This document shows, piece after piece, positions 1-64,000 of a DNA stretch of 64,000 bases. Each line of letters starts with the position of its first letter. The stretch's first letter is position 1. Below the pieces are notes generated by a model. The model was not told the origin of the DNA, made no database searches, and was given only the letters and a program-made list of their open reading frames with translations. The translations under genes were made by a program, and so were the position numbers. The DNA comes from Candidatus Cloacimonadales bacterium (GTDB taxonomy: Bacteria; Cloacimonadota; Cloacimonadia; Cloacimonadales; JAFGVF01), in contig CAXXOU010000004.1 of assembly GCA_963677495.2 (NCBI GenBank), positions 64,001 to 128,000 on the forward strand. Direction: 5' to 3'.

Positions 1-1
1 A

Positions 2-97
2 TGAGCCATCATCTACGTTTGCTAAACTATCTGCAACTTCTGTTGCAAATACCGAAAATGATATGATTAAGATTGAAATAATTAAAATAGCCTTCAT
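2..97 (-). CDS. N-terminal fragment of a secreted protein (runs off the window start)
   Basis: Reverse strand reads GGGAGAAGTT-ATG then MKAILIISILIISFSVFATEVADSLANVDDGS: RBS plus signal peptide, open to the edge. Confidence 0.6.
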   Translation of the reverse strand, partial: MKAILIISILIISFSVFATEVADSLANVDDGS

Positions 98-226
98 AAC
101 TTCTCCCTTCACTCTCACAAATTCATAATGCAACTATTATCTGTTAAAATCATTATGTCAAATGTTTTGTAGATATGTAAACCGGTTCCCGCTTTTTCTT
201 CAGTTTCTATCAAAATGCAATCATCC

Positions 227-316
227 CACTGTTTTCCCACTGTGCACTCACTGTGCACCCACTGAAACAGTGGGTTGGCAGTGCCTTAGCAGTGGTGACA
301 CAGTGCGAGTACAGTG
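227..316. repeat. 11-bp-phased palindrome, family A (4x CACTG then 5x CAGTG)
   Basis: CACTG at 227,238,249,260; CAGTG at 268,279,290,301,312; dyad CCCACTG-AAA-CAGTGGG; homologous copy at 34034-34123. Confidence 0.9.
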
Positions 317-366
317 CGTTGGTAAAAAGTTCAGTGAAAGGCAGTGGAAAGGGCATTAAATATAGC

Positions 367-814
367 TAAGTTACTGCAAAAAGCGCTGTGTATGAATTCA
401 GAAGCTGTCGCAATAGCGACCAAAGGGAGATGGGTGAATAGCGAAAAGAGGTAATAATCGATTTCGTGACAAGACGCACCAACGCAGATGGTGCACTCCA
501 TAATTGTAAGTTGTTGCAAATCGCGCTGTGTATGAATTCAGAAGCTGTCGCAATAGCGACCAAAGGGAGATGGGTGAATAGCGAAAAGAGGTAATAATCG
601 ATTTCGTGACAAGACGCACCAACGCAGATGGTGCACTCCATAATTGTAAGTTGTTGCAAATCGCACTGTGAATGTATTCTGAAGCTGTCGGAATAGCGAC
701 CAAAGGGAGATGGGTGAATAGCGAAAAGTGGCAATAATCAAATTCGTGACAAGACGCACCAACGCAGATGGTGCACTCCATAGTTGTAAGTTATTGGAAA
801 ATGCGCTGTGTATG
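367..814. repeat. Tandem array, 140-bp period: 28-bp repeat x4 separating three near-identical 112-bp REP-like cassettes
   Basis: GAAGCTGTCG at 401,541,681; TAAGTT..CTGTG(T/A)ATG 28-mers at 367,507,647,787. Confidence 0.95.
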
Positions 815-899
815 TTATTCAAACAAACTAACTTTTCACAAACCAATTGACAAGCATAGTTTACATGTCAACATTGAATCAAATGATAGAGGTAGGTGT

Positions 900-1706
900 A
901 TGAGAGTAAGAATACTGATTTTGATTATACTTCTTTCTGTGTCACTTTTTGCAGAAGAGATGGATGACCCGATTTGGACAAGAGTTGAGCATGGTGCCCA
1001 TTATTCAAAGATGAAGATGCCTGTAGAATCATTTACAGGAGAAAACGAAGTTGATGTTTACAAGTTTAATCCGGATTCATTTGCGATAGGCATCTATAAA
1101 GCAAGTCATCCCGTGAATTCAGACTACTGGCATTGGCAGAAGGATATGCTTTGTATTATCAATGCCACCATGGTCGATGAAGACAATGTAACAGCTCTTG
1201 GTGCGATGAAAGGCATAGATTGGGAAGTGGGGGATTCACCAAGTCCCGACATGAACATGATAATGTTTCTGACACCTAGATTTGAAGGAGAGAAGTTTAT
1301 CTTTAGAACAGCTGATGAGAAGGATGTTGTTAAACAGGGGACACGTTATTCTTGTATGACTCAGGGCATTGGACTTATACGAAATGGTAAGAAACTTAAT
1401 TACCATAGTGATATGGTAGCCGGATTCTCTGCTGTTGGAAAAGATAGCCATGGAAACCTTATTTTTATGCTATGTAGGCAACCGTATAGGTTTTCGGAAT
1501 TACCTGGTATCATGGCAAGCTTCAATCTTGATTTAACAGACCTTATGCTTGTAGAAAAAGGGCCCAATGCTTATGTTTCATTTAACAACAGAGAACGAAT
1601 AATCTACCACGTAGGTAGCTATGAGTTCGGTAAATACATGGGGCTTGACAATAAAAGACCAGCACGTGTTCCTTACACAATTGGACTTAAAAGAGGAATT
1701 AAATAG
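900..1706 (+). CDS. Secreted phosphodiester glycosidase-like (NAGPA/DUF2233-type) protein
   Basis: ATG at 900 after GAGGTAGG; signal peptide MRVRILILIILLSVSLFA; IINA and SAVGKDSHGNLIF...LVEKGP segments resemble this family but are degenerate. Confidence 0.5.
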   Translation: MRVRILILIILLSVSLFAEEMDDPIWTRVEHGAHYSKMKMPVESFTGENEVDVYKFNPDSFAIGIYKASHPVNSDYWHWQKDMLCIINATMVDEDNVTALGAMKGIDWEVGDSPSPDMNMIMFLTPRFEGEKFIFRTADEKDVVKQGTRYSCMTQGIGLIRNGKKLNYHSDMVAGFSAVGKDSHGNLIFMLCRQPYRFSELPGIMASFNLDLTDLMLVEKGPNAYVSFNNRERIIYHVGSYEFGKYMGLDNKRPARVPYTIGLKRGIK

Positions 1707-3113
1707 ATGGAAAACTTGAGAATTGCAATCGTAGGAAACATTGGTGTAGGCAAATCAACTCTAGTAAAAGCTGCAAGTACAGAGCCTTTACAACAGCTTC
1801 TTTTGGATGTTTATCCGGAGAAAGATGACATGCAAGGAGTGTTTGCTTTTCAGGAGGAGTTTGACCCAATTGTACTAGATGCATTCTATAAAGATCCTGT
1901 CAAATATGCTTTTATGGCCCAGATTGAATTCTTTAATGGCCGTCTGGATAGGCAAATAAAGATTCAGGGATGTAAAGGTATTGTGCTTGAAGATAGAACT
2001 TTGCATGAGGACTATCACATCTTTGGTAAAGCCCAAAAAGTGCTTAAAAACATGACTGAAGCTGAGTTTAGAACATATTCCAGAACCTTCCATCTAATGA
2101 CAGAAAAAGTAAGTCCTCCTGATTTGGTAGTCTATTTAAGGGCAGATGTTGAGACTGTTTTAGAAAGGATTGCAAAACGTGGACGTGAAAGTGAAAAGCA
2201 GATTGAACCTGAATATCTTAGACTCTTACACGAGCTTTACGAAGAATATATAAACAGATTTGTTGAGTGTCCTGTGCTTGTAATTGATGCGAACAAGAAG
2301 AATGACCTTAGTAAGGAACGTTTCCTTAAAAAGACAATTAAGCAGATTGCAGAGAAGATAAAGAACCTCGAACTTAGAGTTAGTTCTCCAGGCATCGGAG
2401 AGTGGGTAAGATTACCTCAAACAAAAGCAACTTTGAAAGCTGTGGACAGTGAGAAAAGGCTTGAAGAATATCTTAGAGACAACCCGAAACTGATTACTGT
2501 AGCCGGGAATGTTGGGCTTGGCAAATCTACTCTAACTGCAATTATGGAAAGAACTCTTAAGTTAAAAGGTCTCTATGAAGCACCGGAAGAGAATCCACTC
2601 CTTGAAAAGTTTCTCGGTGATAAGAAGAAGTATTGCTTTGAACTGCAAAGGCATTTCCTCAGAATGCGTAGTGAACAACGTTTGCAAGGTAAGAGCGGAG
2701 ACGGAAGCTATATCAAAGACAGATCTTTTGCAGAGGATTTACTGGTCTTCTGCTATCAGTTTGAAAAAGATGGAATCCTCACAGCTGATGAGTTAAATCA
2801 GCTAATCACAGAATTTAAGCAAGTAAATATGACTCTCCCATCAGCAGACCTGATGATCATCCTAAAAGGAAATGCAAAACTCGCCTGGAGTCGAATCCAA
2901 CAACGGGGTCGTGAGATGGAAACAGAGGGTGGTTGGAGTCTATCTGATATCAGAAACCTCAATGAATGGTATCAAACCTATCACAACGATGTGCTTCATT
3001 ATGGTTTTCACAAAGGACCTATCTTAGAAATAGATGTTGAAAAAGTGGATCTTACAAATCGTATCCATTGTGGCTATATTTTTGAACAGATATATGATAT
3101 GCTGAAGGGATAG
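1707..3113 (+). CDS. Tandem (two-domain) deoxynucleoside kinase
   Basis: Two P-loops GNIGVGKST and GNVGLGKST, two DR(T/S) motifs, two lids RIAKRGRESE and RIQQRGREME. Confidence 0.88.
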   Translation: MENLRIAIVGNIGVGKSTLVKAASTEPLQQLLLDVYPEKDDMQGVFAFQEEFDPIVLDAFYKDPVKYAFMAQIEFFNGRLDRQIKIQGCKGIVLEDRTLHEDYHIFGKAQKVLKNMTEAEFRTYSRTFHLMTEKVSPPDLVVYLRADVETVLERIAKRGRESEKQIEPEYLRLLHELYEEYINRFVECPVLVIDANKKNDLSKERFLKKTIKQIAEKIKNLELRVSSPGIGEWVRLPQTKATLKAVDSEKRLEEYLRDNPKLITVAGNVGLGKSTLTAIMERTLKLKGLYEAPEENPLLEKFLGDKKKYCFELQRHFLRMRSEQRLQGKSGDGSYIKDRSFAEDLLVFCYQFEKDGILTADELNQLITEFKQVNMTLPSADLMIILKGNAKLAWSRIQQRGREMETEGGWSLSDIRNLNEWYQTYHNDVLHYGFHKGPILEIDVEKVDLTNRIHCGYIFEQIYDMLKG

Positions 3114-3117
3114 TACT

Positions 3118-3580
3118 CTACCTTTCGAATGGTCCCTAGACCTTCGAAATGGTGCTTTTGCATTGTGAAGTTTACTTCTTCGGGATTCACCATTTGCAAG
3201 GTTTACAACCATTCCAAAGGTGAGATTGTGTCCTACCTTTCAAATGTACTTAAGACCTTCGAAATGGTGCTTATATTCCCCTCTCGCAGAGGGGTGTCGT
3301 TTTAACGGTGGAGTGTTTTCTCCTAGAATATACTCTATTAATTCAAACCACGAAAGGCACAGAAAGCACGAAAAGGGATGAATTGATTTAGTGTCCTTTC
3401 GAGTATTTCACGGTTAATTAGTTCAGAGAACCGATTAACTGCTTCGAAAGTTCTACTAAGTGCATTTTAGGAAGTCCGTTCCCGCTACGCAAGCTTCGCA
3501 TCTGACAAACTCCCTGAAATGCGAGAAATTCCTTCGTGATTCACCATTTGCAAGGTTTACAACCATTCCAAAGGTGAGTG
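3118..3580. repeat. Mosaic of several REP/MITE-like palindromic elements between convergent genes
   Basis: Duplicated GATTCACCATTTGCAAGGTTTACAACCATTCCAAAGGTGAG; ACCTTTCGAATGGT/ACCTTCGAAATGGT hairpins; CCCCTCT..AGAGGGG; 9-bp-phased CAC..GTG palindrome; CATTTTAGG..CCTGAAATG element also at 34263 and 34648. Confidence 0.85.
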
Positions 3581-3598
3581 TCTAGAGGTGAAGGTAAA

Positions 3599-6244
3599 CT
3601 AAAATCTGATTCCACCACCTACGTAAGGGATAAATCCATCGAACATTGGATGATCTGGATCTCCATCAATTGGCTGTGGAAGGATATTTCCTGTTGACCA
3701 ATCTTTCAGGTCATCTTTATAGTAATACTTTCCTTCCGGACTTCCCATATCAGTAAACACCATAAAACCGGCTTCCAGAGTTAGGAAAGATGAACCCCAT
3801 AACTTTCTTTCAAGACTAACTGATGCGTTAATCGGATTCCAACAGAATAGTGTTGTTTGATCATATTTTAGTTCATTGTCTTCAAACTCAACTTCACCCT
3901 TCACAAATGAGACTCGTTGCCCTTCATATTCCATATTGTATGGGTAGAAGAATTTACCTGATATATCAAGTTCAATATTGAATCTATTGTTACGGTCTGA
4001 AGTCTCAGCAGTCCAACCTACTAATAATGAAGTCATATCTAATCTAAAGAAGTTGTCAGAGACAAGGCCATTTCCCAGTATACTTAAACCGATATAAAAT
4101 GAAGTTTTTTTGTTGTCTAAGAAATTGTCATTATAGGCATAGACTTTAAACAATAAAGGAATATTAACCATTGTATTGTTTTCAGAAACTAGGACTTTGA
4201 TAGGGGCATACATTCCCATGCTTTTATTAGTCATCATAAAAGGCTTCAAAATGCCAACAATGTTCTCATATTGTTCAACTGATCTGACTGTATCATCTTG
4301 GCAATCATAATAGTTCCACAAGTTCTCTTTGCTTAGCTCCATCTTTTTCTGTTTCGCAACTAGTATATCATTTACAACATCAATATCATAATTACCGTTC
4401 TGCTTAATATTTAATTGCTTCTTAAAGCTATAGCCATCAGCGTTATTAATCTCTATAGTATATCTACCTTTATAAGCTAAGGAATACTGAGATTTAAAAC
4501 TACCGTTATAGATGATATCAGATCCTTTCTTTATATTCATATCTAGATTCGACGCTTGATGCTGTAGATTGAAGTTTAAAATATATTGAGCCTTAGGTAA
4601 CTCAATACTCCTAGATAGATCATCTCCGGTGTTAAGTGTAATCGTTTCTTTATGTGTTATGTAGTCATCTTTACCTACAGTCATTTCATATGTACCATAA
4701 GGTATTTCTCTGAATCTGTGTCTGCCAACATGAGAGAACTCTTCTCCTAAATCACCAACCAGGGTTATGTTTGCATCAGCTGGAATTACAGCAACATTGA
4801 GTGTGGCTGTTTGCACCTTAGGATAAAGGTCAAGTGTAACGCGATTATTCTTTTCGATAAGAATTGATTCTTCAATTGATGATGCTTTTGATTGCTCTAC
4901 TTTTATATCGAGCATTTGGGGATTGATTCTATAATCTTTAAGTGGTCCGACATTAGTATAGCCGTTACCAAGGGTGATAGTAGCTCTATCACTAGTATTG
5001 ATAGTAATATATGCTGATACGTCCTCAGGATCATGATTTAATGTTTTGTTATCACCTTTCATCAAGGTAATAGTCTCTGTTATTGTTTCGCAGTATTCCT
5101 GTTCAACTCTAAGGGAATAAGTACCCGGAAGAAGTTTAAGGTCTTCTAAACCACCAATAAAGCTCATACCATTACTCATAAACACAGTTGCCTTCGGAGA
5201 AGTCTTAACTGTAAGCGTTGCAGAAATATCTTCAGGGAAAAGCTCTAGCTGCTTTACTTCTCCTTTTGTTAATACTATATCTTTTGTAATGGTCTCGCAG
5301 AACTCTTTTTCCACAACAATATGTAATGACTGAGGAAGATAAATTTGGTTCATTAGAGAACCTGTGAAGATTTGACCATTAACTGTGACTTTTGCATCAG
5401 GATAAGTGTTAATCGTCAGTGATGCTCTTATATCGCTGAGAACATAGTTCTTTTCAGTTACATCAGTGATAGTAATCTCTTCAACTATTGGTGTGTAGTT
5501 TTCTTTCTCCAATTTGATTGTGTACGTACCCTTAGGGAAGAAACCTGTTTTTGGTGTGTTTCCGAAGTAAGCATTTTTAATGAAGATAGTAGCACCTTCA
5601 GGTTCAGAAGTAATCGTAACGGTTGCGTCCATTGCTTTCTCTAGAGTATAGCTGAAGCTTTGTGAACCTTCTGAGACATTGATTGTCTTCCTTATAACAT
5701 CATAACCATTCTTACGGATTTCAATACTATGCTCACCTGAATTACTTGTAATGCTTAAATTACCTTTAGTTGTAATACCATGGGACTTGCCATCAATGAG
5801 CACCTCGGCATCTGATGGTGTAGTTGAGATCATGATTGGTACTGTTTGCACTTTTTTATCACCTGTAAGTTGGAGTTCATATACTTCACCGGAAGCTATA
5901 TTGTATATACCGTAAGTTGAAAAAACGACTTCAAACTCATTAAATCCTGCTGCATTAACAATGATTCTCTTCTCTTTAGGGGAAACAAATATCTCGTATC
6001 GTCCGGGAGTATTTTTTTTTACAGGACGCACTAACCCTTTAGATGAGCGGAATCTAAAATCAGTATCAAGATCTGTTAATAAGATGACAAGAGCAGCTTG
6101 CTCCATATTCTTATCAATTATACTATCTGATATAATCATTCCACTTTTGAGCTTGGCTTTCCCTTCAATTCTCAGCTCGTTAAGTTCCCCAAATAATATT
6201 GAAGTCAATAATACAAACAAAATAACAATACCAATTCTCTTCAT
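3599..6244 (-). CDS. PEGA-repeat protein with probable C-terminal outer-membrane beta-barrel
   Basis: Signal peptide; repeated (S/T)xPxGA.V.I...G.TP PEGA motifs; terminal YVGGGIRF beta-signal. Confidence 0.75.
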   Translation of the reverse strand: MKRIGIVILFVLLTSILFGELNELRIEGKAKLKSGMIISDSIIDKNMEQAALVILLTDLDTDFRFRSSKGLVRPVKKNTPGRYEIFVSPKEKRIIVNAAGFNEFEVVFSTYGIYNIASGEVYELQLTGDKKVQTVPIMISTTPSDAEVLIDGKSHGITTKGNLSITSNSGEHSIEIRKNGYDVIRKTINVSEGSQSFSYTLEKAMDATVTITSEPEGATIFIKNAYFGNTPKTGFFPKGTYTIKLEKENYTPIVEEITITDVTEKNYVLSDIRASLTINTYPDAKVTVNGQIFTGSLMNQIYLPQSLHIVVEKEFCETITKDIVLTKGEVKQLELFPEDISATLTVKTSPKATVFMSNGMSFIGGLEDLKLLPGTYSLRVEQEYCETITETITLMKGDNKTLNHDPEDVSAYITINTSDRATITLGNGYTNVGPLKDYRINPQMLDIKVEQSKASSIEESILIEKNNRVTLDLYPKVQTATLNVAVIPADANITLVGDLGEEFSHVGRHRFREIPYGTYEMTVGKDDYITHKETITLNTGDDLSRSIELPKAQYILNFNLQHQASNLDMNIKKGSDIIYNGSFKSQYSLAYKGRYTIEINNADGYSFKKQLNIKQNGNYDIDVVNDILVAKQKKMELSKENLWNYYDCQDDTVRSVEQYENIVGILKPFMMTNKSMGMYAPIKVLVSENNTMVNIPLLFKVYAYNDNFLDNKKTSFYIGLSILGNGLVSDNFFRLDMTSLLVGWTAETSDRNNRFNIELDISGKFFYPYNMEYEGQRVSFVKGEVEFEDNELKYDQTTLFCWNPINASVSLERKLWGSSFLTLEAGFMVFTDMGSPEGKYYYKDDLKDWSTGNILPQPIDGDPDHPMFDGFIPYVGGGIRF

Positions 6245-6326
6245 ACTTACCCTTTATGATTACAGTTTTCTTTATTTGTTAAGGTTTTGGTGTTATGTCA
6301 AGGAATGAGTGAAATATTCCTCTCAA

Positions 6327-8666
6327 TTACCAATGTACAGCTTTCTTAATCTCTTGCAACTCCTTATCAGAATCTTCCCTTTTTTCTCTGAGCTCTCTCA
6401 ATCCATCCAATAAGTTTTCTGAGTTCTGCTGAACGTTTGTTTGATTAATTGTTCTTACTATTCTGAAACCTTCTGAAGAGCTGGGACGAGAATAGGATCG
6501 ATGGAAAACTCGATTTTGATAACTATATTTTTCTCCCATAGCTAACCCCCCTCTTGCAACTCTTTCTTCACCCTCATCAGCACCTTTAGGATTTATGGTT
6601 TTAGGATTGTTGTTCCAATAGGAATAGTCGTACCAATCCCAACACCATTCCTCTTTAGAACCGCTCAAGTCATGAATCCCAAGTTCATTTGGTGTCTTTT
6701 GTCCTACCTCTATTCTACCATAGCTATCATCAGAAACAGCATCAAAGTCATTAGTCCCGGCATACAAATACCCATTACTTTTGTTCCCACCTCGTGCAGC
6801 ATACTCCCATTCAGCTTCGGTTGGAAGTCTATAACCATCTGCATCAAAGTCGCATGTTACAGTCCACTTTATCTTATCATGCTTACGTTTATTCTTGTTG
6901 TTCTTATCCTTTTTCTTTTTGTTAATGGAATAACATGGTGTTAGACCTTCTTTTTCGCTAAGAATGTTACAGAACTCTACAGCGCTATACCATGTGACCT
7001 CAACTGCATGATTAGGGTCATAAACAGGTTCATCAGGAACAAGGGTGTTATATCTTTCTTCAGTAATTTCATACTTGCTAATACAGAAATCTGAAACAGT
7101 AACTTCATGAGGCATATGATAGTTATGATCATCAATCTTATCACCCATAATAAAGGTGCCACCATCTACTACGACCATTTCATACCCTGTTGATGAGATG
7201 ATGTCTGGTATATCTTGTCCTTCGGTTAATTGGTAGTTTTGCTTGAAAGTATGGTTTGCATCTAACCTCAGATTCTCTTTGTGTGAAAGGTAACCCTGAT
7301 GCTGGATCACTAAATCATAATTTCCTATAGGGACATCAGTAAAGATAGCTTTGCCTATAGACTCATATCTTTCCCCACTATCTCCTTCACAAATAACTTT
7401 TGATTCAGTTGGGATCACATTGATGAGAATCGTCCCTGTTTCAATTTCAGGATAAAGGTTTTTAACAATATTAGCATTCTTTTCAAGCAGAACAGTGTGG
7501 TTAATAGTTGGTGCTTTAGGCATCTCTACTATCAACTCGACAACTTGAGGAGTTAGTTTCAATTCTTTGAATCCACCTTTGTACTGTTTGCTATTATTAA
7601 CAGTAACTGTGGCATTTGGATGTGTGTTTACTGATAGTGTACATGTAACATCATCAGGATACAAATCTAAAACTCTAGTTTCATTGTCTTTAAGAGTGTA
7701 TTCTTTTTCAATAGTTTCACAGTATGGGGCTTCAATTTTAACTCTCAATAAGCCGGGAGCAATTTTAAGACTATCTACTGCAGACTCTTGTTTAACACCG
7801 TTTATATAACAAGTAGCATTTTCTAGAGTATTGATTGTAATTATAGCTCGCGTATCGCTCAACTTGTATAGTTTTTTCAGACCATCAACAATCTCAATAT
7901 TCTCTTCAATCGTTGAATAGTTTTCTTTTTCAACTTTAACAGTGTATATCCCGGTGGGGAAGAAGCTTGTTTTGGGAGTAACACCGAACTTAACACCTTT
8001 TATCCAAACAGTAGCACCTTGAGGTTCTGAGTTAATAGTAACAACTGCATCGACAGCAGGGACTAAAGTGTAGTTAAAGTTCTGCTTTCCCCTCTTTATT
8101 TCTATCTCTTCAGTAATAGAACTATGTCCATCCAACTCAATTTTCAGTATCTGTTTCCCGGATTCTAATGATAAACTAAGACCATCACTTGTTGTATTAC
8201 CATAGCTTTTATCATTAACGAAAACTTTAGCATTTGCAGGTTTGGTAGTAATCAAAACAGGCAACTCAGTAACTTTACTATCTCCTGTAATGTTGAGAAC
8301 ATAGACTTCCCCACTAGTAATCCTTCGAATCCCATAGCTTGATAACACGACTTCAAACTCTTTAAAACCCGTAGCATTTACTTTGATTGTTCGTTCTCCA
8401 GGAGAGACATACACTTCGAATTTCCCAGGTACCGATTTATCTACATCTCGAACTTTACCATTTGAAGGTCTGAATACGAAATCTGTATCAAGGTCAGTGA
8501 GGAATACCAGCAAAGCTGCCTGTTCGAGATTCTTATCTACAATCTCCTTTGAAATAATAATCCCATCTTTGAATTCCGCTTTACCTTCAATTCTCAACTC
8601 ATTCATTTGCCCAAACAGAAGTGAAAATGATAATATATACATAAGTGCAATCACAAATCTTTTCAT
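6327..8666 (-). CDS. PEGA-repeat plus FGE-sulfatase (SUMF1/C-type lectin fold) domain protein
   Basis: PEGA repeats; GGTFIMG, YRLPTEAEWEYAARGG, PNELGIHDLSG..EWCWDWY, GFRIV motifs. Confidence 0.85.
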   Translation of the reverse strand: MKRFVIALMYILSFSLLFGQMNELRIEGKAEFKDGIIISKEIVDKNLEQAALLVFLTDLDTDFVFRPSNGKVRDVDKSVPGKFEVYVSPGERTIKVNATGFKEFEVVLSSYGIRRITSGEVYVLNITGDSKVTELPVLITTKPANAKVFVNDKSYGNTTSDGLSLSLESGKQILKIELDGHSSITEEIEIKRGKQNFNYTLVPAVDAVVTINSEPQGATVWIKGVKFGVTPKTSFFPTGIYTVKVEKENYSTIEENIEIVDGLKKLYKLSDTRAIITINTLENATCYINGVKQESAVDSLKIAPGLLRVKIEAPYCETIEKEYTLKDNETRVLDLYPDDVTCTLSVNTHPNATVTVNNSKQYKGGFKELKLTPQVVELIVEMPKAPTINHTVLLEKNANIVKNLYPEIETGTILINVIPTESKVICEGDSGERYESIGKAIFTDVPIGNYDLVIQHQGYLSHKENLRLDANHTFKQNYQLTEGQDIPDIISSTGYEMVVVDGGTFIMGDKIDDHNYHMPHEVTVSDFCISKYEITEERYNTLVPDEPVYDPNHAVEVTWYSAVEFCNILSEKEGLTPCYSINKKKKDKNNKNKRKHDKIKWTVTCDFDADGYRLPTEAEWEYAARGGNKSNGYLYAGTNDFDAVSDDSYGRIEVGQKTPNELGIHDLSGSKEEWCWDWYDYSYWNNNPKTINPKGADEGEERVARGGLAMGEKYSYQNRVFHRSYSRPSSSEGFRIVRTINQTNVQQNSENLLDGLRELREKREDSDKELQEIKKAVHW

Positions 8667-8764
8667 ACTTACCCTTTTGCTTACAGTTTTTGCTAATCAT
8701 CCAGCTTTTGGTGATATGTCAAGTAATGAATGATTCAAACTTATTCATACCTTTGCTATTTCAC

Positions 8765-8900
8765 TGCTCTATCATAATAACCATCACAAAATCATCAACT
8801 ACTGCTACTTTTCTTGTCAGTTTCTTATGCGCCAGCCAAGGGATTGCCCAAGAGACTCATAGGAATCGGATAGTTTTCTATGCTTTATTATGATAGAGCA
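8765..8900. mobile_element. 136-bp MITE-like element with perfect 16-bp terminal inverted repeats
   Basis: TGCTCTATCATAATAA (8765-8780) and TTATTATGATAGAGCA (8885-8900). Confidence 0.5.
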
Positions 8901-8949
8901 TAGAAAGACTGAAGTGCTTGCTTTATTGGATTATATCCCTTAAAGAATC

Positions 8950-10767
8950 CTACTTCTTAATCTCATAATTAGTAAGATCATAAAGCATCTCTTCGTCCCA
9001 TTCCTGAGGTTGCCAGGTTCTTACATATATCATTGGTTCTTTACCTTTAAAATCGACCAGAAGGAAAAGGTATCCTTCATCAGAGTAACCGGTAGATGCA
9101 TATTGCTGACGCATGGAGATACCATAAACATCATCGTCATCATTCTTTTGCTTTATTTCTGAGGAGTTGAAACCAACATGAATGTCTTGTTGACCTTTGA
9201 AGATATCTGTCTGGCGAAGGATAAATTGTTCCTTATCCATTTTGGTGTACTCTATATCAGGTTGGTTTTCTCTTGTTGTTGTAACAACATCTTTATGAAG
9301 TCTCGTTTTAGGCATAGTTCTGCCAACAATGATAACAGCATCATCGGAGAATATCTTCTTTAAAGTGTTTATATCCTTATTTAAGTATGCTGAACGGTAT
9401 TTTTCAAGGAATTTAACGAGGATATGTCTTCTTTGGTAGATATCAATATAGTCTTGCTTGAACTTAGATGCATAATCGCTGAATAGTTCATTGAAAACTG
9501 TGAAATTAACGTCCTGCAGATTGCCTGAGTTATCAAAATCAAGAACTATGTATTCTGTAGTATGTTTATTGATAGTGGGGTAACTGCACATTACAGGTAT
9601 ACTTCTAACTTCCCAACCTTCAAATGTCTTAAGTATTTCTGCTTCTACTTTCTCATCAAGTACAGTAAGGTGGTTATTTTTGACCATCTCAGATAACTTT
9701 TTCTGAAGGAATGCATCATTAGTAAACGACTGAACATCAAGCCCTGATTTAAACCAGTTCACTAAATTGCCTGTTGAGTTAATGATTTCCCTTTCTACAG
9801 TACATTTCTCATCACAAACAAGTCTAACTTTTACATCTTTAGAATATGCTTTACGTCTTTTCTTCAAGTTTGTTTTGGAAAACCTTATGGTTTTGATTGA
9901 TTCATCATCATATACAGGTTTGTGTACTGCATACCAGAGTTGTTCAACATCTTTAAACTGCTGTTTCCTCTCACTAAACATATATTCGATTGAGACATCT
10001 AATGTTCTATAACTTGTTGCTGCACCTGTTAGATGACAAGTAGCGATTCCACCATTTGCAACAATAGTTACATCGTCATTGTCGTCTTCATAAGTAAATT
10101 CCAGCGATTCAACAGGTTTACCTTTATATAAAACACTAAACCTTACATCTCTAACATCATCTTGAGGGCACACATCATCTAAGTATTCGAATTTAATCCC
10201 GGAAAGTATAGATTTAATACGTTCAGGAATCTTTGTTGTGAGTTCATCTGCTTTGTATGTTACACTGCCTGTGGGTAATGAATTGATTAGAATTGATGCA
10301 TAGTAATACATCTGTAGTGCTGTTGACAAATTAAGCTCTTTCTCACTCTGCTTAGCACTGTCATAAATACTGCAAATAACTCGTTTTCTATCATCATAAA
10401 GAGTATTTAAGGAGTTTTTATGGATGTAGTAGAGCACGTAATAGTTCTTTTTTCTATTTCTCTCAATAATTGGAGTTAGGTTATTCAGTGTTATTGTAGA
10501 GTATGTACTGATAATTTTCTTGATACTCTCATCAGCATTTCCATTCTTTTCAACCGCTTTTGAGAAAGTATCTGTTTGTACATTGATGCTTATATTCTCT
10601 GATAAGTTTGCTAAAGCCATATCTTTAGCTTCTTTCTTATCTCGAATCCTTTCGTCGAAGGTCACTTCACCATAGAAATAGTTCCCGGATCTCTTAATCT
10701 CGTCAACAGAAACAGCTGATAATAGGCAAATTGATAATAACAAAAACAGAAAAAAAATTCTCTTCAT
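8950..10767 (-). CDS. Secreted LPP20-like domain protein with C-terminal NTF2-like domain
   Basis: Signal peptide; YYGE..EAKDMALANLSENISINV; C-terminal YRSAYLNKDI..IFSDDAVIIVG and GYSDEGYLFL..IYVRTWQP. Confidence 0.6.
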   Translation of the reverse strand: MKRIFFLFLLLSICLLSAVSVDEIKRSGNYFYGEVTFDERIRDKKEAKDMALANLSENISINVQTDTFSKAVEKNGNADESIKKIISTYSTITLNNLTPIIERNRKKNYYVLYYIHKNSLNTLYDDRKRVICSIYDSAKQSEKELNLSTALQMYYYASILINSLPTGSVTYKADELTTKIPERIKSILSGIKFEYLDDVCPQDDVRDVRFSVLYKGKPVESLEFTYEDDNDDVTIVANGGIATCHLTGAATSYRTLDVSIEYMFSERKQQFKDVEQLWYAVHKPVYDDESIKTIRFSKTNLKKRRKAYSKDVKVRLVCDEKCTVEREIINSTGNLVNWFKSGLDVQSFTNDAFLQKKLSEMVKNNHLTVLDEKVEAEILKTFEGWEVRSIPVMCSYPTINKHTTEYIVLDFDNSGNLQDVNFTVFNELFSDYASKFKQDYIDIYQRRHILVKFLEKYRSAYLNKDINTLKKIFSDDAVIIVGRTMPKTRLHKDVVTTTRENQPDIEYTKMDKEQFILRQTDIFKGQQDIHVGFNSSEIKQKNDDDDVYGISMRQQYASTGYSDEGYLFLLVDFKGKEPMIYVRTWQPQEWDEEMLYDLTNYEIKK

Positions 10768-10854
10768 TCCTCACCCCTTGAATATATATAGTTCAAAATT
10801 AGAAAACAGAATTATTCAGGCAAGAAATAATGAAGCAAAATAAACAGAGAAATA

Positions 10855-10882
10855 AAAAAAGGCCGACATTTCTGCCGACCCT
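10855..10882 (-). terminator. Intrinsic terminator after tatD
   Basis: Minus strand GGGTCGGC-AGAAAT-GTCGGCC followed by a T run. Confidence 0.6.
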
Positions 10883-10906
10883 GGTTTATATTACCACATA
10901 GAAGAT

Positions 10907-11656
10907 TTATAATCTAAAGAACTTATTTGCATTAAGATATGTTATCTCAGCAATCTGTTTTGGAGACTGACCTCTTATCTCAGCAATCTTTTGTACAATA
11001 TACGGTAGGTAGGTCGGATCGTTTCTTTCACCTCGATGGGGAACCGGTGCTAAGTATGGGGAATCAGTTTCGACAAAGAAGGAGTCGTTGGGAACCATTC
11101 TAATTACATCAGCAAGGGTGCTCTTCTTGAATGTTATGTTTCCACCAAAAGCCATTTTCCAACCCTCTTTAAGAACCTCTTCTGCAAATATCACATCTCC
11201 ACTGAAGCAGTGGAAAAGTACGTCTTTAGCTTTAGTCTCTCTTAATATCTCAAGACAGTCATCATGAGAGTCTCTATTATGCACAACGATTGGTAAATCA
11301 TATTCCTGGGCAAGGAGTATCTGCTCTTCAAAAACACGTCTTTGAATATGACGTGGGGAGATATTACGGAAGTAATCGAGACCTATTTCACCGATAGCAA
11401 CCACTCTTTTATTACGGGCTAGTTCTTTAATCGCTTCAGCGTCATAATCTGTCGCATCGTGAGGATGAAAGCCCACAGTAGCATATATGAAGGGGTACTT
11501 CTCAGCTAGTGCAACTGAGTTTTCTGAAGTCTCTTTATTGAAACCAATATTTATGATTCTTGTAATTCCCGACTCTAGGCAGCCCTCGATGATTTCTTCT
11601 CTATCGTCATCGAAATCAGGTAAATCAAGATGGGCATGAGTTTCGAAAATTTCCAT
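10907..11656 (-). CDS. tatD: TatD family deoxyribonuclease
   Basis: ETHAHL, GFHPH, AIGEIGLDY, VHNR, FHCFSG, ETDSPYLAP. Confidence 0.93.
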   Translation of the reverse strand: MEIFETHAHLDLPDFDDDREEIIEGCLESGITRIINIGFNKETSENSVALAEKYPFIYATVGFHPHDATDYDAEAIKELARNKRVVAIGEIGLDYFRNISPRHIQRRVFEEQILLAQEYDLPIVVHNRDSHDDCLEILRETKAKDVLFHCFSGDVIFAEEVLKEGWKMAFGGNITFKKSTLADVIRMVPNDSFFVETDSPYLAPVPHRGERNDPTYLPYIVQKIAEIRGQSPKQIAEITYLNANKFFRL

Positions 11657-11776
11657 TTATTCCTCCGAATTATTATTCTTTGCCCCAAAATTTTTTATAA
11701 TGGAAATCTGTCAAAACAAAAATAACTGTATTGGTAAAAGGTACCATTACAGTTAATTAGATAATGCCAAAAGTTC

Positions 11777-12175
11777 TTATTGATTTGCTACGATTTCTAC
11801 TTTAATACGATTAGGGTCTTCAAAGAAGAGGGCATAATAACCGATTCCACCTGCATATGGATGTTTATCTTCATATAGAATTTTCATCCCTTTCTTTCTA
11901 ACACTCTCAGTGAATGTATCAACATCTTTCCTGGTTGCAACATGAAATGCTATATGATTTAATCCGGCATGGCATCTATGATAAGAATTCTCTCTAAACC
12001 TATCTTCAGTTTGAACGAATACTATGTAAGTATCTCCAAGTTTGAAGCTAAAACCGGAATCCCAGTCTTGAAACAACTTGTAGTTTAGTTTAGAGAGAAA
12101 CCATGACCAGAAAGCTTTAGTAGACTTTAAGTCATTTACGTATATCTCAATATGGTGAATTGTTCCGTTAACCAT
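11777..12175 (-). CDS. VOC/glyoxalase family protein
   Basis: IHHIEIYVNDL, GLNHIAF, FFEDPNRIKVEIV; second ATG chosen because it overlaps the upstream stop. Confidence 0.88.
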   Translation of the reverse strand: MVNGTIHHIEIYVNDLKSTKAFWSWFLSKLNYKLFQDWDSGFSFKLGDTYIVFVQTEDRFRENSYHRCHAGLNHIAFHVATRKDVDTFTESVRKKGMKILYEDKHPYAGGIGYYALFFEDPNRIKVEIVANQ

Positions 12176-12635
12176 CCATTTTCCCATTTAACTCTGAGAG
12201 ATCAAACCAAGTATATACGCCCTGAAGTTTTTGTAACTCACCTTCTAAAATCTCTTCATGATAGCTTTCTTCACGTGCTAATTCAAGAAATGTTATCTCC
12301 TGCTCTTGAGCTTTATACATCTCTGCTAGTTCGCGATAGCTTTTTTGCATATCAGCTTCAACTTCCATCCCATATCTAATAACATCTGCAGGATCATGAA
12401 AATCTGTTCTACCTTTGAACTCCTCATTATCCTCAAAGTTCATTATTGTAAATTCAGGAAATTCATTAAAGTAGATTGTCTTCAATTTCTCAAAATGACC
12501 ATGCTCAAATTGTGCTAGTCTTTCAAAAGTTGATTTCATATCCTGACGAGTAGATAAATCCGCCAGTTTCTGATAAAACTTAGTTGCTTTTATTTCATTT
12601 CCCATTGCGAGCAATAGAACATCTTTCTTCGTCAT
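12168..12635 (-). CDS. Ferritin-like/rubrerythrin-domain protein
   Basis: E..A..FY, EHGH, E....SY, EESYH di-iron motifs; RBS AAGGGG before ATG 12635. Confidence 0.82.
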   Translation of the reverse strand: MTKKDVLLLAMGNEIKATKFYQKLADLSTRQDMKSTFERLAQFEHGHFEKLKTIYFNEFPEFTIMNFEDNEEFKGRTDFHDPADVIRYGMEVEADMQKSYRELAEMYKAQEQEITFLELAREESYHEEILEGELQKLQGVYTWFDLSELNGKMDG

Positions 12636-12750
12636 ATTCGTCCCCTTGATGTCAAAGTAATAGTTATATATTAAGCAGTCTGTCTTTATCTGCAAAGATT
12701 AATCCTAATTATTTTTAACATTGTAAAAGCTATCATTTCAAAAGAAATAG

Positions 12751-12779
12751 TTAGTAATAAATGCTTATCAGTTTATACT
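12751..12779 (+). promoter_or_regulatory. Sigma70-type promoter with a candidate operator in the spacer
   Basis: TTAGTA-N17-TATACT; spacer ATAAATGCTTATCA is shared with the promoter at 16529. Confidence 0.5.
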
Positions 12780-12809
12780 GTTTAGTAATTCACTTAAAGG
12801 AGTAATGTT

Positions 12810-13313
12810 ATGAACATTTATGATAGAGTTATTGAACTGGAAAAAGAAACCGAGAAGTTCTATTTAAACTTATTTGATAAATGCAAAAGCTCACCTGGTA
12901 TTTCCCACATTCTCTCAATGTTGGCTAATGACCAGAAGAAGATAATAGTTGCTTACGAAAACATGAAGCTGGTTGATTCCGGTAAGAAGATAGATATTTC
13001 ATGTGAGACTCAAACCTGCATGAAAGATACTAAGCGTATATTCGAGAAGTTTAAAACTAATTTGGAGAACTTTGATTGTTCTATCAGGCAGATTAACTTC
13101 TACCAGACTGCTTTAGAGAAACAGAAAGAGATTATGAGATTGATCAAAAAGGAACTCAAAGATTCTAATGTAGATGATAGAAAAGTGATTGTTAAGAAGA
13201 TAATGCGTGAAAAAGAGAAGCATGTACTCATACTGGAAAATCTTGTTGAGATGCTTCTTAATACAGAACAATGGATTGAGAATGCTGAATTCAATCATTT
13301 CGACCAATTCTAA
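12810..13313 (+). CDS. Ferritin-like/rubrerythrin-domain protein (degenerate metal sites)
   Basis: ELEKETEKFY, FYQTALEKQ, EKEKH, C-terminal WIENAEFNH; RBS AAGGAG. Confidence 0.65.
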   Translation: MNIYDRVIELEKETEKFYLNLFDKCKSSPGISHILSMLANDQKKIIVAYENMKLVDSGKKIDISCETQTCMKDTKRIFEKFKTNLENFDCSIRQINFYQTALEKQKEIMRLIKKELKDSNVDDRKVIVKKIMREKEKHVLILENLVEMLLNTEQWIENAEFNHFDQF

Positions 13314-14019
13314 GCTACTGATCTTATTCTTTACTCTCATTACTTTGAGTTGTAAAGGGATGGATTCTAACAAAGGAGAAGAGATGAATCTTGTCGATAT
13401 TGAAACTAAATCAGATAAATCATTAGAACAACTAGATACTCCAATATTCTGGGCTGAAGGTCATCCTGGTGCTCTTGATAGAGAGAACTGGACAATTGAA
13501 GTTACCGGTGCCTGCGAAAATCCAAAAACCTTTACATGGGACGACTTGATGGCTATGACCAAAAGAACAGCTGATGCAAGACTCACAAGTGTTACCAGAT
13601 GGTCTGTAAAAGGTGATTGGGCCGGAGTCAGGTTATCTGATATTTTAGAAGCAGTTGAGATCAAAGATAGTGCAAAGCATATCAGATTCTGGTCGCATGG
13701 AATGATTTATGATACTTCAATCCCTCTTGATATTGCAATGAAAGAGAACACCCTCATGGCTTGGGAGTTCAACGGTAACTACCTAACAGAAGATTATGGT
13801 GGACCGGTAAGAGCTTTTGTACCTTACCTTTGGGGGTATAAATCAGCTAAAAGCGTTGTAAAGATAGAGATTATGGAATACTATATCCCCGGTTTCTGGG
13901 AAAAACGTGGTTATACTGATAAAGGTGAAATAGAACCTGGTGTAATGCGTGATGTTAATGATGACTTCAAACTTAAACAGATACCGGGTGGTGAAGTTAA
14001 AGGTTTCATAGAAGAATAG
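13282..14019 (+). CDS. Sulfite-oxidase-family molybdopterin-binding oxidoreductase (MsrP/YuiH-like); start 13282 (lipoprotein LSC) or 13384
   Basis: WTIEVTGACENP, VTRWS..WAGVRLSDIL, YGGPVRAFVPYLWGYKSAK, PGFWEKRGY. Confidence 0.85.
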   Translation: MLNSIISTNSKLLILFFTLITLSCKGMDSNKGEEMNLVDIETKSDKSLEQLDTPIFWAEGHPGALDRENWTIEVTGACENPKTFTWDDLMAMTKRTADARLTSVTRWSVKGDWAGVRLSDILEAVEIKDSAKHIRFWSHGMIYDTSIPLDIAMKENTLMAWEFNGNYLTEDYGGPVRAFVPYLWGYKSAKSVVKIEIMEYYIPGFWEKRGYTDKGEIEPGVMRDVNDDFKLKQIPGGEVKGFIEE

Positions 14020-14083
14020 ATATTTTAGTTTCGGACCTACCCCGGAGCTAAGGTTCTTGTGGCGGGATCGAAACACTGTTGCA

Positions 14084-14240
14084 TGATAAGACAAACCGAC
14101 GCAGTCGGTTAAGTTCATAATTTGGACTGCATCAACTGTGTAGATGCAACAGCGTATTGACGTATTACAGCACAGATATCTGGAATGAGCAAGATACTAA
14201 ACGTGACAAGACAAACCGACGCAGTCGGTTAAATCCATAG
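14084..14240. repeat. REP-like cluster (CGCAG-loop hairpin family)
   Basis: AAGACAAACCGACGCAGTCGGTTAA twice (about 14088 and 14208) with an inverted variant between them. Confidence 0.85.
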
Positions 14241-14244
14241 GTTT

Positions 14245-16188
14245 TTATATTTCCACCTGAATTGGATGATAATATCTATATCCATCTGCCCAATATTCTT
14301 GCTTCATCTGCTCTAAAAGGTATGAATCGAAAATAGTAAAGTCAGAGAGCATATCACCATGTTTAAGGAAGTCGAAGATGTATGCTTGTAGGTCTCCTTT
14401 AAAGAACAATCCATAACCTGCTGAGAGCAGTTGCTCAATATGTAAAGGCTCGAACTCAGTGATTATTAAGTAGATTTCTGCATATTCACTAAGTAACACA
14501 AAGGTTCTATCTGTCATGTATTTCTCAGGTAATACCAGAGTCAGGATAGTAGAAATCTGTCTATCATCTTCAGAAAAAGGTGATGCATCTAAGTTAACAT
14601 AATGATTCCAGTTTATATCAATCGCTGAGGTCAGATTTATCAAGAATTGAGGGTCAAACAGTTCTTCAGACTCCAGAATAATCTCAAAGCAGTTGTTTGG
14701 TAGGTTTGCAGTCAGTTTTTGCATAGATTTAATAATCTCATCAATTCTAGGATAAACAGAAGGGACTCTGAAGTGAACAGCGCAGCTTTCGGCAAGTTCA
14801 AAGACATGACGTTCTAAAGGATGGGAGAAGTCAGTGACTAAAAGCTTATGAACAGGAAAAACTTCACCATCAAAGAAGACATTATCCTCTTTTATTCCGA
14901 CAAAATCAGTTGAAAGCAGAGCAGGTGGTAAGGGATCGAAGTTTATGTCAAAACGGTCTTCAGCATAACGAAAAGCCTTTCTCATCTCTGCTTTTGAAAA
15001 GTTAGGGATATTTTGTACATAGTAGGGAGCCTTGGGGAGATATTCAATCTCTAACTCTTTTGAACGAAGAGAGAACTCTGTGCCTGAGAGAACTGACATC
15101 TGAAACACTTGTATGTTAGAATCCATTCCTTTTTCAGCAACATAATCACAAGAGTTCATAAATCCATCCAGCGTGTCGCCCGGCAGCCCGACGATTAAGT
15201 CAATCTTACAATCTATACCGGCTTTGAGCATCTTCTGAGTATTTTCTGTCAGCTTATCAAGGTTTTGGGAACGATTCATGAGCTCCAATGCTTTCTTATT
15301 CGTACTCTGCAAACCAATCTCTATGCCCTGAAAGTTCAATTCTACCAATCTTTGAATCTGCTTATCATTCAGTAAATCCGCCCTAAGCTCTGTATGTATC
15401 TCAAGCTTATTATCAGGGTTCTCTTCTTGTATTATATCCAATATCCTATCGAAGTTCGGTTGTACATTGAAGGACGGGTCTAGCAGGAATATTTCTTTAA
15501 ATTCCATCTCCCGAGCCTTTCTAATCATCGCTCTAATATACTCTTCCGGCATCTGAATCACAGTGTCATATAATTTATTGTAATAGCAGAAGCTACATCT
15601 GAAAGGGCATCCACGCACAGTCTCAAAGAAGAGTGTAATATCGGGTTTTGTTTCTATTAATCCAAGTATATAGGGATTCTGTTCCGCTTTCATAGGAGGA
15701 CGACAAGCTGTGATTGGATTAATAACGGCTTCACCATTCTCTTTGTAGATCAAGCCTGAGATCTCTTGATAATCTTTGCAATTCAAGAAATCAACAAATG
15801 GTATCTCACCTTCGCCACTAATACCTATTTTAAACTCCTCATGGTTTAGAAGATAACTATTCTCAGCATTAACTTCAGGTCCACCAAAGATAAACTGCAT
15901 AGAAGGGAAGATTTTATGCACTTCAGATGCTATATAGAGTGTTTTCTCAATATTCCATAAATAGGTAGAAAAGCAGACTAAATCCGCATTCGAAGAGCAG
16001 ATATAGCTTATAACAGCTCTGTTGTTTAAACTGTCTGTATAAACTCGTGGCATTATCTCAAATTCCCAATCAGGACATCGAGTTTGAGCATAAGCAACGA
16101 GATATCCCGGTGCGAGATGTATATTTGCCTTGAATTCCAAAGGATTCAAGCGTGGTATTGCAAGTTGAACCATTAAAGCTTTCTTCAT
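14245..16188 (-). CDS. Cobalamin-binding radical SAM protein
   Basis: N-terminal B12-binding region (FSTYLWN, FGGPEV, GEGE); RGCPFRCSFC; EIGLQS; DLIVGLPGDT. Confidence 0.88.
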   Translation of the reverse strand: MKKALMVQLAIPRLNPLEFKANIHLAPGYLVAYAQTRCPDWEFEIMPRVYTDSLNNRAVISYICSSNADLVCFSTYLWNIEKTLYIASEVHKIFPSMQFIFGGPEVNAENSYLLNHEEFKIGISGEGEIPFVDFLNCKDYQEISGLIYKENGEAVINPITACRPPMKAEQNPYILGLIETKPDITLFFETVRGCPFRCSFCYYNKLYDTVIQMPEEYIRAMIRKAREMEFKEIFLLDPSFNVQPNFDRILDIIQEENPDNKLEIHTELRADLLNDKQIQRLVELNFQGIEIGLQSTNKKALELMNRSQNLDKLTENTQKMLKAGIDCKIDLIVGLPGDTLDGFMNSCDYVAEKGMDSNIQVFQMSVLSGTEFSLRSKELEIEYLPKAPYYVQNIPNFSKAEMRKAFRYAEDRFDINFDPLPPALLSTDFVGIKEDNVFFDGEVFPVHKLLVTDFSHPLERHVFELAESCAVHFRVPSVYPRIDEIIKSMQKLTANLPNNCFEIILESEELFDPQFLINLTSAIDINWNHYVNLDASPFSEDDRQISTILTLVLPEKYMTDRTFVLLSEYAEIYLIITEFEPLHIEQLLSAGYGLFFKGDLQAYIFDFLKHGDMLSDFTIFDSYLLEQMKQEYWADGYRYYHPIQVEI

Positions 16189-16292
16189 AATCTTCTCCAT
16201 TTAGATTAATTCATCTTTCATTCAGTTACTCTTGGGTCAAGTTTAATGTTATAAATCATCTCTGCTTTGTTACAAGTATTTATATGCAACTG

Positions 16293-16434
16293 CTATGCTC
16301 TCTTTCAACAAACGGGACTTGCCCGGGATTTGTTCAGGAATTTAGTGGGACTTTCTCGGGCAAAGCCCCGAGTGATTCCCGAGAGAGTTCCGAGAGATTC
16401 CCGTGTGTGTCCCGAGGATTGAAAGGGGGCATAG
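16293..16434. repeat. 11-bp-phased palindrome, family B (CGGGA-like x5, TCCCG-like x5) with 14/16 terminal inverted repeats
   Basis: Units at 16313,16324,16335,16346,16357 and 16366,16377,16388,16399,16410; ends CTATGCTCTCTTTCAA / TTGAAAGGGGGCATAG. Confidence 0.88.
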
Positions 16435-16528
16435 AGGAAGCCATTGTATTGAATGCAATTTGAGGATCGATAAAACAGAATTGTGACTTGTTGCTTATCT
16501 ATGTTATTATTTCTTAATAATTAATCAA

Positions 16529-16556
16529 TTGACAATAAATGCTTATCAAGCATAAT
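16529..16556 (+). promoter_or_regulatory. Sigma70-type promoter of the M6 protease gene, overlapping palindrome ATGCTT-ATC-AAGCAT
   Basis: TTGACA-N16-CATAAT upstream of GGAGG RBS. Confidence 0.55.
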
Positions 16557-16581
16557 ATTACCCTAACGATTGGAGGTATAT

Positions 16582-19500
16582 ATGAAGAAAACGTTATTTC
16601 TATTTTTTATTCTATGTCTATTCTCTGCAATAATCGCAGTTCCTGCTTCACCATACCCTTTAACAAAAGCACTCCCGGATGGTTCTGAGCTTACGATTAG
16701 GTTAATGGGTGATGAGTATGTTCATTGGGCTCAAACTGTGGATGGATACACACTTATTGAAGAAAACGGGTTCTATTTTTATGGAGTTAAGAATGGAGAA
16801 GATCTTATTAATTCCGGGATTAGGGCACATGACTTTAAGGATGCTACTGAACAGGAGTTTTGTAGGACTCACAAAACTGATTTACGGTACTCACGTCGCC
16901 AGGTGGCGGAGAAACTAGAAGCATTCCCAAAACGAAACTACAATCAACGTGTTGGTGGTTTCCCAACAACCGGGACACGAAACCTTTTAATGATTCTAGC
17001 TAATTTTAGTGATACGTCAACACTTCATGGTCAATCATCTTTTAATAACTACATGAACCAGACTAATTACAATGGTACAGGCAGTTTTAAGGATTACTAT
17101 CTTGAAAATTCGCATAATCAGCTTACAGTTAATACAACTGTAACTGCTTGGGTAAATGTAACAGGTACTCACGATTCTTATGGACCAGAAGCTCAGTGGG
17201 ATGACTTTGCTTATCATGCGATACAAGCAGCTGATGCTGCTGGAGTAGATTTTTCAACATTCGATAATGATGGCGATGGTGTAGTCGAAGGTATAGCGAT
17301 TATTCATCAAGGACCTGGGCAAGAATCTACAAGTGATACTAGTGACATCTGGTCGCACAGTTATAGTTTAGCTTATTCATATTCCAGTGCTGCGAGAACT
17401 TTCGATGGAGTTCAGGTCGGTGAATACACTGTACAACCTGAGTTAGCAGGAACTGGAACATCTATGGCTACTATTGGTGTCATGTGTCATGAATTTGGTC
17501 ATAACCTCGGAGCTCCCGATTTTTATGATACTGACTACTCAACTGGTGGACAACAAAGTGGTACAGGTTACTGGGATCTCATGGGCAGTGGAGCATGGAA
17601 TAATAATGGAGCTACACCGGCTCATCACAATGCTTATTCAAAATGGAAATATTATAACTGGATTTCTCCAACTCTGTTGACTGCAGCTTTTTCTCCAAGT
17701 CTGAATAGTTCAGTTTCCAGTACTACTGATTATTACTACTACACAACCACTACGGCAAATGAGTTTTTCCTTTTGGAGAATAGACAGCAAACAGGTTTTG
17801 ACTCCTATATTCCCGGACATGGACTGATTGTTTACCATGTTGATGAAAACTACATTGCCACTCATTTGAACTCAAATGATATTAATGCATCCTCACATCA
17901 GGGAATGTACCTAAAAGCTGCCGGTGGGTCAGTCAATGCAAGTACTTGTCCTTTCCCGGGAACTGGTTTTAAGACTAGTTTCACAGATACAAGTTCACCA
18001 AACTCTCACTCATGGTTAGGAGCAAATACTAACAAACCTATCACAAATATTAGTGAGAGTGCCGGTGTTATTTCTCTCGATTTTATGGGTGGTTCCTATG
18101 TAACTACTGCAATAACCTCTCCCAACGATGGTTCAAACCACTTTGTTGGAGACACAATAACAGTCAATGCAACCTCAACAACAACTGTTGGCTTGGTAGC
18201 TTATACAACTATTGTTGTTGCAGATGCTATGGGTACACCGATTTGGAATGACCAGGATAATACGCAACCTTGGTCATTCGATTGGAATACTACTCTTGGA
18301 CTTAGCCCGGGTCGCTATACACTGAATGTTACCGGTTATGGGACAACAGGACATACCCATTCAGATATTATCTCAGTTTATGTTAATGATGAAGGTGTTA
18401 TATTATCAGAAGGTTTTGAAGTTGGAACTATCCCAGGTGGCTGGAATGAACTAATCATTTCAGGAACTGTGGGCTGGCAATTCCTTGCCGGTAATGGTGG
18501 TTCTAATCCTCCAATGTCATCTGAAGGTTCTTTAAATGCTGTGCTTCGAGATACTGATTCAGCTGATGACAAGACCAGATTGGTAACACCACTTCTCAGT
18601 TTTGGTCAGTATACAAATAACAAAGAGATAAGCTTTGACCTTTGCCAGCAATTCTGGCCAAATGATCAAGATGAGTTTGAATTATATATGAGCGTTGATG
18701 GTGGGGCTTGGGCACTTTTGCTTGGTGTTTATACAGACATCCCAAACTGGACAACTCAAAGTATTCCAATAAATACAAGCGGGACAACTTACCAATTTGC
18801 CTTCGAAGGTAATGCAAAATATGGTTATGGTGTCTGTATAGACAATATCCAGATTACAGGTGAAGATCCAAATCCTAAACCTGCAATCAATCCTTTGCCT
18901 GTAGATATGGCTAGTGATGTTGATCCAAGTATGACATTAACATGGAATCCTGATCCAACCGGCACTGCTCCTACTGGATACAGTGTTTATCTCGATACAA
19001 GTGTAAACCCAACTACTTTAGTTTCAGTCGCGAATAGTACAAGTTTAGATACAGCATTGAATCATGGTTCGACCTACTTCTGGAAAGTTGTACCTAACAC
19101 AAGTTCAAAAGGAGATGCTCCTAACTGTCCAATCTGGTCATTTACTACAGCTAACGTTCAGCCAACTGACAATACAGGTGCGGGAGATGTTGCTCCAACT
19201 AATGAAGCTGACATCCCCGAAGGAACTGTTATAGTTATTGATGATCCAACCGAAGAACCATCCGTGCCATCAGGTACAGTTTTGCTTGAAGATGTAGTAG
19301 TTTCAGTCACTTCTTCTTCACCGGTTACACTTAGAGTAACAATTGACTTCATTGGAAATGGTACTCATGTGTACCATGTTGAGGGAGATACAAACCTTGC
19401 AGATGGTATACTCAATTGGGGTGCAGGAACAGTATGGTTTGACTATACATTTAGTGGAGCAGCTAAGGGTGATGATACTTTTGTTGTGATAGATGAAGGT

Positions 19501-20127
19501 GACCCACTAGCTGTGACTCTTTCAACATTTAATGCAGCTGTCATTAGTGCTGAAGATGTAGAAATCCATTGGGTAACCGAATCTGAAACTTCAACTAACC
19601 ATTATAATATTCTTAGAAGTGCGGAAGAATCAGTTAATCTGGCAGATAACCTTACAATCAATTCTCCAATACTCGCACAACATAATGGCTCAAGCAATGA
19701 GTATTACTATACTGATAGTGAATTCATTTCCGGTGAGACATATTTCTATTGGTTGGAAGCAGTTGAATATGATGGTCAGATCTCTCTATTCGGTCCAATT
19801 GAGGTGATTTGTGAATATGAAGAAGAACCGGGTGATACACCTGACTTAGGAATCACAGCTTTGAATAGTGTATATCCTAATCCTTTCAATCCAAACCTGA
19901 CAATTAGCTTTAGTCTGAAAGAGGAACAGAACATCACAATAGATGTCTATAACTCCCGCGGTCAGTTTGTAGCTAATGTAGTATCAGAACGACTAGGGGA
20001 TGGTGATTACAATAGAACCTGGAATGGTATTGATAGTAATGGAAATACTGCTCAAAGTGGTATCTATTTCATAAAACTTAAAACAGTCGATAAAGTATTT
20101 ACAAGTAAAGCTGTATTACTTAAGTAA
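16582..20127 (+). CDS. Secreted M6 (immune inhibitor A-like) metalloprotease with Ig-like/adhesin domains and FlgD-Ig/T9SS-like CTD
   Basis: Signal peptide, propeptide GDEYVHW, CHEFGHNLGAPDFYD, WDLMGSG, LLENRQ, PLAVTLSTF, YPNPFNP...KAVLLK. Confidence 0.9.
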   Translation: MKKTLFLFFILCLFSAIIAVPASPYPLTKALPDGSELTIRLMGDEYVHWAQTVDGYTLIEENGFYFYGVKNGEDLINSGIRAHDFKDATEQEFCRTHKTDLRYSRRQVAEKLEAFPKRNYNQRVGGFPTTGTRNLLMILANFSDTSTLHGQSSFNNYMNQTNYNGTGSFKDYYLENSHNQLTVNTTVTAWVNVTGTHDSYGPEAQWDDFAYHAIQAADAAGVDFSTFDNDGDGVVEGIAIIHQGPGQESTSDTSDIWSHSYSLAYSYSSAARTFDGVQVGEYTVQPELAGTGTSMATIGVMCHEFGHNLGAPDFYDTDYSTGGQQSGTGYWDLMGSGAWNNNGATPAHHNAYSKWKYYNWISPTLLTAAFSPSLNSSVSSTTDYYYYTTTTANEFFLLENRQQTGFDSYIPGHGLIVYHVDENYIATHLNSNDINASSHQGMYLKAAGGSVNASTCPFPGTGFKTSFTDTSSPNSHSWLGANTNKPITNISESAGVISLDFMGGSYVTTAITSPNDGSNHFVGDTITVNATSTTTVGLVAYTTIVVADAMGTPIWNDQDNTQPWSFDWNTTLGLSPGRYTLNVTGYGTTGHTHSDIISVYVNDEGVILSEGFEVGTIPGGWNELIISGTVGWQFLAGNGGSNPPMSSEGSLNAVLRDTDSADDKTRLVTPLLSFGQYTNNKEISFDLCQQFWPNDQDEFELYMSVDGGAWALLLGVYTDIPNWTTQSIPINTSGTTYQFAFEGNAKYGYGVCIDNIQITGEDPNPKPAINPLPVDMASDVDPSMTLTWNPDPTGTAPTGYSVYLDTSVNPTTLVSVANSTSLDTALNHGSTYFWKVVPNTSSKGDAPNCPIWSFTTANVQPTDNTGAGDVAPTNEADIPEGTVIVIDDPTEEPSVPSGTVLLEDVVVSVTSSSPVTLRVTIDFIGNGTHVYHVEGDTNLADGILNWGAGTVWFDYTFSGAAKGDDTFVVIDEGDPLAVTLSTFNAAVISAEDVEIHWVTESETSTNHYNILRSAEESVNLADNLTINSPILAQHNGSSNEYYYTDSEFISGETYFYWLEAVEYDGQISLFGPIEVICEYEEEPGDTPDLGITALNSVYPNPFNPNLTISFSLKEEQNITIDVYNSRGQFVANVVSERLGDGDYNRTWNGIDSNGNTAQSGIYFIKLKTVDKVFTSKAVLLK

Positions 20128-20142
20128 AAACGAATGATAATT

Positions 20143-20170
20143 TAAGGCTATGAGAATTCTCATAGCCTTA
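20143..20170. terminator. Bidirectional terminator hairpin between convergent genes
   Basis: Perfect palindrome TAAGGCTATGAGAATTCTCATAGCCTTA. Confidence 0.75.
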
Positions 20171-20614
20171 TTTATTTACGTAAAGCTCCATTATTACTTC
20201 ATCATTAGCTTTGTATGTCTCACCGGTTTCTTTAAACCCAAGCTTTTTATAAAGGGCTTCAGCTCTCTTGTTATCTCTATTGTAATTCAGAGTAATGACC
20301 TTGCAATCATCAAACTCAGATAGATATTCAATCAATGCTTTCATTGCCTCAGTCCCATATCCTTTGCCTTGAAGCTTCTTATCTATTACAATCACAAGGA
20401 TATCGTATGCAATCCTGGGTTCCGTATCTTTCTCATAGGAAGCAAACCCAATGACATGATCATCTCGATAAATCGCTAAAGGTATTTTGGATGGTAGCAC
20501 ATATGATAAAGCGATATTATTAACAACCGGGGCAAGAAACTGAGGATCAATTCCGGTGTCTATATTAATACATGCTTTAATGTTCTCAATAGTTATAGGT
20601 TTGATTGTAATCAT
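20168..20614 (-). CDS. GNAT family N-acetyltransferase
   Basis: IDKKLQGKGYG acetyl-CoA motif; N..A..LYKKLGF. Confidence 0.9.
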   Translation of the reverse strand: MITIKPITIENIKACINIDTGIDPQFLAPVVNNIALSYVLPSKIPLAIYRDDHVIGFASYEKDTEPRIAYDILVIVIDKKLQGKGYGTEAMKALIEYLSEFDDCKVITLNYNRDNKRAEALYKKLGFKETGETYKANDEVIMELYVNK

Positions 20615-20769
20615 AATCTCTCCTTATTCGGATTATTTAAGTAGAAGTAAATTCTTTTAGGTCTGGTTGACAAGTAAAAATTATCAAGTCCTGTCCCAGT
20701 GAATGCTCTATCGAGCTGTGGCCAAGCAGGCAGCATGCTCTACAATTCGACTTGCAATATTGATCAACC

Positions 20770-21230
20770 TTCCAGCTCTGAAAGAGCGATTGTTTAATAG
20801 CCCCATGCGACAACTTGTCGCTTGGGATTAAAGATCTCGGACATTGATTTAGCCCTGAAGGGGCGTAAGAGCTCAAACGTGTTAATCTTTCGCCCCTATA
20901 GGGCTACTATCTTCTTTTATTACATTACCACATGCCAAAGCATATGGCTATTGAACAGACGCCTTTTCAAGGCTAAAGCAATCTATGAGAGCTATGTGCA
21001 AGTGAGGGCACTTACACTACATTCCAGCCCTAAATGGGCTGTTTGTGAATAGCCCCGAGTTTTGTGAACCCGGGGTAATGTACTCCATAAGACCATTATA
21101 ACCCTGAAGGGGTTCAACGATTCCTTTGTATGCAAAAACGATTTCCCGATAGGGAAACATAATACTAGCCATTGGATCCACGACCCATGGACATGAAACA
21201 AACAATCCCCAATCCGATTAGGATTGCACT
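20770..21230. repeat. Cluster of REP-like hairpins (CCCTGAAGGGG type) of the kind associated with Y1 transposases
   Basis: AGCCCTGAAGGGGCG, CGCCCCTATAGGGCT, ACCCTGAAGGGGTT, AATAGCCCC twice; no credible ORF. Confidence 0.7.
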
Positions 21231-21400
21231 AATACAATTTCCAAACAGTGGTATAATGCAATCCATGAAGATGGATTAACAAGTCTTGATTTAACCCTTG
21301 ACACCGAGAAAATGTATGGAGTTAATAAACAAAACAGATTGACCCAATATTTTGAATCTGCAGAAGCTTCCAAATATTGTGTCCTTAAAAGGTCGTAACT

Positions 21401-23791
21401 ATGAAAAGAATCATTCTATTTATACTTCTACTGCTTCCATTATTCTTATTTGCAAATATAATAACAATACCGGATGTTTTCACAACTATACAAGATGGTA
21501 TTGATGTTGCTGCTTCCGGAGATACTGTTTTAGTGTTACCCGGTACTTATTACGAAAATATTGAGTTTAGTAATAAATCCAATGTTACATTGTGCTCATT
21601 GGAAGCTACCACCGGAGATTCATCATACATACATACCACAATTATTAATGGGAGCAATGAGCAGAATCCTGTTATTTTATGTTTGCAGAATGTATATGAT
21701 TCTACTTTTAGAGGATTATCAATCACTGGTGGAACAGGTTGTGCTTTTTCAAGTGAAGGTGTTTATGGATGGTATGTATATGGTGGAGGACTGTATTTTG
21801 CATATGGATCAGATGTGTTCATAATTAATTGCGAAATATATGGTAATTCTGCATCAAAAGGAGGAGGAATATTTTGGGGGCATGAAGATGTAAATTGTTC
21901 AATGAGCAATGTGAACATTTATAACAATGTTGCGAAGTTTAGTGGTGGGGGAGTGTGTTTTGAAAGCTCAGGTGATGAATATAGCAATGTTGTCTTCGAC
22001 CAGATTGATAGATGCAGTATTTATAACAATTATAGTCCCATTGGAGCTGATATCGCATGGAATTACAATGATATGAACACAATTGATATATATCTTGACT
22101 TGTTTACATGGTATGAGCCTGCGAAGTATTATGTAGATGCGTTCGAAGCTCAATATGTTTATCCCAATATTAACCCACACCCAATCTTTGATATTCAAAG
22201 ATCATGTATAACACCTGTGGAGAATAACCTTTATGTATCTATGAGTGGAGATGATTCAAATAGTGGTCTAACGGTTGATGAACCTCTTCGAACAGCTTGG
22301 AAAGCGTTTCAACAAATCAATCCTAGTGATGATAATCCATTAACAGTTTTTCTACTTGATGGAGATTTTACTGAAATCGTAAATAATGAATGTGTTCCAA
22401 TAGTGACAAAATCAAACACAACATTACAAGGTGTGTCTACAGAATCTACTCATATTTATGCTTCGAACTTAGTTAATGCTCCTGTCTCATCCTCTATATC
22501 ATTGGGAACACATCATACAAATACTACAATCAGGGATTTAGCTATCACTGTTGATCATGGTTCTGCAATTGGTGGTTATAGTCCGTTAAATGCTGTGTTA
22601 GATAATATTCTGGTTATTGACTCAGACATAGCTCATCACAATAGTGCTTTGAATTTTAACGGCACAAATGGCACATTGTCCCTTACTAACTCAAAGATTA
22701 TTAATAATACTTCTAGTATTGGAACTGCTTTAATTTGCACTATTAGTGAGATATTGATTGAGAATGTAGATTTTATTGGTAATAGTACTGTATGGGACGG
22801 TGGCTTTGATATAGCATTTGGGGTGCATAGAATCTATGCTTTAAACGAAGTCATTATAAGGAATTGCAGGTACATTAATAACAGCCTTTATAATGATTCA
22901 TATGTAGGTTTGATTGATATTTTTGCATTAGATAATTATCCCAAAGTTTTGTTTGATAATTGCTTAGTAGCCAACAATACTGTTTCTGGTGTTGGATATT
23001 CATTTGTTTGTAATAGTGATTATGAAGAGATAGTTGTCACTAACTCCACTTTTGCAAATAACACAGGTGTTTCGGACTACTTTTTATCATTCCATGATTC
23101 AGCCAATGTATCGAATTGTATTGTGTATAATAATATAGGCCATAATTATGATATTGGTATGCATGGAAACTCAAGTATCAACAACTGCTTATTTAGTAAT
23201 TCAACAGATATATATAATGTTTATTTAGATGAGCCCATAGAATTTGGTGCTAACAACCTAGTTGGAACCGACCCATTATTTGTAGGTGGAGATCCTGCAT
23301 TTCTTGAATACTATTATCTATCAGGAGATGATACCGAGATGGGACCTTCTCCTGCTATAGATGCAGGGACAATGGATTTATCACTATTCCCTGCAAACTA
23401 CGAGTTCCCTTTATATGATCTTGCAGGTGAGGATAGGATTTATGGCAGTAGCATCGATATTGGTTGCTATGAGTTCCCCGGGTATACAAATGCACAAGAT
23501 GAAGTTCCGAGTCTTGAACCTTACAGTTTAGCTAACTACCCTAATCCTTTTAATCCTTCAACTAACATCTCATTTACAATACCGGTGAAGACTAAGGTTG
23601 AACTTGCTGTCTATAATGTGAAAGGGCAGAGAATCAAAACTTTATATCATGATGAGATGGAGAGTGGGGAGCATCATGTTGTATGGGATGGTAAGGATGA
23701 TGATAACAGAACTGTATCATCAGGAATTTATTTTTGTAAGATGAGAAGTAAAGGTAAGAGTATTACTACGAAAATGGTGTTGATGAAATAG
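21401..23791 (+). CDS. Secreted right-handed beta-helix (pectin-lyase-like/DUF1565-like) protein with FlgD-Ig/T9SS-like CTD
   Basis: TIQDGID..GDTVLV.PGTYYE, GGG repeats, YVSMSGDDSNSG, SPAIDAG, DIGCYE, NYPNPFNP..KMVLMK. Confidence 0.82.
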   Translation: MKRIILFILLLLPLFLFANIITIPDVFTTIQDGIDVAASGDTVLVLPGTYYENIEFSNKSNVTLCSLEATTGDSSYIHTTIINGSNEQNPVILCLQNVYDSTFRGLSITGGTGCAFSSEGVYGWYVYGGGLYFAYGSDVFIINCEIYGNSASKGGGIFWGHEDVNCSMSNVNIYNNVAKFSGGGVCFESSGDEYSNVVFDQIDRCSIYNNYSPIGADIAWNYNDMNTIDIYLDLFTWYEPAKYYVDAFEAQYVYPNINPHPIFDIQRSCITPVENNLYVSMSGDDSNSGLTVDEPLRTAWKAFQQINPSDDNPLTVFLLDGDFTEIVNNECVPIVTKSNTTLQGVSTESTHIYASNLVNAPVSSSISLGTHHTNTTIRDLAITVDHGSAIGGYSPLNAVLDNILVIDSDIAHHNSALNFNGTNGTLSLTNSKIINNTSSIGTALICTISEILIENVDFIGNSTVWDGGFDIAFGVHRIYALNEVIIRNCRYINNSLYNDSYVGLIDIFALDNYPKVLFDNCLVANNTVSGVGYSFVCNSDYEEIVVTNSTFANNTGVSDYFLSFHDSANVSNCIVYNNIGHNYDIGMHGNSSINNCLFSNSTDIYNVYLDEPIEFGANNLVGTDPLFVGGDPAFLEYYYLSGDDTEMGPSPAIDAGTMDLSLFPANYEFPLYDLAGEDRIYGSSIDIGCYEFPGYTNAQDEVPSLEPYSLANYPNPFNPSTNISFTIPVKTKVELAVYNVKGQRIKTLYHDEMESGEHHVVWDGKDDDNRTVSSGIYFCKMRSKGKSITTKMVLMK

Positions 23792-23809
23792 TATCATAGT
23801 ATAATTAGT

Positions 23810-23839
23810 AAGAGTGCTCTAAGGTAGGGCACTCTTTTT
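23810..23839 (+). terminator. Intrinsic terminator
   Basis: AAGAGTGCTCT-AAGGT-AGGGCACTCTT followed by T run. Confidence 0.75.
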
Positions 23840-23869
23840 ATTTGACAAGCAAAAAGCTCTTACTTAAAT

Positions 23870-25090
23870 ATGCGTATGAAAAAGGCATTAATCAACCCTG
23901 ATGTAACAATGGTGCTTTATATCTTGTTACTAATAATGACTCCGTTCCTGATGTTAATGAACTATCTTCAACAGTTTATTGGAGATTTTTCTAAGTTATC
24001 ATTCAGTCTTGGACCTGTGAATATTCCCTATAGTGTATCGATTGTTGTGGTTGTTTTAACTGCGACATTGATTGCATTTAGGAAGCAGATTACCCCACTA
24101 AAATTGCTGTTTTCACTAATTACAATCGGTTTGTTCTTTGTGGGGCAACAGATGAGTGACTGGTATTTTAATCACACTTACTATGACCTTCAGCATAATT
24201 GGCATTATGTTGCTTATGGCATCTTTGCGTTTATCGCATATAGAGCCTTCCGACGTAAGGGATATAGTGAAACGAAGATAATTTACTTAACTTTCATCAC
24301 TGCCATCATTGCCAGTAGTTTTGATGAATTTGTGCAAGTCTATATCTCTTCACGTATATTCGATGTGTCTGATATTGCAAAGGATACTTTCGGTGTATGT
24401 GTAGGTTTGTTCTTCTTACATTTCGTTCTCAAAGATAGATTTATTCTTAAGAATAGGGTAGAAGTAAAGACGTTAAAAGAGTACTTACATCAACCTATCC
24501 CTGCATTAAGAGTTTGCTTTATCTTTGCTTTTGTTATGCTTGCATTATCCTCATTACTTACAGACGAGAAGTACGTAGTTCATAACTTCGTGGGCTCGAT
24601 AATAGTTAGTAGTATAATCGTGTATTTAGTATATGCATGCAGAAACAAGATTGTACGATATGTGACGTTAGGATTGCTAATCTTGATATGCCTTTCAGGA
24701 ATAATCTCTTATCAGCTCAACAAGGATTATGGAGTGATGCAGGCAAAATATGGCTTCACTGTTTATCGTGGAATCCCAATTCCGTTTTTTGATATCTTCA
24801 TCTTCGAAGATGGTTCGTTCAGACTTGTTGATAAGAAGCATAGCTTTAATGCCAGGGATAGGAATAAGATATTATTTGAAGCATCAGATATTGTTATAAT
24901 CGGAGCAGGCTATAAGAATAAGGGTGGGAAAGGCTTTAACTTAGAGCGTAAGTCAGGTTTTATCTACAATACGGATAAGAAGATGGGGACACAATTTATA
25001 ATCCAAAGAACAGATAAAGCTGTAGAAACATATAACAAACTACGCAGGGAGGGAAAGAATGTCACGTTCGTCATCCATACAACCTGCTAA
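23870..25090 (+). CDS. VanZ-like membrane protein with C-terminal Mth938/DUF498-like domain
   Basis: Multiple TM segments; HYVAYG, DEFVQ..SR.FDVSD VanZ motifs; C-terminal IIGAG..T..AV.TYN.L...HTTC. Confidence 0.65.
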   Translation: MRMKKALINPDVTMVLYILLLIMTPFLMLMNYLQQFIGDFSKLSFSLGPVNIPYSVSIVVVVLTATLIAFRKQITPLKLLFSLITIGLFFVGQQMSDWYFNHTYYDLQHNWHYVAYGIFAFIAYRAFRRKGYSETKIIYLTFITAIIASSFDEFVQVYISSRIFDVSDIAKDTFGVCVGLFFLHFVLKDRFILKNRVEVKTLKEYLHQPIPALRVCFIFAFVMLALSSLLTDEKYVVHNFVGSIIVSSIIVYLVYACRNKIVRYVTLGLLILICLSGIISYQLNKDYGVMQAKYGFTVYRGIPIPFFDIFIFEDGSFRLVDKKHSFNARDRNKILFEASDIVIIGAGYKNKGGKGFNLERKSGFIYNTDKKMGTQFIIQRTDKAVETYNKLRREGKNVTFVIHTTC

Positions 25091-26000
25091 GAAGCATATT
25101 GAATCCTTGGAACTTCAAGATAAAGTATTGGGTATTATAGTTGTATCGTTTTGGGCATTTCTGCTAGTTTTTGGACTCCTTACACTTGTTTTAGGAGATT
25201 ACTGGCTAGGTAAAGCAGAAAAGACAGGACGATATACAGAAGCTAAAAGCTTCAAGAACCAAGCTGACTTGCTCATGCAAGAGCAAAAATATCAACAAGC
25301 GATACATATATATAATGACGTTCTAAAACTTAGTCCTGATTATCTGGATGCACTCGGTAACAGTGCTATCGCACATATGAATCTAAAGCAGTATGATAAA
25401 GCTATTCAACAATATAAAACGTTGCTAAAGAAGGGATATAAAGAACCTGAGAAGTGTTATGCAGGTATTGCAACTTGCTATCAGCATAAGAATGACATCA
25501 GTAAAGCGATTGAGTACTATACGAAAGCAGAGGAAGCATCACCAATTGAAGGAAAGAATAGTCTTTCTTTAGCTCATCTCTTGGCAGGACAAAGTAATTT
25601 CCCGGAAGCTATAAAGCATTATGAAGCCGGGATAAGAAGCATATCCTCATTTAAGGATGAGTATTTGAGAATGCTGGCCAAACTCAGGAACATCAATATT
25701 GTAGAGAATACTTTCTCAGATAAGAGCTCAGAGGACATCAGTAAGTTGTATCATGAACTTATGAATAGTGCTCCTTCTGATGAAGAGTTAAGTGCCAGAT
25801 ATAGTAAAGGTCACTTTAACAGTACTCTATATTACAATCGAGAGTTAGCAGATGCCTACAATAATCTTGGGCTTTGTTATGCCCAAATTGGTAGATTGCA
25901 AGAAGCTAAATCCAACTTCGAGTATGCTTTGAAGATACTGCCGGGATATAAAGGTGCGGAACGTAATCTAAGTTTAGTAAAGAAAGACCTAAATAAATAG
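25059..26000 (+). CDS. Membrane-anchored TPR protein
   Basis: One N-terminal TM segment; AYNNLGLCY..GRLQEA..FEYAL-type repeats. Confidence 0.8.
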   Translation: MSRSSSIQPAKKHIESLELQDKVLGIIVVSFWAFLLVFGLLTLVLGDYWLGKAEKTGRYTEAKSFKNQADLLMQEQKYQQAIHIYNDVLKLSPDYLDALGNSAIAHMNLKQYDKAIQQYKTLLKKGYKEPEKCYAGIATCYQHKNDISKAIEYYTKAEEASPIEGKNSLSLAHLLAGQSNFPEAIKHYEAGIRSISSFKDEYLRMLAKLRNINIVENTFSDKSSEDISKLYHELMNSAPSDEELSARYSKGHFNSTLYYNRELADAYNNLGLCYAQIGRLQEAKSNFEYALKILPGYKGAERNLSLVKKDLNK

Positions 26001-26009
26001 GGTTTTAAT

Positions 26010-27410
26010 ATGTATATAGAAGAAAAAGATCCATTAGTACGGGCTAAACTGGAAAAGTGGCAAGACTTGAAGTTTGGTTTAATGATGCACTGGGGTGCAT
26101 ACAGCGTTTGGGGTATTGTGGAGTCATGGTCGATTTGTCCCGAAGAGTATGAATGGTGCGAGCGGAAACATGGCTCGAATCCCAATGACTACAACACTTA
26201 TGTTCGAGATTATGAACAGCTACCAAAAGTCTTTAATCCAACTAAGTTCAATCCACAAAAATGGGCAGAGACAGCTAAGAAAGCCGGTATGAAATATGTT
26301 GTCTTTACAACTAAACATCATGATGGGTTCTGCATGTATGACTCTAATTTTACTGATTACAAAATCACTAATCCTAAATATCCTTTTAGTGACGATAAGA
26401 ATGCGGATATTAGCTTAGCTGTTTTTAATGCTTTTAGGGATGCCGGAATGTGGGCTGGTGTTTATTTCTCTAAACCTGATTGGCATAGTCCCCACTATTG
26501 GGATCCTAAGTATCCACCTAAAAACAGGAATGTTAACTATAATCCCGAATCTAATCCTGAGAAATGGCAAAAGTTTGTTGATTTTACTCATAATCAGATT
26601 TTAGAACTTATGAGTGGATATGGAAATATAGACATTCTTTGGCTTGATGGCGGTTGGGTAAGGAAGAAGAGTAATCAGGAGATACAGGAGTATTACAGTA
26701 ATATTCTTAACAATCCCGGTGATAACTACATTATTGAACACATGATTAATCAAGATATCAAGATGGATGATTTAGTGGAGAAAGCAAGAGTCAAACAACC
26801 GGGACTCATTGTAGTTGATAGAGAGGTTAAGGGTAAGAACCAAAATTATCTAACCCCGGAGAACACGGTTCCGGAAAAGGAACTACCCTATCCTTGGGAA
26901 TCATGCATCATTGCAGGTGGTGGTTGGTCCTATTCAGAAGATGCGAAGTATATGAGTGGTCGAGAAGCTATTCATCTGCTTATTGATATTGTCGCTAAAG
27001 GTGGGAATCTACTTCTAAACATTGCTCCATCACCGGAAGGGGAGTGGCAGGAAGGTGCATATAAACTTCTAGGTGAGTATGCAGACTGGTTAGCTGTTAA
27101 TGGTGAAGGCATATATGAAACCAGAGCTCTAGCTCCGTATAAGGAGAACAACATCTGTATGACACAAAAGAAGGATGGGACAAAGTATTTCTTCTATCTT
27201 GCTGATGAAGAAGAGGAACTTCCATCTGAGATTGTAATCAAGTCACATTGTCCAGAAGCAGGTTCTAAAGTCTATATGCTAGGGTATGATGCTGCTTTGA
27301 AATGGTACAAGTTAGATAAGGGTTTCAAAGTAATAATATCTGATAGTATAAGAAAGAATCCACCATGTAAATATGCCTGGGGAATAAAGATGTACACCGA
27401 TCACCCCTGA
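26010..27410 (+). CDS. Alpha-L-fucosidase (GH29)
   Basis: KFGLMMHWG, TTKHHDGF, YFSKPDW, ILWLDGG, GGNLLLN. Confidence 0.92.
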   Translation: MYIEEKDPLVRAKLEKWQDLKFGLMMHWGAYSVWGIVESWSICPEEYEWCERKHGSNPNDYNTYVRDYEQLPKVFNPTKFNPQKWAETAKKAGMKYVVFTTKHHDGFCMYDSNFTDYKITNPKYPFSDDKNADISLAVFNAFRDAGMWAGVYFSKPDWHSPHYWDPKYPPKNRNVNYNPESNPEKWQKFVDFTHNQILELMSGYGNIDILWLDGGWVRKKSNQEIQEYYSNILNNPGDNYIIEHMINQDIKMDDLVEKARVKQPGLIVVDREVKGKNQNYLTPENTVPEKELPYPWESCIIAGGGWSYSEDAKYMSGREAIHLLIDIVAKGGNLLLNIAPSPEGEWQEGAYKLLGEYADWLAVNGEGIYETRALAPYKENNICMTQKKDGTKYFFYLADEEEELPSEIVIKSHCPEAGSKVYMLGYDAALKWYKLDKGFKVIISDSIRKNPPCKYAWGIKMYTDHP

Positions 27411-27467
27411 TCGGTCTTAACATAGTGCAATTGTCCCCTCATGCAGATAGCTCAATAAGAGCTATGA

Positions 27468-27512
27468 ATTCCCCTCTTACAGAGAGGTGCCCTTTTAACG
27501 GTGGGGTGTTTT
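27468..27512. repeat. CCCCTCT..AGAG(A/G)GG palindromic element
   Basis: ATTCCCCTCTTACAGAGAGGTGCCCTTTTAACGGTGGGGTGTTTT; relatives near 3275 and 48407. Confidence 0.75.
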
Positions 27513-27640
27513 ACTAGCGTTAGATTTTTACAGGACATTCATCAGCTTTAACTATGTTATAGCATATTACATTCAGTGTTAGTTGACTCCTACGTCACAG
27601 CAATTCAGGAGAATCAGTACAATGGAAATCTGAAGTATAA

Positions 27641-27710
27641 CCACGCATTTTCCACGGGTAAACCACGCCTAAACCACGGGAGCTGTGGTCAACCCGTGGA
27701 TTACCCGTGG
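27641..27710. repeat. 11-bp-phased palindrome, family C (CCACG x4, YGTGG x3)
   Basis: CCACG at 27641,27652,27663,27674; TGTGG/CGTGG at 27684,27695,27706. Confidence 0.85.
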
Positions 27711-27816
27711 TAAGGTTTGCCATTTGTATGTCGGATTGATGCTGGCTTATTTCGATTTGAAATGCAGTGATATTCTACACTATTTATTCAATAATTCCAG
27801 TCACAATTGCTAGAAA

Positions 27817-28662
27817 CTATTTAAACTTATACTTTACAAGGAAAGTATGTTTCCTATCCTTCATCTCACTCATTGTGTAATATGATTGGTGATTAGGTCC
27901 CCACATTATTGCTTCTCCTTGGGGTTCGGATTCATATGGCAGAATTGCATTAGGTGTACGTGAACACATCTCTCCAATTGATTCACCGGGTTTACGTTTC
28001 CAGTAAAAAACATCTATATAGGTTCTGATCAAGAGGTGCTGACTATCTTCTGAAAGGTCTCCTCCTGTAGCGATGGCAATTGGTAGTGTCCCAACTAGTT
28101 TTGCTTTAACTCTTTCGGGTCCTAAGGAAGAAATGTTCTCCAGCTCAAATACTTTAGAAAAGTCACCCCATTTAGTTACAATGTAAAGATTGTCTGTTGA
28201 GGTGTCATAGAAGAGTGTCTCAGCATCATAACTGTTCTTATCCATCGAGAAACTTAATGTCCTTATACTATCTAACTGTACATAGTTTCGATCCGGTGTT
28301 GGAAGTGTGACATATACGAGATAAGCTTTATAGTCCTTCTTAAAGAACTTATTGTTTCCGATGTCCCCTACTAAAAGAAAACCTCTATCATCACCGATAG
28401 AAGCAGCTGTCATATCTTCCCAATCCCGATTCTTAAACTGACGTGGTAGCCCAATGGATTGTCTGATATTACCATTGTAATCAAGAACCTGAATCTCATT
28501 TGCGTTACCGGAATCATTGATTGCAAAGAGGAGAGAATCACAATTAGAAAATGTGTCAATACCGGAAACTTCCGTGACTCTGTCGGATCTATATTCAATC
28601 TTACTTTGAGCCCACGAATAGGTGAGAGTCATTAGCATTAGGAATGTTATAATTTTATTCAT
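27817..28662 (-). CDS. Secreted hypothetical protein, probable beta-propeller
   Basis: Signal peptide; EVSGI, NDSG, DWED, GDIGNN, DAE, TGGDLS, QGEAI blade-like motifs. Confidence 0.65.
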   Translation of the reverse strand: MNKIITFLMLMTLTYSWAQSKIEYRSDRVTEVSGIDTFSNCDSLLFAINDSGNANEIQVLDYNGNIRQSIGLPRQFKNRDWEDMTAASIGDDRGFLLVGDIGNNKFFKKDYKAYLVYVTLPTPDRNYVQLDSIRTLSFSMDKNSYDAETLFYDTSTDNLYIVTKWGDFSKVFELENISSLGPERVKAKLVGTLPIAIATGGDLSEDSQHLLIRTYIDVFYWKRKPGESIGEMCSRTPNAILPYESEPQGEAIMWGPNHQSYYTMSEMKDRKHTFLVKYKFK

Positions 28663-28704
28663 GATTATAGAGTAATCCTATTAGGAAGATTCCAAACAAT
28701 TAGT

Positions 28705-29331
28705 TCAACCCAATAAGATCTCTTCTCCCGGTTTACTGACACTAAGCATCTGGAAGTTTGATGAAAGTTTCGGCATAAAAAGATGTTTTAGTTCGTCATA
28801 TCTATGTTCACGTGACATCCAAAGATCTGCTTCTTCATCAGTTATAATAACCGGCATACGGTGATGAACTTGGGATACTAAAGAATTTGCTTGTGTTGTA
28901 ATAATGATGCAAGTATCAAGCTGAGTACCATCCGGAGAGTGCCAGCTATCATGCAAACCTGCAAGGTAGAATGGTTTCTTATCCTTACGTCTGAAATAGA
29001 AAGGTTGCCCCTTACGCCATTCGTAGAAGCCGTCAGCAGGGATAAGCGAACGTTTATACTTCAAACTTGTTTTGAAACTGGGTTTTTGGTGAAGTGTTTC
29101 AGACCGTGCATTTATCATTTTTTGTCCGATTTTAGGATCCTTTGCCCAATATGGTATAAGTCCCCATAACCTAGCTGTAAGAATAAGTTTATCAGCTTCT
29201 CTTGTAAGTTGTGGAATAGCCATTCCGGGGGATATATTATAGTGAGGTTGGAACCCTTTCAGTTCATCAATATAGATGAAGCGAGACATAATGTCAGTTG
29301 GAGCTGTGAATAGAGCAAATCTTCCACACAT
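28705..29331 (-). CDS. SOS response-associated peptidase (SRAP; YedK/HMCES family)
   Basis: N-terminal MCGRF, INARSET, GFYEW, HHRMPV. Confidence 0.93.
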   Translation of the reverse strand: MCGRFALFTAPTDIMSRFIYIDELKGFQPHYNISPGMAIPQLTREADKLILTARLWGLIPYWAKDPKIGQKMINARSETLHQKPSFKTSLKYKRSLIPADGFYEWRKGQPFYFRRKDKKPFYLAGLHDSWHSPDGTQLDTCIIITTQANSLVSQVHHRMPVIITDEEADLWMSREHRYDELKHLFMPKLSSNFQMLSVSKPGEEILLG

Positions 29332-29340
29332 AATATTCTC

Positions 29341-31332
29341 CTATAATGTTAACTTTTGTCCGGGATGTATAATCACAACACCATTACGTTTCTTAAGGTT
29401 ATTCTTAGAAATAATGCTTGATTCGCTAAGACCATATCTCTTTGCAATTGAGTTTATTGACTCACCCGGTTTTACAATGTGGGTGGACGCTGAGCCTTTA
29501 GCTTTCGAAAGAATGATTTTCTGTCCCGGATGCACAACATCATTCTTAAGGTTGTTTAATCTTTTAAGCTCTGCAACCGGGATAAGGTAACGGTCAGCAA
29601 CATGGGATAGTGTTTCTCCACGCTTAATTACATGATAGTTGTCACCACTTTTAGTTACTCCTGTTTTAACACTGGTTGAGGTGCCTAAATAGATCTTCTG
29701 ACCGGGGAATATATTAGTTCCTGATATCCCATTAATAGCTTTAATTTTACGAACCGGGATTATATATTTATCCGCAATATGAGATAGGGTTTCACCTTTT
29801 TTCACAATGTGATAATCAGTACCTTTATCTGATGGTGAAGATCCGGAACTGGTACTAAGCATAAGCTTTTGTCCCGGGTAAATCATATTGTTCTTCATAT
29901 TGTTTATTGCTTTGAGCCGTGATACAGAGATACGGTATTTGTCTGCAATATGCGAGAGAGTTTCTCCTCTGCGTACTGTATGATAACCGGAACCGTCAAT
30001 ATCCCCATATGAACCACTATATAACTTAAGCTTTTGTCCCACACGAATTGTGTTTCTACTAAGTCGGTTAAGAGATTTCAGACTAGCAACAGATGTATTA
30101 TATTTTCTTGCGATATCATAGAGTGTATCACCGCGTTTAACGATGTGATAAGTGTAATATCCGGCATTTGCTTTACCGAACTTACTATTGATTTTAGCAA
30201 GTTTAACATCATCTTTGACCGCTTCTGATGATACTAAAACATCATATTCTCCCGGTGGAAGTACAACGTCATTTATCGCAGTATAACGTTTTCTTTTTCT
30301 CTTAGAGATTTTTATCCAGGGATTATCTTCCCAAAGTACACCCACTGATGTTCCTTGAGCTTTTGCCCAGTCATCAAGCTTATAATGACCTTTAAGCTTT
30401 AGATGCTCAACTCTGTGTGATTCATATATTGGTTTCTCTTTGATGAACTTCTTACCAAATAGTTTCTCTTCGTTTTGGAAGATAATCTTAAGAGCGATTG
30501 CACGCCAAACATAGTCATCAGTTTCTTCTACTCTCAGGATAAGGTCGAAGAAATCAGTAGAACCTTGTTCACGCATAACTCTGGCAATACTACCCGGTCC
30601 TGCATTATAAGCTGCCATTGCTAAAAGCCAGTCATTTGCACCTTTACCTTGAAGGTACTTATAGTTCTGGATTAGGAACTTAGCAGCTGCATCAGTAGCT
30701 TTGAAAAGGTCTCTTCGCTCATCTACGAAAGAGTTAATTTTCAAACCGAGACTTTTGCCTGTTTTTGGCATAATCTGCCACATTCCAACAGCACCGACTG
30801 ATGAATTGGCAAGATTACTAAGGTGACTTTCTGCTACGGCTAAGTATTTAGCATCAAGTGGTATGCTATACTCTGTGAAGACAGAATCAAAAACAGGGAA
30901 ATACTTTCCTGAACGAGGGATAACTTTGTAAGCATACTTGGTTTCACGTTTGAATATCTTTTCAAACTTAGCTCTGGTTCTTTCACTGGTAAGGTCAACT
31001 AATCTTCCAGCGAAAGTGATTGTATCTGGAATCACAAATTCATTACTTGCAACAACCTGGCTTTTAGCATCTTCAAGTGAGTTGTTAAGGATTTCCAATT
31101 CGTAATAGAGTGAATCAATTGTAGTGTATAATGTATCTATAACAGAGTAGAGCGAATCAACTTCTATTTCTCTGGCATTAAGCTCAATTATTAGCTCGTT
31201 GTTATTCAGTTCTGAGTAGTTGATTTCAGGTTTTGTATTCTTTTGCTCAATATTATCTAACTTATCAGTCTTAAAAACTGCACATCCATTTATTATGATT
31301 ATTGCCAATAAGGCTAAAACTTTGTAATTCAT
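29341..31332 (-). CDS. MltD-like lytic transglycosylase lipoprotein with five LysM domains
   Basis: Lipobox NGC; AES, GAVGMWQIMP, AAYNAG, ET..YV; five H.V..G(D/E)(T/S)L..IA..Y repeats. Confidence 0.9.
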   Translation of the reverse strand: MNYKVLALLAIIIINGCAVFKTDKLDNIEQKNTKPEINYSELNNNELIIELNAREIEVDSLYSVIDTLYTTIDSLYYELEILNNSLEDAKSQVVASNEFVIPDTITFAGRLVDLTSERTRAKFEKIFKRETKYAYKVIPRSGKYFPVFDSVFTEYSIPLDAKYLAVAESHLSNLANSSVGAVGMWQIMPKTGKSLGLKINSFVDERRDLFKATDAAAKFLIQNYKYLQGKGANDWLLAMAAYNAGPGSIARVMREQGSTDFFDLILRVEETDDYVWRAIALKIIFQNEEKLFGKKFIKEKPIYESHRVEHLKLKGHYKLDDWAKAQGTSVGVLWEDNPWIKISKRKRKRYTAINDVVLPPGEYDVLVSSEAVKDDVKLAKINSKFGKANAGYYTYHIVKRGDTLYDIARKYNTSVASLKSLNRLSRNTIRVGQKLKLYSGSYGDIDGSGYHTVRRGETLSHIADKYRISVSRLKAINNMKNNMIYPGQKLMLSTSSGSSPSDKGTDYHIVKKGETLSHIADKYIIPVRKIKAINGISGTNIFPGQKIYLGTSTSVKTGVTKSGDNYHVIKRGETLSHVADRYLIPVAELKRLNNLKNDVVHPGQKIILSKAKGSASTHIVKPGESINSIAKRYGLSESSIISKNNLKKRNGVVIIHPGQKLTL

Positions 31333-31510
31333 TTAGTACCACCTGCTATACAGGAAATTAGCTGATAGATTGAAGTCAAGTATTAAAGAAAAGATATGCT
31401 ATTATTAAACATCCCTACAAAGAAGATGAACCGCTTTCAATTATTATCTTGACAAGTCACGAATCAAGGTTTACTACTTGTACCTAATTTCATGTAAAAA
31501 GGAGGCTTAT

Positions 31511-33889
31511 ATGAAAAAGAGTTTATTTTTTTTGTTTCTATTTGTTGCACTTTTTTTGTCAGCTCAGTGGACTGACGATCTTTCTATGAATACAGTGATT
31601 GCTTCTGACTCTCAAGATCAGGAGTTTAATGACTATCTGGATATGCCTGCAGATTATACTGTCGTTGAGATTCCCGCAGGTACAGTTATTGTCTGGGATG
31701 ATGAAAATGGTAATGGTTATGACATAAGAGCACAACTTATTGATGAGATGGGCTACTTTCAATGGGGTGCTAACGGTGTGGCTGTTTGTGTTGATGCCGG
31801 AGATCAGAAGCTACCTTCTGTTGTTGCTGACGGTGATGATGGAGTCTTAGTATTTTGGCAAGATGAAGGTGGCTTAGATAGAGATATTTATGCACAAAAG
31901 ATTAACAGTAGTGGTGCCTTAGTCTGGGGGAGCAAACTGGCTATCGATAGCTCAGTAGGTAATCAGATATATCCGGTTGCTTGCTCAGATGGAGCAGGTG
32001 GTGCGTTTATTGCTTACTCCCATTATAATGGGTCTGATTATGATATCTATGCTGAAAGAGTTGCATCAGATGGTACTGAATATTGGAACTATGCGATATG
32101 TACAGCTTCGCAACATCAGTTATATCCTGTTGTCCTTCCTGATGGCTCCGGAGGAGCTGTTATGGCTTGGGAGGATAATAGAAGTCCTGCACTTCTCACT
32201 GATATATATGGTCAGAAAATCGATGAGAACGGAACAATCATGTGGACTCCTACAGGATTACCTATTGCCGTAGCGTCACAGGATCAAGATGATCCTGTAA
32301 TTGCTTCTGATGAGTTGGGAGGTATGTACATCACTTGGAATGACTACAGAGATGGCAGACATTATGATGTCTTCCTACAGCGCGTGTACAGTGATGGCTC
32401 GATGTGGTCATCAAAAGCAGATATTGGAGATGGTGGGGCAGACGATTTCTGGCCTGCTCTTGATAATAATGGCTCTGAAGGTGCTTTCATCTCCTGGTGG
32501 GAAGATATGGGAAGCAGTGGTGATGATATAAACGTAACATATGTGTTGAGTGATGGTACAATTGTTTTCGAAACAGGAGTTGTAACTGATACTGCTGATA
32601 GAACCAGTCCGGCTTTAACATGCGATGACAATGGCAATGCCTATATCAGCTTTGGTGACCAAAGAGACGGTTCTGCTGTTGTTTGGATGCAGAAAATGGA
32701 TACTACCGGTACTAAATTATGGACTGATGACGGTGTCGCGACTAATACAGGAACTAATCCGGGAGCAAACTCATTTATGCATATTACTGATAACGAGTAT
32801 GTAATTTGTTTCTGGGAGGTTGGTAATAATGAAGATATATATTGCCAAGCATTTACCGATCAAGGTAATGCACCAAACTCTGAAAGAAATGCTGTTTCAA
32901 GCACAGGACTTTACTTCTACTTTGATGTCGGTATTGAGCTTGATTTCGACTCTGTCAGTGGATCCGGTAATGTTGATATCGCATTGGCACAAGAGCAGAT
33001 CACCGGAGTGGGGATAACAAATCCTGCTTCAGCTTGGTGGCGTATTGAGGAAGAGGCAGGTATTACCGGTTTTACCACTGATATTGTCTTCGATTACTCA
33101 CCTTATCAAGCAGAATTTGATGAGAACCTACTCAAAATCTTCGTTAATGAAGGTGCCGGTTGGCTAGAGTATCCTAATTTTACTATAGATACTGTAGGAA
33201 AGACAATTACTGCACTTGGAGCAACAGATTTTAGTGATTGGACTCTTGGTGAAGATATTGATGATCCCCTACCTGTTACACTTTCATCTTTTACTGCTAC
33301 ACTTAATGTAAACGATGATGTGGAACTTCAATGGGTAGTTGAATCTGAAACCGGTATTGTCGGTTATAACATCTACAGGAATGAAGAAGAGGAGCTAGAG
33401 TACTCTGATTGCATGAATAATCTTATTCTACCTGCAACTAACAACTCGCAAGTTCATGAATACTCCTATGTTGATATTGAAGCTGAAGAGGGCTACACCT
33501 ATAACTATTGGTTACAGAGTGTTGAGATAGATGGTACAACAACATTCTATGGACCGGTAATGATAACAATCGCATCAGAGGATGAGGGAGAGGAGGTTGA
33601 AACTCCAACTCTCAAGAACGATTTAATCTCAATCTACCCCAATCCATTCAATCCAACAACTACTGTTTTATTCTCTTTGAAAGAGATAGGAGATGTGAAA
33701 ATTGATATGTATAACTTGAAAGGGCAACTTGTCAAAACACAATTATTAGCAAATCAAGATGGCGGCAATCATGCTTATAGACTCGATGCAATAAGTGATA
33801 ATGGTTCAAAACTATCAAGTGGAGTTTATCAACTCAAAGTTACTATGGATGGTGAAACCTTTTCGAGTAAAGTAGTTCTGCTTAAATAA
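31511..33889 (+). CDS. Secreted beta-propeller-like repeat protein with Ig domain and FlgD-Ig/T9SS-like CTD
   Basis: GGAGG RBS; signal peptide; repeated DG.GG....W.D.R..DIYAQ; PLPVTLSSF; YPNPFNP..KVVLLK. Confidence 0.8.
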   Translation: MKKSLFFLFLFVALFLSAQWTDDLSMNTVIASDSQDQEFNDYLDMPADYTVVEIPAGTVIVWDDENGNGYDIRAQLIDEMGYFQWGANGVAVCVDAGDQKLPSVVADGDDGVLVFWQDEGGLDRDIYAQKINSSGALVWGSKLAIDSSVGNQIYPVACSDGAGGAFIAYSHYNGSDYDIYAERVASDGTEYWNYAICTASQHQLYPVVLPDGSGGAVMAWEDNRSPALLTDIYGQKIDENGTIMWTPTGLPIAVASQDQDDPVIASDELGGMYITWNDYRDGRHYDVFLQRVYSDGSMWSSKADIGDGGADDFWPALDNNGSEGAFISWWEDMGSSGDDINVTYVLSDGTIVFETGVVTDTADRTSPALTCDDNGNAYISFGDQRDGSAVVWMQKMDTTGTKLWTDDGVATNTGTNPGANSFMHITDNEYVICFWEVGNNEDIYCQAFTDQGNAPNSERNAVSSTGLYFYFDVGIELDFDSVSGSGNVDIALAQEQITGVGITNPASAWWRIEEEAGITGFTTDIVFDYSPYQAEFDENLLKIFVNEGAGWLEYPNFTIDTVGKTITALGATDFSDWTLGEDIDDPLPVTLSSFTATLNVNDDVELQWVVESETGIVGYNIYRNEEEELEYSDCMNNLILPATNNSQVHEYSYVDIEAEEGYTYNYWLQSVEIDGTTTFYGPVMITIASEDEGEEVETPTLKNDLISIYPNPFNPTTTVLFSLKEIGDVKIDMYNLKGQLVKTQLLANQDGGNHAYRLDAISDNGSKLSSGVYQLKVTMDGETFSSKVVLLK

Positions 33890-33940
33890 GAGTTATTATC
33901 AGGCAATATAAAAAGTTAACATTTCTCTAGCGAGGAATTG

Positions 33941-33975
33941 GTGGCTGTTGGCAATGTCAGCAGCCATTTCTTTTT
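33941..33975 (+). terminator. Intrinsic terminator
   Basis: TGGCTGTTGGC-AAT-GTCAGCAGCCA followed by TTTCTTTTT. Confidence 0.7.
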
Positions 33976-34033
33976 GTCAGTTATTCTGATTACTTTCAGT
34001 TGGACAAATCTTTTCATCAAAACGTAGTCATCT

Positions 34034-34123
34034 CACTGTTCTCCCACTGTGCACGCACTGTGAACCCAGTGAAACAGTGGGTTGGCAGTGCCTTCACAGT
34101 GCGTGCACAGTGCAGACACAGTG
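34034..34123. repeat. 11-bp-phased palindrome, family A, second copy
   Basis: CACTG at 34034,34045,34056, CAGTG variant at 34067; CAGTG at 34075,34086,34097,34108,34119. Confidence 0.9.
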
Positions 34124-34173
34124 GGTGGGTGGAAACTGGAATAAAAGAGAGTGAAAAGGGCAAAAAATGTCGC

Positions 34174-34710
34174 TAAGTTCTTGGTAAAGGCACTGTGTAT
34201 GTCTCTTTAGGACTTGCTCCGCAACGAAGTGTGGGGCGAGAACGAAATTCAGAGATATGCGACTTCGAAGTGCATTTCAGGAAGTCCGTTGCCTTATCTG
34301 GCGGACAAACTCCCTGAAATGCTGTAAGTCATTGCAAAAGCCACTGTGTATGTCTCTCTGAGCGAAGTTAATGAAGTGAAACGAAATGAACGAAGTCGAA
34401 CCGACGACCAACGGGAGGAGCTCGTAAGCCGATAGGCGCACAACTTCCGGGTCGCTCAGGTGGCTTTAGAGAATTTATGATAGAGTATTGACTTATCTTT
34501 TAGTGTTTTCCTTCGGAAAATAGCTTTTCATTAGTTGGGAGACTAAAGCTATCGGTGAGTTCCCTCTACTCGTTCATACTTCACTCGATCGGGATGAGAG
34601 GCTTTGCGGTCACCCTTACGACCAACGGGAGTTCAGGGATTTGCGTACTTCGAAGTGCATTTTAGGAAGTCCGTTGCTTTATCGGGCCGACAAACTCCCT
34701 GAAATGCGGT
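34174..34710. repeat. Two copies of the 28-bp repeat followed by REP-like cassettes
   Basis: TAAGTTCTTGGTAAAGGCACTGTGTATG (34174) and TAAGTCATTGCAAAAGCCACTGTGTATG (34325); ACGACCAACGGGAG twice; CTTCGAAGTGCATTT..CCCTGAAATGC twice. Confidence 0.85.
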
Positions 34711-34804
34711 AAATTATTGTAGTATAACAGTAATCTACTGTTAACATATATGTTAGATGATATGATTGGTAGCTTGTAACTTAGAAGTAAATACAAATAA
34801 CTCT

Positions 34805-34833
34805 TTGACAGAAAATGAGCTATGATATAATAT
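34805..34833 (+). promoter_or_regulatory. Sigma70-type promoter of the tilS operon
   Basis: TTGACA followed by TGaTATAAT/TAATAT. Confidence 0.55.
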
Positions 34834-34864
34834 AACATGACAAAGAAAATAGGAAGGTTTAAAC

Positions 34865-36295
34865 ATGACTTACAGTGAGAGTTTTTTAGCCAAATTCGAA
34901 GAATACGCTTTAAAAGAAAAGCTCTTTTCAGATAATGACAAACTACTTGTAGGGGTCTCCGGTGGGGCAGATTCGATAGCGTTATTGTATGCACTTTACC
35001 AACTTAGTATTAAGTATCAGCTCTTTCTGTTAGTGGCACATGTTAATTATAGATTAAGGGGAAAAGAATCTCAGGCGGATGAGAAATTTGTGAAGAACTT
35101 CTGTTTTGATCGCAATATATCCCTTGTAATAAAAGACCAGAAACTTGATCCGGAGCAACCCGGATTAGAAGATAAAGCACGTCAGATAAGGTTAGATTTC
35201 TTCAAGAAACTTTCCCCTAAATATGGTATAAAGGCGATTGCTCTTGGGCATCATAAAGAGGACCAGGCAGAAACTGTGCTCATGAAAGCACTCAGAGGAG
35301 CAGGCTACACCGGTTTAAAAGGTATACAGCCAAAGAGTGAGGATATCATACATCCACTTCTACCATTTTCTAAAGATGAGATAAAGCAATACCTTACAGA
35401 ACAGGGAATCGAATGGCGTGAAGATAAATCCAATGCTGAGAATGAATTTACCAGAAACAAGCTTAGAAATCAGATGATCCCTTGGATTAAAGAAAACCTT
35501 AATCCTAACATTATCGATCAATTGAACCTTCTTGGTAGCATTTTTGCCGACACAGATGAGTTTATGTATGAGTCAGCTAAGCATAAGTTTAGGCACCTTA
35601 GAGAACTCTCAAAAGATGGTAAAACTATCTTCTCTATTCCTGATCTCAGACGTGAAAACAGTAGTTTGCTCTTTTATGTTTTTAGACTTGCTTATGCATA
35701 TTACAGCTTTACAGAGAAAGATTTCTATTTTAATAACTATAAAGAGATAGTGAACATCATGGACTCAGAAGCCAGTAAGTATATTACGCTTCCGCACGAA
35801 GTTTATGTTGTGAAAGAGTATGATAAGCTTATATTTACAGATGAAGATCCTATCTTCCAACCGGATGAAACAGAGAAGACTATTGATAGTATCAGAAGCA
35901 GATTCAGTTTCGGTGACTATATCTTTAGTATGAAGAAGCTAAAAATGCTCCCTAAAGGCCAACCTTTCCTAGATAAGAATGTTGCATATTTAGATTATGA
36001 AAGTGTTACTTTTCCGTTAGTTGTACGTTACAGAACTGATGGTGACAGCTTTGTTCCTTATGGTATGGTTGGAGAGAAGAAACTGAAAGATTTTTTCATT
36101 GACGAAAAGGTGCCTAAATTTGACAGAGATAGGATACCATTAATAACAGATGGTGAAAATATTATTTGGGTTGGTGGACACCGAATTAGTAATAATTATC
36201 GGTTGAGTAACGAGTCCAAAGGAATTTTAATGATTAAGATGGAAAGGAAGAGCAGACTCAAACATCGCTCAGCCTCTCGATATGGGAATGAATAA
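34865..36295 (+). CDS. tilS: tRNA(Ile)-lysidine synthetase
   Basis: VSGGADS PP-loop, HVNYRLRG, GHHKEDQAET, EDKSN..RNKLR, C-terminal KKLKDFFID. Confidence 0.95.
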   Translation: MTYSESFLAKFEEYALKEKLFSDNDKLLVGVSGGADSIALLYALYQLSIKYQLFLLVAHVNYRLRGKESQADEKFVKNFCFDRNISLVIKDQKLDPEQPGLEDKARQIRLDFFKKLSPKYGIKAIALGHHKEDQAETVLMKALRGAGYTGLKGIQPKSEDIIHPLLPFSKDEIKQYLTEQGIEWREDKSNAENEFTRNKLRNQMIPWIKENLNPNIIDQLNLLGSIFADTDEFMYESAKHKFRHLRELSKDGKTIFSIPDLRRENSSLLFYVFRLAYAYYSFTEKDFYFNNYKEIVNIMDSEASKYITLPHEVYVVKEYDKLIFTDEDPIFQPDETEKTIDSIRSRFSFGDYIFSMKKLKMLPKGQPFLDKNVAYLDYESVTFPLVVRYRTDGDSFVPYGMVGEKKLKDFFIDEKVPKFDRDRIPLITDGENIIWVGGHRISNNYRLSNESKGILMIKMERKSRLKHRSASRYGNE

Positions 36296-36831
36296 TGATT
36301 AATGATATAGAAAAGATATTGATGTCTGAAGCGGACATTGCTAACAAGATTAAAGAGCTTGGTGATAAGATAACTTCTGACTTTGCAGGTAAAGAACCAG
36401 TTTTTGTTTGTGTTCTAAAAGGTGCTTCTCTCTTTATGAGTGACCTTATTAGAGCTGTGAACCTTCCTTGTTCTATAGACTTTATGGCTATCTCAAGTTA
36501 TGGAGATAGTACTGTCTCATCCGGTGTGGTTAGAATTAAGAAAGATATCGACACTGATTTAACAGGTAAAGATGTTATAATTGTAGAAGATATAGTTGAT
36601 TCCGGTCTTTCACTTGAGTACATTCGCTCATATCTTGCAAAACACAACCCGAATTCCGTGAATGTTTGTGTTCTGCTTGATAAACCAAAAGCACATAAAA
36701 CTGAAGTGCATATTGACTATGTCGGTTTTGAAGTTGGTAACGAGTTTGTTGTTGGGTATGGACTGGACTTTGCTAATAAATATAGAAATCTTCCCTATAT
36801 CGGTATCTTAAAAGAGGAAGTTTATAGATGA
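36295..36831 (+). CDS. hpt: Hypoxanthine phosphoribosyltransferase
   Basis: [35 protein letters not shown]. Confidence 0.96.
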
Positions 36832-38884
36832 ACAACGAACAAGACCCAAAGCAGAATAAAAAGATGCCTAATCCCTTTAACCAGAAGCGTTCAAAGAACC
36901 TGACTTTCTGGATAGTGCTTATCCTCCTGATAGTAGTTCTCTATCAGATGTTCGGAATGAGTAGAGGTAAGGTAGTCGAAATTGACTACACTAATTTTGT
37001 GACAAAAGTGAACTCTCAGCAGATAGAGGAAGTTATGTTCATGGAGCAGGATCTCATGATCAAAGATGTTGCAGGAACTAAGTACCATACATATCTTCCA
37101 CCAGAGACAACCGGACTAACAGAGATGTTGGTGGAAAATGGTGTAATGGTTAAATCAACAAAACCATCTATTTGGCGTGGACTTATTTGGAATCTTTTAC
37201 CAATCATTCTTCTGATAGGATTCTGGTTATTCATGATGAGAGGTATGAATAACAATAACAGTAGAGCTTTTAGTTTTGGAAAAAGCAAAGCACGCCTTTA
37301 TAAGGGTGATAAGACCAGAATAACATTCAAAGATGTTGCCGGAGTTGAGGAAGCTAAAGAGGAGCTTGAGGAGATTGTGGATTTCCTTAAAGACCCTAAG
37401 AAGTTTCAGAAACTCGGAGGTCGTATCCCACGTGGTGTACTTCTTGCAGGCAGACCGGGTACAGGTAAAACCCTTTTAGCAAAAGCGGTAGCAGGAGAGG
37501 CTAAAGTTCCTTTCTTCACAATTAGTGGTTCTGACTTTGTTGAGATGTTCGTAGGTGTGGGTGCAGCTCGTGTAAGAGACCTTTTTGAACAAGCAAAACG
37601 CAATGCACCATGTATTGCTTTTATTGATGAAATTGACGCAGTTGGTCGTCATCGTGGATCAGGACTCGGTGGTGGACATGATGAGAGAGAGCAGACACTT
37701 AACCAGCTTCTTGTTCAGATGGACGGTTTTGAAGAGAATGATGCTGTTATCATTATTGCTGCAACTAATAGACCTGATATTCTAGACCCTGCTCTTCTGA
37801 GACCGGGTCGATTTGACAGACAGGTTATGGTTGACCTACCTGATATTAACGGTCGCTATGAGATTCTCAAAGTGCATTCGAGAAAAGTTCCATTAACTGA
37901 CGATGTTAATCTGAAAGTTATTGCTCGTGGTACACCTGGATTCAGTGGTGCTGACCTTGCAAACCTTGTTAATGAAGCAGCCCTTATTGCTGCTAGAAAA
38001 AGTAAAGCAGGTATCGAAGCTGATGACTTTGAAGATGCAAAAGATAAGGTAACACTTGGAAAAGCTAAGAAGAGTCGTGTAATCAGTGAAGATGAACGCA
38101 GAGTTACTGCTTACCATGAGGTTGGTCATGTACTTTGCTCTATCTTCCAGGAGAAGAACTGAAACCTGTTCATAAAGTAACTATCATTCCACGTGGTTTC
38201 ACAGGTGGTGCAACTCACTATATGGGTGATGACAAATCAAACTATTCACGAGAATATCTCTTCCAGATGATTGTTAGCCTTCTTGGTGGCAGAGCTGCTG
38301 AAGAGGTGAAGTTCAAAGAGGTAACCACCGGTGCCGGTAATGATATTGATAGAGCTACTGATTTAGCTAAAAAGATGGTTACAAATTGGGGTATGAGTGA
38401 GAAAGTTGGACCAATCCGTATTGGTAAACAGCAAGAGGAAGTATTCCTTGGTAAAGAGATTGGTCATCGTGATTTCTATAGTGATGACACAGCACGGGTG
38501 ATTGATTCTGAGATTAGAGCCTTAATCGATAATGCACATAGTACAGCTTTAAGAATAATGAGCGAAAACTCAGAGCTTATGGATACTTTATCTGAGAAGC
38601 TTCTTGTGACTGAGACCTTGAATACTGACGAGATTTTTGATATTATCTTTGAGAGCTGTAAACCTGAAATGCGTGAGCTTGTGGAGAAGAAGTTCCAGAA
38701 AGCTAGTGAAATGCGATTTGATGACAGGCTAGAGCAGGAGAAGAAAGAGAATACTATAGAATCTGAGCAACCTGACCTTTTTAGTGATGATGAGATTGAT
38801 GAACTTACTGAGACTCTCGTAAATGAAGAGGTCTCTAATGATGAAACTAAGGTTGAGGATGAGAAAGATAAAACTGAGGATTAG
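36828..38884 (+). CDS. ftsH: ATP-dependent zinc metalloprotease FtsH, split by a frameshift near 38150-38165
   Basis: Two TM segments, [35 protein letters not shown] in ORF 36828-38162; [24 protein letters not shown] in ORF 38135-38884. Confidence 0.93.
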
Positions 38885-38907
38885 AATCCTCTTCCAATAG
38901 ATATTCA

Positions 38908-38943
38908 AGCCCTGACCGGCTTAGTTCGGTCACGGCTTTTTTT
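38908..38943 (+). terminator. Intrinsic terminator after ftsH
   Basis: AGCCCTGACCGG-CTTAGT-TCGGTCACGGCT followed by T run. Confidence 0.7.
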
Positions 38944-38968
38944 GTAATTAATACCTAAGGAGAAATAG

Positions 38969-40431
<1,463 letters not shown>

Positions 40432-40432
<1 letters not shown>

Positions 40433-41349
40433 TGTCCATTAGTGATCATAAAGTCTTAGACCCGCAGAAAACTGCGGGTCTGAACAATTATCTCTTCTTT
40501 CTGAAGATTGAGAAAGGGCTTAGCCCTAATAGTATAGAAAGCTATAAACGTGACCTTCTTGATTTTCTCTTGTATGATGACTTTGCAAAGAAGCTTGATA
40601 AATACACATCTGATGATGTTTTAAACTATCTCGTTAGCCTTCAAGAGATAGGTCTGATGAATACATCCATTGCAAGAAAGAGAAGTGCTCTTAAGTCATT
40701 CTTCCTTTTCCTCAAAGATGAGGGAGAGGAGATAGATGTAGACTTCGATACTATCCCATCTATTAAATACGGTCAAAAACTTCCGGAGATACTTAGTGTT
40801 GACCAGATGTTGCAACTACTTAGAGCTGTAGAACCAACAGATCATACACCTCTTAGAAACAGAGCAATGCTGGAATTACTCTATGCTACAGGAATGCGTG
40901 TCTCAGAGATGTTATCGCTTAGTGTTCATAACATAGACTGGCAGGAAAGGGTTGTGCTGATTCATGGCAAAGGTCGTAAGCAACGTATTGTACCAATGGC
41001 AGATATAGCTTTTAATTATGTTGAGAAGTATAGATTGGAATCACGACCATATTTCAAGAAACACAACGATACAGACATCCTCTTCTTAAACAGATTCAGT
41101 AACCAAATGAGTCGCATGGGTTTTTGGAAGATCGTGCAGGAATCAGCTAAAAAGGCAGGCTTGCGAGTCCATATCTCTCCCCATACTTTTAGGCATAGTT
41201 TCGCAACTCATCTTTTGGAAGCCGGTGCCAACCTTAGAATAGTTCAAGAGCTACTCGGACATTCCAGTCTTAATACAACACAAATCTATACAAACATTGA
41301 TACTTCCCACTTAATTGAGGTACATAAGCAATATCATCCTCGCGGGTAA
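40432..41349 (+). CDS. xerD: Tyrosine recombinase XerD-type
   Basis: LYATGMRVSE, GKGRKQRIVP, SPHTFRHSFATHLL, LLGH, TQIYT, terminal HPRG. Confidence 0.88.
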
Positions 41350-41446
41350 GTCTACTATAATATCTATAGCTACTTTACCAAAAACAATTGACAATATAAG
41401 CTATATCAAAAACATATTCTTAAGAAATAAACACTAGGAAAGAGAT

Positions 41447-41782
41447 ATGTTTAATTTGAATGGAAAGAAATATCCATGCTGCACCAGCCTTACAATGGCT
41501 GTTATAGGTGGCAAATGGAAGTCTGTAATCTTGTACCACCTTATGGAAGGTCCTCTCAGATATAGTGAGCTAAGAAATAAAATAGAAGGTATAACAGAGA
41601 GAACCTTGAGTATACAGCTTAAAAAACTTGAAGAGGATGGGATTGTCTCTCGTAAAGTTTACGTAGATTTCGCACCAATCAAGGTTGAATATGCCCTCAC
41701 AGAATGTGGAGAGACTCTAAAGCCACTGCTTAATTCGATTGCTGAGTGGGGTGAACAATACGCTAACTGTAAGTTGCACTAG
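41447..41782 (+). CDS. HxlR family winged-helix transcriptional regulator
   Basis: IGGKWK, LRYSEL, LS.QLK.LE.DG, P.KVEY.LT..G. Confidence 0.92.
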   Translation: MFNLNGKKYPCCTSLTMAVIGGKWKSVILYHLMEGPLRYSELRNKIEGITERTLSIQLKKLEEDGIVSRKVYVDFAPIKVEYALTECGETLKPLLNSIAEWGEQYANCKLH

Positions 41783-41823
41783 AGCAGCTACAATATGTAG
41801 AAGTAATACTTCTAGCATACACT

Positions 41824-42112
41824 GGGTACGCAGACATCTTGTCCGCATTAAATGGGTACCCCGGCATCTTGCCGGGAAAAAGGCAGCGGACAAGTTGTCG
41901 ACGAAACAAGTATAATCTTTTTTGGGAAGATGATACCTTTCACTATTGATTAACCTCAAAGAATTAAGGGAGTTTGCCGGAACTTCATGATAATGAAGTG
42001 AAAGCCGACTTCCGTGATTCTTTGAAGTGGCGGGATAAACGCCCCGGAGAGACGTTTTACGTAATTCAGCGGTCTCGGCTGAGAAACCAACGCCCCAAAG
42101 AGACGTTTTACG
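41824..42112. repeat. REP-like mosaic
   Basis: GGGTACGCAGACATCTTGTCCGC and GGGTACCCCGGCATCTTGCCGGG hairpins; AACGCCCC..GAGACGTTTTACG twice, with an inverted copy at 48332-48405. Confidence 0.8.
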
Positions 42113-42115
42113 TTC

Positions 42116-45100
42116 TTACCCTTTCTTCAGCCCATGTCTCTTGATAATTCTATCGATACGGGGACGACTTGTCTTGAGTCTACTTGCTGTTTTAGATTTA
42201 TTCCAGTTTGTTTCTTTCAATGTCTGCTCAATAATCTTCACTTCAAACTGGGATATTGCATCATCCAAGCTGTCAATACCAGAAAGTTCTAGCGTCTCTT
42301 GGTTTAGCTTAAGCAACTCACTGTTAGTCTCTTCACCAATCAGGTTTGAAACAGTTATTGGGAAGTCAATTGCACCATTAACAACGCCCTTTTCAATCAT
42401 ATTTCTTAGTTCTCTTACGTTGTTTAACTTATAGTCCTGTTTTGTAAGGAATTCCATTGCTCCTTGTGAGAAACCATTGTTTTCTCTTCCATACTTCTTA
42501 GCAAATGATTTCAGGAAAGATTCAGCCAGTAGAGGAATATCCTCTTTATGTTCTCTAAGAGCAGGAACTGTAAGATTGAAAACATTGAGCCTGAAATATA
42601 GGTCATTACGGAACTTATTGGTAGTGACTTCTTGTTGTAAATCCCTATTGGTAGCAGATATAATTCTAACATCAGTCTTTACTGTTTTCTCACTGCCAAG
42701 TGGTGTGATCTCATTGTTCTCTATTGCTCGGAGTAACTTTGCTTGTAGCTGCAGTGGAAGTTCTCCAATCTCATCAAGAAAGAGTGAACCACCTTTTGCC
42801 AATTCAAACATACCTTTGCGATTTGACATTGCACCTGTGAACGCACCTTTTGTATAACCAAACAGCTCGCTTTCAGCCAGATGTTCAGGTATTGCTGCAC
42901 AGTTTATCGAAATGAAAGGTCCTTTAACCCTTTGACTAAGGTTATGTATTGCTCTAGCTGTTACTTCCTTTCCGGTACCGGATTCACCTGTTATAAGAAC
43001 CGGAGCTTCTGCGAGGGCAGTTGTTGAAAGCTTCTTATAGAGTGTCCTCATTACTTCTGAGTTACCAACAAATCCTGTTTTTTCTTGAATAAGTAGTTCA
43101 GAGGTATCAGTTTGCTTCGAAAGGAAACTACGGAGTATGGGAAGTAGTATAGAACCTATTCTTTCAGCTTTACTCTCATCCGCATCGGTGAAAACACCTT
43201 TAGAGATGTTTCTTCTATCCAGATAAAGAGCCCCAACAATCGATGTGGAAAGCAGTAAAGGAACAGTTATCACTGAAAGGAATGACTTACCGAGTATACT
43301 CTCATTTGTCTTAAACTTGTCTGTATTCACTGCATTTCGAATAAGAATAGGTCTCATTTTCTCAGCAGCTTCTTTAATGATTCCGGTTGAGAAATCTAGG
43401 TCTTCACGGTCGAGATTCTTGCTAACTATGCTATTCTCAATCAACTTCTCATCTCTATTGAAGGTCACAATTCTGCAATTATCAGCATCAGTGCTCATGG
43501 TCAAGTATCGTAATAACTCATCATTAGCTGTTTCAGGAGACATAAGTTTCACCATGGAGTGTATTAGAAGCTCCGTATCTACTTGCTTAGATTCATAGCT
43601 ATCTTCAAGCTCTCGAATTCCGTTCTCCCAAAGTAAACTAGGTGTGTCATTGTTAAACTGTTTTAGCAGCGAAATCGCTCTTTGACGATGTAACTCGCTT
43701 CCTGTTAACTGGAAGATACAGCGACAATATTCTAGCTTAAAGGAATCATGCTCTGTTGTTTCCAGCTCTTTCATTAAGTTGAAAATAGCAGTATTCCTAA
43801 CTTCAAAGTCCTCTTTCATATTAAAGGCAGTTCTCGCGTAAGTTAGAGTTGCTTCATAAGTTACATCAGTCAGGTCTGATTTCTCTGCTTCATCAAGAAG
43901 ATACTTTGATAGCTGAATAGCTTCATCATATCTGCCTTGTCGTTCATATATTGATGCTCTAAGTGTCATATAGAAAAGCTTCTTCCCGGGCATTTGATTT
44001 GCTTCAGCTTCATCAATCGCTTTGTTTAGGAAGGATTCTGCCATGCTGAACTGGTGTAATTTAAAATAGACTGTAGCCTGGTTAAAATAGCATGCAATCA
44101 ATTGAACAATATTGTTTTGCTTGCTATCAATATCATATTGGAGTTTATAGTATTGCAGAGCTTTTTCATAGCTTCCCTTTTGGTTGTATGAATTTGCTAA
44201 ACTTGAGTAACCGATTGAAAGTCCGCGTAAATTGTTAGCTTCTTTCTCCATCTCTATCTTCTTCTCAAGGTATTCGATGGATCTATCGTAGTCTCCCATC
44301 AAGTTGTAGGTTACTCCAAGCGATGAGTAGCAGATAGCAATTATTCTATTAGACTCAAGCTCTTCTCCTATTTCTAAAGCTTTCAGGTAGTGTTCTTCTG
44401 CTGATTTAAGGTGACCAGTAGATCTTTCACAAAGTCCAATGTTTGAGTGTGTACTGGCTAACCCTTGTTTGTCACCAATTTCATCATAAAGTTTAATCTG
44501 ATTCAAAAGAATCTCTTTACCATCCTCATATTCTCCAGCTTCCAAGTATGAGTTTGCGAGCATTCCGGTAGCCCGAATCTTATCTTTAACCAGTTTTTGC
44601 TGATCTGCAAATGCAATCATTCTAATGCTAATCTCACGTGATTTCTTAATCTCATGTACCCTTAGATAAAACCATGCTAGGTCGTCATTTGCTGCTAGAA
44701 TATATTCCGGTATATTGAGCTCTTCTGCAAGTTTAACTGCTTTTGTAAATGGTTCCAATGCTAGCTTCATGACAGTCGTTCTCAGATACAGGTTTCCCAG
44801 TCGGGAGTACTCTTTGAGTAAAAGCTCATCAGGATTATCTTCTCGAATGGCAATTATAGTATTTAATACAGTGAAAGGATCATCAGTAGTTGGGAACAAC
44901 TCTTCTAAATTCGTTAAGGCTTCCTCTGTATTCCCAGTTTTATGCATCGCAAGGTAGTCTTCCAGAATACTTTCAATCTCGTCCTCATCTTTGTTATCAG
45001 TTTCGAGTTCATTATCTTCCAGAGCAGTAATCATATCATCCACTTGTAAAAAACGTTGAGTAGGATCAAGTGATATGGCTTTTTGAACTACATCTTTTAC

Positions 45101-45769
45101 CTCATCTGACAGCTTGCTGAGATTCTGATTAAGCTGTTCTGTTATACCATTTATATGATAGTTAACTATCTCTTCGAAACTTGCATCGCTATATTGTAAT
45201 TTTCCTGTGAGCATTTCAAGAAGAATAAGGCCTAGTGAGTAGATATCACTCTTCCTGTCAGGTTTAGCACTCCTATTACACTGTTCTGGAGAACTGTAAA
45301 TTACTGAACCGCTAAACTGTTGGCTTGCACTATTCTCGCTGGCAAGAGCTTCCGAAAGATCAAAATCAATGAGCTTGATTCCGCTATCAGTAATCATAAT
45401 GTTTTCAGGCTTCAAGTCTAGATGTAACAAGTTGTTTTTATGAAGAATTGCAACTGCACCGGCTATCGTTTTAAAAGTTTTAATCACCTGGTCAATTTCA
45501 AGAGTGGATCTAGATAGGGGAGAGCCATCAATAAATTCCATTAAGATATGCAATTCATCTCCAACTATTTCATACTCGTATATTCTGCAAATAGCGTCAT
45601 GCCTAAGCTTCAAGAATGGTTTCAGTGATTTAGTAATCTTTGTAAAAGAAGGTTTTAAGTCAGGTTTAATAACCTTAAGAACTCTTATTTCTTTTTTCTC
45701 ATCTACAACTTTATATACTTTTGAGACAGCAGTCTCATGTATCAATGTTTGATTGTTCCATTTTTTCAT
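42116..45769 (-). CDS. Ser/Thr kinase-TPR-GAF-sigma54-dependent AAA+ activator-HTH fusion
   Basis: HLDLKPEN, DFD, SPEQ, SDIYSLG; TPRs; GALYLD GAF; GESGTGKE, GAFTGA, FLDEIGE, RIISATN, FRNDLYFRLN, NVREL; NWNKSKTA HTH. Confidence 0.9.
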   Translation of the reverse strand: MKKWNNQTLIHETAVSKVYKVVDEKKEIRVLKVIKPDLKPSFTKITKSLKPFLKLRHDAICRIYEYEIVGDELHILMEFIDGSPLSRSTLEIDQVIKTFKTIAGAVAILHKNNLLHLDLKPENIMITDSGIKLIDFDLSEALASENSASQQFSGSVIYSSPEQCNRSAKPDRKSDIYSLGLILLEMLTGKLQYSDASFEEIVNYHINGITEQLNQNLSKLSDEVKDVVQKAISLDPTQRFLQVDDMITALEDNELETDNKDEDEIESILEDYLAMHKTGNTEEALTNLEELFPTTDDPFTVLNTIIAIREDNPDELLLKEYSRLGNLYLRTTVMKLALEPFTKAVKLAEELNIPEYILAANDDLAWFYLRVHEIKKSREISIRMIAFADQQKLVKDKIRATGMLANSYLEAGEYEDGKEILLNQIKLYDEIGDKQGLASTHSNIGLCERSTGHLKSAEEHYLKALEIGEELESNRIIAICYSSLGVTYNLMGDYDRSIEYLEKKIEMEKEANNLRGLSIGYSSLANSYNQKGSYEKALQYYKLQYDIDSKQNNIVQLIACYFNQATVYFKLHQFSMAESFLNKAIDEAEANQMPGKKLFYMTLRASIYERQGRYDEAIQLSKYLLDEAEKSDLTDVTYEATLTYARTAFNMKEDFEVRNTAIFNLMKELETTEHDSFKLEYCRCIFQLTGSELHRQRAISLLKQFNNDTPSLLWENGIRELEDSYESKQVDTELLIHSMVKLMSPETANDELLRYLTMSTDADNCRIVTFNRDEKLIENSIVSKNLDREDLDFSTGIIKEAAEKMRPILIRNAVNTDKFKTNESILGKSFLSVITVPLLLSTSIVGALYLDRRNISKGVFTDADESKAERIGSILLPILRSFLSKQTDTSELLIQEKTGFVGNSEVMRTLYKKLSTTALAEAPVLITGESGTGKEVTARAIHNLSQRVKGPFISINCAAIPEHLAESELFGYTKGAFTGAMSNRKGMFELAKGGSLFLDEIGELPLQLQAKLLRAIENNEITPLGSEKTVKTDVRIISATNRDLQQEVTTNKFRNDLYFRLNVFNLTVPALREHKEDIPLLAESFLKSFAKKYGRENNGFSQGAMEFLTKQDYKLNNVRELRNMIEKGVVNGAIDFPITVSNLIGEETNSELLKLNQETLELSGIDSLDDAISQFEVKIIEQTLKETNWNKSKTASRLKTSRPRIDRIIKRHGLKKG

Positions 45770-45914
45770 AATAACCTCTTCTTCAGATTATTAACTATTT
45801 ATTAGTGTCAATCTTTCTTTTGCAGTTGTTTGAGAGTAAGAAACAAATATCTTGCCAACTATTTAGCAGAAGTTAGTATATGCACGGAGACTTGGAGAGG
45901 TAAAAAAAAGGAGT

Positions 45915-46619
45915 ATGAAAATGAATCCATTATCAAAACGCCTTGGTGCGGAGTTTGTTGGAACTTTTTGGCTTGTATTCGGTGGTTGCGGAAGTGCAGT
46001 ATTAGCTGCTGCTTTTCCAAATCTTGGAATTGGCTTTGTAGGAGTTTCTTTAGCATTCGGTTTAACAGTTTTAACTATGGCTTATGCAATAGGTCATATC
46101 TCAGGTTGTCATCTTAATCCTGCTGTATCCTTTGGATTATGGGCAGGTGGTCGTTTCCCTGCAAAAGAGCTTGCACCTTATATAATCACACAAGTAGTTG
46201 GTGCAATTGCAGCAGGTGGAGTTCTATATCTTATTGCATCAGGAACAGCTGATTTTAAACTAGGTGGTTTTGCTTCAAATGGCTTTGGAGAGCTATCTCC
46301 GGGTGGATATAGCATGGTTGCCGCACTCGTAGCTGAAGTAGTGCTTACTGCTTTCTTCCTGATAATTATCATGGGTGCAACCTCAAAGCGTGCCCCTGCA
46401 GGCTTTGCCCCTATCGCAATCGGTTTAGGCTTAACCCTTATCCATCTTATCAGTATACCTGTAACAAACACATCAGTTAATCCTGCTAGAAGTACAGGTG
46501 TAGCTCTATTTGCCGGTGGACAATGGATTGGTCAATTGTGGTTATTCTGGGTTGCTCCAATTGTTGGTGGTATTCTCGGTGGTATTATCTACAAACTATT
46601 AGGTGATAAAGACGATTAA
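45915..46619 (+). CDS. aqpZ: Aquaporin Z
   Basis: [35 protein letters not shown]. Confidence 0.96.
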
Positions 46620-46643
46620 TAAGATGCTATAAGTTGATTTTTC

Positions 46644-46665
46644 AAGGGCTCGCAAGAGCCCTTTT
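46644..46665. terminator. Terminator hairpin after aqpZ
   Basis: AAGGGCTC-GCAA-GAGCCCTTTT. Confidence 0.8.
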
Positions 46666-46706
46666 ATAATTACTAATTAGTAATTTCTCATCCCTTGATC
46701 AACAAG

Positions 46707-46809
46707 CTATGGAGTGCACCAACTGCGTAGGTGCGTCTTGTCACACAACTATAATTTGCTATGTTCCGCTATTCCCTCAACTCCCATTCGGTCGCTATGG
46801 TGCCAGCTT
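46707..46809 (-). repeat. Solo diverged copy of the 112-bp cassette of the 367-814 array
   Basis: Reverse complement reads AAGCTG..ATAGCGACC..GGGAG..GAATAGCG..GTGACAAGACGCACCTACGCAGTTGGTGCACTCCATA. Confidence 0.85.
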
Positions 46810-46812
46810 AGT

Positions 46813-48321
46813 CTATTTCATCAAGATCATCTTCTTAGTCTTTGTATAAGTCCCTGCCTGTAGCTTATAGAAATATATCCCTGAAGCTACATTAATTCCA
46901 TTGTCATCATCACCATACCAGATAACGCTATGTTCACCGGATGGAATCTCTTCGTTAACTAGTGTTCTAATTCTTTGCCCTTTGATGTTGAATACTGCTA
47001 GCTTGATGCTTCCTCTTCTGGGGATACTATAGTTTATCGTTGTAGTTGGATTGAAAGGGTTAGGGTAGTTGGATATGCTATAGGATGTATAGCTTTGTAT
47101 ATCATGTGTTTCAATATTATGTGTCAAACCATATTCATACGCACCAATATCTGGTGATGAACCATAAAAGTCTTCATCATTAAAATTAACTAAAACATCG
47201 TTTTGATAGCTATATGTTGCTGTCCCTCTATCTATACAAGGAGATTGAAGTTGCAATGTAAAGTCATTCTCATCAATATCTTGAAACAAAGGGTCTAGAT
47301 CAATATTTTCTGTAGATATAATAGTTGAACTGTTCAGGTTCTCTATTGCTTCTGTTCCATACTGAAAGTTAGAATAAGCTATTACAACCAAGCAAGGATT
47401 GCTACTAGTATCAATATATACTGGAGAAGTACCACTATCTCTACAAATTGTATTTATCATAAATAGTGTTGCATCATTCTCTAGTGCGATCACACTTTCC
47501 AAATCCGAAGTATTACTATATATTGTTGAGTTCTTAACTATAAGTTTATTGCTATCTAAAGGTAGATAGTTATGAATAACAGAACCATGATCTATACTAC
47601 TGTTATTAGTGAAAAGTGAACGATCCACAGTAACACTAGAACCCATAATCCCAATACATCCTGCTGATCCATCAGAATGATTGTCCTCAAATATACAATC
47701 CTGTATATCAGTTTGATTGCTAATGATTGTTCGCACTGAAGCAGCATAATTTGCTTGATTCTCAAAGAATTTACATGATACAATTGATTGCATTGAACCA
47801 CTAACAATATTTATTGCCCCTCCCATATCTGAGGAGTTAGAATGAAATTCACAATCTTCTATTACGCTGTTTGAGTTGAAGCAAAAGATCGCACCTCCAC
47901 TAACTGTACTTGAATTATTCTCAAAACAGCAACTTCTAATTGTTGGAGATGCTCCGTAAATATAGCATCCCCCTCCTTCATCAACATCCCCACCATTAGC
48001 AATGGTAAAACCTTCAAGGACAGCTAACGGTGTTTCTTGGCTATTAAAAGTAATTATAGATTGGCTTAAGCCAACACCACTAAGAATTGTATTTTGAATA
48101 TCTAAAGAGTTTTGTGTATAAACAAAATTGGATACAAGTGATATAGATTTACCTTCATAATTTATTACTTCATTGTACGTCCCCGGATGTACAAGAACAG
48201 AGTCACCTTCAACTGCTACGTCTATACCCTCTTGGATTGTAGTATAGTCTGCCGGGATATTAATAACGGATGCAATAAGGGTAATAGGTAGTAAATATAG
48301 TAAAAATAATATCTGTTTCAT
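46813..48321 (-). CDS. Secreted beta-helix protein with FlgD-Ig/T9SS-like CTD
   Basis: Signal peptide; TIQEGID, GGAI repeats, SPCIDRG, DIGAYE, NYPNPFNP..KMILMK. Confidence 0.82.
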   Translation of the reverse strand: MKQILFLLYLLPITLIASVINIPADYTTIQEGIDVAVEGDSVLVHPGTYNEVINYEGKSISLVSNFVYTQNSLDIQNTILSGVGLSQSIITFNSQETPLAVLEGFTIANGGDVDEGGGCYIYGASPTIRSCCFENNSSTVSGGAIFCFNSNSVIEDCEFHSNSSDMGGAINIVSGSMQSIVSCKFFENQANYAASVRTIISNQTDIQDCIFEDNHSDGSAGCIGIMGSSVTVDRSLFTNNSSIDHGSVIHNYLPLDSNKLIVKNSTIYSNTSDLESVIALENDATLFMINTICRDSGTSPVYIDTSSNPCLVVIAYSNFQYGTEAIENLNSSTIISTENIDLDPLFQDIDENDFTLQLQSPCIDRGTATYSYQNDVLVNFNDEDFYGSSPDIGAYEYGLTHNIETHDIQSYTSYSISNYPNPFNPTTTINYSIPRRGSIKLAVFNIKGQRIRTLVNEEIPSGEHSVIWYGDDDNGINVASGIYFYKLQAGTYTKTKKMILMK

Positions 48322-48331
48322 AATGTCTCCT

Positions 48332-48447
48332 GTAAAGCGTCTCTCCGGGTCGTTGGTTTCTCAGCCGAGACAGCTGAGTTACGTAAAACGTCACTCCGGG
48401 GCGTTCATTCCCCTCTAAAGAGGGGTGGCGCGTAGCGACGGGGTGTT
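48332..48447. repeat. REP-like elements between tandem CTD genes
   Basis: Inverted copy of 42038-42111 plus ATTCCCCTCTAAAGAGGGGTGGCGCGTAGCGACGGGGTGTT. Confidence 0.8.
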
Positions 48448-48483
48448 TGGATATAGGGGCAGTATTACTACCCCTATTGCTCT

Positions 48484-50721
48484 TTATTTCATCAATATCA
48501 TCTTCTTAGTCTTTGTATAAGTCCCAGCCTGTAGCTTATAGAAATATATTCCTGAAGCTACTTTAACTCCATTATCATCATCACCACCCCAGATAACACT
48601 ATGTTCACCGGATGGCATCTCTCGATTTACTAATGTCTTAACTCTTTGCCCTTTCACATTGAATACTGCTAACTTGATGTTTCCTCTTCCGGGGATACTG
48701 TAGTTAATAGTTGTAGTTGGATTGAAAGGGTTAGGGTAGTTGTAGAATTTGTACTCAGAGCTATGTAAGTAATCATTGTCGATGTCAACAGGATTCCATT
48801 CATGGCAACCAATATCTATTTGACCTCCATATATTCGTGGAAAACCTGTTAGGTCAAACTCTGGAAGTTCAACATCTTCCGGCATAACTAGAGTTCCATT
48901 ATCAATTGCAGGGGATAGTGAAGACAGAAAGTAATATCCTTCACTAACATCCCATAAAGGGTTATCATTCATATTGTTTTCTTGCCAATCGACAAAACTC
49001 TGACCAATATGTGCGATATTCCCCTCTCCTCCCTGAATTATTGAGTTTCTTACGAACAATGATTCCTGATAAGTTTGATTATTCATCACTATTTGATATG
49101 GTGTATTCCCATATAATATTGAGTTAACAATGTTCAATTTAGAGACTGTAGCAACAGATATGGCAGCTCCCCAGAATGAATCAGCACTATTATTTGCTAT
49201 TGTTGAATTTATTAAATTACATCTTGCAGGTGTAGGGTAGTTTCCGGAAGATATTGTTAACCCGACACCACTAGTATTCCATTCAGAATATGTTTCTATA
49301 TTATTAACTACCTCAGTATTGATAATATTCATCAAACTACCGTTATATGTGTTTAAAACAATACTGGAATAACTGAAAACATCTGGTGAGGAGTATTCAA
49401 CATTATCATATATTCTAGTGTTTGATATTGAAGAATCGTCACAATAATGAAATTTTAATGCTCCCCATGAACTGCAATCATGAATTCTTAAATTGTTTAC
49501 ATCACCACTACTATATATCATGTAAACAGGTTCTCGAGAACCCATATAGTTAGATAAATCAACATTGTCGATCTCGAAATCTATCGCATGGTGGAGGTGG
49601 ATTCCTTGAGTGTCATAACCATTTATTAGTGATAAGTTTCTAATCCCAACATTTCGATCACGATAGGTCGATCGAAAGAAACCTGTAATAGATTCAGCAT
49701 CAAGTATCGTACCGGTATCTGATTCACCAATAATACTTACATTATCCTTTAATTGGATCGGAAAAATCTGTTGATTTAAGCTTTCAGAATAGACTCCATC
49801 TTCAACATGGACTGTTCGGTGTGTTAAACTATCTGAATCTACATTTAACATTGCATATGCTATCGTTTTTAGGGGAGAACTTGGTGATTCACCACTATTA
49901 TTGTCATTACCTGTTGTTGAAACATATAAGTCAGACGCAACTTCGTCAACCACATGATTCTGTATCATGAACTCGAACCTGCTTTCTAAAGGGAACATAG
50001 GTTCAGAGTATCCGTCTGTTGGAAAAGCATGGTAAATTGTTGGATTTGCTACAGTGAAAGTATCAACATACACTACCTGAGTGGGGCAATTAGGAGTACT
50101 AAACAAGTCGTTCCCTGTTCCAGCATAATTAAGATATACACAATTAATATTTGATGCTCCAAAGCTGACATTTGAATCACATAAATAGAAACCACCACCA
50201 AAAGTACTAGCAATATTCTTTTTTACGGTAGTATTTCCAAGACTCAAAAATGAGCTATCAAGTAAAATCCCACCACCATAATCTGCTCTATTATTCTTTA
50301 TTACACAATTAAAAACTCTAATACTTGAATCCTCAGCTCTAATTCCTCCACCTACAAAACATAAGAAATCAAAAGTACCTGAACCATTTCTAATTGTAAA
50401 CCCTTCGATTTGAATCCAGTTAGTATCGATTATGTTGATTACGCTTCCGGTTCTGTTCCCATCAAGTACTGTATTCGCAATATCCATAGGATCATGAGAC
50501 TCATGAAAATCACTGATAATTGTTATATCTTTCTCTGTAACAGTAAGATTCTCATAATACACTCCAGGATGCACTAAGATAGTATCGTAATTATTCGCAG
50601 AATCAATTGCATCTTGGATTGTAGTATAATCACCTGTCCCATCTTCAAAAATTTCGATTACTACACAAAACATCTTGTTAACAAATAGAATCATAATTAG
50701 AACAAAGCTGATTTTCATCAT
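48484..50721 (-). CDS. Secreted beta-helix (DUF1565-like) protein with FlgD-Ig/T9SS-like CTD; paralogue of 21401-23791
   Basis: TIQDAID, YVSTTGNDNNSG..PLKTI, SPAIDNG, DIGCHE, NYPNPFNP..KMILMK. Confidence 0.82.
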   Translation of the reverse strand: MMKISFVLIMILFVNKMFCVVIEIFEDGTGDYTTIQDAIDSANNYDTILVHPGVYYENLTVTEKDITIISDFHESHDPMDIANTVLDGNRTGSVINIIDTNWIQIEGFTIRNGSGTFDFLCFVGGGIRAEDSSIRVFNCVIKNNRADYGGGILLDSSFLSLGNTTVKKNIASTFGGGFYLCDSNVSFGASNINCVYLNYAGTGNDLFSTPNCPTQVVYVDTFTVANPTIYHAFPTDGYSEPMFPLESRFEFMIQNHVVDEVASDLYVSTTGNDNNSGESPSSPLKTIAYAMLNVDSDSLTHRTVHVEDGVYSESLNQQIFPIQLKDNVSIIGESDTGTILDAESITGFFRSTYRDRNVGIRNLSLINGYDTQGIHLHHAIDFEIDNVDLSNYMGSREPVYMIYSSGDVNNLRIHDCSSWGALKFHYCDDSSISNTRIYDNVEYSSPDVFSYSSIVLNTYNGSLMNIINTEVVNNIETYSEWNTSGVGLTISSGNYPTPARCNLINSTIANNSADSFWGAAISVATVSKLNIVNSILYGNTPYQIVMNNQTYQESLFVRNSIIQGGEGNIAHIGQSFVDWQENNMNDNPLWDVSEGYYFLSSLSPAIDNGTLVMPEDVELPEFDLTGFPRIYGGQIDIGCHEWNPVDIDNDYLHSSEYKFYNYPNPFNPTTTINYSIPGRGNIKLAVFNVKGQRVKTLVNREMPSGEHSVIWGGDDDNGVKVASGIYFYKLQAGTYTKTKKMILMK

Positions 50722-50951
50722 AACTCCTTATAGATACCTGATGTGTTATTTGTAATATCTATATTTTGTTTGTCAAATGGTTTATATGGTTAGGTAACTC
50801 CAAACATAATTATACTCATGATATAACATTCATACTAACATTCATACTACTACCAATCAACTTCTCCTCCTTACTTCATTGCCTTAAAAACCTAAAATCT
50901 CGCTAGTTCCTCCCTTTAGCCTCCCTAGACCCTCCCTATGAACCCCTAAAG

Positions 50952-50972
50952 TTATCCACATCGTGTGTATAA
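50952..50972. promoter_or_regulatory. Inverted pair of consensus DnaA boxes
   Basis: TTATCCACA-tcg-TGTGTATAA. Confidence 0.45.
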
Positions 50973-51180
50973 CTTCTCCAAGTGTAAAACCACAGTTTTG
51001 TAGTAGAGCAATGATAGAGCAATTAATCGGCATTTGTGCTCTCTAGAAGTTCAAGCATAGTCCATAAGATCTTTGAAAGGGATGATTTGTCACACTCTCT
51101 AGAGGATGGAAAGATGATATAAATTATAGTAGTTTAATTATTGTTGAACATAAAAGTTATAACTATTATGCGGTAGAATA

Positions 51181-51208
51181 AAAAAGCCTATCGTTAACTG
51201 ATAGGCTT
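51181..51208 (-). terminator. Intrinsic terminator
   Basis: AAAAAGCCTATC-GTTAACT-GATAGGCTT downstream of the minus-strand gene. Confidence 0.7.
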
Positions 51209-51230
51209 ATACTAAACTTTAAGTTGTTAG

Positions 51231-52688
51231 TTATCTTACAGCATCATAGATTGTCACAGCCGGATAGTAGATTCCTACTTTCGAAAGTAGCTGTTGAGAA
51301 AGGTTCTTGCCCGGGTTTATTGGAATGTCCAATAGTTCAGGTTTGTTGTACATAACAACTTCTCTCATCAATCTAGGGTTGAACGGAGTTCTGTGTCTTA
51401 GTGAAACAGAGTTACATGTGATAAAAAGGTCTCTACTATTATATGGAACCATAGTATCAACAACATGCTCGAATGTTCTTATGCTTTTAGCTTTAACAGT
51501 TGGATAATAGAGGTCACTATAGAGTTTATCGATATAATAGATACCTGTCTTCTTGCAGAGTTCAAGGTTTGTTTCCAGCCAGTTCTCTAACTCACGTTGA
51601 AGGTAGGAAGAGTTTGGGTATCCCATTAAATCAGATATTGCATTAATAGTGTTTACTCTTAAACCGCGACGATGACGTCCTCTGAGTTCTTCACCGGTGA
51701 TACCATTAATATCAATACCTCCTTTAATACCTGATCTCTTCATTGCTTCAAGTATTCTAATATCGTTCTTCACCGGAGAATCAATAACTCCCTTGATAGA
51801 TGTATAGAAATCTTTGTCCAGGAGCTCTGCATTACAGTTTACACTTTTATGAGAAAGCTCCATCACTTTGCATAGGGATGCACTAATTTCACTCTCATCA
51901 CTTGAATCAGGATATCTGAGTGTATAGCATTGCATATCGCTATTGCTTTCAACCGAACTCAGAAGTATTCTGCTATCCCAGCCGGAAGTTAAACCAAATG
52001 AAACATTGTTTCTTAATTGAGCAGCTCTAATATATCCCTTTAACATCTCTGAAATACGAGGAACAGCATCTGATAATCCAAGCTTTGTAAGAGGTTGATT
52101 AGGGAAGAACCTCATCTCGATTCGTTTGTGGACATCAAGGTAATGATTGGTAGACAATCTGTAGAGATGTTGCCAGCCCGTATTCATTCCCGGACAGCAA
52201 CCTTCAATTCTACCGGTTATAGATTGTCTTGCTTCCTTATAATATGGATTGTTGCATGGTTTTAAACCAAGATAATCTGCTGCAACCTGTGGATCAGACA
52301 CAACATTGAAGACACCATCAGTATAATTATAGAATACTGATTTCAATGCATGCATATCGTTGAATATGCGAATATCACTTCCTGATCTCCAGACTACAAT
52401 GTATACACCTGCAAGGGGATAGGTGTTAACGATGAAGTCATCAAATGAAGAAGCTGTGAAGCAATTCTCTAAAATCTCTTCATTTGAAAACGCAGGATTT
52501 CGGTAGTCGAACCAATCTCCCAATAATAAAATCTTAGTGTCACCCTTACCATATCGGGTAACGTGCAAATCACGTCCGGTAAGCACTCTTAATGCACCGA
52601 ATTGCTCCTCGCAAAAGCCATTCGGACAGGTCATATTACCGGAAGTGAGTAAGAAGTGTTTCTCGAAAACTGTGTTGGAATTTCTCAT
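51231..52688 (-). CDS. Asparagine-synthetase-like protein (Ntn-like plus PP-loop domain)
   Basis: LAGVY, FND..ALKSVFY, GLTSGWDSRILL, GITGEELRG, PYNSR; start at ATG after GGAGG. Confidence 0.6.
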   Translation of the reverse strand: MRNSNTVFEKHFLLTSGNMTCPNGFCEEQFGALRVLTGRDLHVTRYGKGDTKILLLGDWFDYRNPAFSNEEILENCFTASSFDDFIVNTYPLAGVYIVVWRSGSDIRIFNDMHALKSVFYNYTDGVFNVVSDPQVAADYLGLKPCNNPYYKEARQSITGRIEGCCPGMNTGWQHLYRLSTNHYLDVHKRIEMRFFPNQPLTKLGLSDAVPRISEMLKGYIRAAQLRNNVSFGLTSGWDSRILLSSVESNSDMQCYTLRYPDSSDESEISASLCKVMELSHKSVNCNAELLDKDFYTSIKGVIDSPVKNDIRILEAMKRSGIKGGIDINGITGEELRGRHRRGLRVNTINAISDLMGYPNSSYLQRELENWLETNLELCKKTGIYYIDKLYSDLYYPTVKAKSIRTFEHVVDTMVPYNSRDLFITCNSVSLRHRTPFNPRLMREVVMYNKPELLDIPINPGKNLSQQLLSKVGIYYPAVTIYDAVR

Positions 52689-52969
52689 AATTCCTCCCAA
52701 TTCTTTCCTTTATTCTACAACTAACTACATCACTATCTCCACTTCCATAGATAATATAGTGCAAATTGCGTTCCTAACTAAGTTAAACTTATCGAATCAA
52801 AAAGATTGAATCAGTGAAACAGTGTAAACATGTGGAATGAAGAATTATGAAGTTATTGTAAACTATCGGTTTAGGCGAAATTATAGATTGACAAAATTAA
52901 CAAACAGGAAAACTTACATTGTTGATTTAAGTTACAAATTACTAATGAATTATAAAGACAGGAGGAAAC

Positions 52970-55702
52970 ATGTCTGAAACAAAAAGAGTATATACCTTTG
53001 GAAATGGAAAAGCTGAAGGAAACAGCTCGTTAAAGAACCTTTTGGGTGGTAAAGGTGCTAACCTTGCTGAAATGAATTTAATCGGTGTTCCTGTACCTCC
53101 GGGATTCACAATCACAACTGACGTTTGTACTGAGTACTATGAAGTTGGTGAAGACAAAATGAAAGATATCCTTACAGCAGAAGTTGAAGCAGCTGTAAAA
53201 TCACTTGAAGAAATCCTTGGAACAGAGTTTGGTTCTAAAGAGAATCCTTTACTTGTATCAGTTCGTTCAGGTGCTAGAGTTTCTATGCCTGGTATGATGG
53301 ATACAGTTCTTAACCTTGGTTTGAATGATGATGCTGTTGAAGGTATCGCTAAGAAATCAGGTAACCCACGTTTTGCTTGGGATTCATACCGTCGTTTTGT
53401 TCAGATGTATGGTGACGTTGTGCTTGATATGAAACCATCATCAAAAGAAGAGATCGATCCTTTCGAACAGATTATAGAAGATATCAAAGAAGAGAAAGGT
53501 GTTGAGAATGACCTTGATCTTACAACTGAAGACCTTAAAGTTCTTGTAGCTCGTTTCAAAGAAGCAGTTAAGAAAAATACCGGTAAAGAATTCCCTGAAA
53601 GTCCTTGGGACCAGCTTTGGGGAGCAGTCTTTGCAGTATTCGGTAGCTGGAACAATGAAAGAGCTATCTATTATAGAAAAATGAATGGTTTCCTTGATTC
53701 ATGGGGAACAGCTGTAAACGTTCAAGCAATGGTTTACGGTAACATGGGTGAAAACTCAGCTACCGGTGTTGCCTTCACACGTGACGCTGCTACCGGTGAG
53801 AACATCTTTAATGGTGAATATCTTATCAATGCACAGGGTGAAGACGTTGTTGCAGGTATCAGAACTCCACAGGAAATTACTCTTGAAGGTTCACACCGTT
53901 GGGCAAAACTTGCAGGTGTTACTGAAGAGGACAGAAAAGCTAACTATCCTTCACTTGAAGAAGCTATGCCTGTTGTTTATAAAGAGCTCTTTGATGTTCA
54001 AGAAAGACTTGAAAACCATTACAAAGATATGCAGGATCTTGAGTTCACTATCCAGGATGGTAAACTTTGGTTACTCCAAACTCGTACAGGCAAAAGAACC
54101 GGTGCTGCTATGGTTAGAATGGCTGTTGAAATGCTCGAAGAAAAGTTTATCGACGAGAAAACAGCTCTTATGCGCGTTGAACCGGGTAAATTAGATGAAC
54201 TTCTTCATCCTGTATTCGAAAAAGAAGCTTTAGCTAGTGCTAAAGAAATTGCTAAGGGTCTTCCTGCATCTCCAGGTGCAGCATCAGGTAAAATCTGTTT
54301 CTTCTCAGAAGAAGCTGAAGCTATCGTTAATGCTAACAAAGATGAAAAACTTATCCTTGTTAGAATCGAAACTTCTCCTGAAGACCTTGCAGGTATGAAC
54401 ACTGCACAGGGTATCCTTACAGCTCGTGGTGGTATGACTTCTCATGCTGCTGTTGTTGCTCGTGGAATGGGTAAATGCTGTGTATCAGGTGTTGGTGCTC
54501 TTCAAATTGATTATAAAGCCAGAACTATGACAGTTGATGGTGTTGTATATAAAGAGGGTGATTTCATCTCTCTTAACGGTTCAACCGGTAAAGTTTATGA
54601 AGGTAATATCGCTACAATCGATGCTGAGCTTTCAGGAAACTTCGGTAAGTTAATGGACCTTACAAAGAAATTCACAAGAATGTATGTTAGAACAAACGCT
54701 GACAGCCCACACGATGCTGAAGTTGCACGTAACTTCGGTGCTGAAGGTATTGGTCTTTGCCGTACAGAGCATATGTTCTTCGAAGGTGAAAGAATCAAAG
54801 CTATGCGTGAAATGATTCTTGCTGAAGATGTTGAAGGCAGAAAAGTAGCTCTTGAAAAGATTCTTCCTTACCAAAGAGAAGACTTCGAAGGTATCTTCAA
54901 AGCAATGAGCGGATTTGGTGTGACAGTGCGTCTTCTTGATCCACCATTACACGAGTTCGTACCACATGAGGAAGCAAGTCAGAAGATTATGGCTGAAGAG
55001 ATGGGAATAACAGTTGAAGAAGTTCAGAAGAAAGTTGAAGACCTTCATGAGTTCAACCCAATGCTCGGACACCGTGGTTGCCGTCTTGGTAACACATATC
55101 CTGAAATCACAGAGATGCAGGCTAGAGCTATTATTGAAGCTGCACTTAACGTGAAAGCTGAAGGTTTTGATCCAAAACCTGAAATCATGGTTCCACTCGT
55201 AGGTGTATACCAAGAGCTTAAATTACAGTCTGAAATCATTAAGGCAACTGCAGAGAAAGTATTTGAAGAGAAAGGCGACAGAATCGATTACATGGTTGGT
55301 ACTATGATTGAGATTCCTCGTGCTGCTCTTACAGCTGACCAGGTTGCTGAGTACGCTGAGTTCTTCTCATTCGGTACTAATGACCTTACTCAGATGACAT
55401 TCGGTTACTCTCGTGACGATTATGGTAAATTCAAAGATGTATATCTTGATGCAAAACTTCTTGATGTTGATCCATTTGAAAGCTTAGACCAGACAGGTGT
55501 TGGTCAGCTTGTTGAAATGGGTGTTCAGAAAGGTAGAACTACAAGACCTGAACTTAAGGTTGGTATTTGTGGTGAGCATGGTGGAGAACCTAAATCAGTT
55601 GAATTCTGTCACAGAACAGGACTTAACTATGTAAGTTGCTCTCCTTTCCGTGTACCAATCGCACGTCTTGCTGCTGCTCAAGCTGCTGCTAGAGAGTTAT
55701 AA
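52970..55702 (+). CDS. ppdK: Pyruvate, phosphate dikinase
   Basis: LLGGKGANLAEM, SVRSGA.SMPGMMDT, GMTSHAAVVARG, GIGLCRTEHMF, SFGTNDLTQ, GICGEHGG. Confidence 0.98.
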   Translation: MSETKRVYTFGNGKAEGNSSLKNLLGGKGANLAEMNLIGVPVPPGFTITTDVCTEYYEVGEDKMKDILTAEVEAAVKSLEEILGTEFGSKENPLLVSVRSGARVSMPGMMDTVLNLGLNDDAVEGIAKKSGNPRFAWDSYRRFVQMYGDVVLDMKPSSKEEIDPFEQIIEDIKEEKGVENDLDLTTEDLKVLVARFKEAVKKNTGKEFPESPWDQLWGAVFAVFGSWNNERAIYYRKMNGFLDSWGTAVNVQAMVYGNMGENSATGVAFTRDAATGENIFNGEYLINAQGEDVVAGIRTPQEITLEGSHRWAKLAGVTEEDRKANYPSLEEAMPVVYKELFDVQERLENHYKDMQDLEFTIQDGKLWLLQTRTGKRTGAAMVRMAVEMLEEKFIDEKTALMRVEPGKLDELLHPVFEKEALASAKEIAKGLPASPGAASGKICFFSEEAEAIVNANKDEKLILVRIETSPEDLAGMNTAQGILTARGGMTSHAAVVARGMGKCCVSGVGALQIDYKARTMTVDGVVYKEGDFISLNGSTGKVYEGNIATIDAELSGNFGKLMDLTKKFTRMYVRTNADSPHDAEVARNFGAEGIGLCRTEHMFFEGERIKAMREMILAEDVEGRKVALEKILPYQREDFEGIFKAMSGFGVTVRLLDPPLHEFVPHEEASQKIMAEEMGITVEEVQKKVEDLHEFNPMLGHRGCRLGNTYPEITEMQARAIIEAALNVKAEGFDPKPEIMVPLVGVYQELKLQSEIIKATAEKVFEEKGDRIDYMVGTMIEIPRAALTADQVAEYAEFFSFGTNDLTQMTFGYSRDDYGKFKDVYLDAKLLDVDPFESLDQTGVGQLVEMGVQKGRTTRPELKVGICGEHGGEPKSVEFCHRTGLNYVSCSPFRVPIARLAAAQAAAREL

Positions 55703-55727
55703 GATATTATATAGCTAAGAAATAGAT

Positions 55728-55755
55728 AAACGGCTCCGGTAAACGGAGCCGTTTT
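55728..55755 (+). terminator. Intrinsic terminator after ppdK
   Basis: AAACGGCTCCG-GTAAA-CGGAGCCGTTTT. Confidence 0.85.
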
Positions 55756-56004
55756 ATTATATGCCAAAGGTATACTTGGAGTGTAGTATAATATAAAATA
55801 AGTTGACAGAAAATAACTGTAAGTAAATTATAGGCTGACCCTTTTGAGGTAACCGCAATAAAGAGATAAGATTACGGCAAGAAACCTAGCATAGCTTACC
55901 GGTTAGGTTTGTGATTTAGTTCTGTATCAAGGTAAGAGGTCTAAAATATGATGCAATTTTACCTTGTTACTTGATAACAACAAATCAGTTAAAGGAGATG
56001 AAAG

Positions 56005-57294
56005 ATGAAACGTATCTTATTTGCATTTGTTTTGTGTATACCTTTGTTGATGTCTGCAATTCTACCAAGTAACCAAATGAACCAAACAAATTCACCATTT
56101 AACGTGTCACGTGAGTGGAACATAACGTCAGTATTAAGAGAATATGATAGTGAGGGTAATTGGAATCCTTCTGAAAGAAGTATATATTACTATAATCCCT
56201 TACATACATCGGCAATTGACTCAATTGTAGTTGAAAGCTGGAATGTTTCAACTGCAAGTTGGGAGGAAGTTGCAAAGACCATTCTAACATATGATGAAAC
56301 CTACGAATATATCATAGAAGGTATCAACTATTTTAACATGATGGGGATGGTATTCCCTTATGCACGTCATGAAGCTGACTATGATGACTCAGCAAGATTA
56401 ACTAATTATCGAGTTTATCTATATGGATTTGTGAATAGGAACGAGATGTTAGTTAATCAGACAATGTTCCAATATAATACAGGTTCAGAGTTTGAAATGT
56501 TTTCATATAAGACAGGTTTAGATAGACCAATGGATGAATGGGAACATTCAACATTTACATATGATGCACAGGGAAGAATCATTAATGAAACAATTGAAAC
56601 ATCAGTTGATTCTTTAAACTGGGATCTCAATAAGAGATACACTAATCAATATCACCCTAATGATAATACTACAGGTCAATCTTTTATAGAAGCCTTAGCA
56701 CATTTGATGCCACGTTCTATGATACTCAATGATGTTAGTTTTGTTGGTATGACAAGTTCGATAACTGAAGAACATTGGAGTGGAATTGATTGGGTCCCAG
56801 ATACAATAGAGGATTATGCATGGGATGATGATGAAAACTTATCAGAAATAATTCTACAATATTGGTTAACAGATGCATGGATCCCGGATTCCAGAACAGA
56901 TTATTTCTATGATACTAATGGTAATAATTCACAACAAATTGACTCATACTGGGATGATGGTAGCTGGTATCATTCCAGGAGATTAACGTTTAATTGGAAT
57001 AATACAACAGAAAATTGCAATGATGTTCAAGAGATGCAGACAGTAAAGCTACATGTATTTCCAAATCCTTTTACATCATCAACTGTCTTCAAAACCGATG
57101 AAAAATCAATCACAGATATTAGTGTATTTAACTTAAGGGGACAACTAGTCAGGAAGTTGAATAGTAACAATAAGCATGAAGTGTATTGGGACGGTAAGAA
57201 CAGTAAAGGTAAAGAAGTTGCAACAGGATTGTATTTTATTAGGGCAAAACACAATAAACAATCATCATCTGTGAAGGTGTTGAAAGTTAAATAG
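56005..57294 (+). CDS. Secreted protein with YD/W-rich beta-strand repeats and FlgD-Ig/T9SS-like CTD
   Basis: AAGGAG RBS; signal peptide; TYDAQGR/FYDTNGN..W repeats; FPNPF..GLYFI..KVLKVK. Confidence 0.78.
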   Translation: MKRILFAFVLCIPLLMSAILPSNQMNQTNSPFNVSREWNITSVLREYDSEGNWNPSERSIYYYNPLHTSAIDSIVVESWNVSTASWEEVAKTILTYDETYEYIIEGINYFNMMGMVFPYARHEADYDDSARLTNYRVYLYGFVNRNEMLVNQTMFQYNTGSEFEMFSYKTGLDRPMDEWEHSTFTYDAQGRIINETIETSVDSLNWDLNKRYTNQYHPNDNTTGQSFIEALAHLMPRSMILNDVSFVGMTSSITEEHWSGIDWVPDTIEDYAWDDDENLSEIILQYWLTDAWIPDSRTDYFYDTNGNNSQQIDSYWDDGSWYHSRRLTFNWNNTTENCNDVQEMQTVKLHVFPNPFTSSTVFKTDEKSITDISVFNLRGQLVRKLNSNNKHEVYWDGKNSKGKEVATGLYFIRAKHNKQSSSVKVLKVK

Positions 57295-57319
57295 ATAACT
57301 AAGATTATTATCTGACGAT

Positions 57320-57351
57320 ATGGAGATAAGTTGGAACTTATCTCCATTTTT
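57320..57351 (+). terminator. Intrinsic terminator
   Basis: ATGGAGATAAGTT-GG-AACTTATCTCCAT followed by T run. Confidence 0.8.
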
Positions 57352-57440
57352 AAATTGAAACAGATGATATATATCAATAATTGTTTGACATCTTTTATTC
57401 AATTTTGATAAAATACAACCAAATATCTTGCGGAGGGGAA

Positions 57441-58022
57441 ATGCAAGTAACCGTTATTGATGGATGTGGAATATATGATGAATTTGCTAGTGTTCTTAGG
57501 GATTGTTTTATTCAGAATTTGAACAATGAGTCGCTAGAGTGTAAAATCATTTCGTTGGATAAACTTGATATTACTCCATGCATAGGTTGCTTGGATTGCT
57601 GGTTTAAAAATCCTGGAAAATGCAGGTTTGAGGACGATATGGAAACAGTGATGAAAGAACAAGTTAACTGTGATTTTATCATATATTTAGGAGATGTAAT
57701 TTTTGGAAGTTTTACATCAACATTAAAAGTTGGTATTGATCGATCAGTAAGTATGTTTCAACCTTTCTTCATCAAAGAAAGAGATGAGACACACCACGTG
57801 CTAAGATACCCCCCAAAAAAAGGGATCTATTTTATTGGGATTTTACCCAAAGAATCAATAGAGGAAGTTAGTGATACTTTTATTAGATATGTAAAGAAGA
57901 TGCAGAAAGAGATGCCGGTTGCCAACACGGCGACATTATTGCTCCATCGTGAGAGTGATGCAACTAAAGAGTGTGCGAGAATGCGCACAATTATGAAAGA
58001 GGAGCTATTGTGCAAGCTTTGA
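57441..58022 (+). CDS. Flavodoxin-like/iron-sulfur flavoprotein family protein
   Basis: PCIGCLDCWFKNPGKC..DDM, ETHH..RY; GGAGG RBS before ATG 57441; TTGACA-N18-TAAAAT upstream. Confidence 0.8.
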   Translation: MQVTVIDGCGIYDEFASVLRDCFIQNLNNESLECKIISLDKLDITPCIGCLDCWFKNPGKCRFEDDMETVMKEQVNCDFIIYLGDVIFGSFTSTLKVGIDRSVSMFQPFFIKERDETHHVLRYPPKKGIYFIGILPKESIEEVSDTFIRYVKKMQKEMPVANTATLLLHRESDATKECARMRTIMKEELLCKL

Positions 58023-58663
58023 TATTGATGGGAAGTCCGAAAGCTAAAAAATCTAACTCATATGCAATTGCCAGCTATCTTATCGAAAAACTTGAGAATG
58101 AGGGGGTTCGATGTCATACTATTCATATACTTGCAAATTTTGCTAAACTTTCAGAGATTATAAACTATCTCGAGAAAGTTGATATACTGATCTTATCATC
58201 TCCCTTATATTCTTGTGCTTTACCAAGCCATGTTACATATCTTTTTGAAAGAGTTTATTCTAAAAAAACATTGCTTCCTAAAAAAGATATTTCTACTTTT
58301 CTGCTCGTTAACTCAGGATTCCCTGAAAGCAACCAAAATGAAGTCGCAGTAGATGTATTTAAAAATTGGAGTTTAATGTGTGGCTTTGATTATAAAGGAG
58401 CTGCACAGATTGGAATGGGCCCTGCTTTAGGTGGGAAAGCACTTAGTAAAAAGAGTTTCACTCGAAAACTAAGGAGTAACTTGTCTGTTGTTGCAAAAAA
58501 CTTAGCAAACAATAGACGAATCTCTCCCTTAACAATAGAGAATTTAAAAAGACCATTTTTCTCACGAAAGAGCTATAGGAATGTTGCTACAATTAGGTAT
58601 AGATTTCTGTTCAATAAGGCTAGGGTTAAACCTGATTTACAACCATACTTATACAAGAACTAA
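58010..58663 (+). CDS. Flavodoxin-like (NADPH-dependent FMN reductase fold) protein
   Basis: GSPK...SNS, SSPLY...LPSH, NSGFPE; GTG start after AGGAG. Confidence 0.78.
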   Translation: MQALILMGSPKAKKSNSYAIASYLIEKLENEGVRCHTIHILANFAKLSEIINYLEKVDILILSSPLYSCALPSHVTYLFERVYSKKTLLPKKDISTFLLVNSGFPESNQNEVAVDVFKNWSLMCGFDYKGAAQIGMGPALGGKALSKKSFTRKLRSNLSVVAKNLANNRRISPLTIENLKRPFFSRKSYRNVATIRYRFLFNKARVKPDLQPYLYKN

Positions 58664-59538
58664 TCTCTTTGCTTTAGATAATAGTTTAAACTCACTTTCA
58701 TTGTTGTTAAAGTAATCTCCTTCATGTCTGGCTTAGTTTCTAATTTCTTTATGAGTTGGATAGCCCTAGAGACCTCACCATTGTTTTCTAATGCTATTAA
58801 ATAGAATCTGAAAGCATCTATGTCAGTGTTAATTTTTAGGATATAATCTTCAAGTAATGTTATCCCTTTCTCATAAAAACCTGCGTTTATAGCTGCACGA
58901 GCATAAATGTAGATGTATCTAAGTCGCCAAGCTGTATCATGAAGTTTTCTTTCTACCTGATTAAAAGCCTTGCAAGCTAGATAGTTTTCACCAATCATGT
59001 ATTGAATTATTCCACCTAAAGCAATAATCCTAGCGTCGTTATCGAATTCCAATCTACCAATTTTAACATATTCAAGAGCCTTTTTAAATTGACCTGACTG
59101 TGCTAGAATTTCAATATATTGTATGAACGTTTCAGGGTAGGGTGAATCACCAATGTATTCATCAAGAAGATTTATAGCATCATTGAAACGATTTAATCTG
59201 TGAAGAACGAACACTTTTTTGTGTACAAGATGGATAGGTAAGTCTTCTAGCATATCAAAATATTTGAGTGAAGAGATAAAATCGTCAATCATCAAATATG
59301 CATCAGCAGTTTTACCAATTAGTTCTTGGTTGGAACCACCACTATTGATTGCTAGTTTATATAAATCAATACTTTTATTAGGAACATTCTTTTGTAAGTA
59401 AATATCTCCCATTAGCTCATATAATGCAGGCTCTTCCGGGTTGTTAGCAATTCCATCTCTAATGAAGTTTACAGCTTTTAACCAATTTGTACTTGCTAAC
59501 TCTCTTGCATTCATTAATAGTTTTTCAATGTTATCCAT
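58660..59538 (-). CDS. TPR-repeat protein
   Basis: Helical repeats, LYELMGDIYLQ..KSIDLYKLAI. Confidence 0.7.
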   Translation of the reverse strand: MDNIEKLLMNARELASTNWLKAVNFIRDGIANNPEEPALYELMGDIYLQKNVPNKSIDLYKLAINSGGSNQELIGKTADAYLMIDDFISSLKYFDMLEDLPIHLVHKKVFVLHRLNRFNDAINLLDEYIGDSPYPETFIQYIEILAQSGQFKKALEYVKIGRLEFDNDARIIALGGIIQYMIGENYLACKAFNQVERKLHDTAWRLRYIYIYARAAINAGFYEKGITLLEDYILKINTDIDAFRFYLIALENNGEVSRAIQLIKKLETKPDMKEITLTTMKVSLNYYLKQRD

Positions 59539-60507
59539 CTATATCCTAAACAGCTTTTTTAATTCTTTCATGATTGTATCAACATTAGTAGTCTGATTGA
59601 TTAAGTTTCTAGTCTTAGAACCTCCGGGAATTCCTTTAGTATAAGTACTAACATGTGCTCTAAACTCTTTAACTGCTTGTTCTTGTTTATTCTCATTGTC
59701 CTCAAGAACATATTTTAAATGCTTTTCCACGATTTTGTATTTATAATAGAAATCCAAAGGAACTGAATATTCACCATCTAGGTAAGCTCTGATCTCTTTG
59801 AATATCCAAGGTTTGCCTAAACTACCCCTTCCAATCATAATTGAGTCACATTCTGTTGAATCAAACATCTCTATTGCAGTTAGAACATCATTTATGTCTC
59901 CATTTCCGATAACAGGTATAGAAACAGCTTTCTTTAACTCTTTAATATGTTCCCAGTTTGCAGTGCCTGAAAAGAGCTGAGATCTGGTTCTTGGGTGTAA
60001 ACACATTAAATCTGCACCGGCATCTTCCATTCTTTTACCGTAATCAAGATAGTTTAGAGAATCGAAATCCCAACCAGAACGGAACTTGGTAGAGAGAACT
60101 ATTCCGGTACCTGAGAGTACTTTTTTTACCTCTTTTACTATCTCCATCGCCAACTCTGGTGTCTGCATTAATGCTGAGCCAGCTCCCCGTTTTACAACTT
60201 TCTTTACCGGACATCCCATGTTTATATCAATACCGTCCGGTTTAAGCTGAGCAATGATATCTGCACCTTTTGCCATTATCTCGGGTTTATTACCAAATAT
60301 TTGAACAAAGTAAGGTCTCTGTTCTTCAGTAGATTTAGCATACTTAATAGTATTACTTTGACCATATACAAGACCATCTGCACTAACCATCTCACTTACA
60401 AGTACATCGACTCCACATTCTTTGCATATGCGTCTGAAAGCATTATCTGTGTAACCGGCAAGTGGTGCGAGCCAGATTTTCTTCTTTATTACTTCGTCTA
60501 ACTTCAT
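59539..60507 (-). CDS. dusB: tRNA-dihydrouridine synthase B
   Basis: LAPLAGYTD, DINMGCPV.KV, GSALM, HPRT, GNGDI, MIGRG..GKPW. Confidence 0.92.
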   Translation of the reverse strand: MKLDEVIKKKIWLAPLAGYTDNAFRRICKECGVDVLVSEMVSADGLVYGQSNTIKYAKSTEEQRPYFVQIFGNKPEIMAKGADIIAQLKPDGIDINMGCPVKKVVKRGAGSALMQTPELAMEIVKEVKKVLSGTGIVLSTKFRSGWDFDSLNYLDYGKRMEDAGADLMCLHPRTRSQLFSGTANWEHIKELKKAVSIPVIGNGDINDVLTAIEMFDSTECDSIMIGRGSLGKPWIFKEIRAYLDGEYSVPLDFYYKYKIVEKHLKYVLEDNENKQEQAVKEFRAHVSTYTKGIPGGSKTRNLINQTTNVDTIMKELKKLFRI

Positions 60508-61250
60508 TAAATCAATCCTTTCAACTTATACATGAATAACGAAGCGGCGATCGCAGCATTTAGTGACTCAATGTTATCCGTTTGAGGTAATCTGACTTTG
60601 TGGTCAAGGTGCTTGATTATCTCATCTCTAATTCCATGGGCTTCAGATCCTATCACTAAGACTATATTGGTTTTGGGTATCTCCATATCTCTAATATCGA
60701 TTGAATCTTCTAAAACTGCACCAATCTTGGTCCCTGAAAGAGACAATAGTTTATCCGGAGATCCAATTTCTACAGGAACGCTAAACACAGTACCAAGGGA
60801 TGAACGGATAACTTTTGGAGATAGGAGTTCGCAACTATCTTCTGATAATAGTATTCCTGAAACACCTACTGCTACAGCGGTTCTAATGATTGTACCAAGA
60901 TTACCCGGATCAGATATCCCATCAAGATATAGTATAAAATCATGCTTAGTAACAGCTTTTGATTTTGTAGGGAAGAGACATGCTATATCTTGTGGATGCT
61001 CTGTATCACATATCGATTTCATTTGTTGAGGAGTTACATCATAGTAGTCAACTCTTACATCTTCAAGAAACGGAAAGTCTTTGTGAGAATTCCCTTGTTT
61101 AATATATACCTCAATAGGTCTAAGTCCATTGTTTATGACTTGTTCAACTGTTCGATACCCCTCTACAACTACCTGCTTCTTAAGTTTCCTAAACTTCTTT
61201 TGCTGGAGTTTCTTTAAATCTTTACAAGCATTCTTACTTAATGGCTTCAT
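60507..61250 (-). CDS. TrmH/SpoU family RNA methyltransferase
   Basis: DPGNLGTIIRT, IGSEAHGI, ESLNAAIA. Confidence 0.92.
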   Translation of the reverse strand: MKPLSKNACKDLKKLQQKKFRKLKKQVVVEGYRTVEQVINNGLRPIEVYIKQGNSHKDFPFLEDVRVDYYDVTPQQMKSICDTEHPQDIACLFPTKSKAVTKHDFILYLDGISDPGNLGTIIRTAVAVGVSGILLSEDSCELLSPKVIRSSLGTVFSVPVEIGSPDKLLSLSGTKIGAVLEDSIDIRDMEIPKTNIVLVIGSEAHGIRDEIIKHLDHKVRLPQTDNIESLNAAIAASLFMYKLKGLI

Positions 61251-62922
61251 AGAAAACCTTTCTTAACTCCTCTTTGTCAATAGTATCAATTTGATGGTTG
61301 AAGTCACCATTACTGTCTATCATATATTGTTTAGCATATTCAATAAAGATATCTGAATCCAGTAAGAACTCAGCAATATGTTTATCGATCTCTTTAGCTC
61401 CTACAGCAAGACCCAAAATTTTAAACGTCTCAGTTAAAGGTTTACCTTTTTTATATGGTCTATCAGAAGCTGTTAATGCTTCGAACATATCTGCAACAGC
61501 CAAAATACGTGATTGGATAGGTAGCTGCTCAGCACTAAGATGTTTAGGATAACCTTTACCATTTAACTTTTCGTGGTGAGAAGCAGCATATAATGGAACA
61601 TTCTTGTATTTTCTTGGGAAGCTTAATTCAGAAAGTATATCCCATGATACTTGAGCATGGTTGTTCATGATCTCTCTTTCTTCAGGTGTAAATGTTCCTT
61701 TTCTAATACTAAGGTTCTTTAGCTCAAAGTCGTTTATAATATAGTATTCTTCTCCATCTGAATAATATCTGAATTGATGAATCTCTTTGAGTTTGTCAAT
61801 CGCTTCATCAGAAAGGAATTCACCACCGACATTAGCAACTTCGATGAACTCAAGATAGTCATGAACTTGATTGATTAATAACTGAGATTTCTCTCGGTTT
61901 TCATTATCCACTCCGGGTTTATGTGATTCTTTCAGCATAGCTTGCTGGATTAACTGACATCTGAGCCTGATGATTTCTACACCATCCATCATCTTTTCTA
62001 GTTTTGTAGCTTTATCCATAATGAATTCAGGAGTTGATATCTTACCAACATCGTGCATCCATCCGGCTATAGAGATTTCGGCGATTTCATTAGCATTAAA
62101 GTTCAAATCTTTGAAATGCCCGAAGTCAGCATCATTTATCGAGTTACTAATCATCTCAGTCAGTGTTGCTACTTTAGCTATATGTCCACCGGTATACTTA
62201 GATTTCTTATCGATTGCCACCGCAATTGCTTTGATAACCTGCCTGATTAGTTTTTCCAAGTCTTCGATAAGATGTTTATTGGAAAGAGATATTGCGGCTT
62301 GAGATGCAAGTGAGTTTAGCATAACTATATGTTCAGGAGAAAAACTTATTATGTTGTTTTCTTTATCCATAGCATTGATTAGCTGAATTACACCTAGGAT
62401 TTCTCCCTCATGATTTTTAAGTGGGATTGCCACCATAGATTTACTTCTATAGCTATTTGTTTTGTCAATCTCCCTTGTTTTCTCTGCATCAAACATGTTT
62501 TGTTTATATACATCATCAAAGTTCTGAATCTTCTTTGTATGGAACACATATGAGACCATATTCTTTAGAATCTTATTCCCCTGCTCATCAAAAAGCTGTA
62601 CTACCGGCCAGTTTAATTCTCCATGAGTACCACCAATATGCAGATTCATGGATCTATTATAAACAAGTTTATACTCTAATGAGCGATTATCTGAGCTAAC
62701 AGTATAAATTGTGGCTCCATCAGAATTCGTATATTCCAGTGCTTCTTGTAGGATCAAATCAAGAATCTTGTTAATATCATTTTCACTTGATAATGCTTCA
62801 CCAATCTGAGTTAACTGCTTGATATGCTCAAGCTGTCTCTGAGCATGGAAGTTGATTGTATCAACAACAGTATTTAGCATTTCATTGATTTCAGGATCAG
62901 AACTAAATGTATAATTTCGCAT
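61234..62922 (-). CDS. GAF plus HD-GYP domain phosphodiesterase
   Basis: GAF (SMVAIPL, GVIQLIN, ASQAAI); YTGGH, HDVGKI, HHEKLNGKGYP, ADMFEALT..RPYK; GGAG RBS before ATG 62922. Confidence 0.9.
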   Translation of the reverse strand: MRNYTFSSDPEINEMLNTVVDTINFHAQRQLEHIKQLTQIGEALSSENDINKILDLILQEALEYTNSDGATIYTVSSDNRSLEYKLVYNRSMNLHIGGTHGELNWPVVQLFDEQGNKILKNMVSYVFHTKKIQNFDDVYKQNMFDAEKTREIDKTNSYRSKSMVAIPLKNHEGEILGVIQLINAMDKENNIISFSPEHIVMLNSLASQAAISLSNKHLIEDLEKLIRQVIKAIAVAIDKKSKYTGGHIAKVATLTEMISNSINDADFGHFKDLNFNANEIAEISIAGWMHDVGKISTPEFIMDKATKLEKMMDGVEIIRLRCQLIQQAMLKESHKPGVDNENREKSQLLINQVHDYLEFIEVANVGGEFLSDEAIDKLKEIHQFRYYSDGEEYYIINDFELKNLSIRKGTFTPEEREIMNNHAQVSWDILSELSFPRKYKNVPLYAASHHEKLNGKGYPKHLSAEQLPIQSRILAVADMFEALTASDRPYKKGKPLTETFKILGLAVGAKEIDKHIAEFLLDSDIFIEYAKQYMIDSNGDFNHQIDTIDKEELRKVFYEAIK

Positions 62923-63106
62923 ATATTGCTCCATCTTGTAATTATCATTAATAATTATTAAAGATGATTGCATTAGTCAATAAAAAACCTACTTATCATG
63001 ATTTTTGTGGGAACATGTTCTAAAATTGATGTAGATATACTATGTTTTTGGTGAAATCGAAAAGGTTAAACTGAAATGAAAATGAGTTATACTACTTGCA
63101 GAGGTT

Positions 63107-63136
63107 AAAAAAAGGGGCTTTGTCAAAAGCCCCTTT
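63107..63136 (-). terminator. Intrinsic terminator
   Basis: AAAAAAAGGGGCTTT-GTCA-AAAGCCCCTTT. Confidence 0.8.
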
Positions 63137-63143
63137 AATATGT

Positions 63144-63998
63144 TTATTTCATCAATATCATCTTCTTTGTTGAGGAGTATGAACCAGACTTCATTCTTAC
63201 AAAGTATACTCCAGATGCTACCTGCTTATTACTATGATCTCTGCCATTCCAAACAACAGAGTGTTTGCCTACAGGTAGATGCTCATTTACAAGCGTTTGA
63301 GTCTTTTCTCCTCTAATATTATAGATAGAGATTTTTGTTCTCACTGCATTATCACTGACAGTAAACATAATTGTTGTTTCGGGATTAAATGGATTAGGAT
63401 AATTGTTGCAAAGTGTGGTGATGATTGAATTATTTGAAACATCTCCATTTTCAACAGTTGCACCTGTGTTTGCAATTGTAATATCATCAATCATCAAAAA
63501 TCCATTTGTTTGATTAGATGTACAATGAATTGCTATTCTTATATCTTCAGAAAGGTTATTGTTAAGACTATATTGGAATAGTGTCCAGTTCTCAGGTACA
63601 AATACCGGTGAATAACCACTGATTATACTGAAATCATCCGGATTAAGACTACCATCTGATATTGCGACTTGAAACTGCTCAGGTGCAATGTCAATTGAAT
63701 ATGAACGGGAAACGAATTCCAAAGATGCTTGGTCGTTGCTAAGCTGGATTATTGGTGAAATTAACCAGTCATCATTTTGGTATCCTTCAACACCTATACA
63801 TGCGACGTATTTCTCACCTGAATATGGATCTGCGTCTTGTAATGGTGGTACCGTTGAATCCGGATTGAAGATACAATAACCATATATATCCTCATCCCTT
63901 GGTATACTAACTCCATTAAGAAAGTTTGAAACTGAACTGTTACTTTGTGACAAAACTGTCCACCCACCAAAATCTGTGACGAAGTCTTCATAGTCTTC
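63144..63998 (-). CDS. C-terminal part of a cleaved-adhesin (choice-of-anchor J-like) protein with FlgD-Ig/T9SS-like CTD; runs off the window end
   Basis: Frame open to the edge (EDYEDFVTDFGGWTVL); NDDWLISP, IRIAIHC, IDDI; NYPNPFNP..KMILMK. Confidence 0.82.
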   Translation of the reverse strand, partial: EDYEDFVTDFGGWTVLSQSNSSVSNFLNGVSIPRDEDIYGYCIFNPDSTVPPLQDADPYSGEKYVACIGVEGYQNDDWLISPIIQLSNDQASLEFVSRSYSIDIAPEQFQVAISDGSLNPDDFSIISGYSPVFVPENWTLFQYSLNNNLSEDIRIAIHCTSNQTNGFLMIDDITIANTGATVENGDVSNNSIITTLCNNYPNPFNPETTIMFTVSDNAVRTKISIYNIRGEKTQTLVNEHLPVGKHSVVWNGRDHSNKQVASGVYFVRMKSGSYSSTKKMILMK

Positions 63999-64000
63999 AA

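Follow-up and report, generated by a model that had tools for sequence, protein, structure and literature searches.

A phased leader and a recurring 28-bp box form a mosaic intergenic repeat with helically spaced boxes in a Cloacimonadota genome

Introduction

In NIMEs, the dRS3 + RS arrays, a short conserved repeat brackets spacers of 50-150 bp that belong to many repeat families (PMC1797815). According to the passages of that paper drawn on here, syntenic arrays vary in unit number, insertion sequences land in the arrays, a recombinase acting on the repeat was proposed, and NIMEs are reported in Neisseria only. Related in another respect are the repeats of the TIRYT/TnpA-Y1 subclass 2.1, in which, in the cited passages, class-2 Y1 genes have inverted, partly self-complementary flanking repeats that also occur as dispersed dimers (PMC3733652, PMC6006769).

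Here we describe a locus at the start of a 64,000-nucleotide stretch of Cloacimonadota DNA (hereafter, the window), in which a phased leader is followed by 28-bp boxes and hairpin cassettes. CRISPR and integron arrays likewise consist of a leader followed by n+1 repeats around n spacers, and an earlier note on this DNA read the locus in those terms, as an array that captures mobile cassettes and duplicates a separate 28-mer on each insertion. Short words at helical-turn spacing beside a small-protein gene, another trait relevant to the locus, are found in plasmid parC/ParR and in the omega heptads. We surveyed the elements in this genome (G000) and in a set of 41 genomes, and weighed this reading against others.

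Results

The array in the window

The features of the window are as follows.

204..366, + strand: leader, a long imperfect inverted repeat with a purine-rich linker (left boundary approximate)
227..316, + strand: leader core, words phased at 11 bp, four CACTG followed by five CAGTG
317..366, + strand: variable linker whose AA/TT tracts keep a 10.5-bp phase
367..394, + strand: box 1 (28 bp), formed by the 3' end of the leader itself; a CACTG-type core occupies box positions 18-22
395..506, + strand: cassette 1, hairpin half A (401-443) and hairpin half X (466-502)
507..534, + strand: box 2
535..646, + strand: cassette 2, of the same sequence as cassette 1, presumably by recent local duplication
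647..674, + strand: box 3
675..786, + strand: cassette 3 (A + X)
787..814, + strand: box 4, the terminal box
34012..34173, + strand: second leader copy
34174..34352, + strand: box, B2/Y cassette (123 bp), box, at a spacing of 151 bp, one helical turn above the 140-bp unit
34352..34707, + strand: hairpin modules D, C and Y that trail the array, with no full box
40432..41349, + strand: XerD-like tyrosine recombinase (the genome has two tyrosine recombinases), with no array link shown
46707..46809, - strand: solo A+X cassette lacking boxes, flanked by converging genes

In the leader core, CACTG starts at 227, 238, 249 and 260, and CAGTG at 268, 279, 290, 301 and 312. All three cassettes of the first array are 112 bp long; units 1 and 2 are identical at 112/112 positions and unit 3 at 104/112. 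The box pattern has six matches in the window (367, 507, 647, 787, 34174 and 34325) and none in each of 100 shuffles. These data confirm the phased palindrome, four boxes and three cassettes of the earlier note, which was also correct that leader and box recur 34 kb away with another cassette (a single B2/Y unit between two boxes) and that a cassette without the 28-mer stands alone at 46707-46809, where it lies on the minus strand.

The same note had allowed for the tandem being an assembly artefact. In assembled contigs from four runs of one sample, possibly the source sample and with no piece spanning the full array, 74-nt pieces common to units 1 and 2 reached a depth of 45-51, against 23-27 for single-copy sequence, and this roughly twofold depth speaks against an artefact. 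At the array, the read-derived contigs, which drop rare variants, contain one joint with a 26-base side and no empty form.

Other repeats lie elsewhere in the window: a further intergenic repeat nest that includes a solo Y module (3109-3578 and 3459-3522), a 258-bp duplication at the 3' ends of two secreted-protein genes (46814-47071 and 48485-48742), and an 80-bp inverted pair 6.2 kb apart (42032-42111 and 48332-48411).

Leaders, boxes and cassettes across the genome

The genome contains 66 full leader copies, with one box at 14 loci, two at 45, three at six and four at one, the window array being the sole four-box locus. Boxes surround cassettes at the 52/66 loci with two to four boxes, where the n+1 layout read from the window is borne out. 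A box directly abuts the leader in 65/66 copies, the exception being split by an IS21-type insertion, and the last CAGTG lies 72 bp from the box core in 63/66. When the genome was scanned with a weight matrix (whose controls above 12 bits were 0 for the reversed and 1 for the shuffled sequence), 132 boxes scored above 14 bits, 126 of them inside leader arrays. Moreover, leaders in congeners usually end in a single diverged box without a cassette, and we therefore regard the box as the leader's own end, not as the separate unit that it had been taken for.

The cassettes comprise 60 units, assembled from left halves A, B1, B2, C, D and E and right halves X, Y, Z and W (half labels and module boundaries are our own designations and cuts). 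Heterogeneous cassettes were anticipated at further loci, and the 60 units do fall into 10 named left-right combinations, with two units unclassified. Spacers are non-coding host repeats of 79-312 bp; each of the short ones (n=58) is at least 72% covered by multi-copy sequence, and all halves counted (E not among them) also occur without a box. Arrays contain at most three cassettes, and the cassette repertoire is closed.

The leader is present in 4/41 genomes, all of one genus, and the window cassette in 1/41; the pattern also occurs at 14 loci in a Cloacimonadota assembly. Metagenome scans returned 0 loci with two patterns and the leader DNA had no match in a phage collection, near relatives being possibly absent from these collections. 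As to the terminal inverted repeats and target-site duplication of a MITE, the leader's left end pairs with the inner arm and not with the right end, and the congeners are too diverged for empty sites to be read for target-site duplication.

Two units of 2.6-2.8 kb were considered as large autonomous cassettes and rejected, as they contain a 2360-bp IS21-type insertion, a secondary event. This IS21-type element (2360 bp where measured, with istA/istB-like frames) is found inside leaders or cassettes at five loci of G000 (C2:149694, C4:1165767, C1:470897, C4:1304843-1307270 and C4:359630), suggesting a target preference. In G001, a different insertion sequence interrupts the linker of four leader copies at about the same place (L035, L039, L040 and L042).

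Hairpin halves at Y1-HUH genes

Of the 14 Y1-HUH genes in the genome, seven encode the class-2 Y---NP motif, taken as given in passages of PMC6006769. Halves C and W bracket the Y1 gene at C3:76655 as an inverted pair, B1 surrounds the one at C2:350454, and two others have B2-like and X-like copies on their flanks. At these 4/14 genes the class-2 motif is present, and bracketing by the same hairpins that fill the arrays fits TIRYT-type repeats as described in passages of PMC3733652, the Y1 subclass being assigned from the motif and flanks, not from a tree. Halves A, Y, Z and D flank none of the 14 Y1 genes. Most of these genes have a flanking repeat family of their own. A Y1 gene as the leader's partner was rejected, with phased elements upstream of 2/14 and downstream of 2/14.

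Boxes are spaced by whole helical turns

Box-to-box distances in G000 cluster at 138-142 and 150-152 bp, with single values of 107, 184, 194, 200, 201, 246 and 340; in G002 they are 67/68 and 88, and in G003 68, 86/87, 95, 98/99 and 109. The 13 spacing classes of the three species, which we grouped ourselves and which are not independent, share a phase at 10.5 bp (R 0.69), with a p of 0.001 at a fixed period and 0.005 when periods of 10.2-11 are scanned; the best period within 9-13 is 10.55. With the phase set on 140/151 alone, 9/11 other classes deviate by no more than a quarter turn (p 0.03). Distances from arm to box form groups at 61/62, 71-73 and 82/83, plus a single value of 106, and of the weak or half boxes five are in phase (140, 141, 150, 310 and 381) and four off phase (147, 251, 354 and 385).

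The eight G003 spacers (40, 58-59, 67-71 and 81 bp) include one related pair and match no hairpin module, and congener spacers are mostly without folding. Yet AA/TT tracts are phased at 10.5 bp in congener spacers (10 spacers, p 0.004) and linkers (24 linkers, 0/2000 shuffles), whereas the REP cassettes are without A-tract phasing. Since these unrelated, A-tract-phased spacers retain quantised spacing, it is the geometry that is conserved and not the cassette content. Moreover, because box spacings differ by whole turns of DNA, the boxes are likely docking sites for a protein, which would be bound on bent duplex DNA. The left half of the box could perhaps be read as IHF-like, with two mismatches to the IHF consensus; the genome contains two HU/IHF genes.

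A candidate family of ~150-aa proteins

In G001, a leader lies 350 bp upstream of a 150-aa gene. The counterpart of this gene in G000 (C4:1447755-1448204; L150:1256-1705) is 91% identical and has a CACTG leader upstream as well, inverted and further away. The family has 23 paralogs in G000 (the candidate and 22 others), occurs in 25/41 genomes and comprises 457 representatives at 50% identity, with one invariant tyrosine (Y72); its Atlas clusters are mostly from Cloacimonadota. The net charge of the paralogs ranges from -10 to +13. The protein has no match in Pfam, PHROG, NCBIfam or the PDB, and it gave no match in a plasmid collection and 0 loci in viral contigs, where near relatives are possibly absent. 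Its structure model is confident (pLDDT 90.5); fold searches with it gave no clear match, which is not proof of a new fold, and the best of the weak ribbon-helix-helix matches (Z 4.0, rmsd 2.4, 49 residues) covers two helices only. The homodimer prediction scored 0.08, against a mark of 0.42. A resemblance to DUF6266 was considered, for which there was an Atlas lead (0.84, 11% of members); membership of DUF6266/PF19781 was not confirmed, with 0/48 members at E 0.01 and 0/41 genomes over the cut-off.

Phased word arrays are common in the genome (~290), with at least eight further 11-bp families beyond CACTG. They lie upstream of 15/23 and downstream of 0/23 paralogs in G000, a set in which one upstream match looks spurious and one paralog is a fragment, and upstream of 24/61 and downstream of 1/61 in other genomes, where the 61 loci are those with at least 600 bp on both sides among a part of the homologs listed. 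Against gap-matched controls in G000, the upstream enrichment is weak (14/22 vs 274/623, p 0.08), and downstream depletion has a p of 0.005 (0/12 vs 181/478). Stronger evidence for a gene link than this enrichment is the near one-to-one mapping of array families to paralogs: for 10/13 multi-copy array families, a copy lies ahead of a paralog gene (10 distinct vs 6.7 expected, p 0.005), and rare families are found there more often than expected (6/13, p 0.0008). Sister proteins also have a common word across genomes, which could be simple co-inheritance. The CACTG leader itself adjoins only 1/23 paralogs, at a distance and in an orientation that differ between G000 and G001.

One clade of paralogs is without an upstream array. 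Further 11-bp-phased word arrays lie in the window at 16354, 27635 and 50892, and three phased families carry an inverted pair of DnaA-box-like 9-mers (consensus as quoted in a passage of PMC6006769). In G013 and G025, 11-bp arrays of a TACGGTA family occur at dozens of dispersed places, and in both genomes one copy lies upstream of sister paralogs.

These observations bear on an alternative that we consider unlikely, namely that the arrays are BIME-like repeat clutter, in which Y1-HUH enzymes and slippage amplified one composite, the box is a mere linker, and both the spacing and the gene link are by-products of descent. Tandem amplification of BIMEs and REPINs is known (passages of PMC3333891 and PMC3116915), and the genome is dense in such repeats. 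The module order is stereotyped, with B1 first in 20/21 and D later in 12/14, leader identity slightly follows cassette class (0.870 vs 0.861, p 0.003), and the gap-matched gene enrichment, as noted, is weak. Against this, unrelated congener spacers retain quantised lengths and A-tract phase, and array families map almost one-to-one onto paralogs; moreover, the CACTG phased family alone is coupled to these REP modules, in 59/67 cases vs 0-11 of 6-56 in eight other phased families.

Neighbouring boxes differ, and one site is empty in congeners

First and second boxes of a locus are identical in 0/52 pairs, with a mean of 22.9/28 matching positions vs 22.6 in shuffled pairs (p 0.036). Neighbouring boxes that are never identical are not recent target duplications, and so the duplication of the 28-mer on cassette insertion, central to the earlier note, is not seen in recent form. 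Position 15 of the box is A in 43/66 first boxes and T in 44/60 later boxes. Positions 15-16 go with the neighbour on the upstream side, and positions 28 and 30-34 with that on the downstream side (conditional tests, uncorrected p 0.0025-0.05; the box-neighbour tests gave uncorrected p-values of 0.012 and 0.027). Box halves that track different neighbours fit an exchange inside the box, and from this pattern we infer that it took place within positions 17-26, around CACTG. Terminal boxes are more decayed after CACTG, matching at positions 23-28 in 0.76 vs 0.89.

The leaders are mosaic too: linkage between sites falls with distance (r2 0.115 to 0.02), and 897/990 pairs of variable sites show four-gamete conflicts, to which recurrent mutation may contribute.

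Among 41 congener elements, de-duplicated by sequence, four have both flanks syntenic in G000. Two of these (G002 L012 and G003 L003) represent one site, which bears a single box in both congeners and three boxes with two cassettes in G000 (C1:444409); this is the only empty/filled site among the 41, of the kind that the earlier note had called for. The other two have no leader in G000, one of them being doubtful. At the common site, the G000 leader has 86% similarity to its paralogs but 62-63% to its orthologs (ranks 5 and 27 among 65), indicating concerted evolution or independent insertion.

Does a dedicated, leader-directed system then insert mobile hairpin cassettes at the box and duplicate it, as in CRISPR adaptation or integron capture? 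The n+1 layout and the one empty/filled site would suit such a system, as would the change of allegiance between box halves near CACTG, the decay of terminal boxes past it, and the unique G003 spacers between conserved boxes. Nonetheless we find it quite improbable. No pair of neighbouring boxes is identical, the repertoire is closed, no array has more than three cassettes, and the spacers are repeat modules, not foreign DNA; congeners repeat boxes around non-hairpin spacers, and those of G003 resemble diverged linkers. Nor did we identify an integron integrase: the XerD-like recombinase of the window, which the earlier note missed, scored 138 bits against a cut-off of 265 and is not one, and the second recombinase of the genome is an unclassified 311-aa frame. 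A genome-wide search for an Xer/pdif site (11-6-11, with an ATAA-N6-TTAT core) found no full site and one core match, at C1:84080, which is not a box.

The cas9-cas1-cas2 locus of the genome (G000 C4:296100-301800) has its own 36-bp repeat and ~16 spacers, and the local score of the box against that repeat is 10, with a shuffle mean of 10.9. As the repeat is unrelated to the box, the resident Cas1-Cas2 was rejected as the agent. A by-eye likeness of modules Z and E to the CRISPR repeat was likewise rejected, being no better than in shuffles. One of the 66 leaders, with its CACTG array, lies ~300 bp upstream of cas9.

Finally, a role for the element as a hairpin, either transcribed or single-stranded (a small RNA or an ssDNA intermediate), with processing at the boxes, is very improbable: the leader does fold better than shuffles (z -3.7 and -4.6), its 11-bp step matches the turn of the A-form helix, which has 11 bp per turn, and the gene on its 5' side points away in 49/65 loci, but the long-range spacings fit 10.5 bp over 11 (R 0.69 vs 0.40), congener spacers are mostly unfolded, and no Rfam family reached the gathering threshold in the window.

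Discussion

Given the anatomy, the closed cassette set, the 10.5-bp rule in three species, the mosaic leaders and the one empty/filled site, we consider it probable that the locus is one of 66 dispersed, non-coding mosaic repeats, in which the leader's terminal box recurs at whole-helical-turn spacings around REP/TIR-type hairpin pairs. The boxes would likely serve in protein docking, and the arrays would grow and be reshuffled by recombination at the box and by local duplication, not by capture of foreign DNA.

The order of events, the binding and the catalyst in the following scheme are our deductions. A putative DNA-binding protein would read the CACTG words, in the leader core as in every box, along a single face of bent B-DNA; the predicted ~150-aa product of G000 C4:1447755 is the best candidate for this role. 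Hairpin halves of Y1-HUH origin would be placed behind a box, and units in helical register would be retained. Units could then move between loci by exchange within box positions 17-26, giving n+1 boxes without a dedicated integrase; catalysis would most likely fall to one of the resident Y1-HUH enzymes or to host recombination. The three-unit array of the window would have arisen by local tandem duplication, as modelled for BIMEs (PMC3333891) and seen for REPINs (PMC3116915) in the passages cited.

A wider reading, which we put forward tentatively and with more doubt than confidence, is that of a new class of self-spreading element in Cloacimonadota. Each ~150-aa paralog would recognise its own 11-bp-phased array, build a helically registered nucleoprotein and drive copying and exchange at the word. 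Solo arrays would thereby spread by the dozen, and the CACTG family would extend into box arrays that accept any spacer in register, including the hairpins of other elements.

Our searches of open-access main text (PMC and bioRxiv) turned up neither these elements nor the protein link. What the analysis offers is a spacing rule and a testable partner family, with about one paralog per array family. If the binding is true, these small proteins would form a family in which DNA specificity is rewritten from one paralog to the next, and they would offer a way into the question of how mosaic intergenic repeats, NIMEs and BIMEs among them, are maintained and spread. Should the binding fail, the arrays are an orderly case of known mosaic repeats.

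Comparison with known systems

CRISPR arrays differ from the array in their repeats and spacers: the boxes here are non-identical, and the spacers are host repeats of 79-312 bp, not unique sequences of ~30-40 bp. Moreover, we could link no neighbouring cas1 or intI to the arrays, in contrast to both CRISPR and integron systems. With parC/ParR and the omega heptads the locus has in common phased words next to a small-protein gene; here, however, there are dozens of solo chromosomal copies, and the candidate protein has only weak ribbon-helix-helix matches.

The likeness to TIRYT lies in C and W, which bracket C3:76655 in the same way, whereas the passages of PMC3733652 and PMC6006769 mention no leader or box. 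With the E. coli BIME-1/BIME-2 and TnpA-REP, as described in passages of PMC3333891, the array has in common linkered hairpin doublets, chimeric combinations and near-identical tandem copies, as well as Y1-HUH genes flanked by the same hairpins. It differs from BIMEs in that no GTAG tag is found at the ends of nine module seeds (whose boundaries we cut ourselves), and in that the linker is part of a leader element in its own right and is found around non-hairpin spacers as well. With NIMEs it has in common a short repeat that brackets spacers of several families, variation at syntenic sites, and insertion sequences; yet dRS3, in the cited passages of PMC1797815, is a 20-bp inverted repeat, whereas the box is 28 bp long, asymmetric, and the end of a 190-bp phased leader, and the present arrays have no more than 1-3 units, with helically quantised spacing.

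By our comparison, then, the array resembles the Neisseria NIME and the BIME arrays most, while the sequence-defining features of both fail here. The array is genuine and represents a novel form of mosaic intergenic repeat; by membership it is not a CRISPR analogue, and membership of the integrons is unsupported. Judged from its sequence, the array is likely a NIME/BIME-like mosaic built on a protein-docking scaffold and reshuffled by recombination.
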